Virus record (IMG/VR): IMGVR_UViG_2974575442_000001
Length of the DNA stretch: 58,074 bases
Direction: 5' to 3' (one strand)
From: Streptomyces virus Karimac
Lineage: Duplodnaviria; Heunggongvirae; Uroviricota; Caudoviricetes
Positions 1 to 58,074 of the stretch are shown one piece after another; within the stretch, counting starts at the first letter, position 1, and every line of letters begins with the position of its first letter. The notes below the pieces were generated by a model. It was given only the letters and a program-made list of their open reading frames with translations, was not told the origin of the DNA and did not search any database. The position numbers and the translations under genes are program-made.

Positions 1-379
1 GTGCAGGAAATCGAAGGCGGATCGTAAGCCATATCTTCATTTCTAAGGTCAGAAGGGGGTTCCAGCCTTAGATTCACAGCCAATATATGCAGCCAGCCTA
101 ATAAAGTATCGATTCAAGGGCTCAGCGGGCCTCTTAAAACCAGCAAAAATAGCCCCAAAACCTATGAAAACTGCCAATAATCGGCCTAAAACCTGCGAAA
201 ACACGGCATTTCTGCACATTTTTGGATGCATTCGTAAAGGGCATGCCAGATAGACCTTAGAATCATAGCTATGCATGCCTATTTTGCCTTAGATTCGTAA
301 GTCAGCCCTAGTAGACAGCCAGATTATGCAGCCATGACTATACAGCCTGGATAGTCAGCCAAGACAGATTGATTGTGCT

Positions 380-558
380 ATGTCTTATATGTAGAATTGA
401 CCCGGTGGAGTATTGGTTGATTCTCTATGTCTTATATAGTACAAGGACACCTACTGCCACCGGCCAATCATCCTTGTATATCCTATGTCTTATATCGTAA
501 AACAGAAGAAGCCTCCCAATAAAGACGGGAGGCTTTGTTTCATGTCTTATATAAGACA
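380..558 (+). repeat. Four copies of ATGTCTTATAT; the last lies in a perfect 16-bp palindrome TGTCTTATATAAGACA
   Basis: Copies at 380, 427, 485 and 542; palindrome at 543-558; non-coding AT-rich context. Confidence 0.85.
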
Positions 559-769
559 GACCGAACTAACTGTCTTGAATTTGAAATTGAAAATCATCCG
601 GGGAATTTCGGCCCATTCGTAAATGCGCTTCAAGATCTTCCGGGAATTTTAGTCCCTATCGTAAAGGGCGAAAAATCGGACATGAAGGACAAATGACTAA
701 TCGACCATGTAGTCATGGGAGTTAGTTAGGATAAGCAACGAACCGGGGCGGCTAGCACTTCGTGCCATA

Positions 770-873
770 GGATAAAATTGAAAGGTCCCTGGGTTGCAGC
801 CGACCATCTGCTATTTAATCCCTCGCCCGAGATGGACTGATAGGGAACCCAGGAACACACCTTATGACCTCAC
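770..873 (-). ncRNA. Candidate ~100-nt structured small RNA
   Basis: Lies downstream of a TTGACA-N17-TACACT promoter (908-880) with no credible ORF. It has a 10-bp outer stem UUCCUGGGUU/AACCCAGGGA, an inner stem CCAUCU/AGAUGG and a U-rich tail. Confidence 0.4.
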
Positions 874-908
874 TACAATAGTGTAACAAGGCCATCGCTC
901 TGTGTCAA

Positions 909-1112
909 TCACCACTGCAACTCGTCAGTGACGTTGTAGTGCGAGACGAACGGCACCACCCAACGAGAGTTCAGAAGCTTGCCCTTCTCCTCCCACAGGG
1001 TGAGAGTGCCAGTCTTGACATCGAACTCGATGCCATTGTCCATGATGCCTGTGAATTCCAGCTCCCTTCGGATACCCTCTTCGAGAACGATCACGGTCAC
1101 AGTGCGAGTCAT
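909..1112 (-). CDS. Hypothetical protein (67 aa)
   Basis: ORF track, restarted at ATG 1112 after a GAAGGG SD and its own promoter. Confidence 0.8.
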   Translation of the reverse strand: MTRTVTVIVLEEGIRRELEFTGIMDNGIEFDVKTGTLTLWEEKGKLLNSRWVVPFVSHYNVTDELQW

Positions 1113-1212
1113 GTTCTGTCCCTTCGTTGATACTAGTCTAACAGAGTACAAGGGACATGTCTACCACCGGGCCAAAATGACCGGGGCGGTCAGGCCCCGA
1201 AGGGCCTAGCCT

Positions 1213-1515
1213 TTAGAAGTCGGTTTCGTCGTTGTACAGATCCTCTTCGATCTCGCTCAGAGCCTCACCCAGCCAAAAAGCCTTTTCCTTACGACGGATC
1301 TCACGACGGTGCCATTTCCCATTGTCCAGCTCATCCATGTAGCGGTGAGCGAGGATACGGCTACCACCCATGACGCCAGACTTTCCAGAGCTGGAGTGAC
1401 AGCAGTAGCCACCACACGTCCGACGCCCGGTGCCGGGGATCGGGATTCCCTTGCTCATGTTGGCACGCTCCTTTTCGAGAATGTAGGAGTAGTATCCGTT
1501 GAGATCCGTTGCCAT
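1213..1515 (-). CDS. Hypothetical protein (100 aa)
   Basis: GAAGGAGGAG SD, own promoter and downstream hairpin. Confidence 0.85.
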   Translation of the reverse strand: MATDLNGYYSYILEKERANMSKGIPIPGTGRRTCGGYCCHSSSGKSGVMGGSRILAHRYMDELDNGKWHRREIRRKEKAFWLGEALSEIEEDLYNDETDF

Positions 1516-1612
1516 GCTCCTCCTTCGAACTGTTGCCAGTCTACACTAGTAGTCTCAGGATGTCCAGAGACCGGGGCGGCCAAAAGCCCCCGCCGAAGCG
1601 GGGGCCGTTGAC

Positions 1613-2608
1613 TCAGGCAGCCAGACTCAGCACTGCCTTACGGATCTTGTTCTTCTCAGCGTTGATCACCGGGTCGAAACCACTCGCCGCAGCGAACAGA
1701 TTGTCAACCTCACCCTTACGCGGCATCCGGTACCAGTCCAGACGCTCAGTCAGCGCGTTCAGCGCACCGGCCATCGTGCCAGCCAGAGACTGAGTGGTCT
1801 TGGGGCCGTCGCCCGTGTCGGTGAAGATTCCCATCAGCAGATCACGCTTGCCGTCCCACTTGACCTGAGAACCCTTGACGTTCTCAGTCGGACGGTCACC
1901 GTAGATCGTCTTGATCAGTTCATCGAACTGATTCTTCGTGCACTCCGTGCGGAACAGTTCGTTCATCTCGCGCTCGAACTCATCCGCGTAGGCGAAGGTG
2001 ATGTTCAGTGCCTCACGCGCGGCAGCCATGCGACCCTCGATGGTCTGAGTGTGGCGCATCTTGAACGTCTGCTTCACACCGTTACGGAGTGCGAAGTTCA
2101 GCGTGTTCTGACACACGACACGAACCGGAGTGACGCTCGCCTGCACCGCGAGAGAACCGTCATGGGAGGTGTTGACCAGCAGATACATGTTGGTCACGTC
2201 GGAGTCACCGACCAGAACCTCTCGGCCGATACGCAGAGATCCGAAGACCTGCGTACCATCCTTGATAGAACCGGCAGTCTCCCACGTTCCACCACCCGCA
2301 AGGATGCCGTCACCGAAGGCGAACAGCTCCTCATTCTGCACCACCTTATAGCGAGCGGCCACGATGCCAAGGGAGTCGTCCAGCCCATCGAACGGGTTGG
2401 TACGGATCACCTCGAACATGTCCTTAGACACGCGACCCTTACGCTCCAGAAGTTCCAGCCGCACGTTCCAGTTGGACAGGTGTGCGAGCCGAAGCATCTC
2501 GGAAGTGGTGAGTTCACCTTCGAAGACAGTTCCGAGGTTGTGCCACGCGGGCTCCAGACGAGAAGCGAACGCGACCTGACCACGGGAACCGATTTCGAGA
2601 CCGTGCAT
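1613..2608 (-). CDS. DUF932 family phage/plasmid-like protein
   Basis: Motifs AWHNLG, YKVVQNEELFAF, ETAGSIKDG, NTSHDGS and TPVRVVCQNTL. Start moved to ATG 2608 (GGAG SD). Confidence 0.85.
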   Translation of the reverse strand: MHGLEIGSRGQVAFASRLEPAWHNLGTVFEGELTTSEMLRLAHLSNWNVRLELLERKGRVSKDMFEVIRTNPFDGLDDSLGIVAARYKVVQNEELFAFGDGILAGGGTWETAGSIKDGTQVFGSLRIGREVLVGDSDVTNMYLLVNTSHDGSLAVQASVTPVRVVCQNTLNFALRNGVKQTFKMRHTQTIEGRMAAAREALNITFAYADEFEREMNELFRTECTKNQFDELIKTIYGDRPTENVKGSQVKWDGKRDLLMGIFTDTGDGPKTTQSLAGTMAGALNALTERLDWYRMPRKGEVDNLFAAASGFDPVINAEKNKIRKAVLSLAA

Positions 2609-2658
2609 TTTTGCTCCAATGATTGGCGGATTTACTACTAGCTTACCTTGCACGGGGA

Positions 2659-2718
2659 CTACTTGTCAAAGTAGTCAGAGAACACCCTGTGGAGTTGATC
2701 AAGCAACAGATCATCCAA
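2659..2718 (-). CDS. Possible 19-aa micro-protein (TTG start, MDDLLLDQLHRVFSDYFDK)
   Basis: It is the only plausible ORF downstream of the promoter at 2757-2786. The SD is weak. Confidence 0.3.
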   Translation of the reverse strand: MDDLLLDQLHRVFSDYFDK

Positions 2719-2848
2719 GGCTTCGGGCTTTCGCCTTCCCCCTTGCTGATAGCTCAAGTCTAACAGAGTCTAGGGTGTTGTGTCTACATGGTTCAAGGAA
2801 GATCTTTTCGCCGGGGCGGCTTGTGGCCCCCGAAGGGGCCACGGCCAA

Positions 2849-3241
2849 TTAGGGAATCATCCCCAGAGGCTCGAACGTTCCGATAATCTCGGAATCCTTG
2901 ACAGCCGCCACAGACTGATAGGTGCCGTCCCTGACCTCAGACTGAGTGTCGTAGGCAACGACCATGTAACCCGCGTCGTCCAGGTCATAGCCGAAGTTTT
3001 CGAACCATTCGGCCACCTGTTCGGGGGAAACCAGAACGCAGAACTCATTCGGCATGATGCCGCCGACCACATCGGTCCACGGCGTGGGGTGCGTCTCGTC
3101 CACGTGCTCACGGCACAGACGGTTGGAAACCGCCTTGACATTGGCGTCGAACGAGTCGAAACCCTCACGGTAGGGACCGGCCCACTTGCCCGTACGGTTG
3201 CCCTCATGCGTCGGGGGAAGGGCAACACGGTAAACAATCAC
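2849..3241 (-). CDS. Hypothetical protein (130 aa)
   Basis: GGAGG SD with GTG start, own promoter, host-like codons. Confidence 0.85.
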   Translation of the reverse strand: MIVYRVALPPTHEGNRTGKWAGPYREGFDSFDANVKAVSNRLCREHVDETHPTPWTDVVGGIMPNEFCVLVSPEQVAEWFENFGYDLDDAGYMVVAYDTQSEVRDGTYQSVAAVKDSEIIGTFEPLGMIP

Positions 3242-3352
3242 GGTTCCTCCTAGGTTTCCCTGGTTGGTAGTCCTAGTCTAACGGAGTATCAGCAGAGATC
3301 GCAACCCAATCCACCAAGATCTTTTGACCGGGGCGGCCCGAAGGCCGCTCTG

Positions 3353-3700
3353 TCAAGTGCCCATACGGATGATCATCTGCTCGATGATGAAACGGGCAAC
3401 AGATGCTCGATTGTATTCGTCGTCATTTCGTGTAGTGCCCGCAGCTTCCTTCGCAGCCATTGCGTTAAGGATGCCGATAGCCAGATCAAACAGAGGCTTT
3501 TGCAATTCCTCATGCTGAGAGCACATCAGGTATGCAAGGGTATGAGCGTTGAATGTACGCTTATCGAGTACGGAGAGAATCTTGTCTGCGTCCTTTTCCG
3601 CCGCGCTTCGACGGGTAGACGTAGTGCGAGTTCCCTGATAGATGTCGGGTGCAATTACCGAGACTTCTGCGAGACGAAAGATATCGCCATTCCGAGTCAT
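3353..3700 (-). CDS. Hypothetical protein (115 aa)
   Basis: GGAGG SD; last gene of the Lsr2 operon. Confidence 0.8.
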   Translation of the reverse strand: MTRNGDIFRLAEVSVIAPDIYQGTRTTSTRRSAAEKDADKILSVLDKRTFNAHTLAYLMCSQHEELQKPLFDLAIGILNAMAAKEAAGTTRNDDEYNRASVARFIIEQMIIRMGT

Positions 3701-3742
3701 TGTGCCTCCAATGGAACGGCCCCCTTTCGGGGGCCGTAGCCG

Positions 3743-3904
3743 TTACTTGGGTTCGAAGTCTTGCGTATTCCCGTATCCGTCAGATACGCTGACAGACATA
3801 CCGAGGACCGTTGCCAGGAAGGGGCCGAGAGCTTGGATCATGCTCCACGCCTGATCTTCCTGATCATCTCCGTTGGGCTCGATTTCGAGCATCACGTTAG
3901 CCAT
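3743..3904 (-). CDS. Hypothetical protein (53 aa)
   Basis: Translated by hand (MANVMLEIEPNGDDQEDQAWSMIQALGPF...). AAGG SD; fills the gap after the Lsr2-like gene. Confidence 0.7.
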   Translation of the reverse strand: MANVMLEIEPNGDDQEDQAWSMIQALGPFLATVLGMSVSVSDGYGNTQDFEPK

Positions 3905-3913
3905 AGGTCTACC

Positions 3914-4426
3914 TTACTTGCTCTTGACCTCTACGTCAAGGCCCAGCACCACCGGGCTACCGCACTTGCAATAGGCCAGGGAGTAACCGCACTTGCACGC
4001 TTCGTTCTCAGAGAAGCGCCACACCTTACCCTTACGGTCTACGGCCACGTACTCCGTAGAGGCGGAACGGAAACGCGCGGCGTGCGGGCGAACGTCCTTA
4101 CCGCTCGGAGTCTTGACACCGGAGACAGCCTCAGCCTTGACATCCGGGTTAGCCTTTGCGTACGCCTCCAGAATCTCACTGGAGATGCGGCCACGGGAGT
4201 TGATCTCGATACCGTTGGCCTTAGCCCACGCTCGCACCGCCTTAGCGTCATAGGCACCGGCCTTGACCGCAGCGGGCTTGTTGGTACGGACGACGCCCGT
4301 GTCAGCGAAGACGGTACCCGCAGCCTCAGCAGCCTTGACGGCTTCGTTGGCCTTGGCACTCATCCGGCCACGCTTGCCCATCTCAGCAAGACCGAGGGAA
4401 GCGGCGTACTCACGGCGAGTCTGCAT
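3914..4426 (-). CDS. lsr2: Lsr2-like DNA-binding protein (two RGR AT-hook-type domains and a Cys-rich tail)
   Basis: AVRAWAKANGIEINSRGRISSEILEAY matches the Lsr2 DNA-binding domain. The N-terminal TRREYAASLGLAEMGKRGRMS is a second, weaker copy. The C-terminus has CKCGYSLAYCKC. Confidence 0.85.
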   Translation of the reverse strand: MQTRREYAASLGLAEMGKRGRMSAKANEAVKAAEAAGTVFADTGVVRTNKPAAVKAGAYDAKAVRAWAKANGIEINSRGRISSEILEAYAKANPDVKAEAVSGVKTPSGKDVRPHAARFRSASTEYVAVDRKGKVWRFSENEACKCGYSLAYCKCGSPVVLGLDVEVKSK

Positions 4427-4541
4427 TTGGTTCCTTCCGTTGTCCTTCGTTGTGCCTTAAGTCTAACAGAGCATGGCGGGCGGGGTCAACATGAAATTAT
4501 GTCCGATTTGTCTCGCCGCCCCGGCCCCGAAGGGCCTCACG

Positions 4542-5264
4542 CTATTTCTTTGTGCGAGAGAATCGAATATCGGCCTTACCGAAGATGCAAAGGCCACACG
4601 TCACACATGCGCCACCCTTTTCGGTAATCAGCGGAATCTGCTTAGCATTCTCGGGACACTTCCCACCGGGAACGCCAGTCAGAGTTTCGAAGATCTCTTT
4701 GCCCTCGTTGAAGGTTTCTCCCAGATATGCCATTTTGACACCGGGATTGTCAGCCGCGCAAAGAAGCCCGGCGTTAAGGTTTTCCTTGTCTACACTAAGG
4801 TAGACAGACAGGTTAGGGATTGACGTGATGAATCCTACATACTCGAATGAACGAGTGTAGATCCAGAAATGCACGTCGGGGAATGCGAGACAGGTTGCCT
4901 CAATTGCTTCCGCATAAGCAGCGGAGAAAATGTCACCATCCGCATGCCACCGGAAAAGCTTAGGGACATTGTGCTTTTCGCATTCGTTCACGAATTCACC
5001 GATCATCTCACCGAGAAGGGAGATCATTTCGGCAAGGGATGCATCCTTGAGCAATTCCCAATTGTGCATTGCCACTGCGAGAAATGCGGGATACTGCTTT
5101 TCGATCCTTCCCGCATAGCAGATGGTTTCACACACACCAGTCGCACCGGGGCAAGAGAACGCCTTACCGGACGGCAGAGAGAATGCGTTTTTGATGAGTG
5201 ACTGCTTACCTGCCTTGTTGGCTCGGACGGTCGTCTTGCGGTCGTTGGTTCGCTTGAGTCCCAT
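4542..5264 (-). CDS. GP88-like protein with a radical-SAM-like Cys motif
   Basis: FSLPSGKAFSCPGATGVCETICYAGR, FRWHADGD and a C-terminal CVTCGLC. Leaderless start (TAGGAT-N6-ATG). Confidence 0.7.
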   Translation of the reverse strand: MGLKRTNDRKTTVRANKAGKQSLIKNAFSLPSGKAFSCPGATGVCETICYAGRIEKQYPAFLAVAMHNWELLKDASLAEMISLLGEMIGEFVNECEKHNVPKLFRWHADGDIFSAAYAEAIEATCLAFPDVHFWIYTRSFEYVGFITSIPNLSVYLSVDKENLNAGLLCAADNPGVKMAYLGETFNEGKEIFETLTGVPGGKCPENAKQIPLITEKGGACVTCGLCIFGKADIRFSRTKK

Positions 5265-5367
5265 AGATTCATCCTAGCAGACGTAAGAGGGGGAATCAAC
5301 ATGCTTGGATCAAGATCTTTTGACCGCCCCGGCCGAATGGCCCCCGAAGGGGCCATTGGCTAGTTGA

Positions 5368-5532
5368 TCACTTGGGGGCGACCTCGAAGTCATCCAGGCC
5401 GAGCGCGACGGTCTCGAACTCGTTGGCCATGTTGTCGGTCATCTCAGCGGTGATGTTGCGGACGAGCGCGACACGCACGGTGGCGGTCATGGGGGTCTCG
5501 GCGATGACCTTGGCGATGGCGATGGCCTTCAT
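5368..5532 (-). CDS. Hypothetical protein (54 aa)
   Basis: Translated by hand (MKAIAIAKVIAETPMTATVRVALVRN...). Strong host-like codon bias, own promoter. Confidence 0.8.
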   Translation of the reverse strand: MKAIAIAKVIAETPMTATVRVALVRNITAEMTDNMANEFETVALGLDDFEVAPK

Positions 5533-5587
5533 TTTGGAGCCTTTCGTCGTGGTGTGTTCTTAGTCTAGCGGATGGAGCTTGGTTTGT

Positions 5588-5728
5588 CTACTCGCAGTCC
5601 ACGAGAATTTCCATGTCGTCCAGGTGCTCGTCCGGTGCCGTCTCGGGCATCGTCCAGATGTCCTCCAGCCATCCCTTACGGATGACACCGGTCTGCATGT
5701 CGGTGATCTTCTCCAGCTTGACGCTCAT
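5588..5728 (-). CDS. Hypothetical protein (46 aa)
   Basis: Translated by hand (MSVKLEKITDMQTGVIRKGWLEDIW...). GAGGTG SD, own promoter. Confidence 0.8.
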   Translation of the reverse strand: MSVKLEKITDMQTGVIRKGWLEDIWTMPETAPDEHLDDMEILVDCE

Positions 5729-5860
5729 GCGAACCACCTCTCCGGGAGGTTTTCCCTCCCTTTCGATGTCTCTAGTCTAACAGACGTAAGCGAGGATGTA
5801 CAACACCTTCTGACCAAGATCTTTTGACCGGGGCGGCTAGCGCCCCGAAGGGCGCAGCTT

Positions 5861-6364
5861 TCAGCCGCAAATGGAGCAGTCGGGGCCACAGCCGTAGTCG
5901 TAGTCGTAGCTGTCGTAGTCGTAGCGGGTACGCATCGCGGCGTCCTCGGCGTCGGTGATCTTCTTGACCTCCGCGTCGATGATGTCCTTCGCGTCCTTGA
6001 GACCCAGGAACGGGAAGTCGTTACGGAGACGCTTGATGCACATGATCTTGTAGAGCTTGCCGATCTCCTTGATGATCTTCGGAGCGGCCTCACGCGCCTG
6101 GTTGTAGGCGAAGTCCTCGGCACCCCGCAGCTTGATCATCTCGGCCTTGGTGATCGTCAGACCCGCGTTGCGGATCTCGTTGGCCTTCTGCATACGGCCC
6201 TCGGTGATGCCGAGGTTGTAGCCGCTGGTGTAGCTGCTGTTCTGCTTCTGCTCGATCTCGTAGGTCACCGTGTTGTTGATCTGACGGGCCACGTCCGCCG
6301 CCTGACCGAGGTTCATGTCCAGGCCGTTGTCGATGAAGATCTTGACGATGTCGATGGCGTCCAT
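5861..6364 (-). CDS. Protein with a ribosomal L7/L12 C-terminal-like motif (paralogue 1)
   Basis: KIMCIKRLRNDFPFLGLKDAKDIID resembles the bL12 CTD consensus KVxVIKxVRxxxGLGLKEAKxLVE. GAGG SD. Confidence 0.7.
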   Translation of the reverse strand: MDAIDIVKIFIDNGLDMNLGQAADVARQINNTVTYEIEQKQNSSYTSGYNLGITEGRMQKANEIRNAGLTITKAEMIKLRGAEDFAYNQAREAAPKIIKEIGKLYKIMCIKRLRNDFPFLGLKDAKDIIDAEVKKITDAEDAAMRTRYDYDSYDYDYGCGPDCSICG

Positions 6365-6494
6365 GAATTCCTCTCTTAGAGGGTGTCTCCCTCTTTGATG
6401 TCTCTACTATAGCAAGGAATGGGGACCGGATGCAACACAGTTCCCGAAGATCTTTTCGCCGGGGCGGCTATGCCGCCCGAAGGCGGCACGCTGC

Positions 6495-6683
6495 TCAGTA
6501 CGCCTTGCGGATCTCCAACTGATCCACCTTCTCGAAGTTGATCACGTACAGGCTGCCGTTCGGCTCCTCCAGAACAGCCACCTTGGAGTACAGCTTTTCC
6601 TTGACCTCTTCGATGGGAAGGTTCACGCGGAACTTGACAGGCTGGTCGCGGTCGGTGTACAGAACGGTGACGTGAGTACCCAT
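6495..6683 (-). CDS. Hypothetical protein (62 aa)
   Basis: Own promoter, GGGGG SD, downstream hairpin. Confidence 0.8.
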   Translation of the reverse strand: MGTHVTVLYTDRDQPVKFRVNLPIEEVKEKLYSKVAVLEEPNGSLYVINFEKVDQLEIRKAY

Positions 6684-6789
6684 TTTGGCCCCCTGGCCTC
6701 GTTGGCTGATAGCTAAAGTCTACACGAACAGAGACGAGATTACAACCCCGAACCGGGGCGGCTAGCGGGGCCGAAGCCCCGCCGCCAAT

Positions 6790-7143
6790 CTACCTACGGC
6801 CCATCGGAAGGCCCTTCTTTGCTGCCTCCCTCTCCAGTTCCCAACCGTTGTTCGTCTCGTTGGGGTGAATGTATTCGATCTCCGTGATGCCGAGCAGGTA
6901 GGCGACGAGCAGACGGTGATGACCGTTGGTCACACGGTTGCGCTCAGGGCTGTAAACGATCGGCGTCTTGATGCCGTCCTTCTCGATGCTCTCGATGAAC
7001 GCACGCGGCAGCTCATCGAACTTGGCGAGCATGCACTTTTCCTTGTCGTCCATCCAACGGGAACCGTAGTTGCCCGTGCGGGACTCGGAAGCGTCCCCGA
7101 AGATCGCGTCGTGCCAGAGCTTTTCCACGTTGGCCTTGGGCAT
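6790..7143 (-). CDS. ParB/Srx-like nuclease-domain protein
   Basis: IESIEKDGIKTPIV...VTNGHHRLLVAYLLG is the ParBc signature. Start ATG 7143 (GGAG SD). Confidence 0.8.
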   Translation of the reverse strand: MPKANVEKLWHDAIFGDASESRTGNYGSRWMDDKEKCMLAKFDELPRAFIESIEKDGIKTPIVYSPERNRVTNGHHRLLVAYLLGITEIEYIHPNETNNGWELEREAAKKGLPMGRR

Positions 7144-7269
7144 ATCCACTCCAGGTTTCTCGCCCTGTTGATAGTCTAAGTCTAGCGGAGGATGTGATGA
7201 GGAGTCAACTCAACTCATCAAGATTTTTTGGCCGGGGCGGCTAGGCCGCCCGAAGGCGGCCCGCCATGA

Positions 7270-7413
7270 TCAGACCCAGTTCCAGCCGATGTGCAGGAAG
7301 AAACCGACGAGCATGATCAGGAAGACGCTGATACCAGCGTTGAGCAGAAAGAGCAGCACAGCCATCGGGCCGGTGACGTTGGAAGCGGTGATCGGACCCT
7401 TGACGTTGTACAT
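7270..7413 (-). CDS. Small membrane protein (47 aa)
   Basis: Translated by hand; one hydrophobic helix MAVLLFLLNAGISVFLIMLVGFFL; AGGAG SD. Confidence 0.75.
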   Translation of the reverse strand: MYNVKGPITASNVTGPMAVLLFLLNAGISVFLIMLVGFFLHIGWNWV

Positions 7414-7420
7414 GACACTC

Positions 7421-7543
7421 CTAGAAGAGGGAGAAAAGCACTGTCTTGACTGTCCACAAGCCTAGCATAAGTAGGCCGATGAAACAAGGAATCAGGATGG
7501 TTAGGCCGATACAGCCTATGATCTTCCCGATCAGTCCATCCAC
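7421..7543 (-). CDS. Small membrane protein (40 aa)
   Basis: Translated by hand (MDGLIGKIIGCIGLTILIPCFIGLLMLGLW...). GTG start overlaps the end of the upstream gene. Confidence 0.6.
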   Translation of the reverse strand: MDGLIGKIIGCIGLTILIPCFIGLLMLGLWTVKTVLFSLF

Positions 7544-7692
7544 TCAAGCGGGTCGATGTCCCAGATGTCACGGTGATTGCGGAAGGCGATGGCCCTCTCA
7601 CGACGCATCTCACCGAGCTTCTTGACTTCCTTGATCTTGTTGTTGCGGTTGTTGTAGCGCTCTCGACGCTGCTGACGAAGATCTTCTCGCAT
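7531..7692 (-). CDS. Small basic hypothetical protein (53 aa)
   Basis: Start moved to ATG 7692, downstream of the promoter at 7720-7749. Confidence 0.75.
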   Translation of the reverse strand: MREDLRQQRRERYNNRNNKIKEVKKLGEMRRERAIAFRNHRDIWDIDPLEWMD

Positions 7693-7806
7693 TTGCTTCG
7701 TTCCCTTCGTTGTGTCTCTAGTATATACAGAGGTGGCAGGGAAGTGCAACATAGATCTTCAAGATCTTTTCGCCGGGGCGGTTCGCGCCCCGAAGGGCGC
7801 TAGCCG

Positions 7807-8145
7807 TCAGTCCCGAATGTTCATGACCTCACGGTAGAAACGCTGGTAAGCGCTGGCCGCGTCCTCGGCATCCTCCAAAGACTCATAGTCACCGAACCCG
7901 TCAAGGGTGGTGATGGTGAACGCTCCCTCTTCGTTGCGGGACGCGTAGCGAAGGGTGTACGCCAGGTCTTCCGGGTCGTTGTTGTAGTCGGACGTGACGA
8001 AGATCGCGCCACGCTGGCCGATGGGGAAGATGTTGGGCTGGAGTTCCGTGTTGAAGAATCGCATGGAGGAACGGTTGAACCAGTGCGGCGCGGTGGAGTT
8101 GGTCTCACGGGATGCGATGACGATCTGGTGCATCGTGGAGAACAT
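7807..8145 (-). CDS. Hypothetical protein (112 aa)
   Basis: GAGG SD, own promoter; contains HWFNRSSMRFF. Confidence 0.85.
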   Translation of the reverse strand: MFSTMHQIVIASRETNSTAPHWFNRSSMRFFNTELQPNIFPIGQRGAIFVTSDYNNDPEDLAYTLRYASRNEEGAFTITTLDGFGDYESLEDAEDAASAYQRFYREVMNIRD

Positions 8146-8258
8146 TTGTGTTCCTCTCGCTCGGTGTAAGTAGAGTCTAACACAGTCGTGGGACAGAACA
8201 CAAGCCCTCTAGCAAATTAGCCGGGGCGGCCGAATGGCCCCCGAAGGGGCCAGACGAC

Positions 8259-8525
8259 TTAGAGAACGGGCTTCTTGCCGATTCCCATGCTCTTGCCGAA
8301 GTCGTAGGACTTGCTCTTGACCTCGTAGCCGGGAAGAACCTTGGTGACACGGAACGGAGCGGCACGGTGCAGAGCGGACAGCTTCTCAGCCGTACCCGCA
8401 GCCTCTACGTAGACCTTGCCGGAACGCTCGTTGACGCGGTACTCGAACTCGACTCCGTAGACGGTGGCCATCGTGATGACGACACCAGCGCGCTTGACGG
8501 AAACCTCGCCCATGAGAACGGCCAT
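8259..8525 (-). CDS. Hypothetical protein (88 aa)
   Basis: Own promoter, AAGG SD, host-like codons. Confidence 0.8.
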   Translation of the reverse strand: MAVLMGEVSVKRAGVVITMATVYGVEFEYRVNERSGKVYVEAAGTAEKLSALHRAAPFRVTKVLPGYEVKSKSYDFGKSMGIGKKPVL

Positions 8526-8559
8526 TGTTTTGCCTTTCGTTCGGTGTTACTAGAGTCTA

Positions 8560-8844
8560 TCAGATGCGGTGAACGTTGTCACGCAGTTCGTTGAACGTGT
8601 GCTGACTTCTGTCAGGGACGAAAGCAGCGTTGCGGTAGAACCCGTGATCCACAAGGACCGTGATCGAGTTGTACACAACGTTCTGTACCGTTCCAGTGTA
8701 CGCGATCTTGCCGTCAATCTCAAGGCCCTCGTTCAAGTAGAGCTGAGCCCAACTGTTGACGACTACAACCCTGTCACCCGTACGAAGCTTGCCGAAGTTG
8801 CTTTGCAGATACTTGCGGATCTTGTAGCTGAGAGGCATCGACAT
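8560..8844 (-). CDS. Hypothetical protein (94 aa)
   Basis: Own promoter, GGGGAG SD. Confidence 0.8.
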   Translation of the reverse strand: MSMPLSYKIRKYLQSNFGKLRTGDRVVVVNSWAQLYLNEGLEIDGKIAYTGTVQNVVYNSITVLVDHGFYRNAAFVPDRSQHTFNELRDNVHRI

Positions 8845-8958
8845 GATCTCTCCCCTTCGTTAAGACGAGTCTACATGACGCCGGGCCAGATTGCAAGACA
8901 TTCTCAAAAGAGCCGGGGCGGCCAAAACGGCCCCCGAAGGGGCCGCTAGGCTTTATGA

Positions 8959-9588
8959 TCAGTCCTCACCCATACCGCAACCGCACGGGCACGGACCCTC
9001 GTTGTAGCTGGACTCTTCGGACTCGATGGACTCACGCGCCACGTCGTTGTTGGTCAGCTTGTTGCGCAGCGCGTTGAGCGCGGACTGAGTGGCCAACTCG
9101 GGCTCGGGCGTACCCTCCAGAAGATCCTTTTCCCACTGCGCGAGACCCTGGGGCTCCTCACGCGGGGAGTCCTTCTCGGCCTTCTCGATCTTGGGCCAGT
9201 CGAGAGCGTCGGTCTTGCCGAGAGGCGTGATCATGTCCACGATGGACTTCGCCTCGATCAGACCCAGCGGGCGGAACTTGTCGCGCAGCACCTTGATGCA
9301 GGTGATCTTGCGGGTGAAGTCACGCTCCGTGAAGTTCATGATCGCCCACGTGGTGGCCTCCACAACCTTCGGGTCGAAGGTGGTGCGGATGGAGTCCTTA
9401 CCCGCCTGAACGCCCTCGTTGTAGCGCTTCTCGGCGTACTCGTACTTCTCGTCCTCGGCCTTGTACCGGGCGTCCTCCATCTTGCGACGGAAGCCACGGT
9501 CGATGTCACCCGCGAAGCGGAGAGCGTCAGCGATCTTGGTGTCGGGGAAGTAGTTGCCGACCTGCTGAACGATCTCGATGCGCTCCAT
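8959..9588 (-). CDS. Protein with a ribosomal L7/L12 C-terminal-like motif (paralogue 2)
   Basis: KITCIKVLRDKFRPLGLIEAKSIVD; same overall layout as 5861-6364, including the C-terminal Cys cluster. Confidence 0.7.
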   Translation of the reverse strand: MERIEIVQQVGNYFPDTKIADALRFAGDIDRGFRRKMEDARYKAEDEKYEYAEKRYNEGVQAGKDSIRTTFDPKVVEATTWAIMNFTERDFTRKITCIKVLRDKFRPLGLIEAKSIVDMITPLGKTDALDWPKIEKAEKDSPREEPQGLAQWEKDLLEGTPEPELATQSALNALRNKLTNNDVARESIESEESSYNEGPCPCGCGMGED

Positions 9589-9734
9589 GAGATTTCCCTT
9601 CGTCTTAGGGGACTTCTTGCCCCCTTCGATGTACTAAGCTTAGCAGAGTCTAGCGGGCCGTGTCCAACTGTTCTGGGGGCTGATTTTCAAGATTTTTTGG
9701 CCGGGGCGGTTCGCGCCCCGAAGGGCGCTTGCCG

Positions 9735-10031
9735 CTACTCCCAAGGGGAATAGTCACTCTCACGCTCGGCAGGCTTACGCTCGATACGGTCGAGGTAGCG
9801 GCCGGTGCTGTTGACGGACCAAATGGCCTTACGCCCGTTGTTGCTGTAACGCTTCTTGGTCAGCCGCTTGAGAACGGTCTCAGCCTCACGACGGGAACGA
9901 ACCTTGACGGACACGCACGGCTCACGGTAGTTGTAGTACCATCCGCCCTCTTGCGGACCACCGCACGCGAGGTCTTCGAGGTAAATGTTGGCGTAGAACG
10001 GCTTGGGCTTACGAACCTTCGGCGTCTTCAT
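9735..10031 (-). CDS. Hypothetical basic protein (98 aa)
   Basis: Start moved to ATG 10031, 7 nt after the TAGACT -10 (leaderless or near-leaderless). Confidence 0.75.
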   Translation of the reverse strand: MKTPKVRKPKPFYANIYLEDLACGGPQEGGWYYNYREPCVSVKVRSRREAETVLKRLTKKRYSNNGRKAIWSVNSTGRYLDRIERKPAERESDYSPWE

Positions 10032-10109
10032 AGGGATGAGTCTAGCACGTAATTGGGGCCGGTGGCAAGACATCTGAAATTTAGCCGGGGCGGCCCCGAA
10101 GGGCCTCCA

Positions 10110-10265
10110 CTAGACAGACTTGGTTTGGATCTTCTCACACTTGATGCACTTACGCACCTGCATAGGCTGAGACCATGCCACAGGCTTACCCTTGATCCAT
10201 CCGAGCAAAGGGCTGTCCATGTGAGCGATCATGAGCTTCCACTTTGTCCACTTGTGAAAACACAT
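10110..10265 (-). CDS. Small Cys/His protein (51 aa), possible Zn ribbon
   Basis: MCFHKW...RKCIKCEK; TGATG coupling to the upstream gene. Confidence 0.75.
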   Translation of the reverse strand: MCFHKWTKWKLMIAHMDSPLLGWIKGKPVAWSQPMQVRKCIKCEKIQTKSV

Positions 10266-10513
10266 CACTTGCCCTCCCAAAGAAACTGACCCTGACATGC
10301 ACACTCGTTGGGAACTCGATCTACCTTCTTGAATGCACGTGCAAGAGTCGTGCGCGGGTAGACAGCTCGCAGACACTCACGAGGGTTGTGATGACCTACC
10401 TTGATCCACTCGTCTACGACTTCCACGTAGAGGAAAGTCTGTTCGTGTCCGATTTGCACCTCTCGCTGAACGAACACTTCGCCTTCGCTGATCCAGTTGA
10501 TTCCCAGGCTCAT
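10265..10513 (-). CDS. Hypothetical protein (82 aa)
   Basis: TAGACT-N6-ATG leaderless start. Confidence 0.75.
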   Translation of the reverse strand: MSLGINWISEGEVFVQREVQIGHEQTFLYVEVVDEWIKVGHHNPRECLRAVYPRTTLARAFKKVDRVPNECACQGQFLWEGK

Positions 10514-10712
10514 GTGTGTAGTCTAGCAGTCAGATTCTTAGTAGCGCAACCCATGCACCGATTTTTTAGTCTCTAGATGTCTACACAGATTTTTAGTCAT
10601 CTAGCCGGGGAGGCTAACTTTTTAGTCAGAAATTCACCCCTACGATTCGAAGGTTTTTCGTGCATATACCTAAGAAACATAGGGGTGAAAATCTAAGCGA
10701 ATTTATTCAGAT

Positions 10713-10937
10713 TCACCAGAGTTCGTCCAATTTGGCCCAGAATCGGTGAATTCGAGGGTCGTTGTTGTCGTTCGCGTAGAAAGGATCATGGATTGTGCCT
10801 GTGAGGGCATTTCCGATTTCGGGCCGGTGCTCAGCAACTCGATTGAACACGAATTGCCCATATCGTTGACCCTTGTTGTCTCGCATCCATTCCGCGATGG
10901 TATCGAGAATGAATTGGTTCAAGGACAGTTGAGACAC
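10713..10937 (-). CDS. Hypothetical protein (74 aa)
   Basis: ORF track; co-oriented operon; AT-richer codons. Confidence 0.65.
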   Translation of the reverse strand: MSQLSLNQFILDTIAEWMRDNKGQRYGQFVFNRVAEHRPEIGNALTGTIHDPFYANDNNDPRIHRFWAKLDELW

Positions 10938-10941
10938 GAAA

Positions 10942-11142
10942 TCACTTCCAATCGGTCGGAATGTTGCGGGATTCCAGAATCAGAAGGTCGAATTCCTCGA
11001 ATTGCTCTGCCAGGGCCATTCCAGCGGCAAGAGTTTCGTTGTTGATCGGAAAACTCTGTGCCTTTGCGGCCAATTCGCGCATTCCCTCAAGAAGGGTTTG
11101 CAGACGCTCAGATGACACGAATTTCCTCTTTTCCTTCGCCAC
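10942..11142 (-). CDS. Hypothetical protein (66 aa)
   Basis: ORF track; overlaps the end of the upstream gene. Confidence 0.6.
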   Translation of the reverse strand: MAKEKRKFVSSERLQTLLEGMRELAAKAQSFPINNETLAAGMALAEQFEEFDLLILESRNIPTDWK

Positions 11143-11320
11143 AGTGGCAATACTTGGAATGCTTTGCCTCCACCGGGCGAAATCCGTTTTCGTTGTACTT
11201 CCGAAGAAGAATTTCGAGATTTCCCGAAGAAATTACGCCCGTTTCGGAAAACAGTCCATTCTTTTCGAGCTTGAGGGTAAGCGAATGCGTACGAACGGCT
11301 TTTGCCTTTTTCTTGAACAT
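11108..11320 (-). CDS. Hypothetical protein (70 aa)
   Basis: ORF track; AAGGG SD. Confidence 0.6.
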   Translation of the reverse strand: MFKKKAKAVRTHSLTLKLEKNGLFSETGVISSGNLEILLRKYNENGFRPVEAKHSKYCHCGEGKEEIRVI

Positions 11321-11377
11321 TGCTTTCCCTTTCTGCCCCTAATGGGGGATACCCTTTCGGATATCCCCCATATTGAG

Positions 11378-11521
11378 TTACGCCAGTTCGGAAACGTGCG
11401 GATAGTCGGTCTCGTCCATGTCCACGGTACGCATGTCCTCACGCACGGTGGATACAGGGAGGGTACTCACAGAGACCCATCCCTCAGAGAGGGCCCGCTC
11501 CAGAAGTTCGAGAGTGGTCAA
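11378..11521 (-). CDS. Hypothetical protein (47 aa)
   Basis: TTG start after a GAAGGGA SD, downstream of the promoter at 11555-11583. Confidence 0.65.
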   Translation of the reverse strand: MTTLELLERALSEGWVSVSTLPVSTVREDMRTVDMDETDYPHVSELA

Positions 11522-11940
11522 GTTGATCAGTCCCTTCCGTCTTGGTGTAGTACCAGTATACACAGGCCATACGCTACGCACAACCTAGATCCTCCGGGAA
11601 TTTTCTGCGCCTATCGTACACGCGCGGGGGATTTGTCCCGGAAATACGTAATGCCCTCTTAAAGAGGAATGCCCCCTATGTGGCCTAGGCCCTATATGCC
11701 CCATCTGTACCAGTATGGTATGGTATGCACCCATATGCCCTATATGTACCCCTATGTGGGGGTATGTGCCCAATGTCCGTTTTGTCCACCCCTAGATTCG
11801 AGGGTGTCCGATTTGCCCCATATGTCCGACCGCCCCGGTCGTTACCAAGTCTTTACCTAAGAAACGTGGGATTGGGTGGTTTCAGGGCCGGTACCTAGGG
11901 CAGAATGTAGGTACAACGACGAACACAAGGGAGACAGACA

Positions 11941-12402
11941 ATGATCACCACCACCGCCCCGGTCACCGCCCACAACGCCAACACTCACCAGTGCAGGGAC
12001 AACGACCGCACGGCCGGTAGCGCGTACCGCCGTCAGTTGCTCGCTACGGTGCTGTACCTGGCTAGCCTTACGGGACACTCGGACGGTGAGACCTACGCTG
12101 TGTGTGTGGGTTGTGGTGAGAACGCGTACGTGGGGGGTGCACCCCGCAACATGGACACCCTGAACCTTGGTCACTGTGAGGCTGACGCAACGGGTGGCAC
12201 CTACTGTGCAGCGAACATGCTTCCCCTTTGCAGGCAGTGCAACGAGGACATGGGTAAGGATGCCCTTACTGACGTGCTCGTGCCTCTCTATGACAACCGT
12301 CACATGTGGGACGGTAAGTTGATCAAGGACGCGGGCAAGGTTAAGCAGGGTCCGCAGGCTAACCGGGGTCGTGCCAACTGGACGCGTCCCACGGGGGTCT
12401 GA
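11941..12402 (+). CDS. HNH endonuclease
   Basis: CVGC ... LGHCEADATGGTYCAANMLPLCRQCN is an HNH/Zn-finger core. GGGAG SD. It is the only rightward gene in the first 18 kb. Confidence 0.8.
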   Translation: MITTTAPVTAHNANTHQCRDNDRTAGSAYRRQLLATVLYLASLTGHSDGETYAVCVGCGENAYVGGAPRNMDTLNLGHCEADATGGTYCAANMLPLCRQCNEDMGKDALTDVLVPLYDNRHMWDGKLIKDAGKVKQGPQANRGRANWTRPTGV

Positions 12403-12418
12403 ACGGCCTAGGGGGACC

Positions 12419-12450
12419 GCCCCGGTAGGGAAACCTACCGGGGCATTTCT
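12419..12450 (+). terminator. Intrinsic terminator after the HNH gene
   Basis: GCCCCGGTAGG-GAAA-CCTACCGGGGC followed by ATTTCT; overlaps an inverted operator copy. Confidence 0.75.
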
Positions 12451-12674
12451 ATGCCCTCAGACGGGCGCACAGGGCTTTTGGAAACGATTTTCAAACGGCC
12501 TGCCCTGCCTTGTGGAACCTTCCCCGGAGAGAAAGTCAAGCCATATGGGCGCACTAATCAGATTGTTACAAAGGTATGCGAAGCATGTATCATACAAGAT
12601 CAAAAATTACTAACATTTCGAATTCAGAAATAGATGATCTTGCTATAGCTAAGCAAGCCGTCCCGGTCATGAAA

Positions 12675-12908
12675 TTAGTCTCTCCATAGCTCGAATCCGA
12701 CTACATGCATGCATAGCTCAAAACGGGCGTGTGCGTCGCATTGGCAATTAAAACAATCCTGGGTGACCATAATAGTGCTCGGTTCTTTTCCACAATACAG
12801 ACAGCCTGGAAGACCTAGATCAGCATCTTCTAATGCTTGATAGTCTAAACAGAAAGCCCAGTATTGCTGATATCCAATAAGACTGTCAGTCTTGCAAGTC
12901 ATTGTCAT
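12675..12908 (-). CDS. Cys-rich hypothetical protein
   Basis: CLYC and CFNCQC motifs; start moved so that it overlaps the upstream stop region. Confidence 0.6.
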   Translation of the reverse strand: MTMTCKTDSLIGYQQYWAFCLDYQALEDADLGLPGCLYCGKEPSTIMVTQDCFNCQCDAHARFELCMHVVGFELWRD

Positions 12909-13110
12909 CAGCCATATCCCAGCTTGGAGGAGGCCCAGCAATTTTGCCTGACTTATGCAAAGCAAGCAGCTTTACTGCTTCTTCTGGATTTACTCCTCTT
13001 GCTACACACATCATTACGTCATAGAGTCTTAGAAGCATAATGGTATTTACTACTTCATAGCTGTCTCTATCGAATACATCTGTTTCTTCTGCGCCGGGCT
13101 CATTTTGCAT
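12886..13110 (-). CDS. Hypothetical protein (74 aa)
   Basis: ORF track; overlaps the end of thyX. Confidence 0.7.
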   Translation of the reverse strand: MQNEPGAEETDVFDRDSYEVVNTIMLLRLYDVMMCVARGVNPEEAVKLLALHKSGKIAGPPPSWDMADDNDLQD

Positions 13111-13819
13111 TTAGTGCCTCCAGTGTCCTTGGGAATACTGTCTTCGTCAGATCATTAACAGCCTTAGCATACTGCTGAATTTCGAACTGAGCGTCATGCT
13201 CTAGTCTCTCCTTGAGGAAATGAGCTACGGCAGCAAGAGAGGTTGTCCAACGCCACCGGACGAACATTCCATATGCAGGAAGGAATAGTCTAGCCTGCTC
13301 TGGTGCGATACCCGCCTTGAGTGCTTCACTGTAGATCTTTTCACTGTCTTCTACATGAGCCTCTAGCACCGCCGTCCAATAATCACCATAAGCAGCGTCC
13401 AAATCCTCACCGGGGCTGTTTGCAGGGAAATTGTCTCCACTTCCTTGCTTTGAATTAGCTGGCTTTGAGCGCCATTCATACTCTTCTGGAACATGGAATT
13501 CCGGCTCCTCGGTAATGTACCTGCGAGAAGATTCATTCCATCCAGTTTGATCTTCCAGGTGGCTAGATGCTACAGCATACTTCCACCACTGACGCGCCAC
13601 GAATAGTGGAGCGTATACCTCAAATGTCAATGCTGAATGCCTAAACGGGGAAAGATGACCTTCCCGAACAAGGAACTTTAGAAGTCGGTCGTCCTTGTCG
13701 GAAAAGTCATCAGATTCCTTCGCATAGGAAACACGGGCAGCATTAACGATAGACAAATCATTACCAAGACTATCAACTAGCCTTACATAACCCTTGTCAA
13801 GCACGTCAATCTTCGTCAT
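13100..13819 (-). CDS. thyX: Flavin-dependent thymidylate synthase
   Basis: IVNAARVSY, GHLSPFRH, VARQWWKY...WNESSRRY, ERLEHDAQFEIQQYA. Confidence 0.95.
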   Translation of the reverse strand: MTKIDVLDKGYVRLVDSLGNDLSIVNAARVSYAKESDDFSDKDDRLLKFLVREGHLSPFRHSALTFEVYAPLFVARQWWKYAVASSHLEDQTGWNESSRRYITEEPEFHVPEEYEWRSKPANSKQGSGDNFPANSPGEDLDAAYGDYWTAVLEAHVEDSEKIYSEALKAGIAPEQARLFLPAYGMFVRWRWTTSLAAVAHFLKERLEHDAQFEIQQYAKAVNDLTKTVFPRTLEALNAK

Positions 13820-14072
13820 TTTCCCATTCTCTGTTGATATACCAGTCCCATTCCTGGTCCTCGAAGATTTGATTCCACTCCTCTTCCGCCAGGTCGGACT
13901 CTACAAATTGCATTTTGAACTTATGAACCTCACCCGTTTCAGTGTCGAGAACTGCAAAATGATCACCGTAATATGTGATCTTGCATCGTTCTTCGTATGG
14001 GTTTCGGTTATTTATAATGTCTTCGAAGAGAAAGCAGTCGAGTATTTCAAGAGCTTCTTGTCTGTCCATCAC
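13806..14072 (-). CDS. Hypothetical acidic protein (88 aa)
   Basis: ORF track; GTGA coupling to the upstream gene. Confidence 0.7.
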   Translation of the reverse strand: MMDRQEALEILDCFLFEDIINNRNPYEERCKITYYGDHFAVLDTETGEVHKFKMQFVESDLAEEEWNQIFEDQEWDWYINREWENDED

Positions 14073-14239
14073 TTCTCTTCCAGATTCTTTATTTCGGCAT
14101 CTAGTCGGGCAACTTCACGCTTATATCGTTGCTCACCGATTCTATCACCGGCCCGCTTTGCCTTATCCATTCCACGAGCGGCGTCTCTGCGCTTTTCACG
14201 CAGATTGGAAAGTGCTCTCCATACTCCTAGCTCAACCAT
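14069..14239 (-). CDS. Hypothetical basic helical protein (56 aa)
   Basis: Start at ATG 14239, overlapping the upstream stop. Confidence 0.65.
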   Translation of the reverse strand: MVELGVWRALSNLREKRRDAARGMDKAKRAGDRIGEQRYKREVARLDAEIKNLEEK

Positions 14240-14393
14240 TTTCCGCCAACCAATCATGCATCGCTTTGATTATGTCTGACTGCTTAGTAGCCTCTGCGTG
14301 ATTCTTCTCTCTACGAGCACGCATAAATGACTTCTGAGCAGCCTCAAGTATTCGATTAGCTTCGTTCACATTCCTAGGCTTAGGAGTCGCCAC
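14232..14393 (-). CDS. Hypothetical protein (53 aa)
   Basis: Translated by hand (MATPKPRNVNEANRILEAAQKSF...). Confidence 0.65.
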   Translation of the reverse strand: MATPKPRNVNEANRILEAAQKSFMRARREKNHAEATKQSDIIKAMHDWLAENG

Positions 14394-14526
14394 AGGTTAT
14401 CCCTTCTGGAAGAGTCCCAAACCTAACAAACAGGTCATACTCTTCGGATGTCATTCCTAAGAACTCATGGAGTGGCAGAGGGCTGTCACCTTCATGCCAC
14501 TCCTCAATGAGGTCGTCTATGTTCAT
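14380..14526 (-). CDS. Hypothetical protein (48 aa)
   Basis: Translated by hand (MNIDDLIEEWHEGDSPLPLHEFLGMTSEEYDLF...). Confidence 0.7.
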   Translation of the reverse strand: MNIDDLIEEWHEGDSPLPLHEFLGMTSEEYDLFVRFGTLPEGITCGDS

Positions 14527-14920
14527 GTCACTAGAGTGTCACAGCTTCTGTCACCTGTCAAGGTGACATTCGTGACAGAGCAACCGTGATCGTATTGGCA
14601 GGAATGTCACGTCCCTTGATGTCACTAATCAGCTTTCGCAGTTCAGCTTTGTCACGGGTTCCGTCATCCCATAGCTCCTTGACCAGGCGTGACACGCTCT
14701 TTTGCTTGTCATCTGTCACGTCACGACGTGGAATCTCTGTCACTGTTGTCACGATTGGAGTGACATTTTCATTCGTCTTGACAGGCGTGTCACCCTTTGT
14801 CATGACAGGCTTTGTCACGCTCTTGTCATCTGTTTTGTCACGCTTGTCACGTGACATTTTCTTAGGTGTCACCGGCTTGTCACGCTTGCGTGACAGACTT
14901 TCACCTGTCACGTTTGTCAC
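14484..14920. repeat. Dense array of TGTCAC/GTGACA hexamers (24 perfect, at least 7 with one mismatch)
   Basis: Perfect copies at 14484, 14526, 14537, 14549, 14563, 14572, 14605, 14620, 14650, 14689, 14714, 14738, 14747, 14760, 14788, 14813, 14836, 14845, 14851, 14867, 14878, 14890, 14906 and 14915. About 0.2 copies would be expected in 437 bp under uniform base composition. Confidence 0.95.
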
Positions 14921-15442
14921 GACTTCATTGAGCCGGAAGAACACGACGTTCTTGAATCCCTTGAATGTCTTCCAAGGGAAGATCATCCAGCTTACCTTGC
15001 CGAAGACTGGCATACGCTTGGGAACCAGTCCATTGGAACGCATCTCTGAACGGTGCACAAAGCGCAGGTACAATTCGAACAATACACCTGCGATAACAGG
15101 AGGGGCACCGAAAAGAACTTTTCCAGGAGTCCCGTAGTTAAGCAGCGCTGCATGCTCTACGTTCAGATATACAGATGTTCCTACAAATGCGTAAGTGGCC
15201 AGCTTTGGAGCTAGACCACTATCTTCTGTTCGAGCGTACTTGGATGCAAGGTCAGCGACAAACAAAGCAGCACCGTCGAATGCAATACTCACTCCGAAAG
15301 CCAGTTCCTTGGGAACTCCGTAGAATTCCACAGCCATTGAATATAGGCTCCACCAACTCAAAGCAAGAGCAACGATTAGCACTGATCCGAATGAAACTGC
15401 GCCTCTCCAGTCCATAAGACGCTTGAGGTCGGGCTTTTTCAT
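14558..15442 (-). CDS. DUF2637-like multi-pass membrane protein with a low-complexity linker and a possible C-terminal HTH
   Basis: About four TM segments with SWWSLYSMA..YG......VSIAFDGAALF and APPVIAGVLFE, which resemble DUF2637 of actinomycete mobile elements. Start ATG 15442 (AAGGAG SD). Confidence 0.7.
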   Translation of the reverse strand: MKKPDLKRLMDWRGAVSFGSVLIVALALSWWSLYSMAVEFYGVPKELAFGVSIAFDGAALFVADLASKYARTEDSGLAPKLATYAFVGTSVYLNVEHAALLNYGTPGKVLFGAPPVIAGVLFELYLRFVHRSEMRSNGLVPKRMPVFGKVSWMIFPWKTFKGFKNVVFFRLNEVVTNVTGESLSRKRDKPVTPKKMSRDKRDKTDDKSVTKPVMTKGDTPVKTNENVTPIVTTVTEIPRRDVTDDKQKSVSRLVKELWDDGTRDKAELRKLISDIKGRDIPANTITVALSRMSP

Positions 15443-15457
15443 TGGTCTCCTTATAGA

Positions 15458-15489
15458 CAAAAGGCAGGCCACCCTTTTGGGTGGCCTGC
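15458..15489 (-). terminator. Intrinsic terminator after dps
   Basis: GCAGGCCACCC-AAAA-GGGTGGCCTGC followed by CTTTTG on the - strand. Confidence 0.8.
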
Positions 15490-15500
15490 TATTCAGTTGT

Positions 15501-15902
15501 TTATCGTGATGACTCTGTAAACATCCAGAGCCACTTATCGACGCCGCGCTTAGTTTCAATGAGTACATCTTGCGTAGCGAGATCGTCGGTAATATTAAAG
15601 ATAGCACCTGAGAGAACCATTGTCAAGTTCTCAAGAGAAGACTTGATTCCGTTTACTGCCTGTGCGTATGAGACTGATTCGCCAGAGAATTCATAAGCGA
15701 CCTTTGGTGCAAGATACATTTCTCTTGCACGTGCTCTTTCGGCAATTGTATCGGCATACTCGGTGATATCATCATTAAGTTCATCTAGCTTCTCATGAAG
15801 ATAGAAAAACTCCTTACCTCGGAGATTCCAGTGGTTCTCCTTGACTGCCAAGGAGAGGATTAGCAACCACTCTAGAATCTCTTCTAGCTTGTGTTCTAGC
15901 AC
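15501..15902 (-). CDS. dps: Dps / mini-ferritin family protein
   Basis: HWNLRGKEFFYLHEKLDE...DTIAERAR is the Dps signature. It also has DLATQDVL...DKWLWMF. GGAGGT SD with GTG start. Confidence 0.9.
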   Translation of the reverse strand: MLEHKLEEILEWLLILSLAVKENHWNLRGKEFFYLHEKLDELNDDITEYADTIAERARAREMYLAPKVAYEFSGESVSYAQAVNGIKSSLENLTMVLSGAIFNITDDLATQDVLIETKRGVDKWLWMFTESSR

Positions 15903-16113
15903 GCTCCACCTCCTTGATCGCAGATTTGATTTGATGATGCATCTCTAATCCTGGTTTGATATATTTATCATCGATCGGACACCAGAGATATAGGTCGGAA
16001 GATGCATCAAGTTTGGTGCGGAGTATTAAGTTGTTATGACAATCTGGACACTCCAGCGCCGGGGCAATATTGTCCCGGACGAGCTGATTGTATTTATGGA
16101 AATCTGACCACAT
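15814..16113 (-). CDS. Hypothetical Zn-ribbon-like protein
   Basis: CPDC...WCPID; the 3' end overlaps dps by 89 nt. Confidence 0.65.
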   Translation of the reverse strand: MWSDFHKYNQLVRDNIAPALECPDCHNNLILRTKLDASSDLYLWCPIDDKYIKPGLEMHHQIKSAIKEVERARTQARRDSRVVANPLLGSQGEPLESPR

Positions 16114-16125
16114 GAATCTAGTCTA

Positions 16126-16332
16126 TCACGCATTCCTCAAATTGTAGAGAGTCGTGTGCAGGGCCTCTGTTGCATCATCTATTACACTGCGTAGATTCTG
16201 GGTTTCTTGCTGCCATGCCTGATCTGATTCGATTGCCTCACGCTTGAGGTCTTCGATAGCTTGATCAGCTTCATGTGCTTGCCATCCGCAAGAAATCATA
16301 CACTCACGGATAATCTGTTCGCATCGAGTCAT
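16126..16332 (-). CDS. Hypothetical protein (68 aa)
   Basis: Start moved to ATG 16332 (ATGA coupling). Confidence 0.7.
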   Translation of the reverse strand: MTRCEQIIRECMISCGWQAHEADQAIEDLKREAIESDQAWQQETQNLRSVIDDATEALHTTLYNLRNA

Positions 16333-16490
16333 AACGGCTTCCCGTAGTGAAGTATGAATAGAAATGAGATCATGCTCATCATTAAAGCAAGAAGACCTGT
16401 CAAGGGATTCATCCATACAATAAAGATGATCAATGACAGGATAGTCAAGATAAAGAATGAGAGCACAAATATCCGCTCTCTAGTGGTCAT
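16329..16490 (-). CDS. Small two-TM membrane protein (53 aa)
   Basis: Translated by hand (MTTRERIFVLSFFILTILSLIIFIVWMNPLTGLLALMM...); ATGA coupled on both sides. Confidence 0.7.
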   Translation of the reverse strand: MTTRERIFVLSFFILTILSLIIFIVWMNPLTGLLALMMSMISFLFILHYGKPL

Positions 16491-16612
16491 TTGAGGTACT
16501 TAGCTGCCTCTCTGTGCTCCGGGCACATTTTGACCTTACGGCCATAGTATGTAACTTCCTTAAGATTGCCAGACTTTTGGCAAAGCTTCATGAAACATCT
16601 TTCAGTAGCCAT
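16487..16612 (-). CDS. Small Cys/His protein (41 aa)
   Basis: Translated by hand (MATERCFMKLCQKSG...KMCPEHREAAKYLK); the ATG follows the tRNA 3' end after only 2 nt. Confidence 0.6.
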   Translation of the reverse strand: MATERCFMKLCQKSGNLKEVTYYGRKVKMCPEHREAAKYLK

Positions 16613-16614
16613 AG

Positions 16615-16687
16615 ATCCCCGTGCCGGAATCGAACCGGCATTTCTTCTTTACGAGAGAAGTGTGTTTGCCATTGCCACTAACGGGGA
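16615..16687 (-). tRNA. tRNA-Thr(CGT)
   Basis: Acceptor stem TCCCCGT/ACGGGGA, D arm GTGG/ACAC, anticodon arm CTTCT-CTCGTAA-AGAAG, T arm GCCGG-TTCGATT-CCGGC. CCA is not encoded (CTA follows). Confidence 0.9.
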
Positions 16688-16698
16688 AGGCGGTGAAA

Positions 16699-17172
16699 TC
16701 AGAGCTTCCACCAGGCTCGTCTACGACGACGACGGACTTTTCTTTGCGGTACTACTGACAGTATACACAGCACTGCGGCTATCGTCAACACGGTTGGTTC
16801 CGCATTGAAATAGAATAGTGCTGCTGTTCCTGCAAAGAGAGTCAGCCTGAGCTTCCATAGCGGAGTAACAACGCCTGGCTTTCGTGGAGCTGGCTTTGTG
16901 CTACCCGCAAATCTTGCACCTTTACTTTGGTTGCAGCGAAGGTGTGCAAGAGCCACATTTCCCCAAACATGTCCCGGTGAATCCTTCCTCCAACTAAGAG
17001 GAACGATGTGATCAAGAGAGGCAGAGCGTGGATGTGGGTACTTTAGTGATTTGCGAACGCGCTTACCACAAAGATGACACTTCCAGCCTGACTGCTGATA
17101 AACGGCCGGGCGAGTAATGGTTGGATCATATGGAACGCCGTACTCCCTACAACGATCCTCATCTGTTTTCAT
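16699..17172 (-). CDS. HNH endonuclease with a C-terminal membrane anchor
   Basis: WKCHLC...SLDHIVPLS...GHVWGNVALAHLRCNQSKG, then two hydrophobic segments and an Arg-rich tail. Leaderless (TATGAT-N6-ATG). Confidence 0.85.
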   Translation of the reverse strand: MKTDEDRCREYGVPYDPTITRPAVYQQSGWKCHLCGKRVRKSLKYPHPRSASLDHIVPLSWRKDSPGHVWGNVALAHLRCNQSKGARFAGSTKPAPRKPGVVTPLWKLRLTLFAGTAALFYFNAEPTVLTIAAVLCILSVVPQRKVRRRRRRAWWKL

Positions 17173-17212
17173 ATGAGCATCATAACATCATAGGAAGATT
17201 TTCACAAAGGGC

Positions 17213-17758
17213 TCAGTACCAGCCCTTCTTCTTGAAATGACTCCAAGCGGTGCAAGGAGTGCCGTAGCGCTTGTAAATGTAGTGATCTAGTCCCCAGCGA
17301 ACCTGAGTACGAGGATTAGTTTTCCAGTCCTTACCCGCCGCTCGCATCTTTGAAGCAGGCAGTGACTGAGGAATTCCGTACGCACCAGAATAAGGATTCT
17401 TGGCCTTGTAGTTCCAAGAAGACTCGTGCTTCCAAAGAGGATTCAGACAGTTGTACTGCTTCTTCCAGGACTTAGGAAACTTCTTCTTGAGCTTAGACTT
17501 GGCGTAATCCTTTGTACTGCTGATGGACTTTGAATATGCCACCGGCTCTATCTTAATCGTAGACAAGGACGGTGACGGAGAAGTGCTGTTGACCACCGCG
17601 CTTGGTGTAGCCTCTGGTGAGACTGACTGGGTAACCTTCGGCTTTTCAGCCTCAAGCGGACTGACACCCATGTCTGATGCTGCCTGTGCAGTAACTGCGA
17701 CAACAACACCTAGACATAGAGCCATAGCCGCTATGTTGCCCCTCATATCTTGACCCAT
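17213..17758 (-). CDS. Secreted lytic transglycosylase (SLT-like)
   Basis: N-terminal signal-like helix, Ser/Thr/Pro linker, CLNPLWKHESSWNYKAKNPYSGAYGIPQSLP...RYGTPCTAW. Start ATG 17758 (GGAGG SD). Promoter TTGACA-N17-TAGAGT at 17837-17809. Confidence 0.88.
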   Translation of the reverse strand: MGQDMRGNIAAMALCLGVVVAVTAQAASDMGVSPLEAEKPKVTQSVSPEATPSAVVNSTSPSPSLSTIKIEPVAYSKSISSTKDYAKSKLKKKFPKSWKKQYNCLNPLWKHESSWNYKAKNPYSGAYGIPQSLPASKMRAAGKDWKTNPRTQVRWGLDHYIYKRYGTPCTAWSHFKKKGWY

Positions 17759-17856
17759 TAGTAACCTCCAAGTTATGGGCGGCAGTTGCCGCCCGGTCAT
17801 GTTGTATGACTCTACTAGAGTTACAGTTTGGTGTCAAGCTTGTAACCGTTCTGTGA

Positions 17857-18021
17857 TCAGTCAAGCACAGAAACGTACTTGACAATACGAACGTTCTTTG
17901 CTCCGTCTTCCTCAAGGATGGACTTCTCTACACGAGCCTGACGAATTGGATACAGAGCGTCAGTTTCGTAGGTCTGCCCATCGAGTTCGTACTTGAGGTA
18001 GTAACGATCTACGTTTCGCAT
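17857..18021 (-). CDS. Hypothetical protein (54 aa)
   Basis: Translated by hand (MRNVDRYYLKYELDGQTYETDALY...); TAATG coupling. Confidence 0.7.
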   Translation of the reverse strand: MRNVDRYYLKYELDGQTYETDALYPIRQARVEKSILEEDGAKNVRIVKYVSVLD

Positions 18022-18173
18022 TACTTTTCCTTTCGATGATTGACGTTGAAGTCTGTGATTCCGACCTTCTTCAAGTGAACAGAGAGTTCATCTAGCTCTT
18101 TCAGAGATCGAATAGTCTTCTCTTGGTATTTACCCTTGTTATCTGTATAAGTAACTATCCAGATATCTTTCAT
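18021..18173 (-). CDS. Hypothetical protein (50 aa)
   Basis: Translated by hand (MKDIWIVTYTDNKGKYQEKTIRS...); AAGGGA SD. Confidence 0.7.
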   Translation of the reverse strand: MKDIWIVTYTDNKGKYQEKTIRSLKELDELSVHLKKVGITDFNVNHRKEK

Positions 18174-18182
18174 ACTATTCCC

Positions 18183-18288
18183 TTGAGTTAGTAATCTTAG
18201 GTATTCTACGAGTTACGCAGTAACTCGTCTCAATCTCGTTAGAGATTGAGTTAGTAATTTATATAGTCCCGTTTATGTAATAAACGGG
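18183..18288. repeat. Three perfect 9-bp inverted repeats and a 13-bp direct repeat
   Basis: ACGAGTTAC-GCA-GTAACTCGT 18208-18228, CTCAATCTC-GTTA-GAGATTGAG 18229-18250, CCCGTTTAT-GTA-ATAAACGGG 18268-18288. TTGAGTTAGTAAT at 18183 and 18246. Confidence 0.9.
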
Positions 18289-18384
18289 TCTTACTACCCT
18301 ATCAAGTCGAAATCGATAGCAGCAGCCTGCGACGGAAGGTAAGACCCTTGGAGAACCCTTCGGCCGATGTGCCAGGACTTTCGG

Positions 18385-18471
18385 GCAAAAGAAAATGCCC
18401 TAGGAGTTCTCCACCTCTCCTAGGGCATTAACAATAATGACCACGATGTTAGGTGGAGTAACATCCTGAAT
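18385..18471 (-). ncRNA. Candidate ~85-nt small RNA or attenuator
   Basis: Promoter TTGACA-N17-TAGCCT (18506-18478). It is followed by a 13-bp hairpin (18394-18429) and UUUUCUUUU on the - strand. Confidence 0.4.
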
Positions 18472-18477
18472 AGTTTC

Positions 18478-18549
18478 AGGCTATCACAGCCACAATCGTG
18501 TGTCAAGCTAGCGCTGATGTTGAGCAATAGCCCAACCAACTGATATAAT
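18478..18549. promoter_or_regulatory. Back-to-back divergent promoters
   Basis: Leftward TTGACA(18506-18501)-N17-TAGCCT; rightward TTGAGC(18520)-N18-TATAAT(18544). Confidence 0.7.
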
Positions 18550-18592
18550 CGTAACACAGCTCAAAGAGCATGTCAACGACGAAAGGACAACA

Positions 18593-19561
18593 GTGGACAT
18601 CAGTTTCTCCACTATCCCTGGCAATCTTAACACAACTATCGGTTATGGAGTTGCCGGATTCAACATGGTTAGAAGTCTGCAAAAGCTAGGACACAGAGTT
18701 CCCTTCGCAGACAAGAATTGCAAGATCGAGATCTTCTTCTCACAGCCAGATTACTGGGAGTGGTCTAACCAACTTGGCTATCATATCGGATACACACCGT
18801 GGGAGTCAACACAACTTCCACCGGGCTGGCTTGAGCAGATGAATCTAGCAGATGAGATTTGGACCACATCAGATTTGATTGGACGTTGGTATTCAGCAGC
18901 AGGCGTGAAGAATGTAAAAGTTTATCCACATGGCATTGACCCACAGTGGCAGCCAAAGAAGCGCAACGTCTATACAAAGATGAAGTTTCTTCACATGGGA
19001 GAGCCAGCGCCTCGTAAGGGTGGACAGATGGCACTAGATGCATTTCGCGCGGCGTTCGGGGATCAAGATGACGTAGAGCTAACTATCAAGGCTCACAGAA
19101 TCAATAGCGTTCGAAGAATGGTAAACGGCAGAATCGCAGGATCTCCAGACGAGTACAACAACGTCAAGCTCATCACCAAGGAGCTTCCAGAAGACCTGCT
19201 TGTAGGCTTTGTGCAGCAGCACCACGTAATGGTTTATCCAAGTTGGGGAGAAGGCTTCGGTCTTATTCCATTTCAGGCTATCGCCACAGGAATGCCAACT
19301 ATCTGCACCGCAAAGTGGGCTCAGTACAAGGATTATCTTGGACCCCTTGGTCTTTCTTCTAAGCTTGTTCAGTCACCGTGGCCCGGTGTTCATCCAGGAA
19401 AGATGCTTGAGCCAAGCTTCGATGAACTTGTAGAACTGTATAGATATGCCTACGAGAATTTCGCAGCTCTAAGTGACAGATTCTACGCTCAGGCACCACT
19501 TCTTCACGAAGAGTACAACTGGGAAAGGCTTACTAAGCAAGCGTTCAGTCACTTGATTTAA
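18593..19561 (+). CDS. Glycosyltransferase (GT-B fold, GT4-like)
   Basis: PRKGGQMALDAF...VMVYPSWGEGFGLIPFQAIATGMPTI carries the GT4 ExFG-x3-(E/Q)A motif. Confidence 0.9.
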   Translation: MDISFSTIPGNLNTTIGYGVAGFNMVRSLQKLGHRVPFADKNCKIEIFFSQPDYWEWSNQLGYHIGYTPWESTQLPPGWLEQMNLADEIWTTSDLIGRWYSAAGVKNVKVYPHGIDPQWQPKKRNVYTKMKFLHMGEPAPRKGGQMALDAFRAAFGDQDDVELTIKAHRINSVRRMVNGRIAGSPDEYNNVKLITKELPEDLLVGFVQQHHVMVYPSWGEGFGLIPFQAIATGMPTICTAKWAQYKDYLGPLGLSSKLVQSPWPGVHPGKMLEPSFDELVELYRYAYENFAALSDRFYAQAPLLHEEYNWERLTKQAFSHLI

Positions 19562-19638
19562 GCCGCCGAATCAGGTAGTATAGTATAACTACGCGATGGA
19601 TTAGCCGTACGACGACTACGGCTGGAAAGGTATTTTCT

Positions 19639-21579
19639 TTGTATGACATTAAGGGTTTTCTTGAAGACCCATATCAGAACTTTATTCATACCAGTAGGTA
19701 TGCGCGGTGGCTAGAGGATAAGGGCCGCCGCGAGACTTTTGTAGAGACAACTGAGCGCTATCTCTCCTACATGGTAAATAGCCTCAAGAAGAACCACAAT
19801 TACGATGTGCCACAGGACCACCTTGATCTAGTACGAGAGCAGATGCTAAATCAGGGTGTTGTTTCTTCTATGCGTGCCCTCATGACTGCCGGGCCTGCAC
19901 TAGATCGAGACAACGTTGCTGCATACAACTGTTCTTATGTTCCTATTGATGATGTTCGAGCCTTTGACGAGACTCTGTACATCCTCATGAATGGAACCGG
20001 TGTAGGATTCTCTGTCGAAGAGAAGTATGTACGTAAGCTTCCTGTGATTGCAGAAGAATTCGAAGCAACAGAATCAGTAATCAAGGTCGCTGACTCAAAG
20101 GAAGGTTGGGCTCGTGCGTATCGTGAGCTTCTAAGCCTTCTATGGGGAGGACGCGTTCCTCGTTGGGACACCTCAAAGGTTCGCCCGGCAGGAGCAAGGC
20201 TAAAGACTTTCGGCGGACGTGCAAGCGGTCCTGGTCCACTAGAGCAGCTATTCCAGTTCACTATTGACGTGTTCACAAAGGCTGCGGGTCGTCAGCTCAC
20301 CTCTCTTGAGGCTCATGACCTTGTTTGTAAGATTGCAGAAGTAGTTGTTGTTGGTGGTGTTCGCAGAAGCGCTCTGATTTCACTTAGCGATCTAAGCGAC
20401 CTGAGAATGGCTACGGCAAAAGCAGGAAACTGGTGGGAGAACAACCCTCAGCGTGCTTTGGCCAATAACTCAGTAGCCTACACAAGCAAGCCTGATATGA
20501 CAGCGTTCATGTCTGAATGGAAGAACCTCTACGACTCCAAGTCTGGAGAGCGTGGAATCTTCAATAGGCAGGCTGCAAAGAGTCAGGTGGCTAAGAATCA
20601 AAGGCGAGAGACTGATTTCGACTTCGGAACTAATCCGTGTAGCGAGATTATCCTTCGACCTAATCAGTTCTGCAATCTGACAGAAGTGATCATTCGTCCA
20701 GATGACACTGTTGAAACTCTGATGCTCAAGGTCAAGGCCGCAACGATCATCGGAACATGGCAGTCAACTCTAACGAACTTCAAGTATCTCCGTAAGATCT
20801 GGAAGAAGAACACCGAAGAAGAAAGACTACTAGGTGTTTCTCTAACTGGTCAGTTCGGAAACAGACTCATGAGTGGCCAGGAAGGAATCAAGGAGCTAAA
20901 GGATACTCTTGAGGCTCTAAGATACAAGGCTATTGCAACTAATGCTGAGGTTGCCGAGGCGATCGGAATTCCTCAGTCTGCCGCGATCACTTGTGTCAAG
21001 CCTTCTGGAACGGTTTCTCAGAGGGCTGGCGTTCCTTCCGGAATGCACACAGAGCATGATGAGTTTTACATCAGGACTGTACGAGGCGATAACAAGGACG
21101 CTCTTACACAGTTCCTCAAGGACTCAGGAATTCCAAACGAGCCTGACGTGATGAAGCCTAATGACACAACAGTCTTTAGCTTCCCAAAGAAGGCTGCGCC
21201 AGGAGCACTTACCAGAAATGACCTCACAGCGATTGAACACCTTGAAATCTGGCTCGCTTATCAGCGCTCATGGTGTGAGCATAAGCCAAGCATTACAGTT
21301 TCTGTTAAGGAACATGAATGGATGGAAGTAGGAGCATGGGTTTACAAGAACTTCGATGAAGTTTCTGGAATCTCATTCCTGCCATTCTCTGAGCACACGT
21401 ACAAGCAGGCACCTTATCAGTCCATTTCTGAGGCTGAATACAAGGAATGGCTTGAGCGCATGCCAGAAAAGATCGAATGGGATCTTCTTCCAACATATGA
21501 GTTTGAGGACAATACGACAGGCTCTCAGGAGCTAGCTTGCTCTGCCGCTGGTGGATGCGAAGTAGTCGATATTAGCTGA
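19639..21579 (+). CDS. nrdJ: Class II (B12-dependent) ribonucleotide reductase
   Basis: YNCSY, GTGVGFS, GTNPCSEI, FCNLTE and TCVKPSGT, with a C-terminal CSAAGGC. No small subunit gene is adjacent. Confidence 0.93.
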   Translation: MYDIKGFLEDPYQNFIHTSRYARWLEDKGRRETFVETTERYLSYMVNSLKKNHNYDVPQDHLDLVREQMLNQGVVSSMRALMTAGPALDRDNVAAYNCSYVPIDDVRAFDETLYILMNGTGVGFSVEEKYVRKLPVIAEEFEATESVIKVADSKEGWARAYRELLSLLWGGRVPRWDTSKVRPAGARLKTFGGRASGPGPLEQLFQFTIDVFTKAAGRQLTSLEAHDLVCKIAEVVVVGGVRRSALISLSDLSDLRMATAKAGNWWENNPQRALANNSVAYTSKPDMTAFMSEWKNLYDSKSGERGIFNRQAAKSQVAKNQRRETDFDFGTNPCSEIILRPNQFCNLTEVIIRPDDTVETLMLKVKAATIIGTWQSTLTNFKYLRKIWKKNTEEERLLGVSLTGQFGNRLMSGQEGIKELKDTLEALRYKAIATNAEVAEAIGIPQSAAITCVKPSGTVSQRAGVPSGMHTEHDEFYIRTVRGDNKDALTQFLKDSGIPNEPDVMKPNDTTVFSFPKKAAPGALTRNDLTAIEHLEIWLAYQRSWCEHKPSITVSVKEHEWMEVGAWVYKNFDEVSGISFLPFSEHTYKQAPYQSISEAEYKEWLERMPEKIEWDLLPTYEFEDNTTGSQELACSAAGGCEVVDIS

Positions 21580-21586
21580 TGTAATT

Positions 21587-21614
21587 GGCCGGTGTCTTAG
21601 GGCACCGGCCTTTT
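21587..21614 (+). terminator. Intrinsic terminator after nrdJ
   Basis: GGCCGGTGTC-TTAG-GGCACCGGCC-TTTT. Confidence 0.85.
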
Positions 21615-21665
21615 GCTTTTTAATCCCAAGAGACATAGACTGTAGGCTGAGGAGGTGAATGATAT

Positions 21666-22547
21666 ATGGCAACACCAATGACCGCAGCACAGGTTGTGGC
21701 TCAGCTTAAGAAGTGGGGAATCAAGTACAAGGAAGTAAAGTCTTGGGAAACCCACAACAGAAATTCAAAGGGTGCCTGGGGTGGAATGAACGGTTTCATC
21801 TGGCATCACACTGGTGCAGACGTGGCATCTGCTAGCGCAGATGAATACGCTGGAAGCACTCTTTACAATGGACTTAGCACTCTCCCTGGCCCTCTTTGCC
21901 ACTTTGGTCTAGCGCCAGATGGCACAGTTTATCTAGTTGGATGGGGACGAGCAAATCACGCTGGTGGTGGAGATCCAACAGTTCTCAACCACGTAATCAA
22001 TGAAGATTACTCAGGACAGCTTAAGCCAACTCGTGGAAATGCAAATGGAGTGGATGGAAACGCTCACTTCTATGGAGTAGAGATTATGTACTCTGGTTCT
22101 CACAAGATGACTGACGCTCAGTACAAGACAGCCCTAAAGCTATCAGCAGCTATTCTTGATTTCCATAAGTGGACTGAGAAGTCTGTAATTGGACACGGAG
22201 AATGGTCTAATGACAAGTGGGACCCAGGTTATGCGTCTGGAAAGATCATGGATATGACAAGAGTTCGTTCCGACGTAGCTGACACCCTAAAGGCTGGTTC
22301 AAATGCAAAGCCTGCTCCAACAACTCCAACTACGCCAACAAAGCCAAGCACAGGAGGTGGAACAGTGGCAACAAAGACCGCTGGATACAAGGAAGTTTGG
22401 GACCTAGACGTGGCAACGCCACCAAAGGGTCGCGAGACAAAGGAGAACCCAACATGGGCTCCAATGTCAATTCTTCGTGGTATCTACGAGAAGCTAGACG
22501 ATGTTCAGAAGCGTCTAGCCGCAATTGAAAAGAAGCTAGGAATCTGA
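21666..22547 (+). CDS. Endolysin, N-acetylmuramoyl-L-alanine amidase (Amidase_2)
   Basis: FIWHHTG, GRANHAG, YGVEI and VIGHGEWSNDKWDPG give the Zn-amidase ligands; Pro/Thr linker. Confidence 0.92.
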   Translation: MATPMTAAQVVAQLKKWGIKYKEVKSWETHNRNSKGAWGGMNGFIWHHTGADVASASADEYAGSTLYNGLSTLPGPLCHFGLAPDGTVYLVGWGRANHAGGGDPTVLNHVINEDYSGQLKPTRGNANGVDGNAHFYGVEIMYSGSHKMTDAQYKTALKLSAAILDFHKWTEKSVIGHGEWSNDKWDPGYASGKIMDMTRVRSDVADTLKAGSNAKPAPTTPTTPTKPSTGGGTVATKTAGYKEVWDLDVATPPKGRETKENPTWAPMSILRGIYEKLDDVQKRLAAIEKKLGI

Positions 22548-22559
22548 TACAATCTAAGT

Positions 22560-22662
22560 GCAGCCTATGGAAATGAGTCCGGGTTGTCTAGGGCGCTGCG
22601 TGCGGCGCTACTTAGGATGGATTATATTACCGCATTGGCCGGGTCTTCGGACTCGGCCTTTT
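22560..22662 (+). ncRNA. Candidate ~100-nt small RNA or attenuator
   Basis: Promoter TTGAAA(22525)-N17-TACAAT(22548); terminator GGCCGGGTC-TTCG-GACTCGGCC-TTTT at 22637-22662; no protein-like ORF. Confidence 0.45.
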
Positions 22663-22694
22663 GCGTTTATGTGAACATGGAATATAATGGTTAC

Positions 22695-24431
22695 ATGTCC
22701 TATCAACTACAAGTTCTAGCAGATTCCCCATTCTCTTATTGGAAGCTAGACGGAAATGGCCCGGTGTATGACGACTCCGCAGGAAGTTTCAGACAAGCTG
22801 ATCTAACTTCTACTGCGGTGCAACACCCTGCCCTTGTATGTGGCTCAGGTAACGCTCTAGTATTGCAGAATACCAACCAACTCCAGATGGACGACCCCGT
22901 TTTCAACAAAGGCTACGAGTCCCGTCAGTTCTCTCTAGAGACATGGGTGAAGCCACTCGCCATTACTGGTGAGGTCAGCATCATGAGTCACAACTCAAAC
23001 TATGATGGTCTCACGATCACCCAGAACAGAATCTATTTCAGAACTAAGTATCTAACAGCCCCGGTGTCAGAAGTCAGCTACAAATACGACACTGCTAAGT
23101 CATTCCATGTTGTAGGAGTTCACACAGATGGAAAGAATTCTCTCTACATCGACGGACAGCTAGTTGCTGAAATCGATATGACCGACGAACAGAATGCAGA
23201 CGCATACAATTTCGTCAGCTCTGATTTGATCGCCGGGCAGTCATCAACATCATCAACCATTGCCCTTGATGCTCCAGCCATTTATGCATTTGCCCTCAGT
23301 GGAGAAACTGTTGCGAAGCATTATTCAAATGGTGTTGCAGTTGACACAAGTGAAGCCATCGCTGGATACAATGATGCCAGCCATTGGAACTTTGCGGATT
23401 CAGCTAGAAACATCGGAGTCTCTAAGCTTTGGGATACAGCGGAGTGGTCCGATGGAGCAATGACAGATATCGTTATTGCAAACGACATCATTGTTCCTTC
23501 TTACACTCAGACCGAAACGGAAGAGGTTGTTGATGGACTCATCGTTCCTGTTTATGAAAACACATCTCTCCCTGGTGTCTGGATTGGCTCAATGGAACTA
23601 GGAATGACAATTGCCGGAATCACTGATGCTGTAATCAGATATAAGGGTGAAGGATCATTCACAATTGATTGCTCAATTGATGGTGGAAGCACTTGGCAGG
23701 CGGTAACAAATGCCAACTCATTTTCCCTTACAGAAACCGATTCAATTGCAGTCCGAGTAACCTTTGCTGGTGGGATTGTGGATGACCAGAGCTATGTTGA
23801 TTGGATTCAGATTGTTGGATATGCAGACAAGGCTTTTCTCGGAACAAGAAGCGACAGAGCTGCCACCCTGAGTGGAACAGCAGTCATGGCAAGAGAATTC
23901 TACGAGCCAATTGAATATGCAGATGACAACGGAATCAAGATTCTTACTGGAAATATCGCGGTGGCAATTGATGGATCTTACAGTGGAGAAGAAGAACCAG
24001 GAGATCTCAACATCAATGGAATCGATATGTGGATCAAGCCGGTGGCTGGAAACATTATCACTGCTGGATCTGCTACTATCTCTCGCTCAGGAAACACAAT
24101 TGTATTCTCCGGATTCTCATCAGTAACGGTAAATGGCATTTCCGTAACCAGTGGCTCTACTGTGTTTGCCTCTGATAGTTGGTATCACATTGGAGGAGTC
24201 TTCACAACACCGGGCAATTACGCACTGACTATCGGTGTGGCAAACGCTCAGATTGCTCAGGCATCAGCAATCTATGGAGACATCTCTCTTGCTGGTCTAC
24301 AGCAGATGTATTCAGCATATCTAGGTCTCCCAGGACTATCAATTGACGATAGCACCATCATTGGAATTACTACTCCAGACCCAGAAGCGCTATTGTATGC
24401 GCATGTTTGGTCAATTTCTCCTGCTGGATAA
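22695..24431 (+). CDS. LamG/concanavalin-A-like domain protein (probable virion protein)
   Basis: SYWKLDG, FSLETWVKP, FHVVGVHTDGKNSLYIDGQLV. Leaderless start at ATG 22695 (TATAAT-N6-ATG). Confidence 0.8.
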   Translation: MSYQLQVLADSPFSYWKLDGNGPVYDDSAGSFRQADLTSTAVQHPALVCGSGNALVLQNTNQLQMDDPVFNKGYESRQFSLETWVKPLAITGEVSIMSHNSNYDGLTITQNRIYFRTKYLTAPVSEVSYKYDTAKSFHVVGVHTDGKNSLYIDGQLVAEIDMTDEQNADAYNFVSSDLIAGQSSTSSTIALDAPAIYAFALSGETVAKHYSNGVAVDTSEAIAGYNDASHWNFADSARNIGVSKLWDTAEWSDGAMTDIVIANDIIVPSYTQTETEEVVDGLIVPVYENTSLPGVWIGSMELGMTIAGITDAVIRYKGEGSFTIDCSIDGGSTWQAVTNANSFSLTETDSIAVRVTFAGGIVDDQSYVDWIQIVGYADKAFLGTRSDRAATLSGTAVMAREFYEPIEYADDNGIKILTGNIAVAIDGSYSGEEEPGDLNINGIDMWIKPVAGNIITAGSATISRSGNTIVFSGFSSVTVNGISVTSGSTVFASDSWYHIGGVFTTPGNYALTIGVANAQIAQASAIYGDISLAGLQQMYSAYLGLPGLSIDDSTIIGITTPDPEALLYAHVWSISPAG

Positions 24432-24435
24432 GCAT

Positions 24436-24461
24436 GTGGCCCCAATGTCGGGGCCACTTTT
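24436..24461 (+). terminator. Intrinsic terminator
   Basis: GTGGCCCC-AATGTC-GGGGCCAC-TTTT. Confidence 0.75.
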
Positions 24462-24494
24462 GCTTTTTAATGCCAATGTCCTTATGATATGTCC

Positions 24495-24830
24495 ATGAAG
24501 AAGCAAAGAATGCAGGTAGTAGACGAAGCCGCTTACGGAGTTTACGTCTGGGAAATGCCTAATGGTCAGTGGGTTGGAGACGACGAAGGAAACTGGCTCT
24601 CCATCGCAGCCATGAAGGATGACCCAAAGCGTATTAACGAGCTTACTCAGGCTGTTCGTCACTACGGGATTATGGCCGGAAAGCCAGTATTCCTTTCAGG
24701 ACATCGCAAGATTGACGATGATGAATTCGAATACCAGAAGCAGCGTCAGGCTTTCGGACTAATTCCAGATGAGAACGATATTCCTGCTCTAGTAAGCGAG
24801 CAGATTTACAAGGAGAACAATGGCCGATAA
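24495..24830 (+). CDS. Hypothetical protein upstream of the portal gene
   Basis: Leaderless ATG 24495 (TATGAT-N6). Confidence 0.8.
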   Translation: MKKQRMQVVDEAAYGVYVWEMPNGQWVGDDEGNWLSIAAMKDDPKRINELTQAVRHYGIMAGKPVFLSGHRKIDDDEFEYQKQRQAFGLIPDENDIPALVSEQIYKENNGR

Positions 24831-26391
24831 TCGAGTTGTAGAGGCAGAAGAGGAACAGTTCATTGAGGTCTCCCTAGGCAATGAAGTCTCCAGAACAATT
24901 GATCACGATCCTGATCCATTTCTGAGAAAGGCTTCTGAGATCAAGGAGATGGATGGGCTATCACGTTCCTTCAAGATCAGTACCACGAAGCAGATCAATA
25001 AGTTCTATCGTGGTACAGATGGTGCTGCCTCAAAGAAAATTGAGACGGAGGACATCACTGGATACAATGCATTCAAGGTAATCCTTCCGCCATACAACCT
25101 CGATTATCTTGCGAAGCTATATGAAGTGTCTCCTCCACATTACTCAGCAGTAAAGGCTAAGGTAGCTAACATCGTTGGACTTGGTTACGATCTCGTAGAA
25201 AGCCCGGCGACCAAGCAGGCCCTAGATAAGATTGATGGAGAAGAGAAGACAAAGAAGGCCAGAGCCAAGCTTGAAAGAGAAAAGCAGCGTCTAATGGATT
25301 GGATCGCTAGCTGCAATGAGGAAGATGACTTCATTGAAACTCTGATTAAGGTTTGGACAGACTACGAGGTTACTGGAAACGGCTACCTTGAAATCGGCAG
25401 AAAGAACACTGGAGAAATTGGCTACATTGGCCACGTTCCTTCAACCAGTATGCGAATCCGACAGGCAAGAGACGGCTTTGTTCAGATCATTTCAAACAAG
25501 GCAGTATTCTTCCGTAACTTCGGAGACGACAAGACGACTGATCCAGTTGGAGGAGACAGCAGACCTAATGAAGTAATCCACATCAAGAAGTATGCACCAA
25601 GCAATGGATTCTATGGAATCCCTGACATTGTTGCTGCAAAGGCCGCTGTGGCAGGTAATGAATTTGCCACGCGATTCAATCTTGATTACTTCGAGAATAA
25701 GGCTGTTCCACGTTATGTGATCATCATTAAGGGCGGAAAGCTTTCTCCAGCAGCAGAGCGAAGGATTACTGAATTCTTCCAGACTTCTCTAAAGGGGAAG
25801 AATCACAGAACTCTGTATGTTCCTCTGCCACCTGACGAGCAGGATCGAAAGACATCATTTGAAATGAAGCCGGTGGAAGCTGGAACCCAGGATTCATCAT
25901 TCAATAATTACCGTAAGGGAAACCTGAATGATATCCTCATGGCTCACCGAGTTCCTATCTCAAAGGTCGGTCTTGCAGAGGGTGTGAGCCTAGCAGTTGC
26001 AAGAGATGCTGATAAGACTTTCAAGGAGCAGGTCTGCCGTCCAGAACAGACTATCTTTGAAAACAAGCTGAACAAGATCATGCGTGAAGTTACCGACGTA
26101 TTCCTTATTCACCTCAATGAGCTATCTCTTACTGACGAAGATACGCAGAGCAAGATTGATGAGAGAGCCATTAGAAACCAGTGGATGACTCCAAACGAGA
26201 TTCGCGCTCGTAAGGGCATGCCTGGTCTAGATGGTGGTGACAAGGTGGTCGAGCAGAAGCCTCAACAGCAGGCCGAGGCAAGGGCTCAGACAAATCAAAC
26301 AAGGCAGCGTGACGCGGAACGCTCAGCCAACTCTCCAGATAACTCAGGAGAGGGAAGAAACGCTAAGGGTGACGGAAGGCAAGTTCAGTGA
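24820..26391 (+). CDS. Portal protein
   Basis: DYEVTGNGYLEI, EVIHIKKY...FYGIPD, FNLDYFENKAVP, WMTPNEIRARKGM; first gene of the head module. Confidence 0.93.
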   Translation: MADNRVVEAEEEQFIEVSLGNEVSRTIDHDPDPFLRKASEIKEMDGLSRSFKISTTKQINKFYRGTDGAASKKIETEDITGYNAFKVILPPYNLDYLAKLYEVSPPHYSAVKAKVANIVGLGYDLVESPATKQALDKIDGEEKTKKARAKLEREKQRLMDWIASCNEEDDFIETLIKVWTDYEVTGNGYLEIGRKNTGEIGYIGHVPSTSMRIRQARDGFVQIISNKAVFFRNFGDDKTTDPVGGDSRPNEVIHIKKYAPSNGFYGIPDIVAAKAAVAGNEFATRFNLDYFENKAVPRYVIIIKGGKLSPAAERRITEFFQTSLKGKNHRTLYVPLPPDEQDRKTSFEMKPVEAGTQDSSFNNYRKGNLNDILMAHRVPISKVGLAEGVSLAVARDADKTFKEQVCRPEQTIFENKLNKIMREVTDVFLIHLNELSLTDEDTQSKIDERAIRNQWMTPNEIRARKGMPGLDGGDKVVEQKPQQQAEARAQTNQTRQRDAERSANSPDNSGEGRNAKGDGRQVQ

Positions 26392-26846
26392 CAAGTAAGA
26401 TCTGGTACAAGACAGATGAAATTGCCCGTGGACTAAGGAAGCCAATCAATACAGCCGCAATCTCTATCATGGGAACATATACTTTCGTGTGGGGATTGTG
26501 GCTGGCCCTTCCTTGGGCAACATTCAATAGAAGTCCAATTTACGAATTCATGGAAGGCTTGGCTCCAGAACTACTCTGGGGCATTACAGCAATGTGCATT
26601 GGAACACTTATGCTTCGAGGAGTATGGAAGCAGAGCTATCGACCACTGCACACAGGCGCGGCGGCAGGATTCTACTACTGGTTTGTCATCGCAGTATTCT
26701 ATATCCTTGGCTCTTGGGAGTCAGTAGGATGGATTAATGCATTTATGGTAAGCCTCTACTGTGCCTTCGTAGCCATCAATTTGAGGGTCAACAGGAAGTT
26801 TATTGATCCTGAGTTGCATGATAATAACAAAGTCAATACTATATGA
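26388..26846 (+). CDS. Four-TM membrane protein
   Basis: Four hydrophobic segments; GTGA coupled to the portal gene. Confidence 0.75.
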   Translation: MTSKIWYKTDEIARGLRKPINTAAISIMGTYTFVWGLWLALPWATFNRSPIYEFMEGLAPELLWGITAMCIGTLMLRGVWKQSYRPLHTGAAAGFYYWFVIAVFYILGSWESVGWINAFMVSLYCAFVAINLRVNRKFIDPELHDNNKVNTI

Positions 26847-26848
26847 AC

Positions 26849-28135
26849 ATGAAGATTGAAAAGGCATCCTGGCATTCTGATGGAGATAATCTCCGTCTGA
26901 CTATGCCAATTGCGAAGTATGATGCGGAGACTCGTCAGGTCAGTGGATTTGCCACTCTTGACAACTTCGACTCACACGGCGACATTGTGCTAGCTGAGGC
27001 TAGCCAAAAGGCGTTTTCACGATTCCGTGGAAACATCCGTGAGATGCATCAGCCAATCGCGGTGGGAAAGATGGTCGATTTCAGGGAAGAAGAATTCTAC
27101 GACCCAACGTCCGAGAAGTTCTACCGTGGCATTTTCGCAACTGTCTATGTTTCAAAGGGTGCTCAGGACACATGGGAAAAGGTACTTGACGGTACTCTTA
27201 CTGGTTTCAGTATCGGTGGAAACATCGTTGACGCAGAAACCCAGTGGAATAAGGATGCCGAGACTAACGTAAGATTCATCAAGGACTATGAGCTTATCGA
27301 GCTTTCTCTTGTAGACAATCCTGCTAATCAGCTAGCCAATGTATTCAGTATTCAGAAGACTGCTGATGGTCAGGTGATGAAGGGAATGGTCGCAGAAACT
27401 TCCGTAGAGAATGTCTTTTGGTGTCCAAAGGATGAAATCGCAAAGACGACCGCTGACGACTCATATGCATGTCCGGTATGCGACAAGTCAATGCAGAACG
27501 TTGGCTGGTTTGAAACCGATTCCACTTCTCGTTCTGAGAAGATGGCCAAGGTAATCAACGAATTTAGAAATTCTTCTGACACAGAGGACACTCACGAAGG
27601 AGGTGCAGAACAAGTGACTAAGGGAAATGAAGGCGATGCTGTTGCAGAGCAGGGTCGCGCCGAATCAGAGACTCCAGTTGAGGAATCAACAACTGAGAAT
27701 GCTCCAGAGGTTGAGGCCGATGGAACTGTTGAGTCCGGTGAGGAAACAGCAGCAGAGGTTGACGAAGGTGGCGCAGAGGAGCCAAACTTCGAGAAGATGC
27801 TAGAGCAGGTCCAGGAAACAATTAAGAAGGGCCTAGAGCAGACTCGTGAGGCCACTGCCGAGGAAATTAAGGCTATCGAGGGCAAGGTTGAGGAAATCAA
27901 CAAGGCTTTCGACTCTAAGTTTACTGAGCTAGTCGAAAAGCACGGCGAACTCAGCGAAAAGTTTGACAGCCTTTCCAAGCAGGCTGATGACGTTACAAAG
28001 CGTCTAGACAGCGTAGAAAAGGAAACGGCTATTAAGAAGTCCGGCGACGTTGGCGCGTCAAAGGAAGAGACCATTACCAAGGGTAACGGCTCAAAGTGGG
28101 GCGGACACTTCCTCAGTGTATCCGACATCAAGTAA
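26849..28135 (+). CDS. Prohead protease with a C-terminal scaffold-like domain
   Basis: VSGFAT...IREMHQ...GFSIGG...ELSLVDNPAN, then an acidic coiled-coil tail. Likely leaderless ATG 26849. Confidence 0.88.
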   Translation: MKIEKASWHSDGDNLRLTMPIAKYDAETRQVSGFATLDNFDSHGDIVLAEASQKAFSRFRGNIREMHQPIAVGKMVDFREEEFYDPTSEKFYRGIFATVYVSKGAQDTWEKVLDGTLTGFSIGGNIVDAETQWNKDAETNVRFIKDYELIELSLVDNPANQLANVFSIQKTADGQVMKGMVAETSVENVFWCPKDEIAKTTADDSYACPVCDKSMQNVGWFETDSTSRSEKMAKVINEFRNSSDTEDTHEGGAEQVTKGNEGDAVAEQGRAESETPVEESTTENAPEVEADGTVESGEETAAEVDEGGAEEPNFEKMLEQVQETIKKGLEQTREATAEEIKAIEGKVEEINKAFDSKFTELVEKHGELSEKFDSLSKQADDVTKRLDSVEKETAIKKSGDVGASKEETITKGNGSKWGGHFLSVSDIK

Positions 28136-28167
28136 ATCTTTGAAAGGAAAAGAGGTGAACAACAACT

Positions 28168-29163
28168 ATGAGCGATGAGCTAATTGAAAAGGTCATTCGT
28201 ACTACTGAGGTAGCATCTGGTGGCGGTGGTCTGCTAAACGCAGAGCAGTCTAACCGATTCATCGATTACATGTGGGAAGCCACTGTTCTCGGTACCCAGG
28301 TTCGTACCATCCGTATGAGAGCCGATACAGTTGACATTGACAAGCTCGGAATTGGTGAGCGTCTAATGAGAGTAGCTACAGAGGCCGTTGACGACGGTGT
28401 AAACGCTGGAGCGACCTTCTCTAAGATTTCTCTTACCACCAAGAAGCTTCGTCTAGACTGGGAAATCTCCACGGAGTCCCTTGAGGACAACATCGAGGGT
28501 GACGCCCTTGAAGACCACATTGCACGTCTAATGGCTACTCAGGCCGGTAACGACCTTGAGGATCTAGCAATTAATGGTGACACTGCCCTAACCGGTAATC
28601 CACTACTAAAGGCTTTCGATGGATGGCGCAAGCGTGCTCTTGCTGGAGGTCATGTAATTGACCACGGCGGAAACGGTGTAGACCGTTCAGTCTTCAACAA
28701 GGCTCTTAAGGCCATGCCACGTAAGTACATGCAGCGTCGTAACGGTCTTAAGTTCTTCACTGGTTCAAATGTAATTCAGGACTACCTATTCAGCCTACAG
28801 AACACTTCTGCTGACTACGTTACTCCAGAGGCCCTAGCGGCTGCGGGTATCAACAGTGGTGTACGTACTGAGGGTCCTGCCGGTTTCACTACCGGAAATG
28901 CATTCGGTATCCCAGTGCAGGAGGTTCCACTATTTGAGGAAACCCTTGATGGTGACTACTCAGGTGCTTCTGGCGACCACGCAGATGTATGGCTAACATT
29001 CCCTAACAACATGCTATGGGGTGTTAAGCGTGAGGTCCAGATCTTCACCGAGTTCAAGCCTAAGAAGGACACCACGGAGTACACAATGTACTGCCGTGTA
29101 GGTACTCAGATTGAGAACGCCGACGCATTCGTTGTCGTTAAGAACGTCAAGATTGCATCCTAA
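28168..29163 (+). CDS. Major capsid protein (HK97 fold)
   Basis: Follows the protease; GAGGTGA SD; GGLLNAEQSNRFID and ESLEDNIEG...GNDLEDLAING; strong downstream terminator. Confidence 0.92.
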   Translation: MSDELIEKVIRTTEVASGGGGLLNAEQSNRFIDYMWEATVLGTQVRTIRMRADTVDIDKLGIGERLMRVATEAVDDGVNAGATFSKISLTTKKLRLDWEISTESLEDNIEGDALEDHIARLMATQAGNDLEDLAINGDTALTGNPLLKAFDGWRKRALAGGHVIDHGGNGVDRSVFNKALKAMPRKYMQRRNGLKFFTGSNVIQDYLFSLQNTSADYVTPEALAAAGINSGVRTEGPAGFTTGNAFGIPVQEVPLFEETLDGDYSGASGDHADVWLTFPNNMLWGVKREVQIFTEFKPKKDTTEYTMYCRVGTQIENADAFVVVKNVKIAS

Positions 29164-29181
29164 TTCGTTAGGTGACACAAT

Positions 29182-29208
29182 GGAAGGAGGGCTTCGGCCC
29201 TCCTTTCT
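29182..29208 (+). terminator. Intrinsic terminator after the capsid gene
   Basis: GGAAGGAGGGC-TTCG-GCCCTCCTTTC. Confidence 0.85.
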
Positions 29209-29235
29209 GTGTTATAATCGTCCTATGGAGGAAAT

Positions 29236-29631
29236 ATGAGTTACAACAAGATGAAGGTGGACGAGCTTCGAGAGCTAGCAGATGCTTATGCAGTTGACGT
29301 TGAACCTTCCGACAACAAGTCAGTGATCATCAATAAGCTAATTGAAAGCGGTGTCACATTTGACTATCACCAGGCTCAGGTAAAGGCGGCAGAAGGTGCT
29401 GAGAAGATTCAGCCAGCCCCGGTGTTTGATGAGCCAGCGGAAGACGACGGTACAAGTAAGATTCTACTAAGAATGACCAGAGCTAATGGAACATTCGAAG
29501 TGCGCGGAGCACGATTCACCCAGACCAATCCTTACGCCCTTGTTGCTGAAAGAGATGCAGATTACATTATCGAATCCTATGAGGGGTTCCGCATCGCTTC
29601 ACCAAGAGAAGTAAAGGAATTCTATAGCTGA
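29236..29631 (+). CDS. Hypothetical virion-module protein with an N-terminal Rho_N/SAP-like helical motif
   Basis: MKVDELRELADAYAV...KSVIINKL; GGAGG SD. Confidence 0.7.
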   Translation: MSYNKMKVDELRELADAYAVDVEPSDNKSVIINKLIESGVTFDYHQAQVKAAEGAEKIQPAPVFDEPAEDDGTSKILLRMTRANGTFEVRGARFTQTNPYALVAERDADYIIESYEGFRIASPREVKEFYS

Positions 29632-29688
29632 TAAGAGGCCCCTCGGGGCCTCTTTGCTATTTAACCTTCGAGGATCTATAATTCATTC

Positions 29689-30558
29689 ATGGAAATTTAC
29701 AGAGACACTTCTGGCGTGGCTACGCTGGAGCATCCAGTTACAGGAACGCTAACCGCTGATATTTATCGCGGTGACGAAGTGCTTTCTACAAACCTACCAG
29801 TAACGTCATCCAACGGAATTCACACTGTCCAAATCAACTGGCAGTACACAGAATACGATGGAACGTTGAAGATCGTATGGAAGCAGACAGGATTTCAGCG
29901 AGTCACTTGGGTTGATATTGTGACTCCGATTGTTCCTCTTTCTGCACTGAACAATCTTCTAGATGGCGTATCCACAGAAGACCAGTACGACGCAGAAAGG
30001 ATCGTACGAAGGATCATTGAGGTTTACACTGGGCAGACTTTCGGAAAGTTCAGAGGAACCAAGGAAGTCACAGGTAACGACAGCACTCAGCTAGCCCTTC
30101 CAACGCCTCTCCTGTCATTTACAAATATGTCAGACGATATGTTCGTCTACGAGCCTTCTTCATTTGTTATCAGAGGTGAAGGATGGTTCCTAGGAGGAAA
30201 GCCCGGCGCGTACTGGACGATCAAGGATGCACCACCTGATGATGTCCTTGATGAGTTCAACAATGTAATCTACGCACCAGGCGTTGTTCCGAAGAGAGAC
30301 TTTAAGTACACATCTGTTTACACAATCATTGGTGACTGGGGATATGAATCAGTTCCCGTCGCAGTTGTTGAAGCAGCAAAGCTATTGATTTCAGATTACG
30401 CTTGCCAGGACAGTGCCTACAGAGATAAGTACCTCAATTCAATGAAGGCTGCCGACTGGAGAATTGAATACACTCAGGCGGCATATGACGGAACTGGAAA
30501 CCTAAAGGCAGATCAGCTTCTAAATCCATATAAGCTAAGCAACATGGTGGTAATATGA
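29689..30558 (+). CDS. Head-to-tail adaptor
   Basis: Position; AERIVRRIIEVYTGQTF and GDWGYESVPVAVVEAAKLL; leaderless start. Confidence 0.75.
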   Translation: MEIYRDTSGVATLEHPVTGTLTADIYRGDEVLSTNLPVTSSNGIHTVQINWQYTEYDGTLKIVWKQTGFQRVTWVDIVTPIVPLSALNNLLDGVSTEDQYDAERIVRRIIEVYTGQTFGKFRGTKEVTGNDSTQLALPTPLLSFTNMSDDMFVYEPSSFVIRGEGWFLGGKPGAYWTIKDAPPDDVLDEFNNVIYAPGVVPKRDFKYTSVYTIIGDWGYESVPVAVVEAAKLLISDYACQDSAYRDKYLNSMKAADWRIEYTQAAYDGTGNLKADQLLNPYKLSNMVVI

Positions 30559-31049
30559 GCTGCCTCATTTCATCAAGGTTCAATATGCGGGCAACTGTTC
30601 TTCGTCAGGCAGGAACCAATCCACAGGAAAATCCCGGTGGACATTGGGAGACTGTGCAAGATCCAGATTCTGGCGCAATTGAAAGAGTATGGGTACCAGA
30701 CGAAGACAACACTACACCTGGGGACCAGACCCTTGTTATCAAGTGTATGGTAAGAGGTGTAACAAATGGAGGTATTCGTGCAGCAGGAACCACTCAGAGG
30801 TTTTCTGAAATCTATGAAAATGTTGACTGGGCGATCATTCAATTCCCTGCATCAGTTGTTCTCAGCAAGTACGACAGAGTTACCAACATCTCAAACTCAA
30901 AGGGACAGCTCATCTGGCGAGAAGAAGAAATCAATCAAGCGCCAGCTACTGTATTCCAAGTTATGGGATCTACTCCCGTAATCGATCCATTCGGAAATCA
31001 TATCGAGAATACAGCACTATTGCAGAGGGCACAGGTTCAGAGTGGCTAA
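30555..31049 (+). CDS. Head-to-tail stopper/closure protein
   Basis: Synteny and size; ATGA coupling. Confidence 0.65.
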   Translation: MSCLISSRFNMRATVLRQAGTNPQENPGGHWETVQDPDSGAIERVWVPDEDNTTPGDQTLVIKCMVRGVTNGGIRAAGTTQRFSEIYENVDWAIIQFPASVVLSKYDRVTNISNSKGQLIWREEEINQAPATVFQVMGSTPVIDPFGNHIENTALLQRAQVQSG

Positions 31050-31830
31050 GGGCAAGGCATTCGTCGGAGTAACAGCAGATACGACAGAAGTCAGTGCACT
31101 CACTGGCTTCCTGTCTACTTTGTCTACTCAAATCAAGGCTGATGTCAACATGGCTCCGGTACTCGATTATGCTCACTCAGCAATGTCATCAAAGTTTGAT
31201 GCATATATGTCAGCTATCGCACCAACGGCACCTAACCAGTTCCATCACGTATACGACTGGGGAAGAATCGGTGTACCGCAGAATCAGCTTTGGAAGAATG
31301 TTATCCGAGGACGTGGAGCCAACAAGTATGCTTCATTTGAATTCAGAGCATCTGTGCTGCCTGTGCCACTACCAGAAGGAAACAAGAAGCCTTTCATGCG
31401 CAAGCACAGATTCATCTACAAGGCTATGATCATGGAATACAACATCGGTGTCACAGTGAAGCCTAAGAGAGCTAAGATGCTTGCGTTCCCTAACGAGCGT
31501 GGTGACATCATTTTCACAAAGGGTCCAGTGTTCGTGCAAAATCCCGGTGGAATGGGAACAACTGGTGCGTTCACTGCTGCATGGTCCAATTGGTGGGGTG
31601 GAGCAGGAGCAGACCAAGTATTCAAGAGCGAAATTCAGCGTGTACTGGAAAGAGATCTCGGCGGTAGCGCTCTATCAAGATTCATGAGAAGATTCAAGAA
31701 GGCAAAGTTCAGAACTGGTCGAATTGCTGTGGCAGATTCAAAGTCAGCAATGGCAGACGGCTCACGACTAGCCCTTGAATTCCTACAGGAAAGAAACAGA
31801 AAGAACGAAGCGAGGAGGAAGGCACAATGA
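31042..31830 (+). CDS. Neck/tail-completion region protein
   Basis: Synteny only. Confidence 0.55.
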   Translation: MAKGKAFVGVTADTTEVSALTGFLSTLSTQIKADVNMAPVLDYAHSAMSSKFDAYMSAIAPTAPNQFHHVYDWGRIGVPQNQLWKNVIRGRGANKYASFEFRASVLPVPLPEGNKKPFMRKHRFIYKAMIMEYNIGVTVKPKRAKMLAFPNERGDIIFTKGPVFVQNPGGMGTTGAFTAAWSNWWGGAGADQVFKSEIQRVLERDLGGSALSRFMRRFKKAKFRTGRIAVADSKSAMADGSRLALEFLQERNRKNEARRKAQ

Positions 31831-32330
31831 CATACGACATTACAGCGACACACGCACTCAATAAGTTTCTTGTTGATCAGCTAAGTGGAGAGAATCTAAT
31901 TGATCTGACAAAGTACAATGGTCTATCACCATTCATTCCGGCGCAGCAGCAGCCAGAGCTTACAAACCTGCCCTCTGGTGTTCCGTTCTTTGTTTACAAT
32001 TACGCATCTAATGGCGAATACGAAGACTGGTGGCTTGAGCATGAGCAGGCTGCGTACATTATCTACTCTGATAATGAGAAGCAGATCAGACAGATCTCTA
32101 ACTATCTGAATCAACTACTCAAGAGGTACGACTGGGCAGCAGATGACATCAATGATTATCTAAGAGAGTTCGGAAGTGCAGAACAAAAGAAGTTCGAATT
32201 CAAGTACACCAGAGTGATCAGCATGGCATCAATCGAACCGGCGACAGAAGAAGGCGGACGATATGCAGGATCAATCACTGTAAATCTATGCTTCACCTCT
32301 CAGTTGAACCAAGAGGGTATGCGAGTCTAA
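31827..32330 (+). CDS. Tail terminator-like protein
   Basis: Immediately upstream of the major tail gene; size. Confidence 0.6.
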   Translation: MTYDITATHALNKFLVDQLSGENLIDLTKYNGLSPFIPAQQQPELTNLPSGVPFFVYNYASNGEYEDWWLEHEQAAYIIYSDNEKQIRQISNYLNQLLKRYDWAADDINDYLREFGSAEQKKFEFKYTRVISMASIEPATEEGGRYAGSITVNLCFTSQLNQEGMRV

Positions 32331-32436
32331 CGCATTCGCATGATAATCAATCTTCATATACTATGAAGGCAATTGAGGAAGTGTGTCTAGCCAGCACAAA
32401 CGATATACTTTTTCAGAAAAGAGGTGAAAAGCAAAT

Positions 32437-33060
32437 ATGACGTACAAGGTTAAGAACATTATCATTGGTGCCGCTGCCGTTTACCTTTCAGCAGAAGACT
32501 CTACTGAATGGACCAGTGCACCTGCCCTTCCAACCGTATCCGGAACTGGTAGCTATGTTCCTGCGCTAGATGGATCTGCCAACTGGCGACACACAGGATT
32601 TACCAGTGAGGGTGTTGAGGTTTCTTACGAGCCAGACTACGGTGAGGTAGAGGTTGACCAGCTCCTTGACTCCGCGAAGCTATTCAAGCAGTCCATGCGA
32701 GTTATGGTAAACACTACTTTCTCTGAGGCAACTCTTGAGAATCTTCTAGTCGTTTGGGGACAGCAGAATGATACCTACGACACCACTGCAACTGAGGAAA
32801 CTCTAGCTATTGCAGCAGGTTCTCTAGGAGACGAGCCAACCGAGCGTTCCGTAGCATTCGTTGGTCCTGCGCCACGAGCTGATGCAGGAACTAAGCGAGA
32901 GCGTATTTACCACGTAAGACGTGCTCTATCAATCGAGTCTTCTTCTCACTCACTGAGGAGAAATGAGGCCACGGTATTCCCAGTCTCATTCCGTCTACTT
33001 CCAGATCCAAGCTTCTCAGGACAGGAATACGGTGTGATCAAGGACAGGAACATCGCCTAA
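32437..33060 (+). CDS. Major tail protein
   Basis: IIIGAAAVY, GFTSEGVEVSYEP and VNTTFSEATLENL; GAGGTGA SD; downstream terminator. Confidence 0.88.
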   Translation: MTYKVKNIIIGAAAVYLSAEDSTEWTSAPALPTVSGTGSYVPALDGSANWRHTGFTSEGVEVSYEPDYGEVEVDQLLDSAKLFKQSMRVMVNTTFSEATLENLLVVWGQQNDTYDTTATEETLAIAAGSLGDEPTERSVAFVGPAPRADAGTKRERIYHVRRALSIESSSHSLRRNEATVFPVSFRLLPDPSFSGQEYGVIKDRNIA

Positions 33061-33079
33061 TACAACGACTTTCAGCGTT

Positions 33080-33100
33080 AGCCCCCGAAAGGGGGCTTTC
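33080..33100 (+). terminator. Intrinsic terminator after the major tail gene
   Basis: AGCCCCC-GAAA-GGGGGCT-TTC. Confidence 0.8.
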
Positions 33101-33156
33101 GCATTTTGGATTGTGACAATCCGTTGATATAATGATGTCAAACACTAGGAGGAAAA

Positions 33157-33507
33157 TTGGCAACAAGCGTATACACCACAGAGGAGATCCTTCTCCAGGA
33201 TGGTGAAGAAGTAACTCTTAAGCCTCTGAACATTAAGAACCTTCGCAAGTTCATGAAGAAGTGGAAGGAACTTGGAGAGGTTAAGGAAGAGGACGACGTA
33301 GTAGACTTCATCATTGATGCTGCAAAGATTTGCCTGTCAAGTCTTTACCCAGATTATGAAGATGATGAGAAGTATGAGGAAGCTGTGGACATTCCAACTG
33401 TTCACAAGATTATCGAAATTTGCGCAGGAATCAAGCTGAATGACCCGGAACTGGAAGCCGCAGCGAAGGCGGCGATGATGACGGCGACGGCGGCTGGGAC
33501 AAACTAG
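33157..33507 (+). CDS. Tail assembly chaperone
   Basis: Between the major tail and tape measure genes; AGGAGG SD with TTG start. Confidence 0.85.
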   Translation: MATSVYTTEEILLQDGEEVTLKPLNIKNLRKFMKKWKELGEVKEEDDVVDFIIDAAKICLSSLYPDYEDDEKYEEAVDIPTVHKIIEICAGIKLNDPELEAAAKAAMMTATAAGTN

Positions 33508-33809
33508 ACCTAGCTAAGCTTGAAGCCGAGCTATTCTTGCTCGGTATTTGGAAGAACTTCGAAGAAATGGAAGAGAATCTAACACTGGCCGAACTTCAAT
33601 CACTTCTGGAATCTAAAAGAGATCAGGATTACCAGAAGAACAAGTTCGCAGCGGCCCTAAAGGGAATCGATCTCGAAGACCCTACTGATAGTACGGCTAC
33701 CACGTTTGAAGATATCAAGCGTCGTGCAGAAGCCAAGAATCAGGGGGTCTCTCCAGAGACCCTTGAATTTGCCGAAATCGGCATTGGAATTCTGGAAGAA
33801 GGTGACTGA
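33444..33809 (+). CDS. Tail assembly chaperone extension (-1 frame, probably a frameshift product)
   Basis: The -1 frame is open from 33444, overlaps the chaperone 3' end and has no good start or SD of its own. Confidence 0.7.
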   Translation, partial: PGTGSRSEGGDDDGDGGWDKLDLAKLEAELFLLGIWKNFEEMEENLTLAELQSLLESKRDQDYQKNKFAAALKGIDLEDPTDSTATTFEDIKRRAEAKNQGVSPETLEFAEIGIGILEEGD

Positions 33810-33811
33810 CA

Positions 33812-36800
33812 ATAGAGAACATTAACATCCGCTTTACTGGTACTGCGGACTTTAGACAGGCCACAACTCAGGTTGAGGCACTTAACGCTCAGCTTGCTGC
33901 TATGCAGGCTCAGCTATCTAGAGCTGCCGTTCCAGCGATTGCGGCTGGATTTAGAAATAACGTTCGTGGTCTTGGCAACATGTCTGTTGAGACAATGCGC
34001 GTTACCTCCGCATCTGAAATGTACACTAAGGCATTGCAGAAGCAGGATGTTACTCTTCGTCAGTCACTAAGAAATCGTCAGACTTTTAATCAGGTTCTCC
34101 GTGAGCAGTATGCATTGAGCAGAGCTGCCGCTGTACAGTGGACAACAAATTCACGCGGCGGGAGCACTCTCGATCTTATCGTGCCTAGGGACGCTCCAGC
34201 GCGCCTAGGTAATTTCAGACAAACACTGGCGCAGGTGCGTGCCGGTACTGTTTCTATGAATGTTGCATTGGGCGAGATGGCCATTAAGATGGGCCTCGTA
34301 AGTCAGGTTGCCAACTCCGCAGCAGCGAACATGATCAAGTGGGGTAAGAACACTCAGTGGGCTGGTCGTCAGCTAATGGTTGGTTTGACTATGCCTGTTC
34401 TTGCGGCCGGTGCTGCAATGGGTAAGCTTGCATATGACGTAGAATCTCAGATGACTCGTATCAATAAGGTATACGACTTCTCTGTTACCAAGGATCAGAA
34501 TGCAGCAAAGAATGCACAGGAAACTTCAACCCTAAGAGCCAATTCTATGAGGGCTGCTAAGACTGCTGCCGAGCAGTATGGTGCATCAATGAAGGACACC
34601 CTAAGCGTAGAGGCAAACCTAGCGGCGACTGGTGAAAAGGGTAATGAGCTAATCGGTAAGACCACCGAAGTCATGCGTCTTGCAACTCTTGGTGAAATGG
34701 ATTACCAGAAGGCCCTAGACACAACCATTACCTTGCAGTCTGTTTATGGACAGAATACAAGCCAGCTTGCTGAATCCTTCAACTACATGAACGCGGTGGA
34801 GAATGCAACTTCTCTATCTATCGAAGACTTCTCTAAGGCTATTCCAAAGGTAGCCGCACCTATGAAGACTCTTGGTGGTGACCTACAGGACGTAGGTACA
34901 TTGCTTGTTGCTATGCGTGCACGTGGTATTAACGCGGTCGAAGGTGCTAACGCAATTAAGGCGTCATTCACACGAGTCCTAAAGCCTACAAAGCAGGCTA
35001 AGGATATGTTCGAGCTGCTTACCAAGCAGTCACTAACAGAGCTAACTGACAAGACAAACGGTGAAGTAATCCCGACCTTCGTGGCTCTAAATAAGGCGAC
35101 TGAAAATCTAAGGGGTAAGAATCGTCAGGCCCTCTTTGCAGCCCTATTCGGAACCCAGCAGACCACCCGACTACAGGCCATTGTTGAAGAAATGGGTAAT
35201 CTTGAGGACGAAACAACTCAGGTCGGTAAGGCTTACAAGATTGCTGGACAGGAACAGCAGCAGTGGGCAGATAGCGCAAGCCGAGAGATGGAGGCGCTAC
35301 AGAAGTCTGCGTCTGGACGACTAAAGATCGCAATTGAATCTCTAAAGGTTCAGCTAGCAGAAGCCGGTAAGCCATTCCTTGAGGTTGCTGGCTACATTGT
35401 CGGCGCTGTAACAAAGATCGTAAAGGCATTCAATGATCTTCCTGGACCTGTAAAGACCTTCGCTTCAATTGCAGTTATCACTGGCGCTATCGCTGGTCCA
35501 ATCATTATGCTTGCCGGTCTATTCGGTAACCTTCTTGGTCAGGCTCTAAAGCTCGGTGCCGGAATGCTTGGCCTTGTATTCAGATTCAGAGCCCTTCTAC
35601 CAGAACAGGTTGCAGCACGTCTTGCCTCTATGCAGGCCGGTCAGGCAGCCCAAACTCAAGCTGGTCAAATTGCATCTCTAACCGCAGTCATCAATGAACT
35701 TACAATGGCTCTTACAAGGGCCACAGGTGCTCAGGTTGGATTGAACAATGCACAGGCCAGAGGTGGACTAGGTGTACGTTCTGGAGTTGTTTCTGGAGCA
35801 CCTATTCCAACAACAACACCAACTCCTACTCCTGCCGCCCCTGCGGTTCAGGGTCCAATTGTTGCGACTGGTGCAGGATACCGTGACGCAACTGGTAGAA
35901 CTCTTACTCAGGCTGAGGTTAGAAACTGGCAGGCAGCTCAGGCTTCCGCAGCAAGCATTAATCAGAATGCAGCTAGAACTAGAAGATCATGGCAGCAGAT
36001 GGGAAGCAGCTTCCAGAATGTAGCTATTGCAGCAGGATTCATGGGAGTTATGGCTTCTGATGCTGACAGTATGATGTACACAGTTTCTCAGATTGCAATT
36101 GGCGCGGCGCTAATTGGTCCAATGCTTCTAGGTCCAGTAATGAAGTTCGGTTCAGCCGTTAAGACTGCCGTCCTTCCTGCTCTATCCTCAATTGGTTCAG
36201 CAGCCGGTTCAATGTTTGGTGGAATTGCTTCTCGTGGAGCAACTGCATTCAGATCAATTGGTGCCTCAATGGCAGGTCCGATTGCAGCAATGGGTGGTAT
36301 GTCTGCGATCATGGGAACAATGCTGGCAGCAGCTCTTGCCATCGGTGCAGCGTGGTACATCATTAACAAGAACATTGCAGCTTCCCGAAAGGAACAGGAG
36401 AACGTTGCGAAGTCTGCTGACGCATGGGCAAAGACTCTAGGATTCACTTACACCGAGCAGCAGAAGATTGTTGCCACAAATTCAGAGAATCTAAAGTCAA
36501 TGAACGACCGAATGAACGAATTCAAGAAGAACAGCAAGGACGCATACAACGACATGCAGAAGTATTACGATGCGTCAAAGGCTGAGAAGTGGGCTCGTGC
36601 TATTGAAGAGGGAACAAAGGTTCGTCTTCACGGTGGAACAGTAAGCGCGGCGCAGGAAGCCACCCGAGTAGCCCTTGCAATTATGGGTGAGAAGTTCTCC
36701 AATGCGCAGTTCCAGTCTGAGCTAAAGGTTAAGATTGACTTCGAGGATGTAGAGGACGTTGTAAAGAAGCGTCTAAAGGATGCCGCAACCGACTTCTCTG

Positions 36801-39800
36801 ATGCTGCTAATCTAAAGTTTGATCAGGGTGGATCTGAAAGCTTCGCTCGATTCTTCGCCAATCCTTCTACTATTCAGCAGAAGGCCGGTGAGCAGGTAAG
36901 GCAGAATGCTAAGGATCTATGGGACATCTACGACAACACCCAGGACTCCGAAAAGAAGAAGGTCTTCGACAAGATCAATGAGACGGTAAACAGTGAATCA
37001 CTAAGCCTGTTCAAGAAGTACAAGGAGAAGTATTCCAAGGACTTCAAGAAGATGGGAATCGAGACATTCGCTGACTGGACTGAATACCTACAGAAGAACG
37101 CAAAGGATGGAATTGCGGACTACGAGATGGGTAAGCTCGGTATGTCCGAAGCAGAGATCCACCGTACACAGCGTGCCCTTGATGCAATGAAGGGATTCAA
37201 CAAGGAATTCGCAGACATGCAGGGTATTCCGAAGGGCAAGGCAACCGATCAGTTCGGTGACCTTGCTAAGTACATGCCTGAATTGCAGAAGATGGAAAAG
37301 CAGCTTTGGTCCGTAAAGCAGGCTGAGGACGGATACTACTCTTCTCTACGTGAGCGTAGCAGGGCTGGTGTTGAAACAAGCGATGCTGAAAAGCTAAACA
37401 TCATGAATATGTACCGTCGTATGGCGGGACTTGAAGATGCCACAAAGCTAGAGGATGGATTCAAGAAGTCTCTCGACAAGTCAACAGTCTCCCTTGCTGA
37501 AAACATGGATGCATGGGAAGCCAACTCTGACAACGTTGATCAGTTCGTCAGTGCTTACAAGGACACCTTCGCGAACACTCAGGATGAGATGCTAGGGCGT
37601 GCTGAGGAATTGATGAATCAGCAGATGGAAGCTGAGATCGACGGCATTAACAACAATGCAGACAGGCGTTCCAAGGCCCTTGACGCAGCACAGGAGAGAG
37701 CAGACGACAGATTCGACGCACGTCAGGAAAGAACTGAAAAGCGTTTCGAAGCCAAGCAGGAAGCTCTTGACAAGAAGTACGAGAAGAAGCAGAAGGCGTT
37801 TGACAATAGGTGGGAGTCCATCATGGATAACCACGACAAGAAGTGGGACAAGCGCACTGATCAGACCAACAAGTATTATGACGCTCGAATCAAGAAGATT
37901 CAGGATGCAATTAAGGCAGAGGAAGATGCCGAGGCAACGCGTCAGAAGATCTTTGAGGCCGAGAAGACTCGTATTCAGCGCGCTGCCGAAATGGCCAACA
38001 TGGGAATTGACTTCAATGTCGCAATTAACTCAGGTAACCTAGATGAGGCTGCAAAGATTGGTAACAACATGCAGGCTAATCTCGATTCTTGGGCAACCGA
38101 GGATGCCGCAGCAGCCAGCCAGTCTGCATCTGATAAGAAGGTTGAGGGACTTAACAAGCAGGTCACCTCACTTGAAGCTGAGAGAGATCGTCGTCTCAAG
38201 GTTATTCAGCAGATGGAAGAGGCTGAAAAGAAGCAGCTAGAAAAGCGTAAGGAGCGTGAGCAGGAAGCTCTAAACGCTCAGCGTGAAGCTGCCAACAAGT
38301 CTTTGCAGATTGCTCGTGAGCGTGCCAATAAGCAGATCCAGATTGAGCGTGAGGCATACAACAAGATGATTCAGGCTCAGCGCGAGGCTCTACAGAAGGA
38401 AACTCAGGACAAGATCAAGGCCGTCCAGAGAAAGTTCGAAAAGGCTAAGTGGGGAATCGAGCAGGAACTCGCTACTCTAAAGGCATTTGTTCCACGTAAC
38501 AAGAAGGAGCTTGACGCTCATATCAAGAAGGTTGAAGAAGCATACAAGAAGTATGGTGTCAACCTAAAGGGTAAGGGTGACGACTGGAGCAAGTACATCA
38601 AGGAAAGCCTAAACAAGAACATTAAGACTGCCGCATCCAATCTAAAGAACACAATTGCGTGGGACAAGATTGGTAAGGCTGTTGCGAACGAAATCACCGA
38701 GGGTGCATTCGGTCTGACAATTGGTCAGTTCTCAACTTGGGTATCTAAGGGAACGCTTCCAAAGTCTGGAATCAATGAGAAGTCTGGAAAGAACAAGGCT
38801 CTAGATTCTCACCACGAGGGTGGACTTATTGGAGGAAAGGCCGGTGGATCTGGTAGAACTGGTTACTCAGGTAGTCGTGCCCATTCCGAGGTAGATATTC
38901 GTGCCAAGAAGGGCGAGTTCATGATGAAGAACAAGGCTGTACAGAAGTACGGTACTGACTTCATGGAGAATCTAAACAATGGAAACCTAGAGCCTGGAAT
39001 TGGTGGATACGGAGACAGCATGGGTATCGCCGGTGTTCTCGGTGCTGGTATGGCCGGAATGATGCAGGCTATCATTCAGGAAGGTATTCAGCAGGGTGCT
39101 CAGCAGGCCATGATGATGGGCCTTGATGGAAATGCAATTGCAGGCGCGGCGGGAATGTACGGTGGTATTGGTCTAAGCGCAGAGCAGATGAAGAATGCAG
39201 CAACCATCATTGGTGTAGGTAAGGGAATGGGCGCAAACCAGAATGACCTTATCGTTTCCATCATGACCGCTATGCAGGAGTCCACTCTACGTAACCTAAA
39301 CTATGGTGACCGCGACTCTCTTGGTCTATTCCAGCAGCGTCCAAGCCAGGGATGGGGAACAAAGGAGCAGATTCTAAATCCTTCTTATGCAGCCCGTAAG
39401 TTCTTCGAGCACCTTCTTGCAATGAAGGGAAGAGGAAAGCTCAGCCTAACTCAGCAGGCTCAGGCAGTTCAGCGTTCTGGATTCCCTGGTGCATATGCTA
39501 AGTGGGAGCAGATGGCTCGTCAGGTTGTTGCGGCAACTACATTCCAGGCTCTTACTGGCAATGGCGGATTCCGTCGTCCAGTAAATGGTCCGGTATCTAG
39601 AACGTACGCAAACCACAGCAACCTTCCAAGAGCTACTGACTTCGGTGTTGGTGTCGGAACTCCAGTTATGTCTGCAATGAATGGTATTGTTCAGACTTCT
39701 GCCGACCTAAGAGGAAATGGGAATGGTGGATACCGTTCATATGGTAGATACATTGTTGTTGCCAACGGAATGGATAGAACACTTTATGCTCACCTTTCCA

Positions 39801-40201
39801 GCAGAAGCGCTAAGGTTGGACAGAGTGTTCGTGCGGGACAGCTACTTGGTTACTCTGGTAACACAGGTAATTCAACTGGTCCTCACCTTCACTTCGAGAC
39901 ATGGCGTAATGGACAGACTGTTCCACCAGGCACCTTTGGAATTCCTGGTCTTGCAGTTGGTGGAAAGATCAAGTATGACAATACCATTGCTAACCTTCAC
40001 AAGAATGAGGCGGTTCTAACGGCTCCACTAACCTCTAAGCTAGAGAATGGAATCGACAGAATTGACTCTGGAGGCGGTAACACTTACAATTTCAATATCA
40101 ATGCTGAGGCAATCAATACTGAGATTGACTTTGAAAAGGTTGTTACCAAGGTTCTTAACAAGGTTGAGAGCAACAGAGGAAGGAGCAGAGTAGTCAAGTG
40201 A
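33812..40201 (+). CDS. Tape measure protein with C-terminal lysozyme-like and M23 peptidase domains
   Basis: About 2130 codons with a TP901-type region; TAMQESTLRNL...GLFQQRPSQGWG; LYAHLS...GNTGNSTGPHLHFE. The frame is open from 33806 and the likely start is ATA 33812. Confidence 0.93.
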   Translation: MENINIRFTGTADFRQATTQVEALNAQLAAMQAQLSRAAVPAIAAGFRNNVRGLGNMSVETMRVTSASEMYTKALQKQDVTLRQSLRNRQTFNQVLREQYALSRAAAVQWTTNSRGGSTLDLIVPRDAPARLGNFRQTLAQVRAGTVSMNVALGEMAIKMGLVSQVANSAAANMIKWGKNTQWAGRQLMVGLTMPVLAAGAAMGKLAYDVESQMTRINKVYDFSVTKDQNAAKNAQETSTLRANSMRAAKTAAEQYGASMKDTLSVEANLAATGEKGNELIGKTTEVMRLATLGEMDYQKALDTTITLQSVYGQNTSQLAESFNYMNAVENATSLSIEDFSKAIPKVAAPMKTLGGDLQDVGTLLVAMRARGINAVEGANAIKASFTRVLKPTKQAKDMFELLTKQSLTELTDKTNGEVIPTFVALNKATENLRGKNRQALFAALFGTQQTTRLQAIVEEMGNLEDETTQVGKAYKIAGQEQQQWADSASREMEALQKSASGRLKIAIESLKVQLAEAGKPFLEVAGYIVGAVTKIVKAFNDLPGPVKTFASIAVITGAIAGPIIMLAGLFGNLLGQALKLGAGMLGLVFRFRALLPEQVAARLASMQAGQAAQTQAGQIASLTAVINELTMALTRATGAQVGLNNAQARGGLGVRSGVVSGAPIPTTTPTPTPAAPAVQGPIVATGAGYRDATGRTLTQAEVRNWQAAQASAASINQNAARTRRSWQQMGSSFQNVAIAAGFMGVMASDADSMMYTVSQIAIGAALIGPMLLGPVMKFGSAVKTAVLPALSSIGSAAGSMFGGIASRGATAFRSIGASMAGPIAAMGGMSAIMGTMLAAALAIGAAWYIINKNIAASRKEQENVAKSADAWAKTLGFTYTEQQKIVATNSENLKSMNDRMNEFKKNSKDAYNDMQKYYDASKAEKWARAIEEGTKVRLHGGTVSAAQEATRVALAIMGEKFSNAQFQSELKVKIDFEDVEDVVKKRLKDAATDFSDAANLKFDQGGSESFARFFANPSTIQQKAGEQVRQNAKDLWDIYDNTQDSEKKKVFDKINETVNSESLSLFKKYKEKYSKDFKKMGIETFADWTEYLQKNAKDGIADYEMGKLGMSEAEIHRTQRALDAMKGFNKEFADMQGIPKGKATDQFGDLAKYMPELQKMEKQLWSVKQAEDGYYSSLRERSRAGVETSDAEKLNIMNMYRRMAGLEDATKLEDGFKKSLDKSTVSLAENMDAWEANSDNVDQFVSAYKDTFANTQDEMLGRAEELMNQQMEAEIDGINNNADRRSKALDAAQERADDRFDARQERTEKRFEAKQEALDKKYEKKQKAFDNRWESIMDNHDKKWDKRTDQTNKYYDARIKKIQDAIKAEEDAEATRQKIFEAEKTRIQRAAEMANMGIDFNVAINSGNLDEAAKIGNNMQANLDSWATEDAAAASQSASDKKVEGLNKQVTSLEAERDRRLKVIQQMEEAEKKQLEKRKEREQEALNAQREAANKSLQIARERANKQIQIEREAYNKMIQAQREALQKETQDKIKAVQRKFEKAKWGIEQELATLKAFVPRNKKELDAHIKKVEEAYKKYGVNLKGKGDDWSKYIKESLNKNIKTAASNLKNTIAWDKIGKAVANEITEGAFGLTIGQFSTWVSKGTLPKSGINEKSGKNKALDSHHEGGLIGGKAGGSGRTGYSGSRAHSEVDIRAKKGEFMMKNKAVQKYGTDFMENLNNGNLEPGIGGYGDSMGIAGVLGAGMAGMMQAIIQEGIQQGAQQAMMMGLDGNAIAGAAGMYGGIGLSAEQMKNAATIIGVGKGMGANQNDLIVSIMTAMQESTLRNLNYGDRDSLGLFQQRPSQGWGTKEQILNPSYAARKFFEHLLAMKGRGKLSLTQQAQAVQRSGFPGAYAKWEQMARQVVAATTFQALTGNGGFRRPVNGPVSRTYANHSNLPRATDFGVGVGTPVMSAMNGIVQTSADLRGNGNGGYRSYGRYIVVANGMDRTLYAHLSSRSAKVGQSVRAGQLLGYSGNTGNSTGPHLHFETWRNGQTVPPGTFGIPGLAVGGKIKYDNTIANLHKNEAVLTAPLTSKLENGIDRIDSGGGNTYNFNINAEAINTEIDFEKVVTKVLNKVESNRGRSRVVK

Positions 40202-40593
40202 TTCTACCAAAGCCAAGACTGATGCGGTGGGCCAACAATGCCGTCACGGACCATAACCGTGGAGAGCTGTCAGTTGACGTTGAACGAATTGAAAAGAAGC
40301 AGCGCATGGTGGACGGCACGATGCGAAAGTACATTGTTGCCGACAAGCGTACTTTCAATGTGTCATGGCAGAACCTTCCACACTCCGCAGCCTTTACAGT
40401 TGATGGCTTCTGGGGAGCCAATGAAATTAAGAATTTCTATAACACAAATCCAGGGGCCTTCAATCTTGAATTGAGCTACGGAGATGGAACGGTGGAGACA
40501 TATTCCGTAATGTTCTCAGACTTTAACAGCAGTCTTGTGAAGCGCGGAGCCTATGACATGTGGGAAGTATCAGTAAGTATGGAGCAAGTATAA
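40198..40593 (+). CDS. Minor tail protein (Dit-like position)
   Basis: Directly after the tape measure gene; GTGA coupling. Confidence 0.7.
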   Translation: MILPKPRLMRWANNAVTDHNRGELSVDVERIEKKQRMVDGTMRKYIVADKRTFNVSWQNLPHSAAFTVDGFWGANEIKNFYNTNPGAFNLELSYGDGTVETYSVMFSDFNSSLVKRGAYDMWEVSVSMEQV

Positions 40594-40596
40594 AAT

Positions 40597-43500
40597 ATGC
40601 AAACAACGACATTCTATGTAAACAAGCTACTAAAGGAGGGGCTTGCCGTAACGGCCAAGCCTCTACTTATTGCTGAGTGGAATCACAACAGATATGCCGG
40701 AATCCAGACCATTGACAATACCCCTGCCGAATACGATGAGGGCAATGATACTGAATACTACCCAATTGAATCAATCGTTGATCCACTTCGTCCTTCAAAG
40801 AAGGGCATTGCAAAGGCACGCGCTGGTGTTGAGGGAACTGTAACTGAATATACAGACAGACCAGCCAACACCAGATTCTACGTAGCAGACTATGATGATG
40901 TTTACAAGTATTGGTCAAGCCCGGTGGCAAGTAGCCTTATCAGTGGCCTTAATGGATTTACAAAGACAGTTCAGCCATATGTAATCTACAAGACTTCATC
41001 TTGGACTAATAAGCTGTACTTCCTCTTTGAGACCTCCGCAGGATGCTGGCCGGTGGATTACGATATTCAAATCACAACCAATGGAACCACTTGGACTACG
41101 GTGGCCAGTGATATTATCGCCAATTCAGACGGACAGGTGACAATCTATCGACAGGCCAATGGAACCTGGAGCACGACTGTGTACCGAGACAACCCAATTC
41201 AAATCAAGGGCGTTCGTCTCATGGTCAACACTGTTTCTGTTTTGAAGAAGTATCTTGAGGTCATCGAGATGTCTGCCAGACTAGAAGTTGATCTGACTCC
41301 AACTCTTATGAGTTCAGATTACAATTTCACGATGTCTGACACGAGCTTCCTGACCCCACTTGGAAATGCATCTTCAAACACGGCTTCTGTAGAGCTTTCA
41401 AATATTGATGGGCGATACAACAACACTAATCCAGATTCAATGTTTTATGGCCTGATCGACAAGAATGTAAAGATGACATACAGCCTTGGAATTGATCAGA
41501 CACCAGCCGGTGGAAGTGGTTTCAGCTACATCAGACAATTCACCATGTTTGTTGACGGATGGAACGGACAGGGAGAAGAAACCTGCACAGTATCCCTAAA
41601 GGATGCTTCCAAATTTATGCAGGAGATCAAGCCTCCAAAGATGTTCTTCGAGCAGATGACTCTTGGACGAATTGTATGGCAGCTCTGCGATGTCATTGGA
41701 TTCACCGATTACAACTACGAAAAGATCGATGATGACAAGGCGACGCTTGTTCCATATTTCTGGACTGATGGAGAAAAGAGCCTGTGGGAAATCTTCTCCA
41801 GCCTTGCAGTGACAACTCAGAGTGCAGTCTACTTTGACGAATTCGGAATTCTACAGATTCTCACACGAGATCGAGCATACAACATCGGAAACCCGGTGGC
41901 ATGGCAGCTTGATGGTGTAAAGAATGGAACAAAGCAGCCTGACATCGTAGACCTAACTCAGAACTACGATTACGAGGCAAACAATGTAACTGTTCGATAC
42001 AGCAAGACCAGCATTTCTGATATGGTTCGAAGAGTTCCAAAGATGGATGTTGTATGGCAGCCAGAAGGAGATGTTGTTCTCAGAAGTAGCCAGCTAAGAG
42101 AAAGCATGAACAGCACTCAGAACTTCATTCGTATGACTGGCTCTGAGGCGTCCGTGTGGCCTTATCAGGGAATTGTGGAAATCGAAGGTGAGCTGATGCG
42201 CTACGGAACAAAGGGATATTGGTACTACAACAAGTCCAACGTTCTCACATTCAAGGCGCTCAAGAATGCTGACGAAAAGAAGCAGGTGGACGAGGAGCTT
42301 AGCTCACCAGAACTTGCCTACAAGAACTATTTCTCTGGTTGGTATGGAAGTGTCGAACGAGGTCTATGGAATACATATCCAGCAGCTCACAAGGATGACG
42401 CGTCTGGATATGGAGTAAAGGTCGCCAATTACAAGGGGGACTACAAGACATGGACCGGTGGCTTTGTTCACAATAAGGATCAGTCCACAATCAGCTTGAA
42501 GGCAACAACAAAAACGAATGTCAACACATGCTATGTAGCATCTCGTGGTAGTGAGTCAGACAAGAGTATTTGGTATGTCGGCACAAGACTGAGGTTCCGT
42601 GATTCAGGATACAACAACGGAATGGCAGGAATTGCATTCAATCTGGGAACGAAGGACAAGGGTTACTTCCTTGAGCTTTGCCGAACAGACAGGCTTCCTG
42701 GCGGAAGAAAGTATCAGAATGAATGCAACTTCTACATCAGAAGGACAACTGGAAAGCTGGAAAGATTTGGTCCAGACAAGGGTAAGGGAGTGGCTATGGC
42801 TATTTCCAAGAACGTTTGGTACGACATTGACATTGCTATCCGAATGGAGAACGGTGTTTATGGAGACCCAGGTGCATTTGTTGGTCACGTAATTCAGGTG
42901 AGCATCAATGGTATTCCAACCATGACGTTTACAATTCCGGTGTCCAAGAAGGAGCCTTTGACTGGACGATTTGGAGTCTTTACCCGTGGAAGCACTCACG
43001 CTGACTTTGAATATCTATATGGAAATGGAACAACGGAGGATCTTCACATTGATTCAACTGCGATGTTTGACAGAATTCGTGGTGGAATCGTAAGCAGCCA
43101 GGCTGACTCTGAGTGGGTTTACAAGTGGCACTACACGAGCCACATTGTAAAGAAGAGGAAGAAGTGGCTGTGGGCAAGATATGCTCAGAGATTCTTCGAT
43201 GATTTCGGACCGATTGGTCACGAGGTCAGGGAATTTGATGTTCAGTTTGAGAAGTTCCCAGCAGTTCACTCCAATCTGTATTTCTCCAACACCAGCCAGG
43301 TAATCAATCCTGAATACACGGCTGACCCATTCGGTGCCAAGTTCATTCTTTCAAACGCGTACAGATCAAACGCGGTGCTTAATGGAGAAGATACGCTCAC
43401 CTTTGGTGCCGACAATCCAGTAACACAACAGATGATGATCTATGGTAGAACAGTCAATAAGGAAGAAGAGAAGACGATTGTATCAAAGAATGAAGATGCT

Positions 43501-43794
43501 ATTCGTCGTCGTGGCCTTGTAGAAACTGAGATTCAATCTGACTGGATTCAGACGGAAGCCGCCGCGCAAGCATTGGCTGATTGGGTAACTCATCACTGGG
43601 CAGATGGATGTGATGAAGTCGAAGCGACAATCTTCGGTAATCCACTGCTACAACTCGGAGACATTGTTTCTGTGAATTATCCACAGAAGGACTTCGATCC
43701 AGTAACACACAGGTATTTCATTGTCGGACTTCGCAGAGGATTCAACGGCGGATTCGATGATACAGAGGTAACCCTGCGACGCGTAAAGGCTTAA
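40597..43794 (+). CDS. Minor tail / baseplate hub protein
   Basis: 1065 aa; synteny; C-terminal GNPLLQLGDIVSV is typical of hub proteins. Confidence 0.8.
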   Translation: MQTTTFYVNKLLKEGLAVTAKPLLIAEWNHNRYAGIQTIDNTPAEYDEGNDTEYYPIESIVDPLRPSKKGIAKARAGVEGTVTEYTDRPANTRFYVADYDDVYKYWSSPVASSLISGLNGFTKTVQPYVIYKTSSWTNKLYFLFETSAGCWPVDYDIQITTNGTTWTTVASDIIANSDGQVTIYRQANGTWSTTVYRDNPIQIKGVRLMVNTVSVLKKYLEVIEMSARLEVDLTPTLMSSDYNFTMSDTSFLTPLGNASSNTASVELSNIDGRYNNTNPDSMFYGLIDKNVKMTYSLGIDQTPAGGSGFSYIRQFTMFVDGWNGQGEETCTVSLKDASKFMQEIKPPKMFFEQMTLGRIVWQLCDVIGFTDYNYEKIDDDKATLVPYFWTDGEKSLWEIFSSLAVTTQSAVYFDEFGILQILTRDRAYNIGNPVAWQLDGVKNGTKQPDIVDLTQNYDYEANNVTVRYSKTSISDMVRRVPKMDVVWQPEGDVVLRSSQLRESMNSTQNFIRMTGSEASVWPYQGIVEIEGELMRYGTKGYWYYNKSNVLTFKALKNADEKKQVDEELSSPELAYKNYFSGWYGSVERGLWNTYPAAHKDDASGYGVKVANYKGDYKTWTGGFVHNKDQSTISLKATTKTNVNTCYVASRGSESDKSIWYVGTRLRFRDSGYNNGMAGIAFNLGTKDKGYFLELCRTDRLPGGRKYQNECNFYIRRTTGKLERFGPDKGKGVAMAISKNVWYDIDIAIRMENGVYGDPGAFVGHVIQVSINGIPTMTFTIPVSKKEPLTGRFGVFTRGSTHADFEYLYGNGTTEDLHIDSTAMFDRIRGGIVSSQADSEWVYKWHYTSHIVKKRKKWLWARYAQRFFDDFGPIGHEVREFDVQFEKFPAVHSNLYFSNTSQVINPEYTADPFGAKFILSNAYRSNAVLNGEDTLTFGADNPVTQQMMIYGRTVNKEEEKTIVSKNEDAIRRRGLVETEIQSDWIQTEAAAQALADWVTHHWADGCDEVEATIFGNPLLQLGDIVSVNYPQKDFDPVTHRYFIVGLRRGFNGGFDDTEVTLRRVKA

Positions 43795-43830
43795 TTTTGC
43801 TTTGAGGTAACACTCAGATATAATTGCTTC

Positions 43831-44199
43831 ATGAGCATTAACAGCAATCAAGTAATCAAGAAGCCTGATGTCATCATCGACCCCAATTTCTTTCTACCAC
43901 CTGGGGTCGTTGATGCACGCTATCCTGATGAAATCGAGGTCGATCAAGAAGAGACCACTGACGTAATTGACACTGACGACGTTATTGACGTTGATAGTGA
44001 TACGTTGTCAGAAGTCGATGAACCAGAGGAGACAGGCGAAGATAATGAAACCTCAGTTCTTCTTCCGCCTGACACCGTTATTGTTGTCAGTCAGACAATC
44101 AGAGCTGGTGAGAATGGTCAGCAGGTTGTTGATGTTGTTCTGGAAGTTCCAGACGTAGACGAATCAATTCAGATCGACGTTAGGATGACAAAGGTATGA
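43831..44199 (+). CDS. Hypothetical acidic tail-module protein
   Basis: Leaderless start (TATAAT-N6-ATG); synteny. Confidence 0.7.
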   Translation: MSINSNQVIKKPDVIIDPNFFLPPGVVDARYPDEIEVDQEETTDVIDTDDVIDVDSDTLSEVDEPEETGEDNETSVLLPPDTVIVVSQTIRAGENGQQVVDVVLEVPDVDESIQIDVRMTKV

Positions 44200-44993
44200 T
44201 CACAACTCAAGGCAAGTCAATCATTTTCCGTTACCTGGCCGGGTACGTCCCACGCATTGCAGAATCAATTGCAATTGGCGTGGGTAATAGTGCTGCCTCC
44301 GTAAACGACACAGTTCTTGATTTCGAAACAAACAGAGTTCTTGTAACCATTACAGCAGCCGACATCGTAAACGACAAGATCGTATTTAAGGGTGTCATCC
44401 CACAGGAATTCGTCGGAAAGATTTACGAAGTTGGATTGTGGTTCGGAAGCCCGGCGCAGAGTGCTGGAGCCAGCTCAATCATTGTAGACTTTGATTCAAC
44501 TGGTGAAGCATGGGACACAGGAACCTGGGATACAACAATTGCCAGAATTGGAACTGACGCTCTGCAAATTGCTGGTGGACAAAGCAGCACCCTATCAGAC
44601 ATCGCCCTTGATCTATCAGGGTATTCAGATGCAGACTTCCTATCCCTTGCGTATTCAGCAGATGCAGCAATCAATGACGTAACCATTCAATTCAAGACTG
44701 ACGATACGAATTACTACTCATATACATTTGCTGCGGCGACAGGATACGAAGTAAAGTCATTTGGAAAGACAGCGATGACTGCCACTGGAACTCCAGACTG
44801 GGAGAACATCACAAAGATCACTGTTTCAGCAACTGGAACAGGAAACATTGTATTCGATGGAATTCGAGCAGAAGACAACGATACAATCAGCAACGACTAC
44901 GCTTTGGTAGCTAGGACAGTCCTTTCTACTCCAAAGACAAAGACCAACGATAGCGAAATGGACATTGAGTACGCATTGGAAATCAACATATGA
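44196..44993 (+). CDS. Minor tail protein
   Basis: ITTQGKSIIFRYLAG...IAIGVG resembles tail-fibre/baseplate N-termini. Confidence 0.7.
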   Translation: MITTQGKSIIFRYLAGYVPRIAESIAIGVGNSAASVNDTVLDFETNRVLVTITAADIVNDKIVFKGVIPQEFVGKIYEVGLWFGSPAQSAGASSIIVDFDSTGEAWDTGTWDTTIARIGTDALQIAGGQSSTLSDIALDLSGYSDADFLSLAYSADAAINDVTIQFKTDDTNYYSYTFAAATGYEVKSFGKTAMTATGTPDWENITKITVSATGTGNIVFDGIRAEDNDTISNDYALVARTVLSTPKTKTNDSEMDIEYALEINI

Positions 44994-47900
44994 GAATTCT
45001 TCTAAGAGATCTTACCCCAGGTACTGACTACAACATTCAGCTTCGTTCCAATGATGGAACGAATGTTTCTGAGTGGAGTCGAGTGTTCCCTATGACAACT
45101 GTAACCGACACTCTAGCGCCAGCCCCGGTGCAGAATGTTACATGGGTTGTCAATAGAAGTGCTTTCTCTGGTAAGTGGGATGCAGTAACTCAGAATGAAG
45201 ACGCATCACCTCTATTAGACTTCTCTCACTATATTGTCAGAATTCAGAGTGGTGTCACCTACCGAGACGTCAAGACTACCAACACTTTTTACGATCTGAG
45301 CTTCGAGACAAATAAGGCTTTCTTCGGAACTCCACAGGCCACCCTGGCAATTACTGTATTTGCCGTGGACACGACAGGCAACTTCTCAGACGCATCTTCA
45401 ACCGTATCTGCCACCAATCCGCCACCACCTGATCCAACAGGTGTACTTGCTGCTGGAATTGTGGGCGGCGTAAGCATGCGCTGGGACGTACAGACGATCG
45501 ATGACCTTGCTGCCTATGATGTATACATGAGCACTTCCGGATCTGGATTCACTCCTACAACAGGAAATAGAATCTACAGTGGAACTGGAAACACTCTGGT
45601 ATTTGATTCAAGCTCTCTTGGCGTTGTTCACTACTTCAAGATCAGGTCTCGTGACGTATTTGATAGCATTTCAAATTACGTGACTGTTTCAGCGACTCCA
45701 ATTTCACCAACTGATGTTGACACAACAGCTCCAGGTGTTCCTACTGGTCTGGCTGCAACGATGACTGTTGACACAAATGATTCCGCATTTGCTACGGCTG
45801 CTGTTTCATGGACTGCCCCATCTGATACTGATCTCGCTGGATATGTTGTCCGATACAAGCAGAATGCATCATCAACCTACAACTATGTAAATGTTCCTGT
45901 CGGCACGACCTCAATTACTATTGGAGGTCTAGTTGTTGGTGTCCAGTACAACTTCTCAGTTCAGGCATTCGACAGAAGCACGAATAGATCAGCATTCTCT
46001 TCTGCTGTAAATGCGACGGCGGCAAATACTGCCCCTTCTACTCCTGCTGCGCCTACTGCTGTAGCCAACGTACAGAGCATTCAGGTAAGCCATTCCTTGC
46101 AGAAGTCAACCTCTGGACGACTAGAAGCTGACGTTACTTACTTCGAGGTTCACCTAGGAACTACCTCTACATTCACCGCAAGCGACTCCACAATGATTGG
46201 ACAATTGCAGGTAGAGTCTGGCAGCACATTCGTTTCTGAAATTTTTCCAACGCCCGCTATTGACTCTGCTCTAGCTCGTTGGGTCCGAGTGATTGCTGTT
46301 GACAGAGGTGGACTAAAGTCTTCTGCATCCGCAGTTGCTGCTGTGACTGTAGGACTTGTCAGCAATGCATACATTGCCAATGCCACGATTACTTCTGCCA
46401 AGATCAGCAATGTTGACGCCAACCAGATTACTGCTGGTACTGGTATCATCAACAATCTACTGATCAAGTCAGCTCTTACCGTTGACACTGGTGGTGTGAT
46501 CAAGAGCACCAACTACGTTGCAGGATCTACTGGATATCAGCTATCTAACAATACGCTTGAAATCAACGGTGGAACAATTCGTGCGGCGGCACTTCTGTTG
46601 CAGGATGCTCCAAACATCATTCTTCCTCAGTACGCTGACTTTGAATTCCAGTCAACTTGGTACACCGGAAAGCAGGTTACCTTCAATGATGGAGGAACGA
46701 CTTCATGGACAATTGCTACAGCTCCAGAAGTCACTCCAAAGTTTGGCACTCAGTGTCTAAAGCACACCTGGACTGGTGGAGGAACATTCTCCCGAGTTTA
46801 CCAGGGATCAAGCTACACAGACTACAATGTCATTGTAGAGCCAAACACTGATTACATTGCATCAGTTTGGGTATTCAATCCAACAGGCTCCGGTGACAAG
46901 GTGGTCGGATTTGGTGTAAAGATGGGCGATGGAGCAACTTATCCACAGCCTGGTGGAACACCAACCGTTGTTGCAAATGGAACTTGGACTAGAATTCAGG
47001 GTACATTCAACACTGGTGCAAATAGCACTCTCATGACTTACATGAGCCTTTACAACACTGGCTCAGTGTACTTCGACGGATTGCAGATTGAGCGTAAACT
47101 GACTTCTGCTACCGCCGCCTCTCCTTGGAGAGCACCAAGTTCCACTTCAATTGACGGTGGAATTATCCGTACGGGTGAAATTCGTTCTACTGCTCTGGCA
47201 AATGGTCTTTCCGGCCAGCCAGCATGGTCAATCAATATGACTGGTGGAGCGCAGTTTGGTGACGCTACAGTTCGAGGACGCATTGTAGTTGGAGATCCAA
47301 CAAACCCAACTGCTGACGGAGTAAATAGCAGAATTCATTCAGCGAATTACGTAGCTGGTACAAGCGGCTGGATCATCAGAAATGATGGATATGCAGAGTT
47401 CCGTAATCTTGCAGTCAATTCAATCAAGGTGACAGCGCTGGACTCCCCTATGCAGAACAACACCTACGCAAAGCTATTCGACTACATGCAGGACGGAACC
47501 CTATGGCTTTCAAATGGTGCCGTCACTCAGAAGACTGACCCAGGTGCTTACTCTGCTGAATCTCTATTTGAATTCACTGGATCTGGTCTGGTTCTCCGTA
47601 ATGCAGTTGGTGTTACAAAGGTTGCTTACGACCCAACGATTCTTTACCGTATCTCTGCACGTATCCGTGCCTACACCGTGGCGACCCTGAACACCAACTC
47701 TGGCTTTGAAACAAACACAACTGGATGGTTCGCGTATGGCACAAACAGCATTACCCGAGACACCACAAAGAAGTTCACTGGAACTGCCTCTGTTAGATGG
47801 GATCAGGTTGGAACTTCAAATGGTGTATACGGAATGGGAACTGTTGTCAACGTTAAGCCTGGATATACATACACCTTCTCAGCTCGAATGCTTCCAAACA

Positions 47901-50900
47901 ATGCAGTAATTCGAGACAACTTGAAGATGAATATCGTATGGAAGAATTCTGGTGGAACTACGATCTCTACGACATTCAACGATATGCCACCTCCAGTTGA
48001 TGCGGCCGGTGTAGTAATTCCAATTGACGGAACCACATGGTCAAACTTCTCATCCGTTGGAGTTGCCCCTGCGGGAGCTGTAACTGCTAGCTTTGAAATT
48101 CAGGCTGGTATTTCAGGAAGCCCGGTGGCAGGAATTCAGGGATGGTTTGATGATGTAACTATCACCACTCCACCACGTATCAAGGTCGGGCTATTCGGAT
48201 TCGACAATGCCAATAACATCATCGACTGGGACTATGTTGATGATGCGACCACGCCTACAAAGAAGCATGCTATGCCTACGGACTACAGCCTGCTTTCTGG
48301 ATATTCTGCAAACCAGTACATGATGGTAATGAACAATTCAGAAGTTCAGATCGCTACTGGTAGCTCAAACACGACTGCTGACTGGATTACCGTAACTGGA
48401 TATGTCCGTGGTCGTGGTGGATCAGGAACGACCGGTGTCCTAGGAACTCAGGGTGAGCACCAGGACCCATATGACCCAGCTTCACTAAACCAGTCCGTTC
48501 GCTACCTTGTTCCTTATGTTGAATGGGATGTTGCTACAGGCTCAATCGCTCAGCTTGACCAGTTCTCAATTGAAGCATATGAGAATGGTGCTCCTACCAA
48601 GGTTGCCACTCAGGGCATTCCTGGCCAGAAGTCTGTAAGCATTGAGAATCAGCAGGGAACCATCTTCGATCACGCAGTTAGATTCTACACTGGCGAGCCT
48701 GACGAAGTTTACCCTGGAATGATTGGTCACGTAATGGATGGAGACTGGAATGACGCTGCTCATCTCAGAATTTCTCCACCACTTATCAACAAGAATTCTG
48801 ATTACGGAAGTACATTCATTGGTATTTACGACAAGAATCCTAACTACATCTACGATGCTACATTCGAAGATGGAATTACAGGATGGACTGGAATGGCAAA
48901 TACCACGCTTTCTCAGGAGACTACCGTTGGTAGAGAAGACACCAACTCACTAAAGATCACTGCTACTGGTACAATTTCAAACCCGGCGACAACGGAACTC
49001 CTTGGTAAGTATGCAGTATCTACCTTGACTAATCAGGAACTAGTTGGCCAATTCGTAACTGTTACAGGTTATGCAATGATGGGAACTGCGACTGGTAGAA
49101 ATGTTCGTCTAGTTGTCAAGTTCCTTGATGAGGCCGGTGCAATGATTCAGGGATACTTCATTGAAAAGGCAGTAACAAATACTGCATGGGTAAACTTCTC
49201 ATTCATCTCTCCTGTCGTAATTCCTGACACCTGCTACTCTGTTGAATTCTCATTCTCATGGTTCAATGGTGCAACTGGAGACATTGTTTACGTCGATGAT
49301 GTTCAGCTTGAAATGGGATCAAGAACTGAATTCCGTACGGCATCTGCCAGCAAGATCATGCTACAGTCTGACTATGTAAAGAGCAATGGTGCAATTGTTA
49401 TTTCAAAGTCAGAGCTTGATCTTCCTGACAATGTTTGGGGAGCAACAGTTGGTGGTCTTCGTGACATGCCATTCTATCCTGGAGTGATTCTACAGTCTGA
49501 GGGTGGAACTGGTGGATTCCGTTATGTAAACTACACGGATTCATCTGGTAACAGAGCGTCCACTCAGCTAACGAACTTCTCTCCTTCTGGAGCTGAGGAG
49601 CATGCAATTCGATTCTACGGAATGAATGACTCCACGTATCCAGGTCGTTGGGTTCTTACAAATGCTGGCGGACAGTTTGTTATGTCTTCATATGCCGACG
49701 CTGATGGAGATATGCTTACGAGCCGAAATGTTCGTGTCTATGGACACCTTGACGTTGACGGAGATCCACCTTGGGAGGCAATGACGCTCCTTAATGGAAC
49801 GGGTATTGTTTCTGGTGCATACACTCCTTCCGTATTCACGAGCAATGGAAATACATATATGCGTGGATCTGTGACAGGATGGACTAAGGGTTCTGGTACT
49901 CCAATCATGACTCTTCCATCTGCATACAGACCTACTAAGGTTGTTTACCTATCCACTGTTTCATACACCACAACTTCTGACGCTCAGGCAACAGTTCTTG
50001 TGGTCAACACTGCCGGATCTGTATACGCCTACTCCGCTGTTGCAGCAAAGACGAACATCATGCTAGACGGTCTATCATTCTCCAATGCTCCAGACACGTA
50101 CGTAACGCCTCCTAGCGGTGATACAACTGCGCCTGGAACTCCTTCTGGATTCAAGATTACCGCACTATCATCAAGTACCACAACTGGTACTTACCGTCTG
50201 AATTGGACCAACCCAACTGCGACGGATACGGCCGGTGTCAAGATTATCTGGAGAAGCGACAGATATCCTACTGTAACCATTGCAGGAAGCGGTACTAAGA
50301 CTCTGACCACAGATGGAAAGATTATTACCGTAACGGGCGGTGCAAGCGCTGCGAAGCAGTATGACCACTCAGGTCTACCAGTAAACAAGACGATCTACTA
50401 CCGAGTTGTTTCTTATGACACAAGCGGAAACCACTCTACGTATGTCTCAGCTTCACGATACCTGCTTGCTTCACCAGTAACTGTTACTGCCAATTCATCT
50501 GCTTCATATCGTCTTGGATATGGTGGTATGTGGAGAAACGACGGTGACGATGTTTACCAGGGTGACTGGACTGGAAATGACAATCACAGAGGAATGTATT
50601 TCTATGGAACCAAGATCTACGATGCTCTAAACAAGGGTGGTGTAGTAAGAACTCCTACAAAGGCTACTATCTATCTCAAGAGAGAGAGCACTGCTCATGG
50701 TAACAACACTGGAGTAGGAATTAACCTAAGAGGTCATATCTATCAGACTAAGCCATCTGGTGACCCTGTTGGAGGTATGACAAACGAAGGTTCTGATGGA
50801 GACGACATTGTATACCTATCAAGAGGAGAGGCAGCAACTGTAACAATTCCATCAAGCTGGTACAACAATATTGTGGATTCAACTGCTGCAAATAGAATCG

Positions 50901-51004
50901 AAGGATTCGGTGTTTATGGAAGCACAACAGGTGACTATGCAGTAATGTATGGTGTATCATCAGGATCTTCCTACGGAAAGATCACTCTGTACCACAAGGG
51001 ATGA
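44990..51004 (+). CDS. Large tail fibre / receptor-binding protein with FN3 repeats and CBM-like modules
   Basis: FN3-like repeats (APGVPTGL...VSWTAPSDTDLAGYVVRY...YNFSVQAFD) and carbohydrate-binding-like modules (NSGFETNTTGW, TFEDGITGW, VYFDGLQIE, YVDDVQLE); 2004 aa. Confidence 0.8.
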   Translation: MRILLRDLTPGTDYNIQLRSNDGTNVSEWSRVFPMTTVTDTLAPAPVQNVTWVVNRSAFSGKWDAVTQNEDASPLLDFSHYIVRIQSGVTYRDVKTTNTFYDLSFETNKAFFGTPQATLAITVFAVDTTGNFSDASSTVSATNPPPPDPTGVLAAGIVGGVSMRWDVQTIDDLAAYDVYMSTSGSGFTPTTGNRIYSGTGNTLVFDSSSLGVVHYFKIRSRDVFDSISNYVTVSATPISPTDVDTTAPGVPTGLAATMTVDTNDSAFATAAVSWTAPSDTDLAGYVVRYKQNASSTYNYVNVPVGTTSITIGGLVVGVQYNFSVQAFDRSTNRSAFSSAVNATAANTAPSTPAAPTAVANVQSIQVSHSLQKSTSGRLEADVTYFEVHLGTTSTFTASDSTMIGQLQVESGSTFVSEIFPTPAIDSALARWVRVIAVDRGGLKSSASAVAAVTVGLVSNAYIANATITSAKISNVDANQITAGTGIINNLLIKSALTVDTGGVIKSTNYVAGSTGYQLSNNTLEINGGTIRAAALLLQDAPNIILPQYADFEFQSTWYTGKQVTFNDGGTTSWTIATAPEVTPKFGTQCLKHTWTGGGTFSRVYQGSSYTDYNVIVEPNTDYIASVWVFNPTGSGDKVVGFGVKMGDGATYPQPGGTPTVVANGTWTRIQGTFNTGANSTLMTYMSLYNTGSVYFDGLQIERKLTSATAASPWRAPSSTSIDGGIIRTGEIRSTALANGLSGQPAWSINMTGGAQFGDATVRGRIVVGDPTNPTADGVNSRIHSANYVAGTSGWIIRNDGYAEFRNLAVNSIKVTALDSPMQNNTYAKLFDYMQDGTLWLSNGAVTQKTDPGAYSAESLFEFTGSGLVLRNAVGVTKVAYDPTILYRISARIRAYTVATLNTNSGFETNTTGWFAYGTNSITRDTTKKFTGTASVRWDQVGTSNGVYGMGTVVNVKPGYTYTFSARMLPNNAVIRDNLKMNIVWKNSGGTTISTTFNDMPPPVDAAGVVIPIDGTTWSNFSSVGVAPAGAVTASFEIQAGISGSPVAGIQGWFDDVTITTPPRIKVGLFGFDNANNIIDWDYVDDATTPTKKHAMPTDYSLLSGYSANQYMMVMNNSEVQIATGSSNTTADWITVTGYVRGRGGSGTTGVLGTQGEHQDPYDPASLNQSVRYLVPYVEWDVATGSIAQLDQFSIEAYENGAPTKVATQGIPGQKSVSIENQQGTIFDHAVRFYTGEPDEVYPGMIGHVMDGDWNDAAHLRISPPLINKNSDYGSTFIGIYDKNPNYIYDATFEDGITGWTGMANTTLSQETTVGREDTNSLKITATGTISNPATTELLGKYAVSTLTNQELVGQFVTVTGYAMMGTATGRNVRLVVKFLDEAGAMIQGYFIEKAVTNTAWVNFSFISPVVIPDTCYSVEFSFSWFNGATGDIVYVDDVQLEMGSRTEFRTASASKIMLQSDYVKSNGAIVISKSELDLPDNVWGATVGGLRDMPFYPGVILQSEGGTGGFRYVNYTDSSGNRASTQLTNFSPSGAEEHAIRFYGMNDSTYPGRWVLTNAGGQFVMSSYADADGDMLTSRNVRVYGHLDVDGDPPWEAMTLLNGTGIVSGAYTPSVFTSNGNTYMRGSVTGWTKGSGTPIMTLPSAYRPTKVVYLSTVSYTTTSDAQATVLVVNTAGSVYAYSAVAAKTNIMLDGLSFSNAPDTYVTPPSGDTTAPGTPSGFKITALSSSTTTGTYRLNWTNPTATDTAGVKIIWRSDRYPTVTIAGSGTKTLTTDGKIITVTGGASAAKQYDHSGLPVNKTIYYRVVSYDTSGNHSTYVSASRYLLASPVTVTANSSASYRLGYGGMWRNDGDDVYQGDWTGNDNHRGMYFYGTKIYDALNKGGVVRTPTKATIYLKRESTAHGNNTGVGINLRGHIYQTKPSGDPVGGMTNEGSDGDDIVYLSRGEAATVTIPSSWYNNIVDSTAANRIEGFGVYGSTTGDYAVMYGVSSGSSYGKITLYHKG

Positions 51005-51078
51005 TCCCAACTTGACAGCTCGGACGACTTGAGTTACAGTGATTATACTTGGAGAAGAAAGAGGAAAATAATAAATTG

Positions 51079-51279
51079 ATGAATAAGGAAACACTAAAGT
51101 TTCTAGCTATTAAGGAGCGTATCGCTCAGATTACTGCTGAGTATGAAGAGAAGATCGCAGACCTGAGAGCTGACTTCACCATTGCCGTGCAAGACATGAA
51201 CGATCAGCAGGAAGCCCTCCGCAAGGAGAATGCAGAGCTAAAGGCGAAGCTTGATGAGACTCTGGCGCAGGAAGGCTAA
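51079..51279 (+). CDS. Small coiled-coil protein
   Basis: Heptad pattern; promoter TTGACA-N18-TACAGT at 51013-51042. Confidence 0.7.
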   Translation: MNKETLKFLAIKERIAQITAEYEEKIADLRADFTIAVQDMNDQQEALRKENAELKAKLDETLAQEG

Positions 51280-51697
51280 GCCTCAAGTTGCCCCAACAGT
51301 ACCCGTAGATTATCCTACGGGTACTTGTGTTCAGACTGAGAATGGTCTATTCTACATCAAGGGCAAGTTCAGATATCGCATCACCAGCATGCGCATTCTC
51401 GATAGCTGGGGATTCCCGTACATCTTGAAGTCAAGCGAAGCTGCCTTGTCTAAGCACAAGATCGGTGGTAAGCTTGGATTCCGTCAAGGAACTTTGGTTA
51501 AGGACATGTCTAATGGTAAAATGTATCTGATATCAGAGAACCTTAGAAGACTTATCGATTCTCCTGACTTCTTTGATGTCATGCTATTTCCGCGAGATAG
51601 AGTAATTGAAGTTCCATCTACGGAGATAGCTCTACATAAGGAAGGAGAGAAGATAACTTGGCAACTACCCCCTACAAGCCTACAAGCTGGAGTCTAG
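51254..51697 (+). CDS. Hypothetical protein
   Basis: ORF track; overlaps both neighbours. Confidence 0.7.
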   Translation: MRLWRRKAKPQVAPTVPVDYPTGTCVQTENGLFYIKGKFRYRITSMRILDSWGFPYILKSSEAALSKHKIGGKLGFRQGTLVKDMSNGKMYLISENLRRLIDSPDFFDVMLFPRDRVIEVPSTEIALHKEGEKITWQLPPTSLQAGV

Positions 51698-52098
51698 GCG
51701 AACAGATTACCCGTGAAAAGCTGAATCAGATGTGCAGTAATGATCAGTACATCTTTGAGAATCAGCCGGTGGCATTTTACAATGCTCATGGAATCAAGAA
51801 GACTTCCGGTCTCAAGATCATGGGAGGCTACGTATACATCAAGGGTGGAAAGGGTCGTCACTATGAGAAGGAAGTCTACTTTGGTAACTTCTTCTCTGTG
51901 GGATGCAAGCCCATTGTTGTAACGAGTCAGGTAATTCAGAAGCAGTCCAGAGTCCATTGCATCATTCGTGGTGTAAGAGGAGAATACTGGCCAGACCACC
52001 GAGGATTCACAGCGGTGGTTGACTCTGATGAACTTAGCTCAAAGAGCAACTATTTCCATTACGGTGTCAACGTCCACTTCCTTGCTCTTGGATACTGA
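51658..52098 (+). CDS. Hypothetical protein (possible minor tail-related)
   Basis: ORF track; YKPTSWSLGEQITREKLNQM resembles tail-protein N-termini. Confidence 0.65.
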   Translation: MATTPYKPTSWSLGEQITREKLNQMCSNDQYIFENQPVAFYNAHGIKKTSGLKIMGGYVYIKGGKGRHYEKEVYFGNFFSVGCKPIVVTSQVIQKQSRVHCIIRGVRGEYWPDHRGFTAVVDSDELSSKSNYFHYGVNVHFLALGY

Positions 52099-52382
52099 TG
52101 TACGTACCTATCAGAAATTGGCATAATCGAAAGAGATTGCTATCCGAAGATGGGTACGTACTTGTTTGGGCTCCTGAACATCCGAAAAGCTTCAATGGCG
52201 GATGGTATTATGAACATCGAATGGTGTTCGAGGCCCGGCTCAAGAGAATGCTCAAGTCTGATGAAACAGTGCATCACATTGGCATTAAGACTGACAACAC
52301 ATGGAAGAACTTGTTCCTGTGCACGTGGGAAGAACACAATCGACTCAATCGTGCAGAACACCTCGCCTTGACAAGACGCTGA
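52098..52382 (+). CDS. HNH endonuclease (HNH_3 type)
   Basis: YYEHRMVFEARLKRML..DETVHHIGIKTDNTWKNLFLC..EEHN. Confidence 0.85.
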   Translation: MYVPIRNWHNRKRLLSEDGYVLVWAPEHPKSFNGGWYYEHRMVFEARLKRMLKSDETVHHIGIKTDNTWKNLFLCTWEEHNRLNRAEHLALTRR

Positions 52383-52422
52383 CGACCTGTTAGTGTTGAT
52401 CAAAACAACGAAAGGAACAAGT

Positions 52423-53184
52423 ATGTCCAAAGACATGACATGGCTGTTCGCATCAGACATTCACTTCCCCCATCATGATCAGCGTATGGTGTCTCTATGG
52501 TTTGACGTGCTAAAGTATCTCAAGCCTGGCGCTGTTGATCTTCCTGGTGACATTGATGATGCTGAGGAAACGAGCCGGTGGGTAGAGGGCACCTCCAAGG
52601 AGGGCTTTAGCCTTAACTATCCTGGTATTCAGCTCACCCGTTCATTCCTTGCGGATATCCATGAGCTAGCTCCAAAGGCAGACAAGCATTTCCACGATGG
52701 AAATCATGGCTGGTATCGTCACGTGAAGTGGCTGGACAAGAACGCTCCATACACTGTTACTGATGGCGTATACAGCCCAGAAGTTCTTTACGAATACAGC
52801 AAGTCTGGATTCGTGTGGCACAACTATGGTGATCAAGCTGTTAAGCGATATGGTGACATCTACGTTCATCATGGAGAAAGCATTTCAAAGCATGCTGGCG
52901 AGTCTGTGCGTAATGACGTAGAAGCTTGGGGTGTATCTCTAGTTCGTGGACACTCACACCGAATGGGTGTTTACAATAGGACTTTCGATCTTACTGGAGA
53001 AACCCGGCGTGGATTTGAAATCGGCCACATGTGCGACGTTGCCCAAATGGACTATGATCGTACAAGGAACTGGCAGCCAGGATTTGCATATGGTGTAGTA
53101 GCCTCAACGGGCGAAGTCTTCATTGACCTAGTTCCCATCATCAACTACACTTGTAAGATCGGAACTAAGATCTTCCGAGGTTGA
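52423..53184 (+). CDS. Calcineurin-like metallophosphoesterase
   Basis: SDIH, GDIDD, GNHG, HHGE and GHSHR motifs; start moved to ATG 52423. Confidence 0.88.
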   Translation: MSKDMTWLFASDIHFPHHDQRMVSLWFDVLKYLKPGAVDLPGDIDDAEETSRWVEGTSKEGFSLNYPGIQLTRSFLADIHELAPKADKHFHDGNHGWYRHVKWLDKNAPYTVTDGVYSPEVLYEYSKSGFVWHNYGDQAVKRYGDIYVHHGESISKHAGESVRNDVEAWGVSLVRGHSHRMGVYNRTFDLTGETRRGFEIGHMCDVAQMDYDRTRNWQPGFAYGVVASTGEVFIDLVPIINYTCKIGTKIFRG

Positions 53185-53234
53185 TATAAAATCTCCCATG
53201 CTATAATGAAAGAAAAAGCAAGGGAGGTTAAATC

Positions 53235-53486
53235 TTGAAGACAAGTAAGTTCTGGAAGGACGCTTTTGAGCGTGCGGTAAAGACTTTCGCTCAGTCCGCA
53301 GTTGCCATTATGGCGGTATCCACTTCTCTATTTGATGTAAGCTGGGTACAGGCTGCCGGTACCGCTGGTCTAGCCGCTGCTGTATCTCTGCTAACTTCCA
53401 TTGGTTCTGCTGGTGTCGGTAGCTCTGAGAGCCCTTCCCTTGTAGTTGACACAAAGGAAAAGGTACCAGGCGTTGAATCATACTAA
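53235..53486 (+). CDS. Holin (r1t-like)
   Basis: FWKDAFERAVKTFAQSAVA...two TM segments...LLTSIGS; GGAGG SD. Confidence 0.85.
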   Translation: MKTSKFWKDAFERAVKTFAQSAVAIMAVSTSLFDVSWVQAAGTAGLAAAVSLLTSIGSAGVGSSESPSLVVDTKEKVPGVESY

Positions 53487-53652
53487 GTGTGGTGGACGAG
53501 TGTTCATCGACAGAGTGTATTCTGAAAAGAATCATCTGGAGTTGGCCTGCATCGAATGTGGAGCCAGATGGATGCTTGATAAGACCAAGAATAAGCTTGC
53601 GGCATGGCTGATCGGTAGAGAGAAGAACTACTCTACTCAGTTTGCCCGGTGA
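53473..53652 (+). CDS. Small Zn-ribbon-like protein
   Basis: HTKCGG...ACIECG; TTG start overlaps the end of the holin gene. Confidence 0.7.
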   Translation: MNHTKCGGRVFIDRVYSEKNHLELACIECGARWMLDKTKNKLAAWLIGREKNYSTQFAR

Positions 53653-53683
53653 GAGTGAAGGATGCTATACTCTACATAGCACT

Positions 53684-53712
53684 TCCCCTGCGTGGAATGC
53701 GCAGGGGATTTT
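53684..53712 (+). terminator. Promoter-proximal hairpin with T-tract
   Basis: TCCCCTGCG-TGGAATG-CGCAGGGGA-TTTT, just after the promoter TTGCCC-N18-TATACT (53642-53671). Confidence 0.6.
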
Positions 53713-53727
53713 ACTTTGGAGGACACA

Positions 53728-54249
53728 TTGGGAGATAAGCCAGGCAGCAGAAGGGGGCAGAAGAACCCTAGCCTGTATTTCTTTCTCGATGGTCAAGCTC
53801 ATAAGAAGCTCCAAGTCAATCACGCGGCTGATATTCTCATTGCATGGAATTATCCAGAAAAGAAGAGAATGGCCTACGTGCTTTCCGTTGCGAGAAAGAA
53901 TATGGAAAAGGCGTTCTTCACCAAGCAGGTCGAAGAAATGGTCGGCAGAACAAGAATGTCAATGATCAATTACATTAAGAACGGATTGATCAAGCGACCG
54001 TACCTTACGTACTCTCTTGACGGACAGGGCAAGGCTGGTCTATACTTGTGGACTGAGCAGGACATCCTTGATCTTCACGATATGATGTTGAATCATGGAC
54101 CTGGCAGACCAAGGAATGATGGTCAGCCAGTGAGAACGAACCTACCATCAAAGGCAGAATTGATAGCAATGATGCGCAATGAGGTGGTTCTATACACAAA
54201 GACCCGTGATGGTGGATTCACACCAGTGTGGCAGGCAAAAGATTGGTAA
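53728..54249 (+). CDS. Helix-turn-helix DNA-binding protein
   Basis: FFTKQVEEMVGRTRMSMINYIKNGLIKRP is MerR/Xis-like; GGAGG-N5-TTG start. Confidence 0.7.
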   Translation: MGDKPGSRRGQKNPSLYFFLDGQAHKKLQVNHAADILIAWNYPEKKRMAYVLSVARKNMEKAFFTKQVEEMVGRTRMSMINYIKNGLIKRPYLTYSLDGQGKAGLYLWTEQDILDLHDMMLNHGPGRPRNDGQPVRTNLPSKAELIAMMRNEVVLYTKTRDGGFTPVWQAKDW

Positions 54250-54252
54250 GCA

Positions 54253-54555
54253 ATGGCAACTACTAAGGCCAAGTACACACCTTTTGGTGACCGAGTAAAT
54301 CCCGGTGTAGCGATCATCCAAGCTGCGAACGCTCTTGACGTAGCGGCTGCATTTGCGGTAGAGTCTAGAGACTCAGACGCACTGCTCAAGGTAGCTGCCA
54401 TGTGGGTTGATATCAGCGGGCGACTGGTGTACGATGATGACGAGGAAGGCGACGACGTACTAGAAGGCGAACGTCGTCCATTTGGTTTCTCAACAACGAG
54501 CGACATCGGGGAGGAGGAAGATGAGTACGAAAGTGACGTTCAATCTGACGTATAA
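54253..54555 (+). CDS. Hypothetical protein (100 aa)
   Basis: ORF track; operon position. Confidence 0.7.
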   Translation: MATTKAKYTPFGDRVNPGVAIIQAANALDVAAAFAVESRDSDALLKVAAMWVDISGRLVYDDDEEGDDVLEGERRPFGFSTTSDIGEEEDEYESDVQSDV

Positions 54556-54721
54556 GCACAACCTAGGTAACTTCGAGAATGTTGACATTCAGGTCGGTGT
54601 GGAGACAGATTCTCTGCCCGGCGAAGGAGTCAACGAAGCGTTTGAGCGTGTTGCTCAGGTCGTGTATACTCAGCTACACAAGCGTCTAGACGAAACTGTT
54701 GAAGCTCTGGAGGGTAAGTGA
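54521..54721 (+). CDS. Hypothetical protein (66 aa)
   Basis: GAGGAGG SD, ATG 54521. Confidence 0.75.
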   Translation: MSTKVTFNLTYKHNLGNFENVDIQVGVETDSLPGEGVNEAFERVAQVVYTQLHKRLDETVEALEGK

Positions 54722-55065
54722 ATCAGAGGCAGCAGGCACACGCACTCATTTCACTTTACAAGAAGCTGTACAAGGAGCGCTACGGGATTGAATCATCCGT
54801 AAACTCCTATTCAGCTCAGTGGGGTTTCATGACTGCGATGAATGATCTAAAGTACCCGGTGCTGAGAGAAGTCCTTGATTACTACTTCACTTGCGATGCA
54901 AATGGACATAGTATCGACAACTTCTTCCACCGGTACATGGAGCTTAACAAGATGCGCCTTGATCTGATTAAGGACGCAGAAAAGCGCAAGGAAATCATGC
55001 GGGAGACCGCAGAACGAGTTCGAAGGATGGAGGAGCGTGCCAACAACAGCGGAGAAGCTAATTAA
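54718..55065 (+). CDS. Hypothetical protein upstream of the helicase
   Basis: GTGA coupling; operon position. Confidence 0.75.
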   Translation: MNQRQQAHALISLYKKLYKERYGIESSVNSYSAQWGFMTAMNDLKYPVLREVLDYYFTCDANGHSIDNFFHRYMELNKMRLDLIKDAEKRKEIMRETAERVRRMEERANNSGEAN

Positions 55066-56257
55066 TTCAGTCTGCGCAACAAAGCAGATTGCTCCACTAA
55101 TGGCGGACAACGTTGATGATCTATTTGGTCCCTTCCGGGACGTATGGATCTCAATGCGTCAGTATTACATGCAGTATAAGTCCATCCCGGACATCACAGT
55201 TCTGACGGATAAGTTCAAGCAGCTAGAGGCAGTGCAGGCGGAAGCTGAACCTGCCTTCTATCTGGAGGAGCTAAAGTCAGAATTCCTTTACTCTCGCATG
55301 GATGAAATCATGCAGAAGGGTATGGGCGCTCTAGACAAGTACGCACCTGCGCAGGTTCTTGATAAGCTGATGCAGGAGCTAGGCAATCTTGGTCGATTCA
55401 CCAACAACGTTCGCGACCTTGATATCACTGACTATGAGCAGGCCGAGAGGCATCTTCTAACCGTCAAGGAAAAGGCGGCGGTAACGGGTGCAGTCGGTAT
55501 CAAGACGAACGTTAAGGCAATTGATGCAGCCTATCCTACGGGCATGGCTGGTGGTCACTTCATCGTGGCTATCGGTTGGCCTGGACGTGGTAAGACATGG
55601 TTTACTTCATATCTTGCTATTCAGGCGTGGCTACAGGGATACAAGCCTATGATCGTCTCCCTTGAGATGAGCCCTGAGAACATGCGAGACCGAATCTATA
55701 CAATGATGGCTTCCGGTCTGTTCTCAGCAACTGACTTTGCTCGTGGACAAATCAACATCGATAACTTCCGTGAGTGGGGAAAGAAGAAGCTCACCGATAC
55801 TCCAGCATTCACCATCGTCTCCAACGAGGGAATTGGTGATGTAACTCCGAACGTCGTGCAGGGCAAGATTGAGCAGCACAGGCCAGATATTGTGATCTGT
55901 GACTATCACCAGCTCTTTACCGACAATTCTAAGTCAGCCAATCCTACTCAGCGAAACATGATGCTTTCAAAGGAATTCAAGCGTCTAGCCATGACGAACA
56001 ACATTCCTCTGATCGACATCACTGCTGCTACTAACAACGATGGTATCTCAGGTCAGGACAATCCTCCGATGCTGAGCCAGGTTGCGTGGTCCAAGCAGAT
56101 CGAGTATGATGCTGATATGGCCTTCGCGGTTCACCGCGATAACGACAGCGGCCTGATTGAAGTTGTTTCCAGAAAGAACCGTCATGGTTCAGACTTCGGG
56201 TTCTACCTTGAGGCTGATCTTGATCGTGGTATCTGGAAGGAAAGTTACGGCGTGTAA
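55037..56257 (+). CDS. dnaB: DnaB-like replicative helicase
   Basis: Walker A GWPGRGKT, VSLEM, Walker B ICDYHQL, QIEYDADM, KNRHG. Confidence 0.93.
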   Translation: MPTTAEKLINSVCATKQIAPLMADNVDDLFGPFRDVWISMRQYYMQYKSIPDITVLTDKFKQLEAVQAEAEPAFYLEELKSEFLYSRMDEIMQKGMGALDKYAPAQVLDKLMQELGNLGRFTNNVRDLDITDYEQAERHLLTVKEKAAVTGAVGIKTNVKAIDAAYPTGMAGGHFIVAIGWPGRGKTWFTSYLAIQAWLQGYKPMIVSLEMSPENMRDRIYTMMASGLFSATDFARGQINIDNFREWGKKKLTDTPAFTIVSNEGIGDVTPNVVQGKIEQHRPDIVICDYHQLFTDNSKSANPTQRNMMLSKEFKRLAMTNNIPLIDITAATNNDGISGQDNPPMLSQVAWSKQIEYDADMAFAVHRDNDSGLIEVVSRKNRHGSDFGFYLEADLDRGIWKESYGV

Positions 56258-56563
56258 ATGATGCATAGTCATGTCAAAAGGTTTCAGGTGGACGGGATTA
56301 TCAGAGATGATTCCGATTTTCCACGGCTGAGAGCACAATTCGAAGACATGCTGCTGACTGAAATGCGCGATCGTGGATGGGCTCCAATCCTTGATTTGGG
56401 GCCTTACTTTTCAACTGAATACAGAGAAGACGGATCATATAACTTTCTGATCACAGCATATGGGATATTTCTAGGGAGGCGAAAGGCTTGGGAGATCTCA
56501 GGGATATGCAATGGACAGGCAATACCAATGTCTACTCAGAAGAACAAATCGAAGCGGTCTTGA
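56258..56563 (+). CDS. Hypothetical protein (101 aa)
   Basis: Between the helicase and primase genes. Confidence 0.75.
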   Translation: MMHSHVKRFQVDGIIRDDSDFPRLRAQFEDMLLTEMRDRGWAPILDLGPYFSTEYREDGSYNFLITAYGIFLGRRKAWEISGICNGQAIPMSTQKNKSKRS

Positions 56564-57564
56564 ATGACCTTGGTCTTGAGATCGACTCCGAGACGAGTAG
56601 AGACTTCATTTGCTTCTGTCCTTTTCACAACAACACGGAGACTCCAAGCTTTTCAGTTTCAAAGGCGACAGGAGTCTTCCTGTGCTTTAACGCCATGTGT
56701 TCAGAGCGTGGCAATCTTATTGAGCTAGTCAAGAGAAAGTCAGCTTTTCCTCTCAAGGAGTTTGAGGCCATGCGCTTCATTCTCAAGAGGAAGACTGGAG
56801 CGAAGTTGACAGCTCAGCAGAAGATCGATAAGATCAAGAAACAGCGGGTCGATTTCGATTTCATGCCTGCTGCACCATTCGACAGAATGTATGAATCATT
56901 CTGGGACTATCCAGATGCAGTTCGATACATGGTCGAAGAAAGAGGATTTGATGAAGATGTCCTTCGGGAATTCTACATTGGATACTCTGCGAAGAACGAC
57001 ATGATTACAGTTCCGATGCATGACCCGGAGGGCAATTACATCGGCCTCATCGGTCGTGCGCTTGAGTCTAAGCGTTTCAAGAATTCCACAGCTCTGCCGG
57101 TTAGCCGGACAATGTGGAATTTGCACAGAGCAAAAAAGGCCGGTGACACAGTGATCATCTGTGAAGCTAGCTTTGATGCCATGAGAATTCATCAGGCCGG
57201 TTATCCGAACGTTGTAGCCTTGCTAGGTGGAAACCTAAGTAATCTGCACATCGACTTGCTTGAACGGTATTTCTCAGGTATCGTGATCATGACAGACTTT
57301 GATGACAAGTCAAAGTATGTTCAGAAGAATTGCCGAAAGTGCGAAGACCCTAATGCCTGTCAGGGGCACAATCCTGGCCGTGAGCTTGGAAATCTAATTG
57401 CTAGTCGTGTTCGTGGAAAGCGAATTCGATGGGCTGCAACAGACTACAAGCTTGTGTATCCTCATGGAGCTAAGGACGCGGGCGACATGACTGACGATGA
57501 AATTGTTCATTGCATCAAAAACAGCGTGTCCAATTTTGAGTATCAGCAGTGGAGATTGACCTGA
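56506..57564 (+). CDS. dnaG: DNA primase (CHC2 Zn finger and TOPRIM)
   Basis: CPFHNNTETPSF...CFNAMC; ICEASFDAM; MTDFDD; KDAGD. Confidence 0.92.
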   Translation: MQWTGNTNVYSEEQIEAVLNDLGLEIDSETSRDFICFCPFHNNTETPSFSVSKATGVFLCFNAMCSERGNLIELVKRKSAFPLKEFEAMRFILKRKTGAKLTAQQKIDKIKKQRVDFDFMPAAPFDRMYESFWDYPDAVRYMVEERGFDEDVLREFYIGYSAKNDMITVPMHDPEGNYIGLIGRALESKRFKNSTALPVSRTMWNLHRAKKAGDTVIICEASFDAMRIHQAGYPNVVALLGGNLSNLHIDLLERYFSGIVIMTDFDDKSKYVQKNCRKCEDPNACQGHNPGRELGNLIASRVRGKRIRWAATDYKLVYPHGAKDAGDMTDDEIVHCIKNSVSNFEYQQWRLT

Positions 57565-57584
57565 TCAGCCGCTTCTGCTATACT
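57556..57584 (+). promoter_or_regulatory. sigma70-type promoter for the SSB gene
   Basis: TTGACC-N17-TATACT. Confidence 0.75.
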
Positions 57585-57642
57585 CTTTATAGTAGGTTCG
57601 TTAGAAGCCTCAATAAATTAAACTAGGAGCTAACAAAACATA

Positions 57643-58074
57643 ATGTCAGAACTAAAGGGTCTCGATGCAATCCGCGCTTACAAGAAGAAGATGGCCGAAC
57701 AGGCTGCTGAGCGCGAGGAGCGAGCAAAGAATGCGGATCGTCCAAAGCCTAAGTATCTTCGTCTAGGAGTTGACGAGTCTGTAAAGGTTCGTTTCCTACA
57801 GGAGATGGACACGGAAGCTAGGAATTACGATCCCAACAAGGGTGTTGGTGTTGGTGCAGTTGAGCACCAGGGCCTAGACGGAAACTTCAAGTTCCGTGCC
57901 AATTGCACGGTTGAAACTGACAGGGATAACCGCTGCTGGGCTTGCGAGAAGGCTCGTGTGGCAAAGCAGGGAAGCAAGGAGAAGGGTTACAGCCAGCGTC
58001 GTAACTACTACATCAACGTTCTCGTTGACCGTGGTGACGGCAATGAGCCAGAGGTTTACATCCTCAGCCGTGGT
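57643..58074 (+). CDS. Single-stranded DNA-binding protein (gp32-like), truncated by the window end
   Basis: Translated by hand: MSELKGLDAIR...VKVRFLQE...VEH...ANC...RCWACE...NYYINVLV. AGGAG SD; follows the primase gene. Confidence 0.7.
   Translation, partial: MSELKGLDAIRAYKKKMAEQAAEREERAKNADRPKPKYLRLGVDESVKVRFLQEMDTEARNYDPNKGVGVGAVEHQGLDGNFKFRANCTVETDRDNRCWACEKARVAKQGSKEKGYSQRRNYYINVLVDRGDGNEPEVYILSRG

Follow-up and report, generated by a model that had tools for sequence, protein, structure and literature searches.

Two paralogous proteins of a Streptomyces phage with a partial module of bL12 C-terminal descent

The phage genes P0001 and P0002 encode proteins which are ancient paralogues of a single phage family (phrog_5819). 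[quoted passage not shown] So far, the family has been found only in large Streptomyces siphoviruses of the Boydwoodruffvirinae, as acidic proteins of 145-210 aa.

Genes, cassettes and shared protein features

As a sequence-only reading had reported, both open reading frames (ORFs) are present on the minus strand of the window (the whole stretch of 58,074 nucleotides that was analysed):

5861..6364 (-), P0001, gp10-type gene (ORF and translation; 167 aa, pI 4.99)
8959..9588 (-), P0002, gp18-type gene (ORF and translation; 209 aa, pI 4.84)

The source is a cluster BE1 Streptomyces phage (Karimacvirus) with 98.9% identity to IchabodCrane. Both genes sit within the ~12-kb direct terminal repeat, each in its own cassette. 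The orthologues of P0001 are IchabodCrane gp10 (an annotated CDS), Samistivirus gp3 and Riptide gp258; those of P0002 are IchabodCrane gp18, Samistivirus gp4 and Riptide gp259. The P0001 protein shows 95-96% identity across 16 BE1 phages and the P0002 protein is identical (100%) in 15 phages, the Karimacvirus copies of both genes having been deposited under "hypothetical protein". Their neighbours in the early region (Lsr2-like, GP88, ParB-like, DUF932 and DUF7447) are unrelated to translation; from gene position alone, P0001 and P0002 are presumably expressed early. The following cassette signals were read from the sequence:

6471..6488 (-), GC-rich hairpin TGCCGCC-TTCG-GGCGGCA closing the cassette before P0001
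6370..6375 (-), Shine-Dalgarno-like GAGAGG, 5 nt 5' of the P0001 ATG
5840..5855 (-), hairpin GCGCCC-TTCG-GGGCGC directly past the P0001 stop, a cassette boundary
9713..9728 (-), hairpin GCGCCC-TTCG-GGGCGC 5' of the P0002 cassette
9595..9600 (-), Shine-Dalgarno-like AAGGGA, 6 nt 5' of the P0002 ATG
8928..8945 (-), hairpin CGGCCCC-TTCG-GGGGCCG followed by TTTT, 3' of the P0002 stop, terminator-like

The sequence upstream of each gene includes a stem-loop. After the hairpin at 6471..6488 come GCCGCCCCGG, an A-tract and a region resembling a promoter for P0001, and this layout recurs upstream of P0002, where ACCGCCCCGG and then an A-tract come after the hairpin at 9713..9728. The suggested tie to leaderless mRNAs fails for both genes: each ATG is preceded at 5-6 nt by a purine-rich Shine-Dalgarno sequence, and they are therefore not leaderless.

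At the protein level, the bL12-like motifs quoted in the sequence-only reading are matched exactly, as KIMCIKRLRNDFPFLGLKDAKDIID in P0001 (residues 106-130, window 5975-6049) and as KITCIKVLRDKFRPLGLIEAKSIVD in P0002 (residues 94-118, window 9235-9309); a six-frame scan of the window with the corresponding pattern returned these two matches only. The similar N-terminal helices (MDAIDIVKIF in P0001, MERIEIVQQV in P0002), the Y-N-x-G-x-x-x-G segment and the C-terminal Cys clusters (GPCPCGCG in the case of P0002) that this reading described were likewise found in both proteins. The segments and clusters, also read from the sequence, lie at:

6197..6220 (-), YNLGITEG segment, P0001 residues 49-56
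5864..5893 (-), Cys cluster GCGPDCSICG at the P0001 C-terminus, preceded by a Tyr/Asp-rich stretch
9400..9423 (-), YNEGVQAG segment, P0002 residues 56-63, in a long predicted helix
8977..8991 (-), C-terminal CPCGC cluster, P0002 residues 200-204

Y49 and G56 of P0001 are invariant in an 11-sequence clade alignment, and in an 18-sequence alignment G63 of P0002 is invariant and Y56 nearly so. The P0001 Cys cluster is kept in Karimacvirus relatives and missing from Samistivirus orthologues, and Cys-rich tails vary among relatives (e.g., CGCCKGCGCQC and CNDCGGCYSCCGGNC). The two proteins match each other directly in BLASTP (15/25 identities, E 4e-6), and both match phrog_5819 (E 3e-19 and 4e-8). 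A tree resolves two clades with support of 99/97 each (gp10-type, A; gp18-type, B), both of which contain Karimacvirus and Samistivirus members. The dN/dS of gp18-type genes is 0-0.27.

bL12 ancestry and the part of the domain retained

The likeness to the bL12 CTD proposed in the sequence-only reading is true homology, certain from profile search, hhalign and the PF00542 scores of orthologues. In a search of 5.8 billion sequences, the clade-A profile matched over 5000 proteins with E <= 1e-3; past the ~50 family members, the matches listed are mostly genuine bL12 (PF16320 plus PF00542), with E-values of about 1e-7 to 1e-6. Against a bL12 profile of 104 sequences, hhalign gave Prob 97.4 and E 9.5e-12 for clade A, and Prob 93.5 and E 2.2e-7 for clade B. 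PF00542 was matched by all 13 family members scanned, and the best matches of the family profile among PDB sequences are bL12 chains. In the whole 130.7-kb genome of IchabodCrane, the PF00542-like matches are the gp10 and gp18 genes only, each counted twice because of the terminal repeat. That a short pair of amphipathic helices resembles bL12 by accident might be argued from the individual scores: P0001 (E 3.7e-4, 21.2 bits, profile positions 4-43/67) and P0002 (E 9.6e-3, 16.7 bits, profile positions 11-36/67) both fall under the Pfam gathering score of 25.9 bits, and their single-sequence matches in PDB have E-values of 0.2-0.9. However, Samistivirus gp3 orthologues (40.4, 33.1 and 34.3 bits) and Riptide gp258 (40.1 bits) exceed the cut-off, the clade profile reaches genuine bL12, and the hhalign E-values are as given above. 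A chance match is refuted by these three results, its probability being next to negligible.

The region derived from bL12 was delimited in both proteins by PF00542, hhalign and AlphaFold2:

5972..6076 (-), bL12 CTD-derived module, P0001 residues 97-131, corresponding to (beta1)-alpha4-alpha5
9229..9315 (-), bL12-derived helix pair, P0002 residues 92-120, corresponding to alpha4-alpha5

Pfam coverage ends at profile position 36-45/67 in P0001, P0002, the Samistivirus orthologues and Riptide gp258. The AlphaFold2 models place helices at residues 106-116 and 122-151 in P0001 (pLDDT about 89), and at 94-104 and 110-120 in P0002 (pLDDT 87-88), the latter also having a long helix at 19-69; in both, the model of the retained region is a small unit built of helices, strands being absent (pLDDT 81-90). 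A predicted fold other than the L12 CTD was among the results that the sequence-only reading named as refuting it; the predicted fold does differ from the L12 CTD, with helices only and a partial profile match, and bL12 was absent from all fold-search results for models of the phage proteins. The non-ribosomal architecture described earlier holds: a Pfam scan detected no PF16320 N-terminal domain in P0001 or P0002, no Ala/Pro-rich hinge of the Streptomyces bL12 kind was seen in either sequence, and the region from the N-terminus to the motif is modelled as helix in both, a helical spacer.

Possible function

The invariant residues of the family are the equivalents of E. coli bL12 K65, V66, I69, R73 and K84, with K70 nearly invariant; by position, K65, I66, I69, L72, R73 and K84 equivalents occur in 24/24 family sequences and K70 in 23/24, while positions 67, 71 and 74 are freely variable. 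In the 18-sequence alignment, seven of the eight invariant columns fall within K94-K114. Segments 66-70 and 80-85 of bL12 shift on NMR titration with a translational GTPase (PMC3505967), and the family-invariant residues map in or beside them; it is through these segments that bL12 touches the G domains of translational GTPases, and the two retained helices are those in contact with translation factors. A decoy role toward such GTPases is plausible, and we tentatively propose that the family may represent early free copies of the bL12 factor-binding surface that engage host translational GTPases. The proteins would be made early from self-contained terminal-repeat cassettes and would serve as non-ribosomal copies of this surface of the stalk, with EF-Tu, EF-G, IF2, RF3 or relatives as putative host partners; the outcome could be competition with ribosomal bL12, or factors being held. 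Self-association might, speculatively, be provided by the long helix that bears Y-x-x-G-x-x-x-G and by the Cys tail. A single bL12 domain binds factors weakly (Kd 0.1-0.4 mM; PMC3505967); therefore, simple sequestration by a monomer is unlikely, and the proteins would have to be present in many copies or be multivalent to have an effect. Moreover, the fold departs from the alpha/beta domain of bL12, so that the binding surface may have another geometry. The acidity of the proteins (pI 4.8-5.0, vs 4.5 for Streptomyces bL12) counts for GTPase engagement; against it count the non-translation neighbour genes, the variation at E82 (conserved in bL12), which is D, E or T in the family, and the fast evolution of the gp10-type genes (dN/dS 0.57-0.96).

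This last rate, often seen in host-interaction or arms-race proteins, is also in line with re-use of the bL12-derived helix pair as a small general-purpose module for interaction or folding, with some host or phage partner other than translational GTPases (e.g., a defence or takeover target), as is the absence of translation genes among the neighbours. The isolated helix pair stands alone in unrelated architectures, such as a Verrucomicrobia protein (P0017) that carries two repeats besides a transmembrane helix (PF00542, 38.7 bits) and small Streptomyces membrane proteins ending in the pair (L147:1318-1590, 35.9 bits), and extra PF00542-like ORFs are found in 12/41 Streptomyces genomes; since it occurs in membrane-anchored cellular proteins, the module may serve outside translation. 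We regard this as somewhat less likely than GTPase engagement. The invariant residues are the same charged and hydrophobic ones that bL12 conserves for factor contact (PMC3505967), a pattern that should have loosened or moved had the partner changed.

Alternatively, the proteins might be stalk substitutes, whose N-terminal helical hairpin binds uL10 or pairs with host bL12 and places an altered factor-binding head on the stalk. Their parts are colinear with bL12 (N-terminal helical hairpin, spacer, CTD-like module), the clade-A alignment by hhalign at default settings spans bL12 residues 8 to 100, and the clade-A N-terminus scores 16.1 against the bL12 N-terminal domain in the right region (P 0.003; reached by 0/150 column shuffles). 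In addition, ribosome preparations have yielded a peptide from a phage protein with a bL12 domain (Mizuno et al., PMC6375957). Yet a helix-aware control, for which helical windows from elsewhere in the family or reversed ones were used, scores up to 15.9, a bL12 N-terminal-domain HMM scores the family no better than random ORFs of the window, clade B (with P0002) has no signal (P 0.1), PF16320 is not matched by P0001 or P0002, and the spacer is predicted to be helical rather than a flexible hinge, all of which makes this role improbable. A helix-hairpin-helix or helix-turn-helix-like element binding DNA or RNA early in infection is similarly doubtful. P0002 residues 60-137 come nearest to the helix-hairpin-helix domains of RuvA, ligase and RecD2 among ESM-Atlas shapes, and the best local Foldseek matches are small three-helix bundles of DNA-binding type, but with TM-scores of 0.19-0.27 and Foldseek E-values of 2 or higher. 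The L-G-L-K-x-A-K loop, which we take to resemble a G-h-G-type hairpin, and the Lsr2-like and ParB-like DNA-binding proteins of the early region also speak for nucleic-acid binding; against it, no helix-hairpin-helix Pfam family is matched while PF00542 is matched in every member, and the proteins are acidic (pI 4.8-5.0, net charge -4.5 and -10.5).

Comparison with known systems

Streptomyces RplL (L064:6167-6550:-) shares with the phage proteins, besides acidity, the alpha4-alpha5 signature K-(V/I)-x-x-I-K-x-x-R ... L-G-L-K-(E/D)-A-K-x-(L/I)-(V/I)-(D/E). Unlike bL12, the phage proteins lack a detectable N-terminal dimerisation/uL10-binding domain, the Ala/Pro hinge and beta2-alpha6-beta3, and have two additions, a helical region that includes Y-x-x-G-x-x-x-G and a tail rich in Cys; their genes belong to an early cassette, whereas that of bL12 lies in rplJL. 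The 91-aa Streptomyces membrane protein (L147:1318-1590) and the Verrucomicrobia P0017 contain the same ~28-residue module (PF00542 positions 9-37), likewise without the second half of the domain. These cellular proteins differ from the phage ones in their N-terminal transmembrane anchor, have the module at the extreme C-terminus or repeated, and show no similarity to them beyond it.

Phage proteins embedding a bL12 domain are a known phenomenon (Mizuno et al., 2019, Nat Commun, PMC6375957). As in P0001 and P0002, those cases have a PF00542-type sequence of the bL12 CTD embedded in a phage polypeptide that is not ribosomal, with conserved factor-interaction residues. They come, however, from phages of Proteobacteria rather than of a Streptomyces host, and some cover the bL12 domain in full (HHpred up to 99.9%) instead of about 4-43/67; P0001 and P0002 are two paralogues in a terminal-repeat cassette array.

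The closest precedent is found in Riptide (Samistivirus), whose gp258 and gp259 have been annotated as "ribosomal protein L7/L12, C-terminus domain" and for which translational modulation was proposed (Sagalovsky et al., 2025, PMC12509530). The bL12 annotation of orthologues was already published in 2025, and related phages carry it. The Riptide proteins and those of the window belong to one family, in which they make up equivalent paralogue pairs: gp258 matches P0001 over residues 1-137 (BLASTP, E 3e-12), gp259 matches P0002 (BLASTP, E 3e-8), each falls in a 99/97 clade with its window counterpart, and both pairs lie in the terminal repeat close to an Lsr2-like gene. The Samistivirus genes adjoin each other, whereas seven other cassettes stand between them in the Karimac phage; the Samistivirus proteins have no C-terminal Cys cluster, unlike P0001 and P0002; and the Karimacvirus copies remain under the Pfam cut-off that Samistivirus gp3 orthologues and Riptide gp258 exceed. 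The Riptide paper gives the annotation only, whereas the part of the domain that is kept is analysed here.

Descent from the bL12 C-terminal domain and the part retained

The two genes considered here encode P0001 and P0002, whose counterparts in the phage IchabodCrane give the names of the gp10 and gp18 types:

5861-6364, minus strand: gene of P0001, 167 aa; IchabodCrane gp10, deposited as "hypothetical protein"
8959-9588, minus strand: gene of P0002, 209 aa; IchabodCrane gp18, deposited as "hypothetical protein"

The bL12-like motifs quoted for both ORFs in the sequence-only reading are exact, and a search of the window in six frames gives no third match. Both proteins also have the other features described there, i.e., the N-terminal helix, the C-terminal Cys cluster and the Y-N-x-G-x-x-x-G segment, and their paralogy is borne out by BLASTP (15/25 identities, E 4e-6) and by the match of both to phrog_5819 (P0001 residues 4-136 against profile positions 8-131 of 148, E 3.3e-19; P0002 residues 42-127 against positions 42-134, E 4e-8).

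Taken singly, both proteins score below the PF00542 gathering threshold of 25.9 bits (P0001, 21.2 bits, profile positions 4-43 of 67; P0002, 16.7 bits, positions 11-36 of 67; E. coli bL12 as control, 107.7 bits, positions 1-67), and their single-sequence PDB matches to bL12 have E-values of 0.2-0.9. The evidence from the family is decisive. PF00542 is matched by 13/13 close relatives, and of the two homologues that lie side by side in Samistivirus (gp3 and gp4), that of the gp3 type exceeds the Pfam cut-off (40.4, 33.1 and 34.3 bits). The top PDB matches of the family profile are bL12 chains (E 4.6e-4, 2.2e-3 and 0.014), and in hhalign against a bL12 profile of 104 sequences, the clade of P0001 reached Prob 97.4 with E 9.5e-12, and that of P0002 Prob 93.5 with E 2.2e-7. 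A search of 5.8 billion sequences with the P0001-clade profile returned 5484 proteins at E <= 1e-3; the matches listed below about 50 family members are mostly genuine bL12 (PF16320 plus PF00542), with E-values of approximately 1e-7 to 1e-6. In the whole IchabodCrane genome, PF00542-like signals are confined to these two genes. On this sequence evidence, the family descends from the bL12 C-terminal domain (CTD), and chance resemblance to bL12 is regarded as refuted.

The CTD resemblance proposed earlier therefore holds as homology, on profile evidence, but covers half a domain only. All PF00542 matches end at profile position 36-45 of 67, the matched part comprising at most beta1, alpha4 and alpha5, with beta2-alpha6-beta3 missing; neither P0001 nor P0002 has the complete bL12 alpha/beta domain (beta1-alpha4-alpha5-beta2-alpha6-beta3) or a full-length PF00542 match above the cut-off. 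The expectation that the predicted fold would be the L12 CTD was not borne out, since the AlphaFold2 models of both proteins show a helix pair and no beta strands. In P0001, residues 80-145 were modelled at pLDDT ~89, with helices at 73-101, 106-116 and 122-151; the region ahead of the module (residues 97-131) contains helices 19-44, 56-66 and 73-101, with residues 31-79 at pLDDT <50. In P0002, residues 71-120 reach pLDDT 81-88, with helices 73-85, 94-104 and 110-120 (module, residues 92-120), preceded by helices 3-13 and 19-69. The Ala/Pro-rich hinge of Streptomyces bL12 is absent between N-terminus and module in both proteins, this region being modelled as helix. Neither model had a Foldseek match in the PDB at E <= 0.001, comparison with 48,161 chains by VIA-align yielded generic helical matches (top Z 6.7) with no bL12 chain among the matches listed, and an ESM-Atlas search by features returned nothing usable for P0001. 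As far as the models indicate, the family keeps a helix pair, not the bL12 CTD.

Conservation is concentrated in this helix pair. When 24 family sequences were mapped to E. coli bL12 numbering, equivalents of K65, V/I66, I69, V/L72, R73 and K84 were found in 24/24, those of K70, L78 and D/E88 in 23/24, and that of L80 in 22/24, with positions 67, 71 and 74 freely variable; the bL12 set was gathered by a pattern fixing residues 64-74, so bL12-side conservation there is by construction and the phage-side counts are unaffected. In an 18-sequence alignment, 7/8 invariant columns fall inside P0002 K94-K114. The contact residues of the alpha4-alpha5 pair (K65, V66, I69, K70, R73, L80 and K84) are invariant or nearly so in the family. 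Mutation of V66, I69, K70 and R73 reportedly impairs EF-Tu/EF-G binding. When a translational GTPase was titrated on the bL12 CTD by NMR, residues 66-70 and 80-85 shifted, with a Kd of 0.1-0.4 mM, similar to EF-G (PMC3505967). Since the conserved residues coincide with the factor-contact positions, the family has thus retained the factor-docking face of bL12 and dropped the remainder; the sole conserved surface of the family corresponds to the bL12 part docking EF-Tu, EF-G, IF2 and RF3.

Terminal-repeat cassettes and variable tails

Over 5 kb around the two genes, identity to sixteen Streptomyces phages of cluster BE1 is 97-99%, the best match being IchabodCrane (MN428060; Stanwilliamsviridae, Boydwoodruffvirinae, Karimacvirus). 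According to a published account, these are lytic siphoviruses of ~131 kb with direct terminal repeats of ~11 kb, encoding >40 tRNAs and a tmRNA (PMC5764925). The start of the window lies close to the left genome end, its coordinates agreeing with those of phage Spelly to within 2 bases. The genes of P0001 and P0002 occur in two copies each per genome, ~118.5 kb apart in IchabodCrane, which places both in the terminal repeat. Their neighbourhood includes the following genes, of which those for the DUF932, GP88-family and DUF7447 proteins lie in neighbouring cassettes:

1613-2608, minus strand: DUF932 protein (1e-48)
3914-4426, minus strand: Lsr2-like protein, in the terminal repeat, with a C-terminal Cys cluster CKCGYSLAYCKCG
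4542-5264, minus strand: GP88-family protein (PF17338, 1e-54), with 10 Cys
7807-8145, minus strand: DUF7447 protein (1e-20)

Each of the two genes forms a self-contained cassette, which opens with a GC-rich hairpin, (G/A)CCGCCCCGG, an A-tract and a promoter-like region, in this order. A short stem-loop and then a purine-rich Shine-Dalgarno precede the ATG, and the gene is followed by the next hairpin. The elements ahead of both genes were missed by a simple scan for promoters and terminators, and the layout was taken directly from reading the sequence. The link to leaderless mRNAs that had also been suggested is not supported; both genes have a stem-loop and, 5-6 nt ahead of the ATG, a Shine-Dalgarno, and are therefore not leaderless. 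Among sequencing runs, no RNA data set is listed as containing the stretch; two wastewater "RNA-Seq" runs contain part of it, and may be DNA.

The C-terminal Cys cluster is GCGPDCSICG in the gp10 type and CPCGCG in the gp18 type. In both clades such a tail is confined to members of Karimacvirus type, with a Cys number varying between relatives, and the Samistivirus orthologues of both proteins are without it; the tail thus lies outside the family core. The tails of the Lsr2-like, gp10-type and gp18-type proteins may serve as tags for metal binding or self-association. A Cys4 zinc site combining the three tail Cys with a Cys of the helix (C109 of P0001, C97 of P0002) was rejected as a family feature, Samistivirus having the helix Cys and no tail Cys, and nothing was found in support of the tail being a RiPP-like core beside the GP88 gene. 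A further short motif, L-A-x-W-E-(K/R)-x-L-L, is seen where P0002 (GLAQWEKDLL, residues 148-157, window 9118-9147, minus strand) and P0010, another protein compared, have an indel segment. Samistivirus proteins of the gp3 type, which belong to the other clade, have this motif downstream of their module (Evy, LAEWERDLL; Tribute, LANWERSCL; Riptide, LADWEREIL). It may be a short linear motif for interaction.

Possible roles of the helix pair

The isolated module has also been found in small cellular proteins of Streptomyces curacoi (L147:1318-1590), S. flavotricini (L149) and a Verrucomicrobiae MAG (P0017, L018:3001-3465), which have a transmembrane helix at the N-terminus, then a coiled-coil-like stretch, and the alpha4-alpha5 pair at the C-terminus (PF00542 positions 9-37), P0017 containing two repeats of the pair. 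The bL12 helix pair thus also stands alone as a module in proteins that belong neither to ribosomes nor to phages. Extra PF00542-like ORFs were seen in 12/41 Streptomyces genomes sampled. A non-ribosomal protein of 119 aa in S. flavotricini (L146:1459-1815, G002:C1:5151283-5151477) has a nearly complete bL12 CTD (PF00542 positions 1-65 of 67, 53.3 bits) and then a tail rich in Cys, C..C..C....C....C..C; this order of a bL12-like part and a Cys tail recalls the phage proteins.

The earlier interpretation of P0001 and P0002 as factors that sequester or redirect translational GTPases is partly supported. Both proteins would display the stalk docking surface off the ribosome, engaging translational GTPases early in infection, a proposal that we hold to be a substantial possibility, somewhat short of probable. 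A GTPase-decoy function is plausible. Simple sequestration by a monomer is unlikely at an affinity that is only sub-millimolar, which would call for multivalency or high abundance; speculatively, self-association could be provided by the long Y-x-x-G-x-x-x-G helix together with the Cys tail. The fuller version, that both are minimal ribosomal-stalk mimics, i.e., free and possibly self-associating copies of the bL12 alpha4-alpha5 surface by which translational GTPases of the host would be captured or redirected within minutes of the start of infection, is doubtful as it stands. An alternative that we regard as rather unlikely is re-use of the module for another partner, in favor of which are the same isolated pair in membrane-anchored cellular proteins and the extra PF00542-like ORFs of Streptomyces.

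There are two other readings. Binding of nucleic acid by the module in the manner of a helix-hairpin-helix is improbable. The ESM-Atlas shape neighbors of P0002 residues 60-137 are helix-hairpin-helix domains, at TM-scores of only 0.19-0.27, and Foldseek E-values are >= 2; the acidic pI of both proteins and the absence of matches to helix-hairpin-helix Pfam families at E <= 10 speak against this reading. It is also improbable that P0001 and P0002 join the stalk through their N-terminus. In clade A (P0001 and its relatives), the hhalign alignment at default settings spans bL12 residues 8 to 100, and the N-terminus alone aligned with the expected part of the N-terminal domain of bL12 with a score of 16.1 (P 0.003, reached by 0/150 column shuffles), next to 15.9 for a helix-aware control of other and reversed helical windows from the same proteins, in which helical periodicity was kept. 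PF16320, the N-terminal dimerization and uL10-binding domain of bL12, has no match in either protein, an HMM of this domain did not separate family members from random ORFs, and clade B (P0002 and its relatives) gave no signal against it. At the sequence level, N-terminal-domain homology to bL12 is not established.

The family lends itself to an easy test of viral re-use of a ribosome piece, its members being small, soluble and acidic. If the factors are bound, it would offer a natural minimal "stalk head" for factor-recruitment studies, and a partial account of the takeover of translation by these phages, which are rich in tRNAs and low in GC, in a host of high GC; if they are not, a widespread isolated bL12 helix pair has some other, new function. 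Were stalk mimicry true, viruses would target translation factors by copying the factor-docking helices of bL12 alone, and the membrane-anchored cellular pairs would be factor-docking sites away from the ribosome.

Family history and known phage bL12 domains

A maximum-likelihood tree of 26 members resolves two clades (support 99/97 each), one with P0001, Samistivirus gp3 and Riptide gp258 (BLASTP P0001-gp258, 3e-12), the other with P0002, Samistivirus gp4 and Riptide gp259 (BLASTP P0002-gp259, 3e-8). As read from this tree, the duplication is older than the Karimacvirus/Samistivirus split and the paralogues have been anciently retained; the genes are adjacent in Samistivirus, whereas seven cassettes lie between them in the Karimac window. 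The gp18 type is under purifying selection, with dN/dS of 0-0.27 and, in spite of synonymous changes, a protein that is 100% identical in 15 phages; the gp10 type, compared with the same set of phages, has dN/dS of 0.57-0.96, with fast change outside the module. The full-length relatives found come without exception from these phages or from metagenomic contigs. One of the five phmmer matches of P0002 among 1.84 billion representatives, P0016, is a repeat protein with a low-complexity match and was set aside.

Several homologues already carry ribosomal names, namely "ribosomal protein L7/L12" at JGI for Yaboi and Samisti12, and large-ribosomal-subunit-protein entries in UniRef for Jay2Jay, Daubenski and Evy. 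In Riptide, genes 258 and 259 have been annotated as "ribosomal protein L7/L12, C-terminus domain", with translational modulation proposed (Sagalovsky et al., 2025, PMC12509530); the sequence comparison confirms them as orthologues of the two window genes. These right-hand repeat copies (PV654398.1, 123950-124973) carry the name "ribosomal protein L7/L12", and the left-end match to the same query (~2600-2713, gene 3) is listed as "hypothetical protein", apparently an inconsistency of annotation. IchabodCrane has no match to PF17136 (uL24), which has been reported in Riptide. With the basic annotation published for the sister genus, the gain here is one of refinement over discovery: half a domain only, an ancient duplication, and the invariant residues mapped. 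bL12 domains embedded in phage proteins of varied architecture have been described (Mizuno et al., 2019, PMC6375957), and P0001 and P0002, each with a PF00542-homologous sequence inside a non-ribosomal phage polypeptide, fit this class by their sequence. They are sub-threshold members of an already known kind of phage protein.

Follow-up and report, generated by a model that had tools for sequence, protein, structure and literature searches.

SpdA2 of plasmid pIJ101 binds a palindrome, sps (CGTCACGTGACG), that lies within its own coding region, and synonymous recoding of sps leads to plasmid instability equal to that caused by deletion of the gene (PMC4170104). TraB is membrane-located, and its C-terminal part recognises short repeats in a plasmid-specific cis site, clt, as in pSVH1 and pJV1 (PMC4447253). 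The locus described here, from a 58,074-nucleotide stretch of phage DNA (the window), resembles both systems; as with sps, sites that are kept at the DNA level and that can encode S-R-D lie in the coding region of the (here candidate) binder, and as with clt, element-specific short repeats are clustered at the gene of the candidate binder. SpdA2 is unrelated to the window protein, being small and soluble with an N-terminal binding domain and no membrane anchor; it has one to three palindromes as opposed to the 24-30 half-sites of the window phage, and sps is the same across many plasmids, whereas the motif of the window family varies by lineage. TraB is an FtsK-like hexameric ATPase pump, whereas Pfam detected no ATPase domain in the window protein, and the TRS are 8-bp direct repeats, in contrast to the sites of 5-7 bp (6 bp in the window), in both orientations, of the window family.

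The repeats of clt are located at the 3' end of traB or close to it, and each plasmid has its own repeat. In phage lambda, four 19-bp ori iterons occupy the interdomain-linker part of gene O, which encodes a soluble initiator, and are accompanied by an AT-rich stretch. Noc of Bacillus subtilis is a ParB-family peripheral membrane protein with many specific NBS sites that acts on the host chromosome, and p16.7 of phi29 is membrane-attached and binds DNA non-specifically. The window gene is comparable to gene O in that sites lie within the linker-coding part of the candidate binder's gene, and differs in having approximately 30 hexamers, no AT-rich stretch, an integral membrane protein as its product and a second array elsewhere. 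The likeness to Noc and p16.7 lies in the proposal made here that a membrane-attached protein brings DNA to the membrane; the sites of those systems are not known to lie in the binder's own gene, and neither protein has sequence kinship to the window protein.

The gene occupies positions 14558-15442 of the minus strand (stop codon included) and encodes 294 amino acids, as defined by its open reading frame, Pfam PF10935 and tblastn. Its product is identical to gp32 of Streptomyces phage IchabodCrane (100% tblastn match), where gene 32 is annotated 'membrane protein'; the IchabodCrane record, 99.2% identical, served as the whole-genome reference for the window. Residues 23-165 matched DUF2637 (PF10935; E 2.3e-6), the score of 28 bits exceeding the gathering cut-off of 22.8, and the same family is precomputed on homologues of the protein; NCBIfam and PADLOC assigned it to no family. 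A single-sequence fold was poor (pLDDT 45) and was set aside in favour of an AlphaFold2 model built on a 39-sequence alignment. In this model the DUF2637 core (residues 6-136; 15035-15427, minus strand) forms four transmembrane helices (6-40, 45-70, 77-100 and 105-136; pLDDT 73-84), residues 180-243 (14714-14905, minus strand) form a disordered linker without secondary structure (pLDDT 30-43), and residues 244-294 (14561-14713, minus strand) form a domain of three helices (250-259, 265-276 and 282-292; pLDDT ~82), hereafter the tail, which is a candidate sequence-specific DNA binder. The N-terminus and inner loops are basic, so that by the positive-inside rule the C-terminal half is probably cytoplasmic. 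A strong hairpin resembling an intrinsic terminator (15464-15489, minus strand; 11-bp stem with 9 GC pairs, followed by a T-run) lies 22 bp upstream of the start codon.

The tail gave no match in Pfam, PDB profiles or the ESM Atlas, and sequence and profile searches detected no kinship with known DNA-binding families. ClpC and GGA were the best PDB profile matches (E 0.03-0.25) and were rejected as noise, and hhalign of the tail against the C-terminus of the TraB-type protein of pIJ101 gave a probability of 1.4%, that is, no similarity. Foldseek of the whole model against the PDB returned nothing at E<=0.001; VIA-align wide yielded only generic helical-bundle matches over residues 6-143, the transmembrane domain dominating the fold searches. 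One PHROG match was to an 'excisionase' family, and other DUF2637 branches terminate in canonical HTH-like sequences. An earlier reading of the window, made from the sequence only, had predicted a DUF2637-like protein of about four transmembrane helices, a linker made by the array and a possible C-terminal HTH; the first three features stood, and for the possible HTH the model gives a three-helix bundle without a family match.

Array 1 spans 14484-14920 and contains 24 perfect copies of the hexamer TGTCAC/GTGACA, with an extended consensus of TGTCACG; on the plus strand, 18 read TGTCAC and six GTGACA. The remaining 57.6 kb of the window contain 26, a background at which ~0.2 would be expected per 437 bp (Poisson P ~1e-41), and the pentamer TGTCA/TGACA occurs 30 times in the array as against 1.08 times per 400 bp elsewhere. 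There are also 16 one-mismatch matches, ~11 of them separate sites (for example TGTCAT four times, TGTCAA, CGTCAC, TTGACA and ATGACA). Spacing follows no strict period; intervals of 9 bp occur four times and those of 11 and 12 bp twice each, the others ranging from 6 to 42 bp. At 14845-14856 lies, as had been noted, a 12-bp palindrome, TGTCACGTGACA, which encodes M-S-R-D and is present once in the window. It is identical to sps of pIJ101 (CGTCACGTGACG) at 10 of 12 positions, the two sharing the core GTCACGTGAC and both encoding S-R-D; the other array sites are single half-sites. When the array was scanned for promoters and terminators, the matches were all weak and made of the hexamers themselves.

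Twenty of the hexamers lie inside the gene, six of them in the DNA encoding the three-helix domain, and they are spread over four frame and orientation classes: GTGACA in frame 0 (seven, all coding VT), GTGACA in frame 1 (seven; RDK four times, GDT, SDI and RDI), TGTCAC in frame 1 (five; LSR twice, MSR, VSR and MSP) and TGTCAC in frame 2 (one; NVT). The remaining four, at 14484, 14526, 14537 and 14549 (span 14484-14554), are past the stop codon (14558-14560); they fall in the 31-bp gap and in the opening codons of the next gene, one hexamer overlapping the ATG of that gene (14524-14526), and these post-stop sites are kept in relatives. The count of 24 within 437 bp in both orientations, the use of several frames and the four sites past the stop all agree with the sequence-only reading.

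Array 1 is under selection at the DNA level, as that reading had argued. When codons were resampled by genome usage, 2.7±1.5 hexamers were obtained (maximum 9 in 5000 resamplings), and synonymous permutation within the gene gave 6.9±2.0, as compared with the 20 observed. VT is spelled GTGACA in seven of its eight occurrences in this gene, a spelling that falls outside the top eight for the 63 VT dipeptides elsewhere. Relative to phage Yaboi, divergence was 2.1% in hexamer columns and 20.9% in the other columns of the array (Fisher p 5e-9); four other phages showed the same conservation of hexamer columns, with turnover of single sites. In close relatives, conservation of the hexamer columns is roughly tenfold that of neighbouring columns.

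A second array is present in the BE phages. In IchabodCrane, whose genome is ~131 kb, array 2 lies in an intergenic gap (78364-78520), 64 kb from array 1 and unlinked to it, and it numbers ~17 sites in close relatives. Closely spaced hexamer pairs were confined to these two loci in five other BE phages, and a reversed-pattern control gave none. Array 2 is located just upstream of a TTGACA-type promoter and is followed by a GC block and, ~60 bp away, an AT-rich stretch; its position and density vary among BE phages. The motif make-up of array 2 tracks that of array 1. In BE1-type phages the ratio of TGACA to GGACA is 30/0 in array 1 and 17/0 and 11/0 in array 2. Array 1 of the BE2-type phages, of Tomas and of Coruscant additionally contains 11-21 copies of GGACA, and Mildred21, Peebs and Coruscant, the three counted for array 2, carry 3-9 copies there also. 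Helix 3 of the tail reads NTITVALSR in BE1 and NTVNKAVSR in BE2.

Arrays are a trait of the family, and their motif changes together with the C-terminal domain and, in the BE phages, with the unlinked array 2. For each lineage the commonest 6-mer was compared with synonymous permutations, the motif not being preset; enrichment reached z 4.5-9.9 in all lineages except the plasmid pNO33 (CGGCACA, z 3.2). The BE phages use GTGACA, three satellites (Mulchroom, L034 and L035) ACGACA and phage Kromp CGGACA, while TGAGCGC, GAGACC, CGGTCC, CGCCAC and CGCATCA are found in a family of ~92-kb plasmids. The arrays of relatives sit in the 3' half of the DUF2637-tail gene and use several frames, in both orientations except in the satellites. 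Across the BE phages, satellites, Kromp, pNO33 and ~92-kb plasmids, ten types of C-terminal domain each have their own motif, with zero exceptions; the motif is constant within a tail type (15 of 15 genes in the five motif groups headed by the ~92-kb plasmid family, all three satellites and all BE phages) and differs between tail types even where the N-terminal domains are 51-72% identical. Co-variation of the hexamer with the C-terminal domain among homologues was a test set beforehand, and its outcome was clearly positive.

Since the array and the tail-coding DNA are adjacent, part of this co-variation could reflect linkage rather than function; the linkage is broken only by the second arrays, in the BE phages and Kromp. 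Array and DUF2637-tail gene go together in lytic phages, a temperate phage, satellites of 12-15 kb, a T4SS plasmid and the ~92-kb plasmids, and this gene is the sole constant partner of the arrays; some family members (BillNye, L017) are without an array. Within the searched parts of the genomes, no tail paralogue was encoded outside this gene, and no candidate regulator was common to all contexts. An FtsK/TraB-like gene was rejected as the common binder because none was found in Mulchroom, Kromp, pNO33 or the L036 provirus. SpdA, whose type is marked by 50 conserved N-terminal amino acids, was likewise rejected, as tblastn against 50,697 phage records found no homologue of pIJ101 SpdA2 at E<=0.01.

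The most likely reading, to which we assign a probability of roughly 0.58, is that the tail binds the array hexamers and thereby tethers the DNA of the element to the membrane. The protein would then consist of a four-helix DUF2637 anchor, a flexible cytoplasmic linker of ~65 residues and the small three-helix tail, and the tail would read GTGACA (extended, CGTGACA) as a monomeric half-site in either orientation. With ~30 such sites in the stretch of the protein's own gene that encodes linker and tail and in the 75 bp that follow the gene, many anchored tails could engage clustered sites, so that the DNA of array 1 and array 2 would be pinned to the cytoplasmic membrane. Protein and sites would form a self-contained module comparable to TraB/clt, SpdA/sps and ParB/parS. 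The sequence-only reading had likewise proposed that the protein binds its own gene in cis and anchors the genome; the co-variation, the DNA-level selection and the predicted architecture support that proposal, but given the second array at a distance of 64 kb, a scope restricted to the protein's own gene is too narrow.

Two alternatives rank lowest. We give practically no credence to the repeats being a by-product of a low-complexity linker peptide or of replication slippage, without function in the DNA. The linker is indeed disordered, with many V, T, R, D and K residues, but that composition arises because the densest part of the array overwrites the linker codons, and the spread over four frame and orientation classes, the sites beyond the stop, an intergenic second array, the synonymous-codon tests and the better preservation of hexamer columns than of their surroundings together refute a peptide repeat or slippage. 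The other, raised by the sequence-only reading itself, is that the array serves host regulators of the OmpR family (GlnR, MtrA and AfsQ1), which recognise GTNAC-n6-GTNAC, as a decoy or landing pad. GTGAC and GTCAC fit GTNAC, and the 11-bp spacings pointed out earlier at 14526/14537 and 14867/14878 are present; they account for just 2 of 23 intervals, however, 9 bp being the commoner spacing as had also been remarked. We disfavour this explanation and hold it very unlikely because elements sharing a host differ in motif: on S. lividans, BE phages have GTGACA and Kromp CGGACA, Mulchroom has ACGACA in the very cells infected by its helper, and TGAGCGC, GAGACC, CGGTCC or CGCCAC occur on plasmids of the same genus. 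The motif follows the tail domain of the element, not the host.

Two further alternatives rank higher. The arrays might be iteron-type replication origins and the DUF2637 protein a membrane-anchored origin binder, which would still bind its own gene; we regard this as unlikely, though deserving of consideration. Its sites would be within the DNA that encodes the interdomain linker of the presumed binder, as in lambda O, the pairing of protein and site would be element-specific, like that of Rep and iteron, and array 2 is followed by the GC block and AT-rich stretch. Satellites reported to lack key replication genes (PMC10690885) retain the DUF2637 gene with a motif of their own. Array 1, however, has no AT-rich unwinding stretch (AT content <=60% in every 40-bp window of 14300-15500), the half-sites are of 5-7 bp in mixed orientation as against iterons of 17-22 bp, and the position and density of array 2 are variable among BE phages. 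The protein matched no initiator family in Pfam, PHROGs, NCBIfam or PDB sequence searches, its short relatives can lie directly downstream of FtsK/SpoIIIE-family genes, and we know of no precedent for an integral initiator with four transmembrane helices. Slightly less probable is that the hexamers are operators of a separate, soluble phage regulator, acting as a roadblock, sink or enhancer, and that the membrane protein is not their specific binder. The Kromp motif occurs as operator-like palindromes between the divergent HTH and repressor genes of the immunity switch region, so that in Kromp the binder could be a soluble regulator; the promoter just downstream of array 2 and the overlap of the last array 1 sites with the start of the next gene are also compatible with operators. 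Nevertheless, the array accompanies the DUF2637-tail gene across unrelated contexts, its motif switches exactly with the tail type, neither a tail paralogue nor a shared regulator turned up in the searched parts, and 24-39 sites are far above what an operator needs.

If tethering by the tail is the function of the arrays, its purpose would be, in order of preference, the passing of DNA to a TraB/Spd-like translocation or positioning apparatus in hyphae, the organisation of replication at the membrane, or regulation. Private words that change with the tail suggest a hitherto undescribed mode of retaining mobile DNA at the cell membrane, and we found no published description of this pairing of array and tail. 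A more specific scenario, which we consider speculative and improbable, is that in BE phages the DUF2637 protein grips the genome at both arrays and passes the DNA to the TraB-like, FtsK-type ATPase of the phage, by which naked DNA would cross hyphal cross-walls into adjacent compartments without virions; satellites and ~92-kb phage-plasmids would possess their own versions with private words.

Binding of the arrays by the tail would make this a compact, portable module for fixing chosen DNA to the membrane, in which a flexible linker joins the anchor to a specificity domain and the coding sequence of the linker itself carries the docking sites; ten or more natural specificities exist. DUF2637, a large actinobacterial family without an assigned function, would gain a first mechanistic handle, and Streptomyces phages, satellites and conjugative plasmids would be linked by a common handling of DNA in hyphae. 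The gene would also be a clean natural case of two overlapping codes shaping one coding sequence. Domain swaps between the specificity pairs offer a direct test of the idea.

The chromosomal DUF2637 proteins share the four-helix Pfam domain with the window protein and can occupy the position of spd genes behind TraB-type genes, but differ in being short (open frames of 223-283 amino acids) and in the phage gene being distant from its TraB-like counterpart; in IchabodCrane the TraB-like gene 108 is at 74.2-76.0 kb and the DUF2637 gene at 14.2-15.0 kb, ~60 kb apart. Used as negative controls, the chromosomal genes had no array, in an ORF-based test that is noisy in high-GC DNA. The sequence-only reading had placed DUF2637-type proteins among the spread genes of actinomycete elements. 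For pIJ101 this did not hold, as SpdB matched no Pfam family at E<=0.1, DUF2637 included, and neither did SpdA or KilB; the association is nonetheless seen in two Streptomyces genomes, where 4 of 18 chromosomal DUF2637 matches lie directly downstream of FtsK/SpoIIIE-family (TraB-type) genes, and in L070, where a DUF2637 relative adjoins a traB-type gene.

The DUF2637 membrane protein gene (15442..14558, minus strand; 294 aa) contains at its 3' end the dense TGTCAC/GTGACA array claimed by the sequence-only reading: 24 perfect hexamers (~0.2 expected) were located in 14484-14920 (array 1), versus 26 in the remaining 57.6 kb of the window, and TGTCA pentamers numbered 30, versus ~1 per 400 bp elsewhere. 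The hexamers are irregularly spaced and share the extended consensus TGTCACG. Mapping of hexamers to codons confirmed that different reading frames are used; the 20 in-gene copies fall into four frame/orientation classes (VT; RDK/GDT/SDI/RDI; LSR/MSR/VSR/MSP; NVT), and four more follow the stop codon, one of them overlapping the ATG of the next gene.

When the peptide was held fixed and codons were drawn from the phage's own usage, 2.7±1.5 in-gene hexamers were obtained (maximum 9 in 5000 draws), compared with the 20 observed; even a shuffle of synonymous codons within the gene gave only 6.9±2.0. Of the 8 VT dipeptides in the gene, 7 are written GTGACA, a spelling that does not rank in the top eight for the 63 VT dipeptides elsewhere. 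Aligned against five relatives, the hexamer columns proved three- to tenfold better conserved than other array-region columns at 86-96% protein identity (Yaboi: 2.1% versus 20.9% divergence, p 5e-9), and 1.6 times more conserved in Tomas (71% protein identity, p 0.0018). Against Yaboi and the locus L018 they were also several-fold more conserved than the transmembrane part, and in the other three comparisons about as conserved as it; individual sites have been gained and lost between relatives. Together, codon resampling and column conservation bear out the earlier proposal that selection on array 1 acts on the DNA rather than the peptide.

The product scores above the Pfam DUF2637 cut-off, and an alignment-based AlphaFold2 model contains four transmembrane helices (6-136), in agreement with the sequence-only reading, followed by two juxtamembrane helices (146-179), a disordered linker (180-243) and a C-terminal three-helix bundle (the tail; 250-292, pLDDT ~82). 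The linker coincides exactly with the densest part of array 1, in line with the earlier description of a linker made by the array. Because the N-terminus and inner loops are basic (positive-inside rule), linker and tail are probably cytoplasmic. The proposed helix-turn-helix (HTH) character of the C-terminus fared less clearly: a three-helix bundle is predicted, but the tail matched no family in Pfam, PDB or Atlas. Other DUF2637 branches terminate in textbook HTH-like sequences, one PHROG match of the protein is to an 'excisionase' family, and an HTH would be a reasonable guess.

Both arrays in homologues and co-variation of the hexamer with the C-terminal domain, for which the sequence-only reading had suggested looking, were found, the motif sorting by domain type. 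Every phage examined of cluster BE has 13-26 hexamers at this position (motif GTGACA), and more distant homologues have arrays of other words at the same place in the gene: ACGACA in the satellite Mulchroom and two 12-13-kb viral contigs, CGGACA in the temperate phage Kromp, CGGCACA in the T4SS plasmid pNO33, and TGAGCGC, GAGACC, CGGTCC, CGCCAC or CGCATCA in a ~92-kb Streptomyces plasmid family. Every array surpassed its own synonymous-permutation maximum statistic (z 4.5-9.9; 3.2 for pNO33), with several frames used in each and, except in the satellites, both orientations. BillNye, the locus L017 and ten chromosomal DUF2637 loci gave no array in the same test, which therefore does not fire by default. 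The C-terminal domain sequence predicted the motif without exception in 15/15 genes of five motif groups headed by the plasmid family, in 3/3 satellites and in all BE phages, while N-terminal domains can be 51-72% identical between different motif groups.

Tail and array are adjacent in the DNA, and linkage could explain part of this co-variation; unlinked sites were, however, also found. At 99.2% identity, the window matches IchabodCrane, a lytic Streptomyces siphovirus of cluster BE, genus Karimacvirus (~131 kb, 49% GC; record position + 403 = window position). Outside the window, 64 kb from array 1, a 335-bp gap after IchabodCrane gene 118 (a DUF3307 membrane protein) holds array 2, with 17 TGTCA sites in ~160 bp including GTGACATGTCAC (78364-78520; L014:5365-5521); beyond it come a GC-rich block, then AT-rich sequence and a TTGACA-type promoter. 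Array 2 is conserved in the same region in four of five other BE phages examined, varying in position and density; the dense cluster was not found in Tomas. Closely spaced hexamer pairs in five further BE phages were confined to the two array loci, and a reversed control pattern gave none. Both arrays contain only TGACA in BE1-type phages, whereas BE2-type phages, Tomas and Coruscant have GGACA in addition in array 1, and all three of them for which array 2 was counted have it there as well; the third tail helix reads S/N-K-A-V in the GGACA-bearing phages versus T-V-A-L otherwise. In Kromp, too, the motif is found again at a distance of 21 kb, where it forms operator-like palindromes, TGTCCGCGAACGCGGACA and TGTCCGCGGACA, in the immunity switch region (L053:1729-2250; record 30228-30749); these lie between the HTH gene and the divergent 'immunity repressor' gene, and at the repressor gene's 3' end. 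Since unlinked sites co-vary, no tail paralogue was found elsewhere in the phage, and no FtsK/TraB-like gene is shared by all the elements that carry an array, the simplest candidate for a binder of the arrays would be the DUF2637 gene's own product.

The closest precedent for own-gene sites is pIJ101 SpdA2, which binds the palindrome CGTCACGTGACG (sps) within the gene that encodes it; recoding sps synonymously causes the same plasmid instability as spdA2 deletion (PMC4170104). The pIJ101 sequence indeed has two copies of sps (8140 and 8173), both inside the spdA2 ORF (L052:7970-8377, minus strand), an ORF absent from the record's distributed gene table. The window palindrome has the same 10-bp core and also encodes S-R-D. 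No SpdA homologue was found in the phage records; the likeness is one of logic, and perhaps DNA shape, not ancestry. A binder with sites in its own gene is thus known; what would be new is a membrane-integral candidate binder with a private word per lineage. Among the papers searched, those that mention DUF2637 do not deal with its function.

In each element the word matches the element's own protein, a pattern characteristic of self functions that act in cis (partition, transfer, replication or packaging). It is not characteristic of exclusion or of a decoy, and the suggestion that the array titrates host OmpR-family regulators was not borne out. Among self functions, context favours a role in Streptomyces dsDNA transfer or spread: in 4 of 18 cases from two genomes, a short DUF2637 gene immediately follows an FtsK/SpoIIIE-family (TraB-type) gene, and the plasmid homologues have TraA-like or FtsK-like genes after them. 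IchabodCrane encodes outside the window a 603-aa FtsK-like ATPase, the 'FtsK-like DNA translocase' (record 74220-76031; L014:1221-3032). In NCBIfam it scores best against TraB, a plasmid transfer protein (E 1e-7, far below cut-off), and Pfam FtsK_SpoIIIE does not detect it. That the arrays are replication origin sites is a weaker reading, given that array 1 lacks an AT-rich element, and is kept as the main rival because satellites reported to lack replication genes (PMC10690885) retain the DUF2637 gene.

From the offsets of repeated matches, the direct terminal repeat measures 12,187 bp, which places the gene ~2 kb inside the unique region. The leftward-transcribed block comprises, in order, a ferritin/Dps-like gene (15501-15902, minus strand; Pfam Ferritin E 1.8e-8, PHROG 'DNA binding protein'), a terminator, the DUF2637 gene, small ORFs and ThyX. 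The terminator-like hairpin is strong (15464-15489, minus strand) and lies 22 bp upstream of the DUF2637 ATG; no promoter was found between the two, and expression would appear to need read-through from a promoter-like site at 15598-15626. The ferritin/Dps-like neighbour is kept in the BE phages examined, separated from the DUF2637 gene in Samisti12 by an endonuclease VII gene and a small ORF. An inserted endonuclease VII/HNH gene in Samisti12 (L009:735-1487) and in EGole sits immediately upstream and overlaps the DUF2637 gene's 5' end, so that the protein's N-terminus is replaced. DUF2637 genes of a family of Streptomyces plasmids or phage-plasmids, ~86-97 kb going by the length of the contigs (L015, L038, L040, L041, L061-L069), share an N-terminal domain and have swapped tail-plus-array modules, with TraA-like or large ORFs downstream.
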